From the NCBI RefSeq assembly GCF_011386835.1, contig NC_088798.1, positions 91,016,001 through 91,080,000 of the forward strand: a stretch of 64,000 nucleotides of DNA, given 5' to 3'. A program made the position numbers and the translations under genes. The notes beneath the pieces were generated by a model that was not told where the DNA came from, did not search any database, and worked only from the letters and a program-made list of their open reading frames with translations. This DNA is from Chrysemys picta bellii (Eukaryota). Positions 1-64,000 of this stretch are shown here, one piece after another; the first letter of the stretch is position 1, and every line of letters begins with the position of its first letter.

Positions 1-153
1 TGCCAGAACTCCTTGGCTCTGTTCCCTGCTCTGCCACTGACTCACTGTGTGACCTTGGTGTTTGTCTCTTTACCTCTCCATGCCAAAATTTCCCCATCAG
101 TAAAATGGGGATAATAATACTTACCACAGAGGGATTTTGTGAGGTCTAAATAA
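1..153 (+). mobile_element. MIR/CORE-SINE fragment
   Basis: CORE-like text CTGCCACTGACTCACTGTGTGACCTTGG...CCCCATCAGTAAAATGGGGATAATAATAC; truncated by window edge. Confidence 0.8.
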
Positions 154-204
154 CCAATGTTATAATAATAATTAATTTATTAATAATATAAGGATGCAAT
201 ACAG

Positions 205-575
205 CAGAGGTCCCCAAACTAGGGGGCACAGAGGAACATCATGGGGGGGGCGTGGCTGAGGCTCGGGCCAGTCCCCACAGGTGGCGGGGAGGGAGTGCCA
301 CCCAGCTCTGCTCCTGGCCCCAGCGCTGGCTGCCAGCCCCATGCCTGGGGACCCCGCTGCTGGCCCCGCACCCGGGGCTCCGCTCCCAGCCCCTTGCCCG
401 AGGCCCTGGCAGCCGGCCCCACACCCAGGGCTCCACTCTCGGCCCTGCCCCCAGCTGTGACCCCAGCAGTGATCCCCTTACCTCTGTCTGCGTCCCCTCC
501 CCGGCCCTGGCTCGGGGAGGGGGATGCAGACAGAGGTAAAGGGGGGCACGACTCTCAAAAGTTTGGGGACCTCTG
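205..575. mobile_element. Non-autonomous hAT (Charlie/Buster-like) MITE
   Basis: Perfect 16-bp TIR CAGAGGTCCCCAAACT (205-220 / 560-575); perfect 8-bp TSD CAATACAG (197-204, 576-583); GC-rich interior. Confidence 0.93.
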
Positions 576-1211
576 CAATACAGAGTTAGCTGCAGATGAT
601 GTCCTGGGTGTGACCCTGGATTTTCTAGCTTTTAGCAATTTAGATCATGCATCTCTCTCCCCTTCATGTTATCTTAACACAGTTGTTTATGATTCTTAAT
701 ACAATGAGCATTTTATTTTATTCCGATAGGTAGCTCTAATTAGATTAAGCTGCTTCAGATTAAGCCAGTCAGATTTCTCAACTGAAATTGACACGTTCAT
801 TCTTATTTTGTCTTCGTTATCGGATTAAATCTTGATCAAGGGGAATCATTTCCCGAGGCAGTTTTATAACAGGCACAAAACAAAGCTCTGTGCACTGTTC
901 TCTGCCACTCATGTGGGAGGCATTGCATATTATAGCATGACACAGATGTTTACTGCAGTCATCTGCAAACTTGCTAGCCAGTGGTCAACAACAGCTCCCC
1001 ATGACAGAAAGCTGTTGCCATCAAAATGTATTTTTAGACTTGTATATTCTGAACACCTCACAAACATTCATGAATCTAGCCTCGCTGTTCCACCCACAAT
1101 TTTCTTACTTTTTGTCAGAAGAAAGGCTCAGGGGTGACTATGTAGAGAAACTGAACTCTCCCCACAGACTTTAAGGTGATCTCTTCAGGTCAGAGTTAAA
1201 GTATGTTCTCT

Positions 1212-2128
1212 ACTGCCAACCCTCAAGCCTTTAAAAGTCATGAATGAGGCCTCCCAAAATCATGAGGTTGGCCTAAAAGTCATGAGATTTAAAAAAAAAA
1301 AAAAAAAGTTCGGGGTTCTTTTTATTTGCCTTCTGATTTTAAAGCTTTAGGGTGCACATAGGCCATGCTTTCAAGGTATTCCTGGTAATCATGAGTAAGG
1401 CTACGATTGTGTCACGAAAGTCACGGAAATTACGGAATCTGTGACTTCCATTGACCTCCGTGACATTTTCTATCCCGGGGCTGTAGTTCCCAGTCAGTCT
1501 TGCCCCCGCAGCTCCCAGCCCCCGCCCTGACGGGGGGACCCTACCCACAGCTGCCCAGTCATGGCAGGTGGCGGAGGGCTGGCAGACCTTGCAGCTGCCC
1601 CACTGCGGGGAGGGGCTGGCGGACCCTACAGCTGTCCAGCCGCGGTGGGCAGCCGATGGACCCTGCAGCTGCCCAGCCACAGCGGGCGGCAGGGGTTCTC
1701 CACGGCCTGCAGCTGGGGGACCCTGAGGCTTCCAGGGGCGAGGGGATCTCAAAGCAGCCCAGCCCCGCGGACAGTGGGACCCCAGAGCTCCCACGCACTG
1801 CAGCAGTGGGGGACCCGGGAGCCCCAGCAGCAGTGGGTCCTGAACTCGCCTACCCCTTTTGGCAGGGATCTATTTAGTTAAAGTCAGGGACAGGTCATGG
1901 GCTTCTGTGAAGTTTTGTTTATTGCCCGTAACCTGTCCATGACTTTTACTAAAAATATCTGTGACAGAAACTTAGCCTTAATCATGAAGGCTAGAAACTC
2001 CCCCCTCCCCCCCTTTTTTTTTAAAGGAAAGCTGAGACTCAGTTAGTTAGAAACATCCAGGAGCTGGGGCTTCAAGAGGAGCTCCAAATATCCCAAGTGC
2101 CAGGGTAAAACCACAAATTGCTGATGCT
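1212..2128. mobile_element. Older DNA-transposon-derived repeat split by the 1396-1980 insertion
   Basis: Repeated AA(G/A)TCATGAG motifs left of the insert continue as ATCATGAAGGCTAGAAAC...CCAGGAGCTGGGGC right of it; resembles a common turtle repeat (recalled); boundaries approximate. Confidence 0.5.
1396..1980. mobile_element. Non-autonomous hAT MITE (TAAGG termini)
   Basis: Imperfect 20-bp TIR TAAGGCTACGATTGTGTCAC vs reverse complement TAAGGCTAAGTTTCTGTCAC; 8-bp TSD ATCATGAG/ATCATGAA (7/8). Confidence 0.88.
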
Positions 2129-2198
2129 GCAGGTTGGTGGGGCATGTAGGGAAACATGCACTTCTGCCGGGGCTGTCTCCTCCTCAGAGTTCCTACTA

Positions 2199-2272
2199 GA
2201 TTTTCAAAGGCACAAATGGGAGTTAGGTGCCCAAATTGTGCCGCTACCTCCCCTCTGCACCTTTGAAAATCT
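2199..2272. repeat. Short palindromic DNA-transposon relic
   Basis: GATTTTCAAAGGCACA ... TGCACCTTTGAAAATC inverted ends; similar small hairpin relics at ~14370-14470, 24570-24655, 29649-29778, 33800-33930, 57985-58070 and 63340-63420. Confidence 0.6.
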
Positions 2273-4455
2273 CTCCATAAAGCAGCTCATATTACTAACT
2301 CCAGCTGGTTATAATCCCATTTCAGATAGCCCTGCTCAGCATTGGTGCCCATGACAGCCAAAGTTCAAAGCCAGCATTGTAGGTTGGCAGTTGGCCAGAA
2401 GCATAACTTTCTCCCACCTCTGCTGAGGAAAGGGAAAAGCAGCTTGGTATTTAAAGTCCCCATGCCCCTCCTTCCACATCACTTCGTGCCTAGACACTCC
2501 CATATATTTGAGAGAGGGGTACCAGAGCCCCAAACTGCTCATTTGAGGCCTATTCCTTGGACAGCACAAGGAGAACCATGTTTCACTCCTCAGTCAAACA
2601 TCTATGGGTTTTATCAGGGTTCAGTGTGACACACAACACTCACCACAGAGTGCAGGATTGGGGCCTAAAACAACATTCAGTGGCCTAGATACTGATATAA
2701 CCATCCTCAGCACATCATAGGCTTGCTGCAGAGTGTTAAAAACACCCCCTCCCCAGCCCCCTTTTAAGGGCTATAATGCAGAGGAAACAAATAGGTGGGC
2801 CATGGACTTTCTCTGAATTATGTATTCTGAGAACAAAAGGTGCAGGAGGCTTTCCTGCTCCGTGCCATATCTGTGGCAGGCAAAATATGTTGAGCTTCTT
2901 ATTGGGACTGTGCAGGAGGAGGAGAAGGTGACAGCTCTGTCACTAATGGACTGGTTTACCCAGATCTTTATTGTTTTGGATACACTCAGGGATGCTGCAG
3001 TGACTCAGACTAAATTGCTGCTTTGTCTGAGAGACATGTTTTCTCTGGGTAATGAGTCGATCTTAGCTCTGATTAGATTTCACTGCAGTAATAATAACCA
3101 ATGAGTGTTGGCAGCAGTGGGGGTGGTAGGAGGGTTAGTTCAACATAAAACATGGAGAAGAACTTGCACTACAAAGGGATAGTAGGAGAAAATGAATTAA
3201 TCACTACTCCAGCTGATCATACAGAGTTGCACTGTTCTTCCTTCAGTCAGACAATTCCTTCAGTCTCAGGCAGACTGGCCCCCAGCAGCACTGGGGATCA
3301 GAGGAAAGTACAAGTGATTTATACAGCCACATTTGCCCCGCCTCCTTACTCCAGCTGTGCCAGGCAAGGCTCTAATACAGCTGGGGGTCTGAGCCATAAT
3401 ATGAAACTCACCCAAGTGTGGAGGACTGGTGCAAGGCCCCCGGCATTAGTTAAACCCTGCATAGGGGCTGTCTGAGATGTCCGCCTACCGAACGCACATC
3501 AGTACAAAAGACCTCATTGAGGCTGGACCAGCATCAGGTCAGGATCTTTGGATCTGTGCTTAAGCAGATTCAGGAGCCCTAGTATCTTGTACAACCAGCA
3601 TGATATGACTGTGATTGCTATTTAAGCCCACAGGGAATAGCAGGTACAGCAGAGACTGTCAACATCCCACAGCATGGCCCTGGGTTGAGAAATTGGTGAG
3701 GTGGATTTCACCCTCCGCTCTCCAACGTATAAAAGCCCAAGTTAATTTCATCCTCAGTTCTATATTCATTTTACATGTTATGGTTCACTAAAGTACAAGA
3801 GAAAACTCTGTCTCAGGCAAGCGTGACGTAAGAGTACAGCTGGGCAAATAATACGAGCGACATTTTCTGCTGCTATAAATTCAAATCGAAATCCCTCTTC
3901 AATCCAGCCATCTTCAGAACCCTTCTGTGATCACTCCCACACGATTGCATTGTGCTAGCACAGACGCTGGCAGAAAGTGAACATTAAGGTCACACAATTA
4001 AGTACTTGAGGAAAAGTCATCTTTAGTATGCTTTCCACAGGCATTCGCACTAGAAAACTGTTTCCAATAATTTTACTCAGCTAATCACAGAACAGAAGCA
4101 ACAGCACATGAGTGATGTGGGCAGTCGCAACTTGAATACTGAATATCAGAAAGCAAGCCACAGTGTGAAGAAAATGCACTTTGTCACTATTTTGAATAAT
4201 AAATATATCTGATTAAAACGTCATCTATCCATAGAGGTTCTTCAAACAGAGCTTGATCCTTGTTCACCCAGTGTGCCTGTGGGGGCTGCCCATCTCACAA
4301 GTTGCATTCTCTCTGGGACTCTGAAAACGAGAGGTCTAGCTCCAGCCCAGTGCCAAGATCAAGTCTATTTCAGGCCCATGCTTCAGGGCACAATTTACTG
4401 TTGAAACACACCCCTCAGGAGTAACACCAAAACAAAGCAATTCCTCTGACCAACA

Positions 4456-5158
4456 AGGCCAGGACCTCCTTGCTTTGCTTACAGCAAATGCCCATGAGAG
4501 GAGCCAAGTGTCAGCTCTCCAACTCTCTGTCAATATAATACTTTTGCCTCTCTCTATCCCTGGAAAGAGCATCCTTCCTTTAAATCCCCTGCTCAACCAT
4601 GTGACTGGCAGGGAGCCCTTAACCCTTACCTGTCACATACCCTGTCCCAGGCTACTTGTCCCTTTCCTGTGCACATAGGGAACGGATGGAGTCTTGACTT
4701 CATATCCCCAATGCACTGACTAGCTCATTTGAGCAGGCACAGAGGCGGAGGTAAACTGATAGTCTGACCCTGTCTCTGGGTCACAGTTCAACCCTTCTGC
4801 TCCAGCGCCAGCACAACTACATGCTGCCTCCTACTCAGGGCACACTGTATTCTTACAGCCTGGCCCCAAAAGAAGTGAAATTTGTTTAATAAATGATTTG
4901 TTACAAATGATTTGCTCAGCTCTACAAAGGAGCCTGATGTGACATAGTAACTCCTCGCCCCAGCAAATATCTAGGAAAAGAACCCAATGTCACTTCTCCT
5001 TGTTCCCATAAACCATCTGGTGACTGTGCATAACTACCTCCTTTCTAAGCCTTAAACAAACATTTGGTCAAGGAGGCCAGGGCCTCCTTGCTTTGCTTAC
5101 AGCAAATGCCCATGAGAGGAGCCAAGTGCTAGCTCTCCAACTCTCTGTCAATATAATA
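4456..5158 (+). repeat. 85-bp dispersed direct repeat (4456-4540 and 5074-5158)
   Basis: AGGCCAGG(A/G)CCTCCTTGCTTTGCTTACAGCAAATGCCCATGAGAGGAGCCAAGTG...CAATATAATA; 82/85 identical, offset 618, unrelated flanks. Confidence 0.95.
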
Positions 5159-5329
5159 TTTTCCACATCAGCCTCACCAGCTCCTGACAGGTCAGCACGT
5201 AGCATGAGTCACACAATGTGCAATGGCAGTTGGTGCTATCATTTAATGTTTTAAACTATGTTTAGTATCTCAAGCTTTCTGTGGCTTTGTGCATCTCCGT
5301 CTTGAAACAGATACAGGGATCAATTTTCT

Positions 5330-5920
5330 GGCTCATTTCTTGGCTTGTTGCTTCAGCCACACTGCCTCTCTCTTTGCAACCCTCTCCTGGCTCCCTGTTC
5401 GCCATAGAATCAAACATAAACTACTTGTCTTCAATTTTAAGGCCCTTCATGGCCTATTCCTCCCTACTAGTCATCTCTTATATGCTATTAAGATGCTGAA
5501 TCCCATCTTTGCTTTGCCATAGATGCCAGTCTTCATCACCAGTTTGTTAAATTTTCAAACAAACACCTGGATGCTCTCGCTCATGCCGCACCTTATGCAT
5601 GAGGAACCCCCTGTAGACATTTGCAGAACCACCTCATTATCCTCCTTCAAAGCCTTCCTTAAAATTCTCCTCTGCCAAAAAGCCTGCAAAATACTCAACA
5701 ATGGTTAGGCAGCTGGTGTGCTATCAGGATAACCAGTATTGTCTCACCGTGTCCTTGTGCTTCTCCTGTCTGTTTGTATCCCCCGTTATCTCATATCTTA
5801 CACTTAGATTGTAAGATCTTTGAGGCACCATCTTTTTGTTGTGGGTATGTAAAGTCCCTAGCACAACAGGGCCCTACTGCATTGTTGAGGCCCCTAGGCA
5901 ACTACTGCAATATAAATATT
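5330..5920 (+). mobile_element. L2 LINE 3' fragment
   Basis: Translation HTASLFATLSWLPVRHRIKHKLLVFNFKALHG resembles the L2 ORF2 C-terminal HWLP..RI.FKLL..FKALHG motif; L2-type tail TTAGATTGTAAGATCTTTGAGGCA. Confidence 0.8.
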
Positions 5921-7686
5921 AAGTAAGGGTCTGATCAAACTCCCACTGAAATCAATAGAAGTCCAACCAAGTGTTTCTTTCTCTTTCAGGTCACATCATA
6001 AAAGATCCCAAAAGCCAGTTTGTTACTATTGCCATCTTGCTTTTACCCATGTGAGCTCTGTCATGGTTTCATAGATAGAGGTTAATGCTGGCCATATGGA
6101 AGCTAGAATGCCAAGCTCTTACATGGTTTTGGTTTCTACTAATTTCTATACATTGTGATTTCTAGTCGTGTGTTTGGTTTCTTGTAGTTCTTTAGATTGT
6201 AACCTAGCCATTTCAGACTTTCTCAGGACTAGTCATTTAAGATACCAACCCTTGAAATTGTTACTGGACCTTCTGCTGAGAAGGAAGTTTCTTCTTTTGA
6301 CACTTTCCTAAGACTGAATCTAGTAAGTTCCAGACCATTATCTCTGCCCCCCCCCCCCCAAAAAAAAGATAAAACCAAAAGCTAAACTAGTGTTAAGCTA
6401 TCAGGGACCACTCCTCCATATCTCAGAGAGCTTTATTTGTTAGTCTGGAAGCAAATCAGTGCTTTCCCTAAAGGGAGAACATTGTTGTGACTTCATGTAA
6501 TTGTTTTTGAGCCACTGCTCTTTAATTTAGCTGAGCTGCAGCCATGGGAACTCCACCACGCCTTCGCTCTAAGGGTATGTTTTAACTGTCAGCTCAGGAG
6601 GTCTAGGAGGTAGAGGGGTGTTTGTACATTCCCTCTCCTTGTGTTTGTTACCCACATAACCTAAGTGTTTCTCCTTGGCAGCTACTAACCTGGCACCCCA
6701 CCCGTTCTTTGTAAGTGATTTTAGTGTGAGAGCACAGAGCAATGTGTTTTTGTATTTATCAGACTGCAGACTAACAGATCTGGGAATTAATCAACCTTTC
6801 ATTTCTAACACTGCCTGAGGAAACCTGCAAACTTTAAACAGTTTTTTTGATCTGATATTTCAAATTCTAGAGAGTATTTTCACACATTTCTGAGGGCTTT
6901 GGTTTAGTTGGTGGGTAGTTTCATGTTTTAGCGTTACCAGCTATTGCTATTTTGGCAAAGTATCAATCGCATTTTCCATTGTGAATTCCCCCATTTTTTG
7001 CTGGGGTTCATTTGTGAGACAGTCAGGAAGCAATATCTTCTATCCTACAGAAAATCTCTTTAAGGCTGATATTTTCAGTACTGCTTAGGAAATCTAGATG
7101 TACAATTCCCATTGAAATTAATGGGAGAAGTGCATCTAAATCCTTTAGGCAGCTTTGAAAAAATCTCACTTTTTTGTAATAAAGGAATAATAATTTTTGG
7201 GTGGCTTCAGAAGCCCAATTTTAAGTCTAGAATTTTGTTGACTCTTGACCCTTGGTATAGTTTGGTGCCATCAAAAAACAGAGTACAGATAGGCTTGAGT
7301 AGCAAAATTTGGTTCCAGTTCTGGGTTTCAGACCCATCCCTCCTTCAAAATTCAGGAGTGGTCACATCTGGAGTTTTGGTTTAGCCCATTACACAGATGG
7401 GGCCAATAAAAAAATTGGCTTCAGATTTAGGTTTGAATTATGATTTTGAAGTTTGAGGGTAGTAGACTTGGGGTCTTGGTTTGAGCCCATCTCGAAAATA
7501 AACTAAGCCAAGGAGCTGTCAAACTGAAAAGCAAATGCTGTGGGGATGGGAGGGAAAGGTGAGGATTTTCCTCCCAATCTCATACTTCTAACTGTGAAAG
7601 GCTCTTCTCAGGACCTGTCAGTGGCTCTTTAACTAGGTACAGGAAGATCTTCCTTCCCCATCCAACCAGGAGATGAGTGGACCAGG

Positions 7687-8027
7687 TAGAGCAGGACAAT
7701 TTTTTCAATAAATATTTTACTGGCCAAAAAATATAGTTTTGAGACATCCCAAACTGTTCACAATACAGGTCAAATTTGTCAAATGTTTTCAGACGAATAA
7801 AAATGGGGACGGGGGAATTTTGAAAAAGTCAAAATGGGTCGTTTTGACTTTTCATTTTGAAATGATTGTTTCCAAATTTAGCTGATTTATCTTTTTTTAA
7901 AAAAAGTTAAAAACATCCAGAAATGAAACACAATGTTTCATTTTGTTCAATCCTAAACTAAACTTTTTTGGGGGGGAGGGTTTCGTTAGCCTCTGAATTG
8001 AAAAAATCAATTATTTGCCCTGCTCTA
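7687..8027. mobile_element. hAT-like MITE
   Basis: TIR TAGAGCAGG(A/G)CAA at both ends; flanks GGACCAGG/GTGCCAGG (6/8) fit a decayed 8-bp TSD. Confidence 0.7.
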
Positions 8028-8559
8028 GTGCCAGGCCTCTGCCAGTCTATGGAGTAAGAGTGCAGAATAGGGTTCTGTTGAGCAAGCAGGCAAGGCATGG
8101 AAACTCAAAAGGCAGGGGATGCTGCAGGTAAGGACAGAGGTTCACAAGCACACAGTGTGAATAAGGCCAAGGACAGGAATAGCAGAGGGTGCTATTATGC
8201 GTGACAGAGATGTTCTGGCAGAGCTGCATGGAGCCTTAGAACTGGAAAAGCAGGTTGAGTTGGGTGGGAGTTCCAGGACTGGAATGGTAGAAGGTGCTGC
8301 AGCTCAAGATTGAGGTACAGCAGCTAAACTGTGTTGGGAAGGAGTTCATAGAGCCTGCCTGTGCAGTGCCTATGATGATTTGCACAAGTACAATCCATTC
8401 CTCACTGCTCTGAGCACTAAATTTCATTGCTCAATCATCACATCCCAACCCCTTGTGTGCCACCCACCTTTTATGTCTTGCCTTTTACATTGTAAGCTCT
8501 GTTATTATTTAACATCTATATTGCATTAGTACCTAAATGCCACAGTTTGTGTTTGATGC

Positions 8560-9010
8560 AGTGGAAGGGAGCCAGTGAAGGGACTTAAAGAGACAGTGAC
8601 ATAGTCAGAACAACAAGACAAGGAGATGATCTTAGCAGCAGCATTTTGAATGGATATGAAAGGGGTGAGGTTGCAGGCACAAAAGCCAGAGAGGAGAAGA
8701 TAGCTTAGTCAAGGCATGAGATGATCAGAGCTTGCATAAGAGTTTTAGCAATGTGGGCAGAGAGTTAAAATTGAAGCTTGGAGATGTTGTGCAAGAATAA
8801 ATGGTAAGAATTAGACACAGCCTGGATCTGTGGGTCAAAGTAAAGGGCTGAGTCAAAGATGAAGCCAAGATTATGGGCTTGAGCAATGGGGAGGATGGTG
8901 GTGTCCTCTGAAAGAGAAAGGCGGAAAAGCATAGGGTTTGGGACGAAAGGTCAGGAACTTGGTTTTGGCCATGCTGAATTTCAATGGAAAGTTGGCCAGG
9001 AACTGTCATT
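8560..9010 (-). mobile_element. L2 LINE internal (RT C-terminal) fragment
   Basis: Purine-rich plus strand typical of antisense L2; minus-strand translation gives decayed L2 ORF2-like text with frameshifts. Confidence 0.65.
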
Positions 9011-9289
9011 TGTTATACCTGTGTACAGTTCCTAGAACATTTGGGCCGCGACCTGTTTGAAGCTAGGTGCTACTGGGGTGTTGTTGATAAGGGTAAGAAC
9101 CACAGTGTGAGCCCTCCCAAACTTGGGGGCAGGGGAGTATTTAAAATGAAACCCAGAACTGAACCACCCCTCCTTATAATTACACAAAACCTCCCCAGTG
9201 CTTTTTTTCCCCGTGCTCAAGCCATCTGTTTCCCCATTTCACCAGAAAAAAGCTTACCCAAGGAAAGTATCACAGTACATGCTCACTCC

Positions 9290-9539
9290 AGTTACATTTA
9301 CACTGCAAGTACAAGGAGTATACGTGACTTGGGTTAGCTCACCTGCATAAAATAGCAGTGAAGACACAGTAACTCAGCTTTTAATTCAGGTTAGCAGCTC
9401 GAGTTCAACCCCAGGTTCCCCTATAGGCTTGAACCCAAGCTAAAAGCAGAGTCTCCACTGCTATTTTAACCCAAGTTAGCTCACACAGGTTAGCTAACCT
9501 GAGTTAAGAACACATCTCTTTTTGCAGTGTAGACACACC
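9290..9539. mobile_element. Harbinger-like MITE (TCTACACT...AGTGTAGAC family), degenerate
   Basis: TTTACACTGCAA at left and TTGCAGTGTAGACACACC at right; internal self-complementary AATAGCAGTG/CACTGCTATT. Confidence 0.7.
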
Positions 9540-10506
9540 TACACAAATGGGGTGGCTAGGTGGGAAAGTGAGCAGCTATTTAACATCCCCAGATTTTACT
9601 CTTCTCTGCGGTTAATATGTGAAAAAGGTTACTCAGTCCATCAGAGTTTTGCAATATTTTCACCCAAACCAGCGAAACCAACAGAAATCAAATTGGTGCC
9701 ATCCCATTGCAGAATAGGAGTCCTGGCGACTGAACAGCGCGTAACCATGTTGGAAATCATTAAAGAACAAGGTTGCATGTGAGTGGTTTTAAATGATAAA
9801 GCTGTGAGGTCAGTCTCAGCCTAAAAGGGATCCAGGCACACATTGTACTGGGAAGAGAGAAAACTGAGCTAGCTACATGAGCATTCCGTACCTCATCATC
9901 ACCCCAAGATGACTAGTGAGACTGGGGACAGTTTGAAGAGACCGAGGGGCATGGGAGCGGCAAAGAGGAAAAGCAGTCCTGTAAAATCAAAACAGATTAG
10001 GAGGTTGCTAAACCTCTTCGTTTGCACAGCTGTGCCAGGCCCATCAAAGACAAAGCTTGGCTCAGAAGAGAGGGCGTTGCTCTTGGTTAAACAGCCAGTT
10101 GATTTTTCAACCCTGAAATTTCCACAAAAAAATGACAGAACTTTTTTTTCAACATGAATTTTTTATTTGGCAAGCTTTTGATTAGTTCCTGATCTGTCAC
10201 ATCTCAAGACTTCAGTTCAAATTCTTCCACTGGATATACCAAGTGAAAATTAGTTAGTAGTGTCAGTATAGTTGTCCATCTATGCACATCACAAACTCAC
10301 CATATACACATGGCTCAGTTGATAGTCTCCACTCAAGAAAGACCCAGGTCTGAAATAGCAGGATCTCCAGGGATATGTTGCAGGTCAGAGCTGACATGCA
10401 CTGATCGAATGCTATTGAGTTTGCAGGCACAGGCTAGGAACAGCAATGAAAGTGCCAGTCTAGAGAAATGGCTCTTATTTCTTATGTACTTATACACCTG
10501 AGCACT

Positions 10507-10702
10507 TCAATCTTTAATGCAGTCATCTTTCCAACACCTTGTGAGGTAGGGCAGTGCTATTATCCCCACTTTACAGATCAGGAACCGAGGCACAGAGAAA
10601 TGAAGTGACTTGCTCAAGGTCACACAGGGAGTCTGTGGCAGAGTAAAGAATTGAACCTGAATCTCCCAAGTCCCACATAGCACCCTAGCCACTAAACCAT
10701 GC
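10507..10702 (-). mobile_element. MIR-like CORE-SINE
   Basis: TTATCCCCACTTTACAGAT.AGGAACCGAGGCACAGAGA..AAGTGACTTGCTCAAGGTCACACAG, the reverse CORE domain. Confidence 0.85.
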
Positions 10703-10759
10703 ATGTTGTGGGCCAGGATTAAAACAATAAATTAAAACTATAATGCAGTCCTTATATAT

Positions 10760-10925
10760 TCATTCATAGATTTCAAAGTGCTTTACAAAGGAGGTCAGTG
10801 TCATTTTACAGATGAGGAAGCTGAGGTGACATGACTTGCCCAAAGCCATCCAGGAGGCCAGCGGTAGAGCTGGGAATAGAACCCAGGTCTCCGGGTTCAC
10901 TGCTGTATCCACTAGGCAACACTTC
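10760..10925 (-). mobile_element. MIR-like CORE-SINE
   Basis: CATTTTACAGATGAGGAAGCTGAGG...GACTTGCCCAAAG...GAATAGAACCCAGGTCTCC. Confidence 0.8.
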
Positions 10926-24283: not shown

Positions 24284-26275
24284 TTAAAGAATAATGTTGA
24301 TACAGGGCTTATTTTTTGTTTTGTTTTAAGAAAGAATAAATCATTTGAAAAGGCTGCTTATGGGTATCACTATTCAAAAGAGAAAAACAATCCTTTTGTA
24401 ATTCCCACTCCATAGCTAGAATGAAAAGATGTTTAAATGCGAGTTACGTAATAAGCAGCTAAACAGAGAAATATTCTCAGTCAATATAAGCAATGAATGG
24501 GCAATCATCACTCTTCTTTATGGCTAGCTGGCTAAAAAGATTGATTCAAAAAATTGTAGTTACAGTTTATGAGCCAGATCCTGATCTTGTTACACCATTG
24601 TAAATGAAGTTACTCCAGTTTTACACTGCTGCAACTGAGATTAGAATCTGGCCCTATGTAGATATTCATCTTATCTAGTTCTAAAAATAACATTACATTT
24701 CAACCGAAAGAGCAAAGAAAGAAAATAAATCCACTGACACCATAATTTGTCTCACTAGATCATTTTTATACTTGTGTTCCATTTAAAAGAATAATCTGTA
24801 AATTACTTATCAAGAAAAGTTATTTGTTTGCACTAATCAAGCCTTAAACTTAGAGGCATAATATGGAACTAATTATTTTTAACTAACTAATCAACATGCT
24901 TCATTCATAAGTTGGGATTTATCAATATAGCACATGAAAGGAGAGAACATATTATTATTTCAATTTAGATAATATGCAAAAAACAGTGTGTTTGTAATGA
25001 CCTGCTTTCACTGAATATAATCAAGCTGCAAAGCTCTATTACAGGCTGGAAATAGCAGCAGCTTACTTTAATGAGATTTCTGGCTCTGGGCCCCAGCTGT
25101 TCTACGCAAGGCTCTCCCCTTGCTCTATGACCTACCAATATGTGCTGTCACCAGTAATGAGACAGGACCTATTTCCTAACATGGGGAAAAATTGGAAAGT
25201 GTGTGGTCAATCGACTACTCTGGCAGATACACACACCCTTTTCCCAAGCATGGAAGAAAGAGGGGAACATTTAATATGCAACATCTTTATCGGACCCCAC
25301 CGCTTCAACTTGCATTAAGATAACGTTAAACCCATAAGCCAGAGAATTCAGTGTTCATGCTGAAACTCTATTCTTAACTCATCCCTGTTGCACATAGGTA
25401 TTGCTGTTCATTAGGTACACACAGTATATGCCCCTCCCCTATGAAAGTCCCCTGACAGAGGACTCAAGTCTGCAAGGCATGGGGAAGAGAGGATGATTAT
25501 CGTCGTAGCCTTAACTCGGAATTTTCTGGATTTGGTGGAATTATGTTAGAACAAGGACTGGGAACATGCCAGGAGCTAAAGTGCTTCATCTAATTTGCAT
25601 AAAATGAGCAGATTGCCACTGCTTTTGTTTTTAATATGGAGATGAAGCCTGGAGACTACAGGTTCCAGCAAGCAATGCTGCATCTCTATCTGAGCAGCCT
25701 AGTCACTGAGCTCAAGCTAGAGCACTGCATCCTGGGACCTGACATCTCTGAAGGCTGTACCTCTGAAACAAAACACTGGGCTAGCCTCAGGTTCCACTGT
25801 AAACTCTGTGAACTGCATTTTGGTCATCCTTAATACTATTTTCACTGTTCTTTTTACGAGAGTTTCTTTATCATGTTCAAAGAAAAAAAATCCCTCTCCT
25901 GAAAGTGTTTGATAGTTTCAGATTTTTATTTTTTAAACATATATGTACCTCAAGGCCATAGCACCTCATTTGGAATCATTCAGGCCTTTCACTTGAATCC
26001 GTTGTTTAGGGACAAGAAGCTATCATATGTCAGTATTTCAAGCATCTAAAACCCAGAAATTATTCTATTGCCCTGCATACAATCCTCCTAGGAAAAAGCT
26101 GATGAACATTTTAGTCAGCACACGGGAAGGTGTGTGGATAACTGCACTTTGAAATTAAATGACTTGCTGCTTTTTAATTTGTCTTTTCACCCTTCCAAAA
26201 TACCCAAAGGCTCTAGCCCATATTATAAACGAATGGGCTTTGAAATCTTACTTTGAAAAAGGAAGATGTTACTGA

Positions 26276-26561
26276 AGCTATGTCTACACTGCAATTGAAG
26301 ATGTTATTGCATCGTGGGTAGACATATCTATGCTAGCTTTGATCTGTCTAGCAGAGCTAAAAGTAGCAGTGAAGATGTGACGGTGGAGACTTCAGTGCAG
26401 GCTTGACATGTAAGTATGGACCCAGGGTTCTGAAGTCCATGCCACTGAGTCTTCACTGCTATTTTTAGCCATGCTAGATAGATTAAAGTTAGCATAAGGT
26501 ATGCCTATCTGAGCTGCAATCACACCTCTGATTGCAGTTCAGTTGTGGTGTAGATACAGCC
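26276..26561. mobile_element. Harbinger-like MITE (TCTACACT family)
   Basis: AGCTATGTCTACACTG ... GGTGTAGATACAGCC; internal AGTAGCAGTGAAGA / TCTTCACTGCTATT palindrome. Confidence 0.75.
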
Positions 26562-29429
26562 TGCATTACATTGATGATAATACTTGGCACTTATACACTG
26601 TTGCTCTTTACAGGCATTGACTAATGACCCTCACAACACCCATGATGTATTCCTATTTCATTAATTATTCCTCTTTTATAGAAAGGTAAACAGAAACATT
26701 GAGGATCTAATTCTCCACTAGCATAAATGGGCTCAACTTCCATTGATTACACTGAACTGAATTTGGTTAAGAATACACACATTACTCTTGTCTACACTGA
26801 GCTTTTTTCTTGTCTACCCTGTTGCTCCCCCAATGGTAGTAATGCTGTGTCAGAGCTAGGATTTCTAGGATTAGGACTCAGGAATTCCTTCCTGTGGGGA
26901 CCCTGCCCAATCCATAATGGTTAGATACCACAGTAATATGGCAGGTGCTGTATAAAACTTATGATTGGTAGAGCACAAGCTGCTGCATTTTTGGAAATTA
27001 AATGGCAAAACAGATTTTATTTCAAATTTTCTTTTAAAATATGTATTTTTGTTGGAATTGTTCTATGCCCAGTGTTATCCCAGAGAGAATTGTTATGACT
27101 GAGTGAAAATAAGAGTTTTCAACAGTCAGGTTGCTAATCTTTTAAGTGTAGTTGCATAAAGAACCCCACTGTCCTAATACTACCTATTTCCTCTTTTAAA
27201 TTATTTATATATTTATTATATTTTACATGAGCTGTGGAACCTGGAGGCATTTTTGCAGTGTCAGGTCATTCTGAAGCACATTACATACAAAGAATCTACT
27301 CCATTACATTACAGGGCTAGCAAATGCAGTTGTATGTGATATTGTTCATTAATAGTGCATAATTACTGTATGTGAAATAGTTCTTTGGGCAGTGATGACA
27401 TTTTTTCATAAGGACTTAAAGCTCCAAGGCAATGTTCTCTATTAAGGGGCTGTTTCACATATGAGGGTATATCAATATACAGTACCTTAATGCAATTGCA
27501 GAAAAATAGTGAAGGCTGCTTAGCCAAATGAAGCTATTAACATGTATAATGTATTTTCCACAAGATTTAAATCGTTTACTGAGTTTATAAAAATCACATT
27601 TCATATCTCAGCTCTGTCATTGTAATACCTAGTGAATATCTAGTGAATAGCAGTTGCAGCTACATCAGTTTCAGACAAATACTAATTTCCTATGTAGAGA
27701 TGAATTTTTGTTTTTTCTCTGAAGCCTAAAAAATACTTGTGCACTCTTTGAAAATTGCTATAAAACCAGAATTTTCTCTAGATCTTGGATAATATTAGCT
27801 ATTCCTAGCATGCCTGAAGATTTTAGCTCAGTCATCCTGGAGCGATGGTTGAGGACAAAACATTTTCTTTCAAATCTGTCAGTTGCCTTTAGCACTGTTG
27901 AACATGAGCAGTGCCCTATGTACTGTGTGGCACGTTAAACCTAAGCTATTTAGCGGAGACACCAGAACTATGCCCCCCACAAATCCTCTTACCTTCAATT
28001 ATTCCTTCCACCCTCTGCAATCCAGTCCAATATGTACTGTATTCCTGATACTGTAAGTATAATTTTAATCTTGACACTTCATTCAATTAATTTCATGTCA
28101 CCCCTAATATTTAAATGTTTAATGGGTTGCAGGCTCCTCTATGGTAAGGCATAACTGCCCCACAGAAGTTGCCAGAGGGGAAAGCTGGTGGTTTGGGCAC
28201 ATGGGTGGGGATTTTGACACCCAAGAAGCAAGAACATACGTGAGCTGTTTTTGGTACCTCGGATATAGTTGTGGCATCTGGTTCTGGGAAGGGGTTGCAT
28301 CTCCTCTTTCCACTCCCTCTTTTGGACAGGGCCTTTAAATCTATGGGGAAACTGGAGATTTGAATTCCTTGTCACTCCACCCCAATGTCAGCTAATACAT
28401 CCCACAATGATAAATGAGCATGTCAGCCTGATGTTTTCCTAATATTATTGGCAATAGTACACAATGCTAGCATTTAAAGTTTGTGTCCTTATTAACTGAG
28501 GGTTCACCTTTCTATCCAGATGTTACCATGGTATCTGCACTCAGTGGAGGCACTAGAATTTACAGTCCCCTGATTTAAAAGAGGGGACTGCTGATAGGGC
28601 ATTTTCCATAAGGGGCGGGGTGGGGGAAGGAGTCTTTTGGCTTGAGAGGGCCCTGATTTTTTAACATCCAGGGCATACTGCAAAGCACATCTGTTCTCCT
28701 GGGCTTTTCTGGAAAGAGAGAGGTGAAGGATTTAAGGATTGTGAGTTGTAGGTACTGGGGTTTTTGGGCGGGGGGGAGGGTTGTGGTTTTTAGGAGGACC
28801 TACCACATTATGTTATGGCTTATTATGCCATTAAGTTGGTTGTGTCATATTCGATATTGTTATTTGGGGTATATGGCTTGGTTGGCAGAGTTCTTCTATT
28901 TTGCATTGAGAATATTTACTCTTTGTTGTGTTTTATCATTTGTACAGCACTAAAACTTTGGACAGGTGCTTTATTAAATCCAAATAAACCACAATCAAGG
29001 TTGTTTCTGAGTCATTAAAGTAAGTGAACAGATTTTTCTGCACCACTGCAGCTTTTCTCAATTTTTACTGTGACCCAAGTCACAATCTAACATTTATTGG
29101 GTGATGTGTTGCAGTCAGAATTGTCAGGATAAGGTTTGTACAAAGCAGGCTAGGAAATCTAATCCTCTAAGAGAGCAATACATTCCCCCTCATGAGTTAG
29201 CCTTGCAGTGAGGAGCTGGTCAAGGAGCTTGTGCCCCTGAAAAACTATTGTAGGAGGGTCCAACTCAGTGGTTAGCGCCATTGAAGACCCATCAACTAGA
29301 ACTGTCTAATAATGCCAGTAGAAATGGTCTGTAGAATTCCCCCATATAAGTCAATAGAAACTGAACCCATTAGATAGTGGTAATACAGTAATTTGTTATG
29401 ATACCTTACGGTTAAATAATATTTTAAAA

Positions 29430-29653
29430 ATACTTCATTTCTAAAGCTCTTTCAGGAGAGAGGTGCTAGCTTCATACATCACCACTGAATTGCAGCCTCC
29501 TCTTTGATGGAGAGTGGCCGCAAACTTGCACATTGCATCTTACACAGTCTTGATGGTGGGGAAGGAAAATTTTAAAATATACTAGAGCAAACCTCCACTC
29601 TTGTGGTCATGGGATCTTTAATGTCCAGGAGGACCAGACAGGAACTTAGGGTC
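29430..29653 (-). mobile_element. AmnSINE1-like fragment
   Basis: CACCACTGAATTGCAGCC, CATGGGATCTTTAATGTCCA and CAGACAGGAAC match the reverse AmnSINE1 consensus (recalled). Confidence 0.65.
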
Positions 29654-31621
29654 AGATTTTTTTAAAAGTTATTATGGTACCTAAAGATACAGATAGGTGC
29701 CTAGGTGCTTTTGAAAGTCCCAGTAAGCGCCTTTCTGCAGTTTTAGGTGCCTAAATACCTTTAAAAAAATCTGACTTTGTTTTTAAGGTTCCACCCAAAA
29801 GAGACCCATGTAATAAGTGTCAGGGAACTCTACAGGAGGAGGATGACGGACTGACTTGACCCTGCAAGTGTTTGGGTTTGTGGTTTGAGTGAGTCTAGAT
29901 ATTACAAAGGTCCTGCTTAGACTTCTAAGCAAATATTTAATTAGAGCAATAAGAATATGTATATATTGAAGGTTTTTAGAAATAACTGTCACTGTTTTAA
30001 TATGTCCATCACTGCAGAAACTAGTAATAATATCTTTAGCTCTCAGTGGAGGCTGCTGCTCTTCTGATATTTCCCAGCAGGAACTACAGGCTGGTGATGT
30101 AGCATGTGATTTGGAAAATGCAAGCTCCTATTTTAACATTTGGGAAAGCAGGAGACTTTCAGAGTTGTTTCAAATTCTATAGCTGTTAAATGTGATTGAT
30201 TTCAAAGTATTTATATAGCGTCTAAATTAATCAGTTAAAAAAACTCCACACAACTTATGTGGCAAATCATAATTCCTCCTGTTTGTTCATGCATTCCAAA
30301 TAAAGCTCAGCTGCATTTCCTGAGCTTTTCTTACTTTACATCATCAAACCATCAATGCGGCAGCTTCCTTTCTGGTTGCTGATATTTATAGACACTACTA
30401 ATTTTCTTTAGTGATTTATTCTTCTTTGCAATTACATGTCATGACTGCAATCTCTTCTATATCATTGTGCAGTTTTCCTTCAAGAGATTGTATAAAATGA
30501 CGCAAATCCTGCTGGGAAGCCGATGCCATCAAAATATCACCCGTTGAGAAGCCTCCATCAGGTAGCTAGTGCCAGGAAACCGTGTTTTTCATGCAAGGTG
30601 ATTAGCATCAGAGTTTGGAAGTTCTACTTGTATCACTAGTTGATCAGCACTTTGCTAATGCATTGCACGGGTGTGCCTGAATTTAAATGAAGGCCAGCCA
30701 TGCAGTCCTTTTCCAACTGTTTATTCAACAATACATTGTTGGAGCCAGGTTCATTGCTTCTTGACAGAAGTGCTTGTTAACTCTGAATCTATGATGATGA
30801 TGATAATAATAACCGAGTGACTGGAAAGTATAGAGAAAAATAGTGTTTAAAATTCAGACAGGCTTGCATAGGTTGCAAAACAGTAAACAAAAGGGGAAAT
30901 TGTAACCCAGTAATTAGATGTTTGAAAACAATGATGCTTTTCATTGTATGTAAACAAATATATTTTCAGAAACAGGGTGTATACAATTGCAGAAAAAAGG
31001 GCTTGCTTAATAAAATGCATGAACAATACTGGATTTGTTGAAAATATCATGTCACAATTGGGTGACAGAACAAGTTCAAAACGGCCTTGGAGTAGGTGGT
31101 GGTGGATACCCCACTACTGAGTGAAACTCTTTGAGAAGTGTTTCTATGTGGTGATTTCCATCTTTTCCTCTAGAATATACATAACATCTTAATTTCTTTT
31201 TCCCTTTTTTGTTACTTAACTCTGAAAAATGTTTGTATTTATTTATTTTGATTTATAGACATGATGAAAAAGAACGCCTATCGCTAGATGCCCTTGACGT
31301 AACTCAAAGTATCAGTGTAGTACTTTAAGATCACTCATCACAATCCTCCACCCCATTATTTCCCCATCTCTCCAATTACAATCCTGTCCCCCACCCATTT
31401 TCTAATATCTGGTGGGAGGGAGGGAAAATGAGTCTATGGCAAGCACTGAAGTTCATCAACTTTGGACTATTTCAGACCATGATGGAGCAAATTCCAAAGT
31501 TGTGAACCCGTCACAGAGAATACCCTGCTAGCAGTCCCTATTATTTATAGCTCATCTGATCTCAACTGTAGCAGTGAGGCATGGGGACAGAAGTGATCTT
31601 TCAGGAACAGGTAGGTAGTTT

Positions 31622-32282
31622 TGTGATGGATATCCAGCTGCCCTGTAATAATTTGTGAATATTGTATACTAACCTGGTTATTGGGATACTTATTGTATTA
31701 ATATATTGGTTTAGTTTAACTGTGGGCTGTAAGGAAAACAAGCAGGAAGGGAAGAAGAATAGCTCAGGATAAATCACTCCTCAGCAAACATTTGAGGATT
31801 GATATGGGCTCTGTTGCGTCTGGCTCGACCTCCTGTTAAGCCTACTGAACTGATTTTGTCCAGAAGCCGAAGAACTGACAAGAACAAGGGACTCTAGCTG
31901 GACTAAAAGGGGCTCTCTCTATCTTGAGTTGTTAAGGAGCTGGTCAGGGAAACCAGACTGATGCAGGCACCCACAAGGGTGTCTGAGGAATCTAGGCCTA
32001 GGATTATCACAGGATGATAGTGCGTTAGGTAAGACAGATGTGCACGTAGACTGTTGTTTTAAAATCCTTTTTATGCAGAAGGAAAAAAACACAGGTGCCA
32101 AACCCAGTTGGACCTGCTGAGTAAGCACAGTCAATACACAAGATTCTGTAGCCCAAGACTAGGCTAAGTATGGGAGAGTCACAGGATTGCACTCTAGAGG
32201 AGATAAAGGCATGAGGCCTATGACCTGAGAGGGTGCCCTCATAGAGATTATGAAGGGGGGAAGCCTAGCTAGCCCTGTAACC
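31622..32282. mobile_element. Probable solo LTR (Gypsy-like)
   Basis: ~660-bp block starting TGTGA and ending CCCTGTAAC(C), with LTR-like internal text (TTAGGTAAG...GTAGACTGTTGTTTTAAAATCC); no TSD found. Confidence 0.45.
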
Positions 32283-34239
32283 AGCACAGATTTGTTTATT
32301 TTTCATTTAGAAAATGCAACCAATACAGTCTTTATGCCGCATGTGTAATATTTAACATAAGATGACTTTTAAAAGACAGATATGGGAACAAAAGATTCCC
32401 TTCCCCCCTCCTCAGGATAAACTACACACCAAATTCCACCCAAGGAAGGCAAAAGCAATGAGCCCTGCATCCATACAGTCCATACACTGTTGCAGGGACA
32501 GATTTTCAAACATGTGAGGTATGCAAATATGTGTCTATTGTGTGCATGCAGACCAGGTAACTGCACTCAAATTAAGCACGGAATTTCACTTTGCATACTT
32601 AATGGCCTTGAAAAGCAGGCTCACTGTATGGAGGTTGCTATACAAGGTACAAGAATAATAACTAAACTTTTAATAAACATATAGGTATATCATAAAGTAT
32701 GCTTAATTACTATTATAATATATATATATATATTGCCTTTCATCCCTAAGCTTCCTAAAGTGCTTTAGACACCAAGGACCTGATCCCGTAGTACTTACTC
32801 AGTAAAAACTCTTCACTAAAGTCAGTTAGATCCTAGGTTCTACTATATCTACTTCATACCAGTGCTGGTATTCAGGCTTAATAATGCTGTGGCCTGGGCA
32901 TGGTAGTTCAAGAAGAAATTACAATAATGCTCATGAGGGCAGACTAAATTAAAATGGTTCTTTCCTTCCACCACTCCAACTTAGACAGTTGAATTCCAGC
33001 ACTGGTATACAGTGGTATGAACATGGCTCAGTATTTTTTCTATCCCTGTATAAACACCCCTATTTTTAGCTCTCATGTTATAATGTCCTCATCTCATCAT
33101 CCTGAAAGATCAGATTTATTGGATATTGCAATTTAAACCTCCACTTCCTTCCTCTACAAATGTAGCTAAGAATCACAACCCCTTTAAATTAGCCAATGCA
33201 TGCACGGTGATTTCCATTTGCATTGATACAAGAACATCTGATCTGACTTCTGTATTTTCTTTATGGGTTTATAGGTTGATGGGGCAAGGGAGGGGAGGAG
33301 GGGGAAACACTTGCAGATGAAAGATTCCAGCTGACCTTTGAAGTCATCCCGAATAGGCACCGCTCACGTGCCCAAATGACTTCGTTATATGTTCTCAATG
33401 ACATCTATGGATAGAGTTAGTGCCAGAAGGACAACACCATGGTGAACTGAAGGGGAGAGGACTGAACAATATGTGCTACAATGGGTTGCCATCTTTAATG
33501 AGAGCAAAATATGGCTTCTTGGGTCTCATTTTATACTGAAACTCTTTCCCTATTTTCATTCTAGTTTATTTGTAACTTATTTGCTTTCAGTGGGAGTAGT
33601 TGTGGTGAACATTTATTTTAAACCCTTCATCCTTAAATGTAATGTTTTTGTTGGCTTTTTGATTCTGAGGGGCCTGTGCAATTCCTAGTACCTGCAATCA
33701 AATTTATTGTACCTTCCTTTGTTTATATTCATGTTTATATCTTTCACTTGCAACTTTTGCCTCAGGGAGAAAATTCTAGTGCCAAAACACCACAAATTCT
33801 TGGATAAATTTTCAAAAATACTTAAGTGACTCAGGAACCTAAGTCCCAGGCTCATAAGTGGCTACGTCCCTTTTGAAAATGGGACTTAGACTCTTAAGCC
33901 AATGTAGCCAACTTTGAAAATTTGACACCTTGTCTTCGTATGCTATTTCTGCCATATAGAAACTAAAATGTTGAGATCAGATCTGATGGTATTTTGTCTG
34001 AATATATAACTCCTTGAAGCATTAAAGGCAGTGAGAAAAACACAAATATAACACCAGTGTCTACAGTGGGGTTTGTTTCCTGTGGAAGATGCATGTTCAG
34101 TCCTGTAAATTATTTCCTTTACCTTTTAAAAACACATATATTCTTCTGTAATAATACAACCCCCCACTCCTTCAAGCAGTGATATTGTAATGTTTGTGAT
34201 GATTAGATACTGCAGATATGGGGCAGATAGATTCTAGAA

Positions 34240-34571
34240 CAGAGCTTCTCAAAGCCGGTCCGCTGCTTGTTCAGGGAAAGCCCCTGGTGGGCCGGGCCAG
34301 TTTGTTTACCTGCCGCGTCTGCAGGTTCGGCCGATTGCAGCTCCCACTGGCCGCGGTTCGCCGCTCCAGGCCAATGGGGGCTGTGGGAAGGGCGGCCAGC
34401 ACATCCCTCGGCCCGCGCCGCTTCACGCAGCCCCCATTGGCCTGGAGCAGCGAACCGCAGCCAGTGGGAGCTGCAATCGGCCGAACCTGCGGACGTGGCA
34501 GGTAAACAAACCGGCCCGGCCCACCAGGAGCTTTCCCTGAACAAGCGGCGGCCCAACTTTAAGAAGCACTG
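34240..34571. mobile_element. Palindromic hAT MITE (termini type B)
   Basis: TIR CAGAGCTTCTCAAAG vs CAGTGCTTCTTAAAG (13/15); perfect TSD TTCTAGAA (34232-34239, 34572-34579); arms ~155 bp. Confidence 0.93.
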
Positions 34572-35149
34572 TTCTAGAATATACTTTAGTATTTATTTTT
34601 ATGGGTTCTTTGTTGCCTTGTTCTTTCTCTTGTTTTATTCCATTCTTATTCACTTATCATCATGTCTGTGCCCTGCAATCCACTCTTGCGATGACGTGGT
34701 TTTGATTACAGGGAGGTAGAGTTGCAATGGGCCTGTTCACAGGGTGATGAAGTCCTATAGCAAAGTAGGTTTTGTAACGTACATCAGTCCACGGGGTGAT
34801 AGGGTAGTGCAGGCAGGGAGGGATTGCTATATTGCTCAGCCCCTGTGGTTTCAGGGTTTGCAAAAGGCTTCTGCCCTCGGCAATGTGGGGAGGGAGATGG
34901 GGCTTGTAATGGGCCTGAGCTTTCAGGGTGTGGGTGTTACAATGAGGTGTGGTTTGCAGTGAGCCGAAACCCTCAGGGCATTACTGGGAGGTGGAATTTG
35001 CCGTGGCCAGAGCCCTCCGGGCATATAGTGAGACAGGGTTGGCAGCGGGTGTTACGTGCTCCCCAGGTTTTCCCCATGCAGTTCTATATCTTACTGGTTT
35101 CAGGCCTTTTGCCCCTTCGCCTCCCCCATTTAACAATGGAGTTTTGCCC

Positions 35150-36200
35150 AGGGACGTGCCCCCTGCTCGTTCTCATCCATGCAGGACAACAGAGAACCAG
35201 CAGTTACCGAGCGCTGCCATATTCAAAGATGGCTGCTCAAGGAGTACCTGCTTTCTTCAGTCCAAGATGGCCGTCCTGCTGGCAGCTAGCAGATGCTTGC
35301 CCCAATCCATGATGGCCACCAAGCAGGGAAGAATGCCCACCACAAAGATGGCGGTCGGAGTGGCACCTCTGTGCCCCTACCAAAAATGGCCGCCGCCCCT
35401 CCTTGAATCTCATGACGTCGCCAGGACGAGGCTTGTAAAGCAGGCGGGGGCGGGGCCTCCGCCTGAGGAGACGCGAGGGAGGCGGGGCTGGAGGTGTGTC
35501 CTCCCCAAACCGGAAGTGCCGCGCTGCCTCCCTCCAGCTGGTTGTCATTTCGCTCAGCGGCTCTGTCCTGAGGAGACGGGACTCGGCGGCGGCCGGGAGG
35601 GGAGGGAGGTACCGGCTGCGGCAGCGAGCAGGAGGCGGCCGGGGACAAGAGATTCCGTAATATCCAGACTCGCCGATTACTGAAACGCCTCCCGACTCCT
35701 CGGAGCCGGTCTCGCGCCCCCTCCCCCCGCGATAATCGATTGTTTTACATGAGGGGTAAGGGCAATCGCCTGCAGCTGCGAGGACGCGAAGCAAGGAAAG
35801 GACGCTTCGGAGCCGCCGCCGCAGGACCCCACCCCCCTGGTGACTCCAGCGGTCTCCCTCCCCTGCAGTCCTAATCGATCGTGACCCTGTCCCGTAATCT
35901 GCGGGCGATTTGGGAGAGCCGGTTAAACACCTTCCATGGGGGAGAGAGGAGCCTGGCCCCTCGCCGCCTGCACCATCCCCTCCCCGCTGGAGGCGGCTGC
36001 TCTCCTGAGGTAAAATCCCTCCTGCCTTCCCAGACGCCAGGACTTCTGAAGGGGGGGTGAGGGGGTACCCCATAGAGAACGGGGGCCTGGCGAGTCAGCC
36101 TCCCTGCACCAGCCTCTCGTCCCCTGCCGCATGCCGAGTCCCTGAGGTAAAATCCACCCTCCCTTGCAGACAAGGGCTCCCGCAGCTGAAGGAAGCCTAC
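35150..36200 (+). promoter_or_regulatory. CpG-island promoter of CPEB4
   Basis: GC/CpG-rich; YY1-like ATGGC cluster 35211-35394; CRE-like TGACGTCG 35413-35420; GC box GGGGCGGGGC 35447-35456; ETS CCGGAAGTG 35510-35518; Inr-like TCATTTC 35545-35551; no TATA box. Confidence 0.85.
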
Positions 36201-37226
36201 CTAGCTCAGTAAAAGGAGGCGAGCCCAGTACCAGAAACCACCCTTCCAGAAGCAGCAGCAAGACACCTCCCTCACCCTCCTCCTGCACAAGTCATTGCCT
36301 GCTCTCACCCCCTCCCCCGAATGCTGAATGCAGATTTCTAAGATGAAACTCTTCTTCGGACAGCCAGGACTCATCTAAAGGACACAAATATCTGATCATA
36401 AATAGGAGGCGAGCCTGGCGAGCTCAGAAACCCAGACCAACAGGAGCAGCATCAAGAATCTACCCTTCTCCTGCACAGCTCACTCCCCTCTCATTTCCAG
36501 AATACTGACTTTCTGAGATAAAAATCTTACCCCTTCAGTAAGCCAAGACTCCTCTAAAGGACACATACAAAATAGTATATATTATTATTATACACAATAA
36601 AGGCTTACCGAGCAGCAGCAGGGGGGAAAAAAGCCTCCTGCACAATTCACTCCCCCACTGAATGCTAAAATCCTGAGGTAAAATCTTCCCATATTCACAG
36701 CAAGGACTCTTTTGAACAGGAAACAAATATATATTAGATTATATAGAATTTATTAAATTATTCCAGACTTAATTTTTTTTTTCAGCCAAGAGGTGGAGGG
36801 ACCAGACGTCATTGTTTCTCTTTTCCTCTTAACTCATTTATGGCCGAGTCAAGGCTGTTGAGGAGGAAAAAACAGGATAGTTAAAATCTCTTTGTATCTC
36901 TCCCCAGAAGATTTTTCTCTTATTGCTGTGCATTTCCTTTAGGAAAAGGAAACCTCTTATTTTGCTAACCAAAGATTTATTTTTCTTTTCCTTCTAATCA
37001 GAGAAAGGAAACAAACATAAATTGACACACATTAAATATTTAAAGAGATTTATCTTTGAAAGAATCAGAATTTATATCCAAATCAGAAATATCTAAGGAG
37101 TGTGTGGAGGAAGAAACTGGAATATCTAGATTAAAACAAGATATTTGCTAGTTCCTCTTTGGTGGAGGAGGAGAGAAACACTAAACGTTGTTTTTTACAG
37201 GAGAAAATCAATCCTAACTATAATAA
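35547..37226 (+). other. CPEB4: Predicted long CPEB4 5' leader (~1.7 kb) with 8 upstream ATGs forming 7 uORFs
   Basis: uORFs 35749-35874, 35936-36013, 36131-36145, 36321-36341, 36328-36378 (second ATG 36343), 36662-36676, 36840-36884. The TSS is inferred from the Inr-like motif only. Confidence 0.7.
35945..36730 (+). repeat. Five degenerate tandem units (136-196 nt spacing) in the CPEB4 leader
   Basis: CCTGCAC anchors at 35967, 36103, 36282, 36470, 36637; CTGAGGTAAAATC-like anchors at 36005, 36142, 36338, 36513, 36673; shared downstream GACT/GGCT...(T)AAAGG/TGAAGG text. Confidence 0.85.
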
Positions 37227-38351
37227 ATGGGGGATTACGGGTTTGGAGTGTTAGTGCAAAACAACACTGGGAATAAGTCAGCTTTTCCAGTGAGATTTCA
37301 TCCACATCTGCAGCCTCCACACCATCATCAAAATGCAGCCCCCAGCCCTGCTGCTTTTATAAATAACAACACAGCTGCCAATGGCAGTAGTGCTGGGTCA
37401 GCTTGGCTCTTTCCTGCTCCAGCTGCCCATAACATTCAGGATGAGATTCTGGGGTCAGAAAAATCTAAAACTCAGCAACAGGAAAAGCAAGAGTCTCTAG
37501 AAAAACAGCAGCTTTCCCCTAGTCAAAGTCAGGAAGCAGGCATGCTGCCTGAACCTGAGAAAGCTAAATCTGAGGAAAATCAGGGAGACAATTCTTCAGA
37601 GAATGGCAACGGGAAAGAGAAAATAAGAATAGAATCACCAGTGTTAACAGGATTTGATTATCAAGAGGCTTCAGGGCTAGGTACTTCAACTCAGCCCTTA
37701 ACATCCACTGCATCTTCTCTGACTGGTTTTAGTAACTGGTCAGCAGCTATAGCTCCTTCTTCTTCTACAATAATCAATGAAGATGCCAGTTTTTTTCACC
37801 AGGGAGGGGTCCCTGCTGCCTCAGCTAATAATGGTGCTCTGCTGTTTCAGAATTTTCCACATCATGTCAGCCCTGGCTTTGGAGGTAGCTTTTCCCCTCA
37901 GATTGGACCCCTCTCTCAACACCACCCTCATCACCCCCATTTTCAGCATCATCACAATCAGCATCAGCAACAGAGAAGATCACCTGCAAGCCCTCATCCA
38001 CCTCCATTTACACATAGAAATGCTGCTTTTAATCAACTGCCTCATTTGGCTAATAATCTTAACAAACCACCTTCTCCATGGAGCAGCTACCAAAGCCCAT
38101 CACCTACACCATCTTCTTCATGGAGCCCCGGTGGCGGTGGATATGGTGGGTGGGGAGGGTCCCAAGGGCGAGACCACCGCAGGGGACTGAATGGAGGGAT
38201 AACACCCCTGAACTCCATCTCACCCCTGAAGAAGAATTTTGCAAGTAATCATATCCAGTTGCAGAAGTATGCTAGGCCCAGCTCGGCCTTTGCTCCGAAA
38301 TCTTGGATGGAAGATAGTTTGAACAGAGCCGACAACATATTTCCTTTTCAG
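37227..38351 (+). CDS. CPEB4: CPEB4 coding exon 1 (codons 1-375; N-terminal low-complexity region)
   Basis: MGDYGFGVLVQNNTGNKSAFPVRFHPHLQPPHHHQ...KSWMEDSLNRADNIFPFQ closely matches the recalled vertebrate CPEB4 N-terminus; donor CAG|GTGAGA at 38351/38352, phase 0 (1125 nt). Confidence 0.98.
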
Positions 38352-41194
38352 GTGAGATTCTACTCTGCTAATATACATGGAAAAAATGATTTGATTTAAT
38401 TTTTATAGAAACGATAAGGGTTTTTTTTGTTTTTTACAATATAATTCAATTATCAGACTTGCATGGTTGAAAATGAATTTAATTGAAATAAAGTGAACAT
38501 GTTTAACTTGTAATTCACCCTGTGACTTTTCAGTCTTCATGATCTCTGAGCTGTGAATCATGTATTTTTTTTCAATAGTGCTTGTCAGATAAATATCTAT
38601 TTATAGCCCAGCGGGACATCTATTAAAGTTCAGTTCCATCGTGGTAATTAACATTACACGCAGTAAGCAATAACAGTTGGTGAACAAATGTTTCTGCTTT
38701 TTTAAAAATAACATAAAAAGGAGTGAAAAAATGAAATATTTTTTTTACTTTAACACTTATATCATTTCCAAATAGTTAAAATCTTGCACTATACCTTGAG
38801 AACAAGCATTCAGTAATCCTTAAATCTGTCGTCTGCCTTGCGTTGCAAAATAGTTCATGGATTTGCATTGTGACATGACTTAAATATTTTTTTTAGATTT
38901 TTTTTCCCCCCTGTACAATCGAAATTACTAATCTGATTTATTTTATTTTTTTGTAGTGAACTGCATAACGTTTTTTTCACCAGCAATGGTAACAAATATT
39001 GGTTAAACAATATTAAATCTTTACTAAAAATAGATCTGGACTGGTCAGTTGTTGGCCTGCACTGTGCTACACCTTATACTGTCAGGAGGCAGGTTGTCTG
39101 ACTTTTCAGATTCATGAGAAACATATCTAGTTTGTGGAGGTTAAAATTAGCTATCTGATATTGATCCAGATATACAATCAACATTTGGATGGTAATAGTT
39201 GTCTCTGTATCTGACCACTAGTTAAGACCTAGCTTGGTAGCTTTCATATGTTTAAAAAAGACCTCATAAGGTGGATCCATAACACAAGGTTCCTTAATGT
39301 CTAGTGGCTTGTTTTTCAGGATCTTCAGACAAGGGCAAAAGTAAAGATTGCAAAATGATTGCAGTATTTCTAGCCATGGTGTAAGAAGCAGGATGACCTA
39401 CTTTTACGTAATTTGGGGATGAAAGATCAGTAGATTAGAAGAACCTCAGAACATTTGTCATGGTAACTACAAACCCACAAAGAAAATATATTTAGATCTA
39501 TAATGACCTTGTAGAATCAGAGGGAGGATCAATTCATTTCCCCTTGGTAAATTATTCAGTTTGTTTGGTTTACAGGGCCTATGCAGCCTTCTGAAAACAG
39601 CAGCAGCTGCTGGCAATACCTTTCATTAAGGATTTCTTTTTACTGCAGAATCACTAGCAGTTTAAACATCAGGTAGAGTCCGTACCCTTGGACTGCATGG
39701 CAATAATAGATCTTAATTTTAAGAGTTGGAAATAATATAAAGAACTGGTGTCCAATATACCAAATTCATACACTCAGACCATTAGCAAAGAGACACAGCT
39801 GGAGTTGGTCTTTTTTCAGCCTCACTGCAGCAAGACTTGGCTTGCTGTTTAATTCATTCTGTACCCTGACACGTAGCTGATGTACAGAGTGACAGAATGA
39901 GATCAAGTGTGTACTTGGTGCCGCATTTAAGGCCCAAATGTATATGTACTGATAGAAATGTGCTCCTTTTGGTATTGAGGAAATTAACAAAGCTAAATGA
40001 TTCCTGAGTGTGGCTTTTGTATTATGTTCTAAATCTCAAAATATGTCTGATATTTTATCATGGCTAAATATAATTTCTACACAACATACTGGTGTCTGTT
40101 TATGTAAACAGTAAGATGAAGGTATATATGTCAAGACCATGTCTGACACTTCTTCATGCCAGGAAAAGGAAAGTGTTGGAGTGAAATGCTTTCCAGTCTC
40201 TTACTATCAGTTATGTTCTGTGATGAACAAGAAAAGGGCAGGGCAGCAAAACAGGACTCCAGCACTGCAGATCCAGAAAAGATGTTGATGATTTTCCTGA
40301 CCATTTTGGGTAATTGCTTTTTATAACATTTGTGGTGTGAAATCCTTAATACCTTTGTGATCATTTTAAAAGGTGACTTCAGTTCTGAGAACACTGGGGA
40401 AAAAATTATGTAAAATTTGGCCATAGGTTTTTGTTATGCTGGATGTAGGGTTCAGATTGTATTCTTGTGTCAAATCAGTCATGAGGATTTTTGCTTATGA
40501 TGGAATACGTGAATGTAGTTGCACATATATGTAGTGTCCTTGAGGAGGCAATCATGTTTTGTCTGAGACTTTCGTTACCAGAATCTTCTTAGATTGGTAC
40601 CAAAATCTACCTTTGCTGCTGAAACAGAATGGAGGTATTTGATTAACTGTGACTGTTCCTGGTTCTCCCTTTCATTTAACATTTATTTTCTTATTTAAAT
40701 CTGTTCATGAGTGTTGCTCTCATATTATGAGAATTAGCTTATTTAGAATGCAAGAGTATGGAAGAAGAAACACGAATCTTTGAGAATGTGATTTTTAGAA
40801 AAGGTATCTTTACTCAAAAGCTTAGTGAAATACAAAAGTACATATTGGAGCATATCTTGTGACAGAGATCCTATAGCAGCCGTACCTAAATGCTCATTTT
40901 TTATTGACGAGTGTTGCATATGTCTGTGTAAATAACTTACGTGAACAAATGTTGATTTTAATTGTTTTTCCCTCATGACTCTTAATGACTTGCCATGAGA
41001 CAAAAATCCCTAATTTTTGTAGATAAAAATAGGGATGATTTCTTGTGTTGATTCGCTTGGTATTTTTGTAACAGCAAAGGTAGCTCATTCGGTATTGTGG
41101 TGGCCATGTACAAATTGGTTTGGTGTTTGTGATGCCTAGTAGTTCTATAGTACTACTCGTTTGAGGGTCTCAAAGTCTCAGAGCACAACTTGGG

Positions 41195-41340
41195 AGTAGA
41201 CAAGATCCTCTTCTTACAGTTGGGGGATCCAAGGCACAGGAGGTTGAGTGACTTGCCCAAGATCAGCTGGTAGAGCAGTAAACAAAACCTAGATATTTTT
41301 ACTCCTCATCTTGTGCTTTTACTACTATACAAAGCTTCCT
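41195..41340 (-). mobile_element. MIR-like fragment
   Basis: TTACAG..GGGGGATCCAAGGCACAGGAGGTTGAGTGACTTGCCCAAGATCA. Confidence 0.7.
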
Positions 41341-44309
41341 CTCAATTAAAGCAGTTAAATCTGTTGTTTAAAAAAATTAACTAATTCCTTATTTTTTTTT
41401 TTTTAGCTTTTCAGAATTACAGACTTACAAGAGATCTGTTTCAAAAGAGCAAAGCCACAATTTGTCGTCATCCTTTGACCTCTCATTTGGAAAGTTGCTA
41501 GTTTTCAAAAGAATAAACTGTGCTCTTGAAAAGGGAAATGGCAGGTTCTTAGTTATAGTAACCTTCCATAGACATCTGATCAAATGAGTGAGTGGACCTA
41601 CCTTGTAATATGAGGGATTTTCAAAAAACAATTGCTCTCAATTTTCCTCCCTGCGACACTGAAAGTTTAGCAGCTCAATGGGATGGTGAATTGTCAGTAA
41701 TTGAACTGCGCACTGCAGCATTGTCCTCAGGATTGTACAGACTTTCCTCTTGCTACATACTTGCACGTTTAAAAAGACGAGCACTCTGCTTGTTAGGCAA
41801 TCTATAAATCTTGCTTTGATAGGCATTTCCAGGTTTCAAGCGCTCATCTTCAAACATGTGAGGATGTTTGTAGAATCAGTCCTTGAAGGCACTAACAAGT
41901 TGAGCAATAGTGCTCAGCTTTCTGTAAAAAGTACTCAGACAAATTTCTGCATAGCTTCTTTGACTAGGACATGAAAATAAAAATTCAAATTGCCCATTTC
42001 ATATAACTTTACACTTGTGGGCAGTTCACTGAATTCACTTGCTCAAAATGTTTTTTTTCTCCCCAGAGAAAGGCCTCCAGACATTTAACCCCATCCCAAT
42101 CCATGGAGGTTCTGTGCCAAGGGGGCTTTCTCTTCCCCAAGGTAGATGTGGAATGTTTGTGAAAACACACATGATTACTGTAGTGTAAAATTAAAACTCC
42201 CTTCTGTAATCTGTTTGTACACAAAAATCCTGACTATATTGATAAGTGTATTAAAACAGTCCCATTCATAAAGCATTTTAGAACTAAAAATATTCTGTTA
42301 CATGCATTTGTCAACCTTTCATCATAAAGGAATCTTGCTAATCTAATGGTCTTTAGTTTGCTCACTTCAGGATTTTGATTTATATATTTTTTTTATTGTT
42401 CTGAAGGAGCCTCTTGAGAGACTGAGAGCTGGTTGCATAAAATGATGAGGCAACCTGTTTTGTTGAAAAGGTTTACTTTTATTCTATCAGTAGGTTTTAT
42501 TCCATAAAGTTAATATTTTAGATTAAAATACATGTATTTGGGTTTTTTAAATACCTGCTTACCCATTTTCTATAACTATATCCACTGCATAGTAACTAGT
42601 GTTTTGTATGCCATCCCCCAACTGATTTAGCTATTGGTCTGTGGAATTAAAAGCAGTATAATGTGGTATGACATACACAATTTAAGTACTGTGGAAGTTA
42701 ACACTGTTCTTGTTTTATAAACTTACTACTGACGTTTATACTTAGGCTTCAGCCCTCCTGCATATTTCTGACCTCAGGGATTTTTTAAAAAGAGGGCCTT
42801 TGTTAGGAAGCTATTTGAATTATGTTTCCTAAGATTAAAAGAAGGAATCTTATTAAGCATTTTTCTTTGAAAATGAATTGCGTACACAGCAGGGTAGCAC
42901 GGAGCAGAGAACATTGGGTAGTGTACAGTAGTAGACGCATAAAGAGGTTTATGTGCAGCAGAAGTGGGCTCAGGCATGTTATTTGAAATTTATAGACAGG
43001 ACAGTGACTCTTCTTGATATTTAAAAACTCTTTCAGTTTGACAGAGCTTAAGAGCTTTTGTGGGAGTGAGCACTTTTGATTCACTTGAGTTTTCCAGCTT
43101 TCATCTTACTCTTCCTGGTGAAGCTATAAAAAATGATCAGATCAGCATACAGAAACATCCGTTCAGGAAAAACCTGTTTATTCAGTGCCTTGTTAATTCA
43201 GCGGTTACTGGATTGGGAGTTGGAAGACACCACTTACTGGGAGGGCTGGGTGGGGTGTATATAGCAGCTGAGTTAAGCTTCATCATTCTACTTCAGTATG
43301 AAATAAAAATGTGGAATTAATGTCCACTGCCTAAGGCTACCAAGACACTTGACTAAGTGTTAGGGACTCCTGGATATAGAGTTACTAGAAACTATAAAGG
43401 CAAACATAAAGAAATAAACAGGCTTTGGTTTATAATAGTAAATATTTACTTTACAGCTATGACACCAGTTATTTAAATTATGGTAACTAGGACAAGTTTT
43501 CAGAAAGCTTCAAACCTCCAAAGCACATACAGTGAATAGGAATTAGAGCCAATCTTTCTACAATTATAGTATGCAGCAATTCTGCAAAGGAAGGTTCTCC
43601 AAAGAACTAAACCATATATATTGAATAGAATTGATAGTAAAGTATGATATATGCAACTATGCTTGCCCCATAAATACTGCTTAATCATCATCTTCAATAA
43701 ATTGCTTAAATCAACAGTTTACTTTGCATCATTATAGATGCCTGACTCTTCAAAAAATTCACATTTTGTAATATTGGGCACAGCCTTTGCTACAAGCAAA
43801 TTGTCACACCCAGGCAGGCTTTGATTTTATACTGTTTGGCTTTCATAGCATTGGCAGACTATGGCTGTGATTGCCTCATCTTGGGACGCATTGAATAGAA
43901 ACTCTCAGTTTCTGGAGTCTTAATTGGTCAGGCGATACTGATGGCATGGGTACAGATTAAATGTAGTTAGGCCTGTACTTCAGTGGTTGAATCCAGATCA
44001 ACTGTCTGTGAAGCTCAGGAGAGTTTAGATCTAAGGTTTTGGTTCAGCTCCATGCTGAACATTCTCTTCCATGGCATCAAGTTTTCATGTTCAATTTCCA
44101 GTGCATATAGTTTCACAATATGAACTATACATAATTTATTCTAAATGTTTTTATTTTGTATGGGTCCCTTTGGACTTCAAGAAGGGAAGAAGATGGATCT
44201 TATGGAATCAGAATTGTATGACTTAATGGTTTCCTACTTATAAGCATCTCCATTTTAAACTTTGTCCTTACATAGTACCTGTCAACCATAGATTTCAAAT
44301 TACTTAAAA

Positions 44310-44445
44310 TATTCTTTATAGATAGATGTGGGGAGAACACGGGACACAGAGGTTAAGTGACTTGCCCAAATTCACATGAGTCAGTGGCAGAGTTGAGACT
44401 AGAATCCGGGAGTTCATCTCTCAATCCTTAACCACTAGATCACAT
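44310..44445 (-). mobile_element. MIR-like fragment
   Basis: GACACAGAGGTTAAGTGACTTGCCCAAATTCACATGAGTCAGTGGCAGAG...CTTAACCACTAG. Confidence 0.75.
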
Positions 44446-45989
44446 GATCATGGTTACAGTATGTATTTTGAAATTATTTCTAGGCAGCATGAAGGAAACA
44501 GACCAGCAATTCCATTTCCTTTTTAGAGTGATTTGGCCAGATCTTTGCATAAAGTTCACTGGTATAGAATATCAGCGCTGTATTAATTGGGTGTGGCCTG
44601 CTAAATATTACCTTTCTATAATTAGTCTTCTAAGCAATGCTGTTTTTATATAAATTCCACTATTTCTTACAGCATGTAAATGTTGATACCTTAAAAGCAG
44701 CCTTTTGTATTGGGACTATAATTTGATTCTCATTAGGATCTTATTTCTCAAAGTCCTTTTTTGCCAAAGGTAAATATGCTTGTCCTTTGAGCCCTCCTAC
44801 AAAGCAAAAGTTCAGATACCCTAATACAAACTCTTGAAATGCAAAGTTCTTCTTGGGATCAATTTAGGTAAGCAATATCAGCCACCAGCTAACATGTCTA
44901 TAGCTATATAGACATTTTACTTTCTTTTGGGTGATCATTATCCCTATATCCATTCTTTCTCATTCATATATTTATTACACACAGATCACTAGTAGGATTC
45001 CCCTGGGGCCACTGCCAATGTCACTCAGTGAATTGGGCCATTTAGAAAACAACACCATGCTGTGGGATGAATCTCCCTCCCCACTGTATGCTTGAAAGAA
45101 GAACTACTCATTTTTGCTGATCACAGCATAGTGAACATTCATATGCTTCTCAAAGACCAACTTTTCCCCATATTTGGTTACCGAGTTAAAAATCAGTGCT
45201 TAATATTTACATGTTACAGCAGTAATGTTAAAGCAGTATTCAGTGTACAGTTACATGTCTCTTTGGCAAGATGGCCACCAATGCTAGTCTCACATGTTAA
45301 TTTTTATCATTTTCAGATAAAGTACTTCTTGGTTTGTTTGCTGACCACCATGTGAACTTTTAGAACACTGCTCTGAGCAAAACTGGTGCTGTTTTCTTTT
45401 AAGTAATTGAGGATCGAATATCTTAATAGAGAAATTCTACTAAAAATAAAAATGTGTTCATGGTGCTTGTCTCTCTTCAGGCCATTGTACTATCCTGATA
45501 CTTAGCCTGACAAATTGTTAATGGACCTCTCTGCACAGTGAACCAAATTTGCTGATATAAACACTGTGCAAGCTCACTGAAAATTGATGAGGTTTCAGAG
45601 TAGTCAGCACAGATTTAGGTCTCTATTCAGGAATCTGGGAGCCCTGTGATATCTGTTCTTTTCAGAATAGGCACCATCTACAATTGATTGAATAAACAAA
45701 GTACTGGGATTCACCCAGTAGTTCCAAAAAGTAAGTAAATCAATAAAATATTTGCTCTATCCACTTCAGGGATAAATCTGCTTTTCTGGTTTTATGCCTT
45801 GTTGCTGCCCTCTGGGTTCAAGGTGCTATGTGTATTTCTAGGCTAGTCTATCCTACCCAATGTACGGTAAATAATACATAATACAGGGTGGACAAAATGC
45901 TCATAATTGTGCAAACTGGCAAATGACATGCTGCGTTTTGAATGTCTTGCAGGTGATTGAGAAGTCATGCTGAAAGAAAATTGCAATTA

Positions 45990-46620
45990 AATAGCACTCA
46001 GGAAACATGGGTTGCTGTTGTGAGTGTGTCATAGTATAAATAGGGACATAGTCTGCTTAAATTCTGCAATTGGACAATAGCATCAGATGTCATGAAATAA
46101 AGTATTTGTACTGGGCTTGCCACCATAGTAACTGAGCAACTTAGATTATGATAACTAGAGTAGAGTATTGGTCTAGCTTCTACATTTTCACTAATAAGTG
46201 GTGCTTTGTGGCAGGCACATGATGCTAAGATGCATATTAACTTGGTTTGTGGCCTTTTAATGAATGCCCTCAATAAGCAGGGACCCCGAGGAGCAAATTT
46301 TTTCAAATGTCCCAGTAGCAAGACTTGTGTTTTCCCAGGATTGAGGCTCAGGCAACTCAATGCCTTAAGCTGACTAGGCCATTAGGCATTCCCTCAGGCC
46401 TGAGAAAAAAATTGCTTATCAGTTGTATATTGAGAATGCTCTAGATTGTTTAGAAATCTCATCGTGACATATGACTGAATGTGGAGGATAAGGGCCTCTT
46501 GGAATTCAGCATTTTGTATCACCCAGACTCTTCCGTCATCTAGGTACGACTGGAACCACGAGAGGGTGGCGAGGATGAGGCTCTGAACGTTTCAGAATCG
46601 TCTGCACCCTTCCATTGTGA
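45990..46620 (-). mobile_element. Ancient L2/CR1-clade LINE reverse-transcriptase remnant
   Basis: Minus-strand motifs in the expected order: LSWFQSYL, C*IPRG (cf. CGVPQG), QYTTDKQ (cf. QYADDTQ), CLSLNPGKTQVLLLG (cf. LKLNPDKTE). Confidence 0.65.
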
Positions 46621-47627
46621 ATAATCCATTAATGGTGGCTACCAATGGGAACACAGCCACGTAACTTTATTTGGTAATCAAGATGAGCATGGTTTAGAAC
46701 TGCGGGTGGGGAACCTTGGGAAGCTGAGCTTATAAGACATGGATATCCTCATTAAAAAATCATGTATCGTAAAGGGGGAGAATAAATGGGGCATGTCATT
46801 AAAAATGGAACAGGTAGAAAGTGAGCAGGCTCAGGGAAAATTTCCATTAAAGAATCTAGTTGTCCCTTTGAGGGAATTTCCAGTTTATTCCCTCTTTCTT
46901 CTCCCTTATATATGATTAAATACTGTCTCTGTTCTGAATGCCAAACACTGCCCCCCCCCCCCACTCACATTCCAACTGATGAATGCAAATCCCTCTCTGT
47001 GACATTCAATAATATAACATAATCTCAGCACAACACTAAAAATTTAGGGGAGAGAAGTTATTTTGGGGCTGACCCTACGGTTTGTTGGCAGCATTGCATG
47101 CAAAATAACATACAGAAGCTGCCTGGCAGTATTCTTCCCATTAAATGTTTGCCAGATAACTGAGATGTCATTGACAGCGTGGCAGCTGAAGGGTCTGCAA
47201 GCTCCTGAAATTCCATGCTCCCCCTGTTGTGAGATAGGAGCAGTGGCAGATGCACACAAGGGAGCTTCCAGCTGCTTCAATATTGGTGAGGCTGAGTTCT
47301 AGATCTATTGCTAAAGAGAGATTCAAAAAACGAAATAAGGTACAGAACAGAAAGAAATACATAGTGAGAAATGTTGAGAGATTGGAAAGTGCTACAATAC
47401 ATTTAAAAACAAAGAGTCCCCCTCCCCCTAAAAAAGACCCCACCCCCACACAAACAAAAACAGTCCTGAATGGAAGCAATACAGACAGTTTGAAAATTTA
47501 GAGATAATGTCTGCCTTTAGTCATTTCTGACTTGCATGGATTATACCTATTCCCATTCAAGTCAATAAGGATAAGGAACACCTTTTTACCTCTGTAAACT
47601 ATTCAAATTGATTTCATGGAAATGTAA

Positions 47628-47910
47628 GGCTTATCTAGTATCTTATCTATATAGTGCTGCAGTGGCACAACTGCACCAGTGCAGCTGCACTGCTGTAGTG
47701 CTTAGTGAAGAGGCTGACGGGAAAGCTTTTCTTGTCGGCCTAGGTACTCCACATCCCTGAGAGGGAGAAGAGCTGGAAGAAGCCCTCCTGATGATATGGC
47801 ACGTCTACACCAGGAGTTAGGTCAGTGTAACTGTCACTCACGGGTGTGGATTTTCTACACTGTTGAGTGCTGTAATTATACCAACATAAGTTTGTAGTGC
47901 AGACCAGGGC
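47628..47910. mobile_element. Harbinger-like MITE (TCTACACT family), degenerate
   Basis: Internal ACGTCTACACCAGG and terminal TTTGTAGTGCAGACCAGGGC; GCAGTG..ACTGCACCAGTGCAGCTGCAC palindromes. Confidence 0.6.
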
Positions 47911-48409
47911 TTGGAGGAGTTAGAATTATAACTAGACTTTGAAATCTATAGGAACCAGGGGCAAAAATATCAAATCAAGAAACTAAAAGAACCAGTGAGG
48001 AAAGAAACAAGTGGGAGAAGAAACAAATGTGAAGCTGGAGGGAAAAAGTGTAAGGAACCAAATGTTCCTAAATTAGTATTTTTTGGTAGATACATGTGCT
48101 GTCTTGTAATACAGGTTAGTGAGAAAAATAAACACTGAAAAGATGAGGCAGATACACAGCAAATTGAATTTTGGCCATATTAGTATGGTAAATGTTTCTG
48201 TCCTGTTAGTGACCGGAGTACAGCTAACTTCGCCTTTTTGCCATACTTTCTGTAAGGATCATCTACATGCTACTGTAATGAGCTGCCTCTGGAGAGGAGT
48301 ACTTGAACCATTCTGTGGCAGCAACACACAAAGTTGTGGGTTTTGGGGGTGGTTTTTATTTTGAGGGGGAAGTGAAAAATAAATTCCCAGTTAAAATTAC
48401 TATTTTGTT

Positions 48410-48700
48410 TTTGGTAGGAATGTGACTTACTAAATAGGAATTAGGCTAGGACACCAGAGCCAACCACTTCTACTCTTAAAATACCACGGAGTATTTAATG
48501 ACCACAAAAGGCCATGACCAGTTTCTCATTTAAAGATTGACTCTCCTGCAATATAGTGCCCAGCCAAAATGGCAGCAGTATTTCAATATTGAGGCAAATG
48601 AAAATATCAGTTATTGAATATACAGCACCATATTATGCGTTTTTTTTTTTAAACTTCTCATCCAAATACTGAGCAAATCTGGCTCTACTTACTTTGCAAA
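48410..48700 (-). mobile_element. AmnSINE1-like element including the 5S-derived head
   Basis: GGACACCAGAG..AAC, TTTAATGACCACAA and TTCTCATCCAAATACT..C (reverse 5S-like head). Confidence 0.6.
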
Positions 48701-50420
48701 AGTTTAGCTTCGCATCTAGATGTAAAGAGAAACCTACATTGGTGGGTAATAATTGATATAGTTGTATACAAGTTTACTCTAATCTCCTATCTAGAGTTGC
48801 TTATAACTTTTCTTGTTTCTTTATGGGCAGAAACTTTCCGCACTTGGTCTTGGTTTTGGGTTAAAGGTGAATCTCTCTTGGAAAGTGAACAAAATATAAC
48901 ACTTGGGATTAGAGGTGGTCTCCTTTTTGAACACAGAAATTAAATGCAATGTCTGTTAATGCAGTTTAGCAAAATTCTACTTGCCTGTTTCCTTGGGAGG
49001 GGGTGATTGTGGGGAAACTTTTTTTGGTGATGACTCAATTATTTAATCATGGGGCAATATATGTTGTGCCTGGACTAGTGAACACTTGTAATTTTGCAAG
49101 ACTCTATTATTGAAACATGAAAGTTAAATATAGACACTAAAATCAAGAAATTGAGAACCATAATGCTTGGCCAAAGTGTTTGGTGTTGGTTTGTTACTAC
49201 GTAAATGACATACATTACTTTTAACTTGGATAACCAGAGAGGTGGCTTTGATGTGTGAACTTTGATCTTCTCGTCAGTTGAGCATTGGCTGTTTTAGTCA
49301 AGAAAGGGTGACCTATGAAATATGCTAAAGGATGATGCTAAGGAGAAATCCTTGGTAAATTTACTTCAAATGGATCAAGATGATGTGATGGTAATGTATA
49401 CAAGTCAACTTGTCTCTAAAGTTTGTCTAGTGCTTTGTTTTTAAGTGTTCGTTTAAAATTGCAAAGTTCTGGGTGTAGAGAGTGAAATTTTAAAGTACAA
49501 AATGTTAACTTTTTACCAAAAAACGAGGCTGTTTGGCACCAATATTTGCAGTAAATGGAATTCTGTGAACTTCAATTTTAATTGTGCAGACTCTGAAATG
49601 ACAAATAACTGTATAGCACTGGATTAACATCCATTGTATTGTAATAGCATAGTTTAAACTGGTAAGTGCTTTCCTTAACAAGGATGCTTTCTTGAACTGG
49701 GGTCTTAAATTGCAATTCGTTTCATTGCTTCAAACAGGATTTATTTGAGGGTGGAGAGTATTAAACTTGGCAAATTTTTTGGAGTAGTTCAGCCTCCAGA
49801 CTTCAGCTGGCCTGAAAACGTCAATGGAAACTAAATTGATGAAGAAGGAAAACAAACTTTTGTGTTATTTGTTTTTCCATTTTCCAGCCAACTCTAAAAT
49901 ATACCTGAACACTCCTATCTTACATTACTTTTCTTTCGTAAAACAAACATAAAGCAACCCAAATTTTCTTGGCCTCTTAACAGTATCAGTTCTGACTGTA
50001 TTTCTATGGCTGGCAAAATAAATGCTCAGTGTCCGTACGATAAACGTATTGTTTTTTTGTTTTTTAAAAAAGAGATTGCTTTGCAGTGAGCTTTAATACA
50101 GGCTGTCTTATTTTAATTAAATGTTTTAAAAACTACTTTTTGCAATGAGGCTTTTTTAGGAGTAAAACTGTACTTTGATTTGTTATCAGATATTTTGTTC
50201 ATGGTGTTGCTAATGCAAAACTGAAACTTCAGATATGTATTTACTGTTACTCAATAAAAGCCCAAGAGTCTTGTAGTTTTACTTTAAATATAATTTCATT
50301 GTATATGTTTAATTCTGATCTAATGACGTAGGGTGGAGTTGAAACTTCTGCATATTTGAGGTAGCCTTGGATAGCATTTTGCTGTCTAAATTGACTGACT
50401 TTGTTTGTGTTTACTTGCAG

Positions 50421-50502
50421 GATCGCGCAAGAACTTTTGACATGCATTCACTGGAGAACTCGCTGATTGACATAATGAGAGCTGAAAATGATTCACTGAA
50501 AG
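50421..50502 (+). CDS. CPEB4: CPEB4 coding exon 2 (82 nt; DRARTFDMHSLENSLIDIMRAENDSLK-G)
   Basis: Acceptor TTGCAG| at 50420, donor AAG|GTAAAT at 50502/50503 (phase 1); matches the recalled CPEB2-4 motif TFDMHSLE.SLIDIMRAE.D..KG. Confidence 0.97.
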
Positions 50503-51699
50503 GTAAATTTAGAAGGTGACTGTTTCCTGCAGTAAATAATTAGGATGATGTGCTTGGGCAGGATACAAAACTTGTCTTTTGTTAGAACAACTAAGTATGA
50601 TTTGCATATTGCATGTTGGTCAACTCATCTAGGCCTCATTTTCCTTCTCTGTCAAGAGACGAAGGTGTCAATGCAAGTGAGCACCTTTGTGTGTCTAATG
50701 TCTTGATCAAGGACACTACAAAATGGAAGCACAAGGCATTCTTTTGTGTAATTGGCTTGAATTGTGTTGATTTTTTTTTTTTTAAATGCGCAGCATGTAA
50801 AAATTAAATTCCCAGTTTCTGGAATCTTATTCAGATAGGTAAAACATACCAACCTACTTGACAGTGTTTTCCCTCTTCAGCCACATATGCTCTTCTGTCT
50901 CTGCAAAAAATACGTCTTCGGTACTTATTTAACTAACCCAGTGTCTAATATGAGTACTAAGCTATTTCATCACAACTCTTTGTCTCAAGTAGTCTTTCCA
51001 TTGACTATGCAACACACTTGCGTAATTATGTCCATTTCCCTTTTGAATTATAAGGTTCTCCTGATGCAATACTTTCTCCAGAGTAAAGATTGAACATTCT
51101 TGTGCTGTCTCTCAGGAATGAGAGATGCTTACATATATAGGAACAGTATACTTTGCAAGTGAAAGATTTAAAAAGAAATGAGTTTTAAGCTTCCCATGAA
51201 AGTGTTCTGAAAATATCGACTAAAGAAACAACTGTCTTCTGAAAATGCTTTTAATACACATTAATATATTGCTTAATAGAAGCAGCACATGCTGTAAAAC
51301 CCTGAAGTTTAGTTCATTGCAGGTCAGTGCTAAACACTAATCTTACAATTTCAGTCTCAGGGTTACAGTTGTCTGAGTACTCTTATTTATCCACCGCAAG
51401 GTTTTTGCACATTTTTTTTGTTATTGACCTGAGGCCACTAACACAGATTTATGGTAGTCTTTAAAAATAAATTTCCCTGAACACCAAGGTTTGTGTTATT
51501 AATTGAAGTGACTTGCATTTTAGTAGTGCTTCTCATCTAATACATCTGTTAAGTACTTTGGGATTGTATACTAAAAGTCCTTGCATCCAGCTCTGGGGTG
51601 AAATGCAGCTACATGACAATTCAGTGCAGGAAATAACTTTCCAACTGAAACTACAAGGGAGTGCTAAGTAGGCAAAACTCCCACTGAGTTTAAAAATAA

Positions 51700-52125
51700 A
51701 AACAAAAAACTTTCCCCGTGGGGAGAAGGGTACCAGTGCCATTGGCTCTTTAATAAGGTTGCCAATTTTGGCTGGATATATTCCTGGAGGTTTCATTACA
51801 TGACATAATCTTCAATTAAACACTCCAGGATAATCCTTGAGGTTTGCTACTCTTTAATAACAGCAAGTTGCAAGGGCCTTGTTGGTTTTGTTGTTGTTGT
51901 TGTTGGGTTTTTTTTTCCCCCCACAGGCCATCAGAGCACAGTACCCTGTGTATACCTTAGCATCATAATGGTGCCTTAGTTCAGTACTGAGTCAAAAGTC
52001 AAGTGTCCCACTTAAATTAAGCACCTGGAGTTTGCTTGGAGGCCTTTCATCCAGCTATGAGGTGGGCCCAATCCAACTTGTAGCTGATTAAATCTGACAA
52101 GCTCACAGTGATGTGGCTGCAGACC
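51700..52125 (-). mobile_element. AmnSINE1-like element interrupted by a MITE
   Basis: GTGCCATTGGCTCTTTAAT, TTAGTTCAGTACTGAGTCA, GCACCTGGAGTTTGCTTGGAGGCCTTTCATCCA and GTGATGTGGCTGCAGAC follow the reverse AmnSINE1 consensus (recalled). Confidence 0.7.
51754..51849. mobile_element. Short hAT (Tip100-like) MITE
   Basis: Starts TAAGGTTGCCAA, degenerate right end GGTTTGCTA; perfect 8-bp TSD CTCTTTAA (51746-51753, 51850-51857). Confidence 0.85.
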
Positions 52126-52919
52126 AAATTCAGCTTTTAAGGGAAATTTAGTTTTCTAACAAAGTAAGGTTGCTATATTGTCATGTTCGGTAATTAAGGG
52201 CAGTTTTATACAGTACTGTGATTGATTGGTTTAACTGCTTTGAAAAAGTCCTTTGGTTTTCAAATGGCTCTTTACTTTAAAGTGAAAAGTGTTCAAAGAG
52301 TGGAATAAATGTCAGCAAAGAATAGTGTATATTTCTGATGCTTACAAATTCTTGCTTGAGCTTGATTTGTTAATCCCCAGTGCACAGTCATCTATATTTG
52401 GTATAAAGCTCTGTGTATTGTTGCATAATCAGAACACAGCAACATCAATCAGATATTATTCTGGGAAATTTTCTACTGTATTTTCGTTAGTTGCTAGACA
52501 TTATATTACTCTAAACTATAATATTCCTTTTTGATGTTTTAAGGTTAATAGCCCTAAAAATATACTTGCCTTAACAATGCTTCCATTTTATAGTACTTCC
52601 TGGGCTACGTTTTTAAGTTACTTACATGAAACTTGTGGTACATAAATCCCTGTTCTCTGCTATTATAGCTTAGCAGGCTTGTGCAGTGGTTTATTTGCTG
52701 TAGTATTTTAAGGAATGTGCCTTTTAAAAAAGAATTAGCTTGAATAATGTTGAAAAGAATCAGCAGAAGGTAAGAATCTTAAAATATGACTTGTGGTTGC
52801 CATTTTATAGTCTTGCTGTCCTTTTTTTAATACCTGCAGTTATGTAAGTTGATCCATAAAAATAGCTACGCAGTTTGTTTTTATATGGGTTACTTTTCAT
52901 GGGCAGTGTTTTTAAACTA

Positions 52920-53085
52920 ATTTGGATTGGCCTTCCATGTGAAGTGATGGAAGTTCCATTGCTTGAGACTTTAAAAATAGACTGGACAGAGCACTAGCAA
53001 ACATACTGTAGGAAACAATCTGGGATTGGCAGGGAGATGGACCGGATGATCTAATAGGTCTCGTTGCTAACTTCTGACTCTTTGA
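52920..53085 (+). mobile_element. Old CR1 3' fragment
   Basis: W.GLP.EV....L...K..LD-like text, then GGCAGGGAGATGGACCGGATGATCTAATAGGTC CR1-type tail. Confidence 0.6.
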
Positions 53086-55499
53086 TAAAATTTAACAATG
53101 ATTTACGTGTCGGTATTCTAAATCAGGTTACTTCTTCCCTTCATAGCACAATGCACTCCAGAAATAAGGAAAAATATTAAAATACACCAAGTGAGCCTTT
53201 TAAAGTCTTCAGACCTGGGGGGAAATATGTTTAGGGATTGGGAATCATAGTGTTGGGACCATTGTCTCAAGGTTTTGACAGAAACGCCTGTATGGTTAAG
53301 TGATAGCCTGACTTCATATTGGGATGTACAGGATAGTGGTAGTTTTTTGGTTTGGAAGTCTACAGCATAACAATCACAAAAACTAAACAAAAAATCTATA
53401 TTCTGTTATGACTACTTAGTGATTGAGTCTTACATTTACTAATCTTGGGTTTCTTTATGAATAAGTGTAACAATTGTTCTTTGCTTGCAATATTAAGCAT
53501 ACAAACAAGGCAATGCTTTGTATTTTTGGTGGATCCTTGAGAAGCATTTTGAAAATAGCATTGATTCACTATTAGATTCAGTGTTAAAATCCTGATGAGA
53601 TTTTTGTAAAATGTGATAACAAATATTTTTATTTGTGGCTGTTTCATTTTTTTTCTTCCTTGAATCCTATCCCCATTTCCTTTCCTGAACAGCTGCCATT
53701 TCAGTATGTTATTTTTATCCACGAGGGTGAGCGTGCTGACTTCTACATAGCCAATGACAATCTGCAGAAGCCTTTCCCTAGAGACTAATTGCATCTTCTT
53801 TATATTGTACTCGGCCTTCAGCTGAGCCGGAGATCCAGAGACTGATTTTTGAATCTGGGTCTTCCAGATTGCAGTTTGAGCATTGGTGTAACACTAGACG
53901 GCTGACTAAATATTTCCCTCTTTCATCTAGAATGAAATGTCTTTAAATGCTGTGTAGTGGCAGACTTGCTGCTTTAGTGACTATCCTGAACCTCTGTTCT
54001 TTCCAGGCTATGGGACTGGCGCTTATTGCCTGGAAGTGGTGCAAAGTGAAAGGGATTAGAGAAGCAGGCTGGCACGCATGCTTCCAGCACTGCAAAGCAC
54101 TGTTGTAAAAGAGTCTGTCTAGAAACAGCCAAAGGAAAAGATGTGAATCCGCTCTAAAGCTGCATGAGAGAGATACATTGGAAAAATTAGGCTAAAGATG
54201 GCTAGGGTGAGAAAAAGCTAGGCTTTGGATAGAGTAGACTAAAACTGAAAAGGATTGGGTGCATGGGGGCGGGCGGGGAGGTAGATGTGAAGATGGTGTG
54301 CACATTGCCTGAAAATCGGATGGGGGGGGGGAAGGCAACCTGATGAAAATGGAATTCATAGACCTGATGTTTCTCAAAATGGATTATTTTGGGTTAACTG
54401 CTACATGTAGTAATATTTCTAGAACAATCATCAGCCTCTTCAAGTCCTGAAAAACTACTAGATTTTTAAAAATGGGTGACGATCCATAATGATCCTATGG
54501 AAAAGATATTTGTGTCAAAGGGTTGGGATGACTTGTACAGAGATTTTTCTGAATGGGAAGGAAGAAATTAACTGGCATTTTCTTGTGCAGTGTTTGGAAT
54601 GTGGTTTGTTTTTGTGACATCCTATCTGGCTCCTCAAATATATGCTCAGATAATATATTTGACACAGAGTCATGTGTTAATGATCGCACAATGGTCCCCA
54701 ATCCTGGTTGAGGCCTATAGATCCCACGGTAATATAAATAACTAATAATAATATATAAGGCTATCGTTCTGGCCAGATAAGTGAGTGACCATGCATAATC
54801 AGTTAAAAAAAAAAAAAAAAACACCCTAAGGTTTGATTTTTTTTTTGTCAGTATTCTAAAGGGATCTACAAAAACAGAAGTATACATATTTTTATGCTGA
54901 GCAGGGGTGTTAAACTTAATAGCCAAAAACAACTCATCTTTTCCTCCCTTGTTTTGCTTTGGGAGTGCTACACAGTACCCTTCTGGGATCCTGAGGGTAT
55001 TCAGACCCATGCGTTAAGACCTGCACTTAATATAGCTTTATAATCAGTGAAGCCTTTTGTATTATATATTAGTTTGGGTGAAAGAGGAGCTGCAGAATGC
55101 CTGTCAATTTTTTTATAAAAAAGCTGAACTGATGATCCAATCTGTGCACCCTCTTCTCTGAGCAATTTATAGAAAAAAAGATCATTACTCATTTGAAACT
55201 GAAATACATAAAACTTAATATAAAATGCTGAAAAACTAACTGCCTCTTCCCCTCGTGTGGTATACTGGCCCAGTTTGTCCTAACCATGATTAGGAAGTAC
55301 TTGTGAGTTATGCATTAAATGACTGCAGCCTGTAGGTCACTGGTGGTCATCCTGCAAGTTCACTTTGTCATAATAAAAATGAAGAACCCATGGGATTTCT
55401 GAGTTAATAGATAATATAATTTTGATTATAAGCAGATGAATTATTCACTTTTAAAATGGAAGTGAATGTAATACCTATAAGTTAGGGTCTAATAGACAA

Positions 55500-55660
55500 G
55501 TTAAGAAACAGGATAGACCTGACACTACATTGGTTTTCCCCTCACCATGACTCTGCCAATCCTGACCTGGGAACAAAGGATTCCAGTCCTATAACTGTCC
55601 ATTGCAAATGGGTTAGGATGCTACTGCCGGACTCTTCATTTGTGACAGTCAAGGATTTGT
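55500..55660 (-). mobile_element. LF-SINE-like fragment
   Basis: TTTTCCCCTCAC...CTGCCAATCCTGACCTGG resembles the reverse LF-SINE 3' region (recalled). Confidence 0.4.
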
Positions 55661-57739
55661 ACTCTTGCCAAATGTTGTTAATGTACTAACTCATCATTTG
55701 ACGTAGTCCTTGAATTATTTACAAGCCTTTATTTTAAGTCCCTTTAGCTATTTCTAGTTTACATGTTTATTTCTACAACTTGTGTGGGTGTGTACATATT
55801 GTATGTATATATAAAATGAAGTGTTTCCTATACCTGTGTGTTGGTTCTCCCCAACCTCTCCTGTATATCTTATTGGCTCTTCCCAGAGCATTTAATTTAA
55901 AAATAGCTAAATTATAATCTCTTAAGAAGTAATTTTCTGTTTTGGTTTTTAACAAAATGAAATAAACAGACACGCTAACAGAAATCAAGGCCATGTCGGA
56001 GGTTTGATTTTAAACTAATAAAGGAAAAGTAATGACCAATCATCAGGTCTTGGCTTTCACGATACTTATGCCTATTATCTGGCCAATTTTTGACCACTCT
56101 TCTATTTAAAAAACAAACCCGAATCACCTTAGATTGTGATCATTTCACTTTTTTAAATATGGAAGAACTCAAAATTCATAGCAAGCAGAAAGAACAGAGT
56201 AGACAGGTGGAAGAAATAATGTTGGTACTCTGGTAAATGAAAGACTAAAATGGACAGCGCAAGGACTTTCTCTTTTTGACACTGGTTTAATATATTGATT
56301 GTTCCTGGTCCTCCTTTGAGACTGGTAGTCACGTGTGTATGACCCATATATAAACTGCCCTAAGATTTAGAAATCAAGAGGGAATTTGTTTTGCGCTCCT
56401 AAACAGATCCGAGATGAACTTCTTAGGGCATTTTTGCAGGATGGGGGAAAAAGGAGAAAGATAACCAAACCCCACTCCAAATTTTGCAATTTGACCTAAT
56501 CTCGAATTATTGTAGATTAAAAAATAGGAAGACTGATGATTGCAAGTGATCTTTTGTCTTGATGTAGCTAGCTGTCACGGAATTTGGTCTCAATCTGAAC
56601 TCGGGGTAGATTTGCACTGAAGAGATACTTAGCATGATGTACCATATGTAGAAAAAATAGAAATGGCATTGATTTTAATAGTTTTAGCAAGAAAAAATTC
56701 GTTATGCATCAGATCAGCTCTGGAAAAATATGCATGAGGCGGGTGAAGCTCACGGTGTACACTTAAAAAACAAAATCCACTCCCACTTTGTGAACCTACA
56801 GTGTGTAAAGTCATTACCCTAAAATTTCTATGAAGAAATAAACTGAAAGATTACTTAGGGCTTGCTTGTCTTTCTGGAAAGTGCTCAGTCTCCTGAGGTG
56901 GCTGGATGATACCAAGTACTGTGAACTGCAGGTGAGAGCACATTTTAATCCCAGAAAGAATTGGAGCAGCTTGTATAAGTGTTACAGTACCCCGAAATAC
57001 AGTTTGTTATTTGAAAGCAAAGGGTTTTTTGTGTGTGGTGGTGGGTATGGGAGGGCGCAAAGACTTGGTGGGGAGTGTAGGAAGGAAGAAAATGATCTTG
57101 ACTCCCCTGCAGTTACTGCTGTTATGGTATGTCCCAAATACTTGTTTCTTTCTGTGCCTGGTCTGTTGTGTTTGTGTTGCTGCTATTTTCTTAAGTGCCT
57201 GTAATACAAGGAGCAGTCCTAATTTGCGTATGAAGATTGTACAGCACAAGGTAACTTCTCTCTTGGGATGCAGGAAGAGGGTGTACTTGTGGGGTTGTGG
57301 TATCCCATGCAGTCACTGCAAAGCTTAATAATGAAACTGCAAATGTAACATTAGCTAGCTCTCTCTGGCTTGCTTTCAAACTGCTGCCAACTCGGAAGAT
57401 TCCTGTTGGAGCATGGGTGGGGGCGCACACGTTGGCTTGTATGTGTAGTGAATAGCTCACTGTAATGCTACTTAAAGCACATCCCTTTTTGAAGTCCATC
57501 GTTAAAGGTGATCATTTGTTTTGTACTTCCTGGTGGCATGCTGGATTGTGGATTGCTATCATGTCAGTTTATGTAATGTAAACCTTAAGTAAAAATGGAG
57601 AAGCTTTTAAAAATGGCTGGAGTCTTGAAGTCACGTGCAAGCCCCATGATTATTTTTTTTCATAATGTTAGTCTCACTCATAACATACATGCACAACTGG
57701 CATTTCCACTAAACTATAAAACATACAGGAGATTAGAGA

Positions 57740-57835
57740 GAGGAGGTGAGTGAGGTAATAGCTCTTATTGGACCAACTTCTGTTAGTGAAAGAAACAAGT
57801 TTTCAAGTTTACACAGAGCTCTTCTTCAGGTCAGG
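57740..57835 (-). mobile_element. Short Penelope-like repeat with a decayed hammerhead-type motif
   Basis: Minus strand GAC-CTGAAGA-AGAGCT-CTGTGTA-AACTT-GAAA-ACTT-GTT; plus strand GTGAGGTAATA..CTTATTGGACCAACTTCTGTT resembles a common turtle repeat (recalled). Confidence 0.55.
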
Positions 57836-58301
57836 AGAATAGTTTAAAGGGTCATCTTCCCCATATTCTAATTCAGGACTGAAAAAAACAAAAAATATTT
57901 AAGGTTGAAATTGATCTCTAATGTACGTAGTGATTACCTTTGTTTGGTGCCAGCACAGAATGAGACATTTGTCTCCAAAGAAAACAGGGCAAAATTCTGC
58001 TCTCATTTATAATGATGTAACTGTGAAGTCAGTGGAGTTAACTCTGAGTCTACATTGGTGTAAACTAACTCAGAAATTGTCCCTTAGTCTAAAAGATAGT
58101 TATGTGGACTAGAAGACAAGATGCTCTGGGAAAACCCATAGGACCTGACCTAGGTCAAGACTTTCAGAAGTGACAATGATTTTGAGTGCCTAACTTGAGA
58201 CAAAATATAGGGACTGGATTTCAGAAAATGGTGAGCCTCACCCTCTGAAGATCAGGCTCCTTCATGGTATCTCAGATTAGGCACCAGATATTGAGTTAGG
58301 C

Positions 58302-59276
58302 CAGGGGTCGGCAACCTTTCAGAAGTGGTGTGCTGAGTCTTCATTTATTCACTCTAATTTAAGGTTTCGCGTGCTGGTAATACATGCTAAAATGCCCCAT
58401 GTGCCCCCCCGGCTCCCCCCTCGCCTAGGGTTACCATATTTCAACAATCAAAAGAGAGGACGGGGGGGAGCCCCGCCCCCATCCCCTCCCTCCTACTTCA
58501 CACCCCCTGACTGCCCCCCTCAGGACTGCCAACCTTGTTCCTTGTCCCCTGACTGCCCCCTCCTGAAACCCCCCCCCACCCTAACTGCCCCCCAGGACTC
58601 TACCCATCCCTTGACTGTCCCGACCCTTATCCACACCCTCACCCCCAGACAGACCCCCAGGACTCCCAAGCCCCATCCAACCACTCTCTGCTCCCTGACT
58701 GCCCCCTAGGACTCCCCTTACCATGCTCATGCCGGTCAGACGCTGGCTCCACGTGGAGGCAAAACACGCTGCCGGGCTGCTGCGCGCACAGCCTCTCCCC
58801 CGCAGAGTGCTGAGGCAGCGGGAGGGGGGGAGCTCCGGGAGGGGCAGCGGCTCACACTTCCGGGAGCCGCAGAACCCAGGCGCGGTGAGGGGGGCGCCGG
58901 GAGGAGGGCCTGCCCGGGCTGCGGCCTGGTCCCCGGGCTCTTCCCTCGCTGCACTCGGGCGCTGCTGCTCCCAGGAGTGTGAGCCGCCGCCGCCCCTCCC
59001 GGAGCAGGCTCAGGGCCCTGTGCCCCGGCGGCTCACACTTCCGGGAGCCGCAGAACCCAAGCACGGTGAGGGGGAACTGGGGGGGTGCGACTGCCGCCGG
59101 TCTGGGGTCCCAGCCGCCGGCCCCACTCAGCCTCCTGCCGGCCTGGGGTTCCCTTCACTCAGCCGGCAGTGGGTTGGGCGGGGCTGGCGGTCAGGACCCG
59201 GGCTGGCAGCCGCGTGCCAGGCAAAAACAGCTCGCGTGCCACCTTTGGCATGCGTGCCGTAGGTTGCTGACCCCTG
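58302..59276. mobile_element. 975-bp composite non-autonomous hAT element
   Basis: TIR CAGGGGTC(G/A)GCAACCT (15/16); perfect TSD AGTTAGGC (58294-58301, 59277-59284); C-rich tract, CpG-rich interior, internal 46-bp duplication. Confidence 0.93.
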
Positions 59277-60049
59277 AGTTAGGCTTTTAAAAGGCTAGCC
59301 ATCATAGTGATATCTGAGCCTCCTTTCTACAGTGTCACACATGACCCCATGACCACTGTAAAAACAAAAAAAAACAAAAAAAACCCGGAACCTGACATTT
59401 AAGATGTTACCTTTGAGTAAAATTGTTTTGTATTTAGCAGACCTAATGAATCAGGATCATAACACAGGCCAAATTAACAAACTGAAAATGTAGGAGTTAA
59501 ATTTTGGTTCATGTTTAAAAACACTATAGTAATTGTAAGAGGTAAATTACCTTTTATGCTAAGTTGATTCCTGAGTGTTCTTTGATGCTTAAAATACAGT
59601 TTTTGAGGTACAGTAGATCACTTGGGAGGAATTATTATTTTAATATGAGAGTTTATTCCCCCCTGTTGGCATTTTGCCTCTGACATTGAGAGTTTTGTTT
59701 GGCTCGTGCCAAACGTGTGTCCTTCATTTTCTTACCTTAATTTCTTCTTGAAATAATGTTGATTGGCAGCATTTGCTGTGCTGTTTTTAACAGAAATAAG
59801 TAATTTAAACTTTCCTTTTGACTACATCTGTGTTTTTAGAGCAATGGTCCTTGATGAATGCAAGTTTTAAACCAACCAGAGATTTATTCTCATGGCAGAA
59901 TGTCTCCGTGAAAGTGTTTGAGCGTTTGTTAACTTGCTGCCTCAGGATAGACCAGATTAATGACCTTCTGCTTTTGAGTGAGAATAACACCTGCATTTAT
60001 GCCATCTGATCAAAAAATTAGGAATGATCAAATCACATACTTCAGAGTG

Positions 60050-60224
60050 GGGGGAGGGATAGCTTAGTGGTTTGAGCATTGGCCTGCTAAACCCAGGGTT
60101 GTGAGTTCAATCCTTGAGGGGGTCACTTAGGGACCTGGGGCAAAATCAGTACTTGGTCCTGCTAGTGAAGGCAGGGGGCTGGACTCAATGACCTTTCAGG
60201 GTCCCTTCCAGTTCTAGGAGATAG
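60050..60224 (+). mobile_element. tRNA-derived SINE with CR1-like tail (tortoise Pol III/SINE type)
   Basis: A box TAGCTTAGTGG 60060-60070, B box GAGTTCAATCC 60103-60113, tail GGCAGGGGGCTGGACTCAATGACCTTTCAGGGTCCCTTCCAGTTCTA shared with CR1 3' ends. Confidence 0.92.
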
Positions 60225-60682
60225 AGCAAAAACTGATTAGTATTTGAGACCTGGAAATTCCTGACACCACCATGGGGCATTCCTGCACAACTGCCCGGTG
60301 GCTTTTTGGGCTTGATCTTGCTCTCACTGATATCGGTGTAAAGACTATTGACTTCACTGGTGGAAGATCGGGTCTTGTGTGTTTATTTCACCTTCTCCTG
60401 AAGCATCTAGTATAGTTACTGTTTTACTTAAGATCCGGGGTGAAAATTAAATGTACCCATTGGTTTGTTCAGATATGGCATGTGTACATAATATGTAAAT
60501 TATCTTGATAATAAGCATCCATTGTGGTTAGTGGGAGCAGTTTTGTAAATCTTTGGTTAAGATCTTCTCCTGGCCACTTTTAGTCAGGTCTTTTAACTTG
60601 TTGAACCATGATTTTCAAACACTTTCCTTCTGTTTTTAAGGGCAAACCACACTTTCTCCTTTTTAAGACTCTGCTTAACTTC

Positions 60683-60934
60683 GGCCTGGTCCCCACTTAG
60701 TCCGGACTTCGGACTAAGGTACGCAAATTCAGCTACGTTAATAACGTAGCTGAATTCGAAGTACCTTAGTCCGAACTTACCGCGGTCCAGACGCGGCCGG
60801 AAGTCTCCCCCCGTCGACGCCGCGTACTCCTCTCGGCGAGCTGGAGTACCGGCGCCGACTGTGAGCACTTCCGGGATCGATCCCAGAACATCGATGGCGT
60901 GCCGCCGGACCAGCCAGTAAGTGAAGACTAGGCC
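60683..60934. mobile_element. Young CpG-rich Harbinger-like MITE
   Basis: TIR GGCCTGGTCCCCACTTA vs GGCCTAGTCTTCACTTA (14/17); 3-bp TSD TTC; many intact CpGs. Confidence 0.85.
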
Positions 60935-61129
60935 TTCCTCTCCTATGTTTTGCCTAATCTCCTCCTGCTTCACCAAGTTTCTCTTGTGACTTCTTCCTTG
61001 ATGGCCATTTCCCATTCTGGGTCATCTTTCAAGACACTCTAAGTTTGGAGCAGCACTCGCAGGTAATATTTGCCAGTCTCTGCTTTCAAAGAAACTATCA
61101 GACCACCTGTTTTGTAAAGATTTCAAATT

Positions 61130-61295
61130 TTCTCCACTCATTTTTGTTGAATTTTTCCACTTCTTTCTATGCTCATTCTGCATTTCTCATCTCTTGCCTT
61201 TAGACAGTAAACTCTTCAAGAGAGGGGCTAACATGTTTGACATGTTTTACTTACTCCACAACACTGTATACATCTGCAGTGCCATATATAAATTG
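61130..61295 (+). mobile_element. L2-type 3' tail
   Basis: CTCTTGCCTTTAGACAGTAAACTCTTCAAG..AGGGGCT...ACACTGTATACATCTGCAGTGCCATATATAAAT. Confidence 0.55.
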
Positions 61296-61579
61296 GGTAG
61301 AAATAAAAAATAGAATTAAGACTAAAACAGTTGCATCAGATACATAGACCTGAAAATGAAGAGGAAATTGCAGAAAAAAATGAAAAAAGGGACAAATATT
61401 GAGATGAGAGACGATAGTAAGGACTAAGACAAAAATGCATGGGTTGCTACAATATTAGCAACGCATGTAAGAGAACAAGAGTCTGAAATATGCAAGTGAT
61501 GGACTTGCACTTTCCTTTGTGCTCTTGTCAACTGAGAGAAAAGTCTAGGGACACAAAGCTGAAATGACTGTCTTGTTTC

Positions 61580-62075
61580 AAACTTCACGGACCGTGAAAT
61601 CTGCATAGTATAAGGTAAAGCACACAAAAGACCAGATTTCACGGGGAAGACCAGTGTATCTCAAACTGGTGGTCCTGACCCAAAAGGGGTTGCAAGGTTA
61701 TTTCAGGAGGGTCACAGTATTGCCACCTTTACTTCTGCATTGTCTTCGGAGCCGGGTGGCCGGAGAGTGGCAGCTGCTGACCAAGGGCCCAGCTCTGAAG
61801 GCAGCAGCACAGAAATAAGGGTGGCGATACCACACCATGCCAGCCTTACTTTTGCACTGCTGCTGGCGGCATCTCTGCATTCAGAGCTGGGCTCCCGGCC
61901 AGCAGCTGCCACCTTCCGGACACCCAGCTATGAAGGTATCGCCACCGCCAGCAGCAGTGCAGAAGTAATGATAGCAGTACAATAACCATGCAACACACCT
62001 CTTCCCTCTTCCCCCCCACCCCCCACTCCTTTTTGGGTCAGGACCCCTACAATTACAACACTGTGAAATTTCAGT
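61580..62075. mobile_element. GC-rich DNA-transposon-derived repeat
   Basis: CACGGACCGTGAAATCTG...AGATTTCACGG head, internal CAGTGTATCTCAAACT (61652), recurring CAGAGCTGGG/CCCAGCTCTG and GGGTCAGGACCCC; ends uncertain. Confidence 0.6.
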
Positions 62076-62144
62076 AGGGTGGAAGCAAGGATGCATAGGG
62101 GAGCAAATGGTTGATTATAGTATAGGAGGCTGTTTGCTTAATAT

Positions 62145-62268
62145 TAGCATAACCAGATGTCCCGATTTTATAGGGACAATCCTGATTTTTGGGTCTTTTT
62201 CTTATATAGGCTCCTATTACCCCCCACCTCCTGTCCCGATTTTTCACACTTGCTGTCTGGTCACCCTA
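62145..62268. mobile_element. Short hAT Tip100-like MITE
   Basis: TAGCATAACCAGATGTCC ... TGTCTGGTCACCCTA (family end TAGGGTGACCAG); repeated GTCCCGATTTT; TSD only 5/8. Confidence 0.8.
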
Positions 62269-64000
62269 TGTAGTATGCATAGGGGCTTCTGGCTACCTAA
62301 TTCTCTGCACAATTTTTTCCTCCCAATTTTATGTGGTGATCATGTAATTAAAGACTGCATCATAATGCGTTTGCGCAAGGGGGCCAAATTAAGGTTGCAC
62401 CGGCAACTATAAATGTGCACTTTTACTTTTGAATTCTTGACTTTGCAACCTAAATAATGTTTTTTTTAATACATTTCCTAAAATTTTAAAAAGGAAGCAG
62501 GCAACAGTAGTTTGGAAACAGCAGTGATGTGTTTTGGGACCGCATGCCTATGATGTTTGTCAGGGGATAACTGGCTAAAATCCATTGCTTGTTGAGACGC
62601 TTACATTTCCTACAAGTTGTCTTCTCTGGTTAACTGAAAGAATAAACAAACTTATGCATTAGTGCACGTACACTTATCAGGTCACTTTTCGTTGTGTTTT
62701 GACTCATGATTTGAGTACTCTGATACCTGCTTTAGAAATTGAACAGTTTTAGTGATATTGGGGTCGGTTTAATTATACAAATGCTTACAAATCAATACCA
62801 TTCATTCATTTAGTTTAAAAAGATGTAGACCTTGATGAACCTGGACCAGTATTCCACTTCTTAAAAGCCAACGGCATGTATACAGTTAAACCAATGGCTA
62901 AATCTTCTGGCATCTTTTTATGGCTACACTTCTTATCTCTAAAAATATAGTGTAAACTAGTTGTGATAGCACTCTTAGAAAGACCATATAAATATAATTT
63001 CAGTATTGGGTGATCTGTGTTTATATGCAAAGGAGTTACTATTCAGCAGATTGAAATCTTACATATGGTTCATTTATTTATGATCTCTTGTAATTTTAAG
63101 ATTCCAGAAAATTCAGATCTTGAATTTGAGCATGTGTAGTGCCAAACTTAATTTTTTAGCCACTGAGGACATTTGTTATAAAGCTAAGATAATAATTTTT
63201 AATTAGGTGAATATGAACATGCAGTTTAAATTTTAAATGACATATTAAGAAATAGCTATCATCCTAGTGTGGTTTGTTTCATTGTTTGTGGAATACAAGT
63301 TGATTAGCTGTAATGCTGTGTTTTTATTAAATCTACCACCAACGGCTTGACTTCCAGATGTGTGGAGCACCCACATCTCCAGTTGAAGTCCAGTGAGAGT
63401 TGCAGATGCTCAGCACCTTTGTAAAGTAGACCATAGAAATAAGGAGACAAATTCTCTTTGGCTTATACCCTTGAAATTCCACTGACGATAATGAGGCCAT
63501 GTAGGTATTTGTAAGAATGATTTGGTCCTTGGAACATGTGGAATTTTTGTGATCAAATAAGTTAAGGTATTTAAGTTGGGTATAAAACCTTGTCCCAGTA
63601 ACATCTAAGAGTAGTAATGTTTCATGGAAATTTCCAAGCTGTGGTAAATGTTCCAGGACAAAGGTTTGGGCAGATAAAGCCCTGTACTGGGTTAAAACTG
63701 CAGTTTGTGGAAAGAGAGACACTCAACTGGATATCATGCTTGTCCTCAGTAGAATTAAATTGTTGGGAAAATTTTGGTGGTATCCAAGCCTCTCTCCACT
63801 TGCCCTGTCAAGGTTTTGAATGGTTGCCTGCATGGAAGAGTCTCTTTTATTTAAAAAAAAAAAAAAAAAATTATTCCAGTTTTGTGATGCAATTTACATG
63901 TGATGAGGAATGTGTGGTACAGCCAGTTTCTACATGAATTACTGCTTGTAAAATAACAGCCCTCTTGTCGTTGCTCGTTATTGTGAAAATGAGAAATGGG

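What the first reader, a model, noticed from the sequence alone, without database searches (positions are those of the whole stretch)
35945..36730. uORF array apparently built by tandem duplication of a micro-uORF cassette
Seen: five degenerate units, each CCTGCAC, pyrimidine tract, start position, CTGAGGTAAAATC-like motif, C-rich, GACT/GGCT, TAAAGG/TGAAGG. The motif supplies the stop: unit 2 ATG CCG AGT CCC TGA (36131-36145); unit 5 ATG CTA AAA TCC TGA (36662-36676); unit 3 ATG CTG AAT GCA GAT TTC TAA (36321-36341, 6 nt longer, frame kept); unit 4 ATA CTG ACT TTC TGA (36502-36516, start lost, frame kept). In unit 1 the 35936 uORF ends at the motif's TAA (36011-36013). CTGAGGTAAAATC is exact in 3 of 5 units while the spacers have diverged. 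Inference: selection on a repeated translational-control or RNA-binding module. I do not recall this repeat being described.
Basis: partly seen in the sequence, partly recalled or inferred. Interest (0 to 1): 0.8.

Follow-up and report, generated by a model that had tools for sequence, protein, structure and literature searches.

The report
Ancient five-unit repeat in CPEB4 leader
The stretch before the CPEB4 start codon of this turtle holds five degenerate head-to-tail copies of a roughly 140-190 base segment, also present copy for copy in birds and a gecko but not detectable in a rhinoceros or a frog. The copies add tiny upstream reading frames and a conserved stop-containing motif to a leader already known in mammals to be controlled by such frames.

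Summary
Five collinear units lie at 35955-36790. Each is found by a profile built from the other four (E 1.6e-5 to 1.3e-14), and nothing else in the 64 kb matches.

The window is the 5' end of CPEB4 of a turtle. The array sits between a deeply conserved promoter block and the main ATG at 37227. The same five units occur, position for position, in two birds and a gecko, so the duplications predate the sauropsid radiation. A rhinoceros and a frog show no detectable units. In the rhinoceros only the two flanks of the array align.

The ancestral unit very probably carried a four-codon reading frame, but its ATGs turn over between lineages. Only the motif copies in units 1 and 5 are invariant, and a reading frame ends in each of them in every species with data. 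Units 2-4 drift.

There is no known RNA family, no excess folding and no covariation. A splice-acceptor-like site 25 nt before the ATG is read through in two bird mRNA contigs.

Best reading: a sauropsid-specific tandem expansion that enlarged a uORF-regulated leader. Function is not shown.

The parts
35500..35625 (+). Conserved promoter-proximal block with a CCGGAAGTG site at the 3' edge of a G+C-rich island. It is the inferred transcription start region.
   Evidence: Aligns at 75-84% with bird, gecko, rhinoceros and frog loci. G+C is 0.566 in 34001-36000. That transcription starts here is an inference.
35749..35874 (+). Older upstream reading frame A (MRGK..., 41 codons), upstream of the array.
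   Evidence: The ATG and first codons are shared with Mimus, Gekko and rhinoceros.
35936..36013 (+). Older upstream reading frame B (MGER..., 25 codons). It runs into unit 1 and stops in its motif.
   Evidence: The start context 35928-35957 is at least 85% invariant across three species and aligns with rhinoceros. It ends at the motif's TAA in turtle and gecko and at the motif's TGA in Mimus.
35955..36090 (+). Repeat unit 1; motif copy at 36005-36017.
   Evidence: The motif is 11 of 13 invariant in turtle, Mimus and Gekko.
36091..36270 (+). Repeat unit 2, with micro reading frame 36131-36145 (MPSP) and motif 36142-36154.
   Evidence: The frame is kept in Mimus as MPSA but is absent in Gekko. 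The motif has decayed in both.
36271..36458 (+). Repeat unit 3. Turtle-only frame 36321-36341; degenerate motif 36338-36350; frame 36343-36378 (MKLFFGQPGLI) starts inside the motif position.
   Evidence: The 36343 frame is kept in both birds with an in-frame 3-nt insertion, but its start is GTG in Gekko.
36459..36625 (+). Repeat unit 4, with ATA-initiated remnant 36502-36516 and degenerate motif 36513-36525.
   Evidence: The start is ATA in turtle and birds and ATG in Gekko (MPMSRD). The U3/U4 junction 36443-36487 is at least 85% invariant across three species.
36626..36790 (+). Repeat unit 5, with micro reading frame 36662-36676 (MLKS), motif 36673-36685 and an AT-rich tail.
   Evidence: Birds have MLRS. 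Gekko lacks the ATG, but a 27-codon frame ends at the same TGA. The tail 36718-36776 is conserved in all species, including rhinoceros.
36840..36884 (+). Older upstream reading frame downstream of the array (MAESRLLRRKKQDS).
   Evidence: Birds have MGESRLLRRKKTG and Gekko MDRLRLLIRQKQNS. A similar start is recognisable in the frog at L005:1084.
37227..38352 (+). CPEB4 main start codon and the coding part of exon 1.
   Evidence: Best protein matches are all CPEB4. Identity to Chelonoidis abingdonii CPEB4 over exon 1 is 99.7%.

Best explanation
A segment of about 140-190 nt in the CPEB4 5' leader was duplicated head to tail into five units in the stem lineage of sauropsids. This happened after the split from mammals and before lepidosaurs separated from turtles and archosaurs.

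The ancestral unit carried three things: a C-rich head (CCTGCAC), a four-codon reading frame (ATG, nine bases, TGA), and a 3' context GGTAAAATC that adds a TAA in a second frame.

The array was inserted between older, amniote-wide upstream reading frames in a leader of about 1.6 kb. In mouse that leader is known to repress CPEB4 translation until eIF2-alpha is phosphorylated. The extra very short frames and spacers lengthen a GCN4-like series of terminate-and-reinitiate steps.

Since then most of the array has drifted and its ATGs have turned over. What stayed fixed is the stop-containing motif in units 1 and 5, where a reading frame terminates in every species examined, together with a few other islands.

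Shown here: the repeat, its age, the orthology of the units, the ATG turnover, and the motif conservation at U1 and U5.
Inferred: that the array is in the mature mRNA, that the frames are translated, and that termination at the motif affects reinitiation.
For: Repeat and age:
- The repeat is real.
- Units are orthologous one to one in Mimus, Eurypyga and Gekko, at the same distances from the main ATG.
- The unit tree groups units by position rather than by species: 5 label changes, minimum 4, shuffled mean 11.5, 0 of 200 shuffles as low.
- No unit is detected in rhinoceros or frog leaders even at E <= 10. In rhinoceros only the two flanks align, about 215 nt apart instead of about 790.

Leader status:
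- A promoter block conserved from frog to mammal lies 1.6 kb upstream of the ATG.
- ATG is depleted on the + strand of the leader: 8 against 17.2 expected, P = 0.002, and likewise in Mimus. CAT is depleted less.
- Two spliced bird mRNA contigs are collinear with the genome for the last 189 nt before the ATG.

Reading frames:
- The U2 frame is kept between turtle and Mimus, and the U5 frame between turtle and both birds. A 12-13 codon frame in U3 is kept with an in-frame indel.
- A reading frame ends in the U1 motif and another in the U5 motif in turtle, Mimus and Gekko, and in the U5 motif also in Eurypyga, even where its start differs.

Literature: mouse Cpeb4 mRNA has eight upstream reading frames that are bypassed on eIF2-alpha phosphorylation (PMC8667601 and PMC10152139, both citing Maillo et al. 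2017).
Against: - There is no transcript evidence for the array itself. The mRNA contigs stop 189 nt before the ATG at an A-rich run.
- ATG retention in U2-U5 is about 7 of 15 unit-by-species cells, no better than expected from ordinary divergence (my tally).
- Within the array ATG is neither enriched nor significantly depleted: 5 against 8.5 expected, P = 0.09.
- Units 2-4 are little more conserved than non-repeated leader.
- Because the motif stops two of three frames, a reading frame ending there is likely by chance alone.
- Mammals and amphibians are each represented by one usable species.
Confidence: 0.5

Rival explanations
1. The array is a largely neutral relic. It arose by replication slippage or unequal exchange in a stem sauropsid and has no function of its own. 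It remains recognisable because turtles and this locus evolve slowly and because it lies inside a generally constrained leader. The conserved islands serve functions unrelated to the repetition.
For: - Three-species invariance in U2-U4 is 24-41%, against 19% for non-repeated leader.
- ATGs come and go.
- Turtle terminal branches are mostly the shortest in the unit tree.
- The locus is unusually conserved overall: four-fold sites are 0.86 identical between turtle and gecko, and long intron blocks align with birds at 68-75%.
Against: - The whole leader aligns end to end with birds, whereas I estimate from the blocks that only about a fifth of intron 1 does.
- All five units have been kept, none deleted, in four lineages.
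- The U1 and U5 motif copies together are 21 of 26 positions invariant across three species, against about one third for the array.
Confidence: 0.28
2. The motif is a 5' splice site or a non-splicing U1 snRNP binding site (GAG|GTAAAA). The U1 and U5 copies act as alternative donors of a leader intron, or recruit U1 to protect the long AT-rich leader from premature cleavage.
For: - In U1 and U5 the invariant part is exactly AG|GTAA or AG|GTAG with variable +5 and +6, giving six contiguous pairs with the U1 snRNA 5' end (established consensus).
- In Gekko the U5 motif is kept although the micro frame's ATG is gone.
- Acceptor-like pyrimidine tracts followed by AG lie about 25 nt before the main ATG in all species.
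Against: - Two independent spliced bird mRNA contigs read straight through that acceptor-like site.
- The only other good acceptor-like site, at 36786, is not conserved in Mimus or Gekko.
- U3 and U4 lack GT in turtle and birds.
- Position +5 is A rather than the preferred G.
Confidence: 0.12
3. The units work at the DNA level as reiterated factor-binding sites in a promoter-proximal regulatory region just downstream of the start site.
For: - The array begins at the 3' edge of the G+C-rich island.
- The best conserved repeated pieces, the CCTGCAC head and the U3/U4 junction 36443-36487, contain no start or stop codon.
Against: - ATG depletion in the leader is stronger on the + strand.
- The in-register ATG and TGA, and the in-frame indel in the U3 frame, are strand- and frame-specific features.
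- No binding-site identity was established.
Confidence: 0.07
4. Each unit is a structured RNA module, such as an internal ribosome entry element, a protein-binding hairpin or a microRNA-like hairpin.
For: Pyrimidine- and C-rich tracts recur once per unit. TGAGGTA equals the let-7 seed (sequence).
Against: - The units fold no better than shuffles: z = -0.28 to +1.18.
- The consensus fold of U5 across four species is -3.7 kcal/mol with a covariation term of -0.06.
- No Rfam family comes near its threshold.
Confidence: 0.03

Closest known systems
Mammalian CPEB4 leader with inhibitory upstream reading frames (Maillo et al. 2017, as cited in PMC8667601 and PMC10152139)
   Same: It is the same gene and the same long leader. 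Reading frames A and B and the frame at 36840 have counterparts in the rhinoceros leader. Several short frames precede a main ATG in strong context.
   Different: The five-unit repeat and its micro frames are not detectable in the one mammal examined. Response to eIF2-alpha phosphorylation has not been tested in any sauropsid.
Yeast GCN4 leader (four 2-3 codon upstream reading frames, delayed reinitiation; established knowledge)
   Same: There is a series of very short frames, none overlapping the main frame, separated by spacers of 60-340 nt. The sequence just 3' of the stop is A/U-rich, the feature that favours resumed scanning after GCN4 uORF1.
   Different: No homology exists. Here the frames were multiplied by tandem duplication. 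Their translation and any reinitiation behaviour are untested.
Minisatellite-type tandem repeats in transcribed leaders
   Same: The copies are head to tail, with a period of 136-188 nt, and no dispersed copies were found.
   Different: The copy number is fixed at five, with orthologous units across roughly 280 million years and no concerted evolution. Length-polymorphic minisatellites do not behave this way.
Conserved-peptide upstream reading frames
   Same: The U3 frame encodes MK-x-F-x-x-GQPGL-x in turtle and two birds, with an in-frame insertion.
   Different: Its start codon is GTG in Gekko. There are too few species for a substitution-pattern test. The four-codon frames change their residues freely (MLKS to MLRS, MPSP to MPSA).

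Membership tests
Tandem duplication array | Adjacent collinear copies with similarity beyond chance | tested here: met
   Shuffle z = 3.1-21. Leave-one-out profile E 1.6e-5 to 1.3e-14.
Tandem duplication array | Local rather than a dispersed mobile element | tested here: inconclusive
   No further copy in the 64 kb window or outside the leaders in about 170 kb of fetched loci. No genome-wide search is possible with these tools.
uORF-mediated translational control (GCN4/ATF4/CPEB4 type) | The upstream ATGs lie in the mature mRNA leader | tested here: inconclusive
   Bird mRNA contigs cover only the last 189 nt. Indirect support comes from the conserved promoter block 1.6 kb upstream and from + strand ATG depletion, P = 0.002.
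uORF-mediated translational control (GCN4/ATF4/CPEB4 type) | Upstream ATGs and stops conserved between species | tested here: inconclusive
   Frames A and B and the frame at 36840 are conserved widely. The U2 frame is shared by turtle and Mimus, and the U5 frame by turtle and birds; neither is in gecko. The 36321 frame is turtle only and the U4 frame gecko only.
uORF-mediated translational control (GCN4/ATF4/CPEB4 type) | Short frames that do not overlap the main frame, with room to reinitiate | tested here: met
   Frames of 4-41 codons. The last stop is 343 nt before the main ATG.
uORF-mediated translational control (GCN4/ATF4/CPEB4 type) | Ribosome occupancy of the frames, and main-frame induction when eIF2-alpha is phosphorylated | not testable with these tools
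   Reported for mouse Cpeb4 only (PMC8667601, PMC10152139).
Conserved-peptide uORF | Peptide sequence conserved more than the nucleotides require | tested here: inconclusive
   The U3 frame is kept in three species with an in-frame indel, but the start is lost in gecko.
5' splice donor | GT with a flanking consensus, conserved | tested here: inconclusive
   Met in U1 and U5 in all species. Lost in U2 of Mimus and Gekko. Absent in U3 and U4 of turtle and birds.
5' splice donor | A conserved downstream acceptor that is used in mRNA | tested here: not met
   The acceptor-like site about 25 nt before the ATG is read through in L011 and L012. The site at 36786 is not conserved.
Known structured RNA family | Match to a curated covariance model, or conserved structure | tested here: not met
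   Best Rfam hit is 23 bits against a threshold of 60. No excess folding. No covariation.

The most novel reading that the evidence does not exclude
The invariant CCUGAGGUAAA element is a functional cis-signal in its own right. One possibility is a termination context that dictates whether ribosomes resume scanning; another is a U1 snRNP landing site in an unspliced leader. On this reading, tandem duplication multiplied it, together with a micro reading frame, to retune stress-dependent CPEB4 translation specifically in sauropsids. That would make it a dated, unit-by-unit traceable example of translational control being built by segmental duplication.
Probability: 0.2. Interest if true: 0.6.

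Novelty: new variant of a known kind. Interest (0 to 1): 0.4.

Why it matters
CPEB4 is a stress-induced translational regulator whose own synthesis is gated by upstream reading frames in mammals. This array shows how such a leader can grow. A single duplication process added up to four further micro frames and stop motifs about 280-320 million years ago, and their fate (retention, loss, re-creation of ATGs) can be followed unit by unit across reptiles and birds.

If the array proves functional, it gives a natural series for asking how the number, spacing and termination context of short frames set basal repression and stress inducibility. If not, it is a well-dated example of how slowly a neutral repeat decays inside a constrained leader.

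Tried and rejected
- Tandem Repeats Finder at minimum score 30 found nothing, so profile and shuffle tests were used instead.
- Lookups of isoform proteins (Apteryx, Calypte, Monodelphis) failed because only the longest product of each gene is indexed.
- The Eleutherodactylus locus has its leader mostly as N. It was left as is and not used.
- Four-fold degenerate sites of exon 1 were meant as a neutral yardstick, but they are themselves very conserved and were dropped.
- The rodent-like cDNA contig L013 has a foreign 5' end, probably chimeric, and says nothing about the leader.
- A lone TGAGGTAA in the frog leader (L005:875-882) was considered as a single-copy precursor of the motif. It was rejected because it aligns at least as well with the start of reading frame A and no unit similarity is significant.
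- ORFs on either strand overlapping the array have no Pfam match.
- Literature searches for a described repeat in the CPEB4 leader, or for uORF arrays made by tandem repeats, found nothing relevant. Maillo et al. 2017 is not held.

Full report
**What is there.** The window is the 5' end of CPEB4.
- The open frame from 37227 matches CPEB4 of many vertebrates.
- Over exon 1 it is 99.7% identical to the CPEB4 of the tortoise Chelonoidis abingdonii, closer than to any bird, squamate or mammal. The animal is therefore a turtle.
- Exon 2 lies near 50416-50508.
- A G+C-rich island covers 34001-36000. At its 3' edge a block at 35500-35625, containing CCGGAAGTG, aligns with bird, gecko, rhinoceros and frog. 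I take this as the promoter and start region, which is an inference.
- The finding lies between that block and the main ATG, inside a leader of about 1.6 kb.

- MAFFT aligns five collinear units: U1 35955-36090, U2 36091-36270, U3 36271-36458, U4 36459-36625 and U5 36626-36790. CCTGCAC and most of the motif are invariant.
- Against dinucleotide shuffles the pairwise scores reach z = 3.1-21. Only U2/U4 is unconvincing taken alone.
- A profile built from any four units finds the fifth at E 1.6e-5 to 1.3e-14 in the whole window on both strands. Nothing else scores below E = 1.
- The exact 13-mer occurs three times here and nowhere else in 64 kb.
- The 14-column run identical in U1, U2 and U5 was never reached in 20000 column permutations.
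- Tandem Repeats Finder misses the array because the copies are only about 56% alike.

**Age and distribution.** I fetched CPEB4 loci of other vertebrates through exact-protein lookups.
- The songbird Mimus (L001), the sunbittern Eurypyga (L002) and a Gekko (L010) each carry the units at the same distances from the main ATG. The contig of L002 starts inside the array.
- The turtle leader aligns end to end with the bird leaders.
- In a maximum-likelihood tree of 18 units, units group by position and not by species: 5 label changes, minimum 4, shuffled mean 11.5, 0 of 200 shuffles as low. The duplications are therefore older than the split of these lineages, and there has been no concerted evolution.
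- A rhinoceros leader (L004) and a frog leader (L005, identified as anuran by its protein) give no hit to a 13-unit profile even at E <= 10.
- In the rhinoceros only the two flanks align significantly: the start of the MGER frame and the AT-rich tail of U5. They lie about 215 nt apart instead of about 790.
- The simplest history is an expansion in stem sauropsids. The caveat is that mammals and amphibians are each represented by one usable species.

**What is and is not conserved.**
- The unit alignment puts the ATG or its remnant, nine bases, the TGA and GGTAAAATC in register. The ancestral unit therefore very probably carried a four-codon frame.
- Across species the starts turn over:
  - U2 ATG: turtle and Mimus, not gecko (the Eurypyga contig does not reach U2).
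  - ATG at 36321: turtle only. Birds have ACG. It sits in a turtle-specific 7-nt duplication.
  - U4: ATA in turtle and birds, ATG in gecko.
  - U5 ATG: turtle and birds, not gecko.
It is kept in both birds with an in-frame 3-nt insertion (MK-x-F-x-x-GQPGL-x), but its start is GTG in gecko.
- The motif is nearly invariant only in U1 and U5 (11 and 10 of 13 positions across three species). It decays independently in U2-U4.
- Three-species invariance is 24-41% in U2-U4, against 19% in the non-repeated leader at 35626-35930.
- The strongest islands are the MGER start context, the U3/U4 junction, the U5 tail and blocks at 36864-36986.
- The motif holds stops in two frames (TGA and TAA). In turtle, Mimus and gecko the MGER frame ends in the U1 motif, in different frames.
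- In all four species a frame ends at the U5 TGA. In gecko that frame has 27 codons and starts further upstream.
- With two of three frames closed, this is suggestive rather than significant.

**Is it in the mRNA?** I could obtain no transcript covering the array.
- Two independent bird contigs that are spliced in the coding region (L011, L012) are collinear with the genome for 187-189 nt before the ATG, then break at an A-rich run.
- They read straight through the pyrimidine-tract-plus-AG site about 25 nt before the ATG. That site is therefore not used as an acceptor in those mRNAs.
- Indirect support for a scanned leader comes from ATG depletion on the + strand. Turtle has 8 against 17.2 expected (P = 0.002), and Mimus 9 against 17.1 (P = 0.006). 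The reverse-complement CAT is depleted less, and flanking controls are not depleted.
- Inside the array alone the depletion is not significant: 5 against 8.5.

**Mechanism.** In mouse, Cpeb4 mRNA has eight upstream reading frames that hold translation down until eIF2-alpha is phosphorylated (PMC8667601 and PMC10152139, both citing Maillo et al. 2017).
- The turtle leader has eight upstream ATGs. Three frames are shared with the rhinoceros or frog and lie outside the array.
- I therefore read the array as a sauropsid-specific enlargement of an already uORF-gated leader. It adds very short frames separated by 60-340 nt, none overlapping the main frame, and followed by an A/U-rich context. This layout works like the yeast GCN4 leader (established knowledge).
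- That the frames are translated, and that the U1 and U5 motif governs termination or reinitiation, is inference.

**Rivals.**
- A mostly neutral relic fits the drift of U2-U4 and the slow turtle branches. It fits less well with the retention of all five units and the invariant U1 and U5 motifs.
- A splice donor or U1 snRNP site fits the invariant AG|GTAA in U1 and U5 but lacks a conserved, used acceptor.
- A DNA-level role fits the codon-free conserved pieces but not the strand- and frame-specific features.
- Stable RNA structure is rejected. The units fold no better than shuffles, the four-species consensus fold of U5 is -3.7 kcal/mol without covariation, and no Rfam family comes close.
- ORFs on either strand have no Pfam match.

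**Novelty and verdict.** uORF control of CPEB4 is known. I did not find the five-unit repeat, its sauropsid distribution or its unit-by-unit history described, though the literature search was limited. It is a new variant of a known kind. Interest is moderate, because function is untested and most of the array is weakly constrained.

Noticed in passing
window 35749-35874, 35936-36013, 36840-36884: Three upstream reading frames outside the repeat logic (MRGK..., MGER..., MAESRLLRRKK...) have start codons conserved in birds and gecko. The first two are also conserved in rhinoceros, and the third is recognisable in a frog (L005:1084). They are probably the ancestral tetrapod or amniote uORFs of CPEB4.
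   Followed up: partly
window 35500-35625: A promoter-proximal block with CCGGAAGTG and CCAGCTGGTTGTCATTTC is conserved from frog to mammal at 75-84% identity.
   Followed up: partly
window 37227-38352: Four-fold degenerate sites of CPEB4 exon 1 are unusually conserved: turtle-gecko 0.86, turtle-Mimus 0.75, turtle-rhinoceros 0.61. This suggests constraint on the mRNA or DNA beyond the protein.
   Followed up: no
window 27159-27853, 30383-31050, 39582-40331, 41694-43241, 53677-54110: Long non-coding blocks upstream and in intron 1 align with birds at 68-75%. One of them, 30838-30940, also aligns with rhinoceros at 79%. They are candidate enhancers.
   Followed up: no
window 36718-36776 and 36919-36986: An AT-rich island at the end of U5 and a block before the main ATG are at least 85% invariant in turtle, Mimus and Gekko, and also align with rhinoceros. 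Their function is unknown.
   Followed up: partly
window 36006-36012, 36143-36149, 36674-36680: TGAGGTA in the motif is identical to the let-7 seed, so an antisense transcript would carry three TACCTCA seed matches. No hairpin or Rfam microRNA match was found on the + strand.
   Followed up: partly
window 36319-36332: A turtle-specific 7-nt internal duplication (GAATGCT then GAATGCA) in U3 creates two ATGs, at 36321 and 36328. Birds have ACG at both positions.
   Followed up: yes
window about 50416-50508: This is CPEB4 exon 2 (DRARTFDMHSLENSLIDIMRAENDSLKG). It is 88-90% identical at the DNA level to bird and frog.
   Followed up: yes
L013:1-400: A rodent-like CPEB4 cDNA contig from a public run has an unrelated 5' end joined inside the first codons, and a frameshift. 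It is probably a chimeric assembly.
   Followed up: partly
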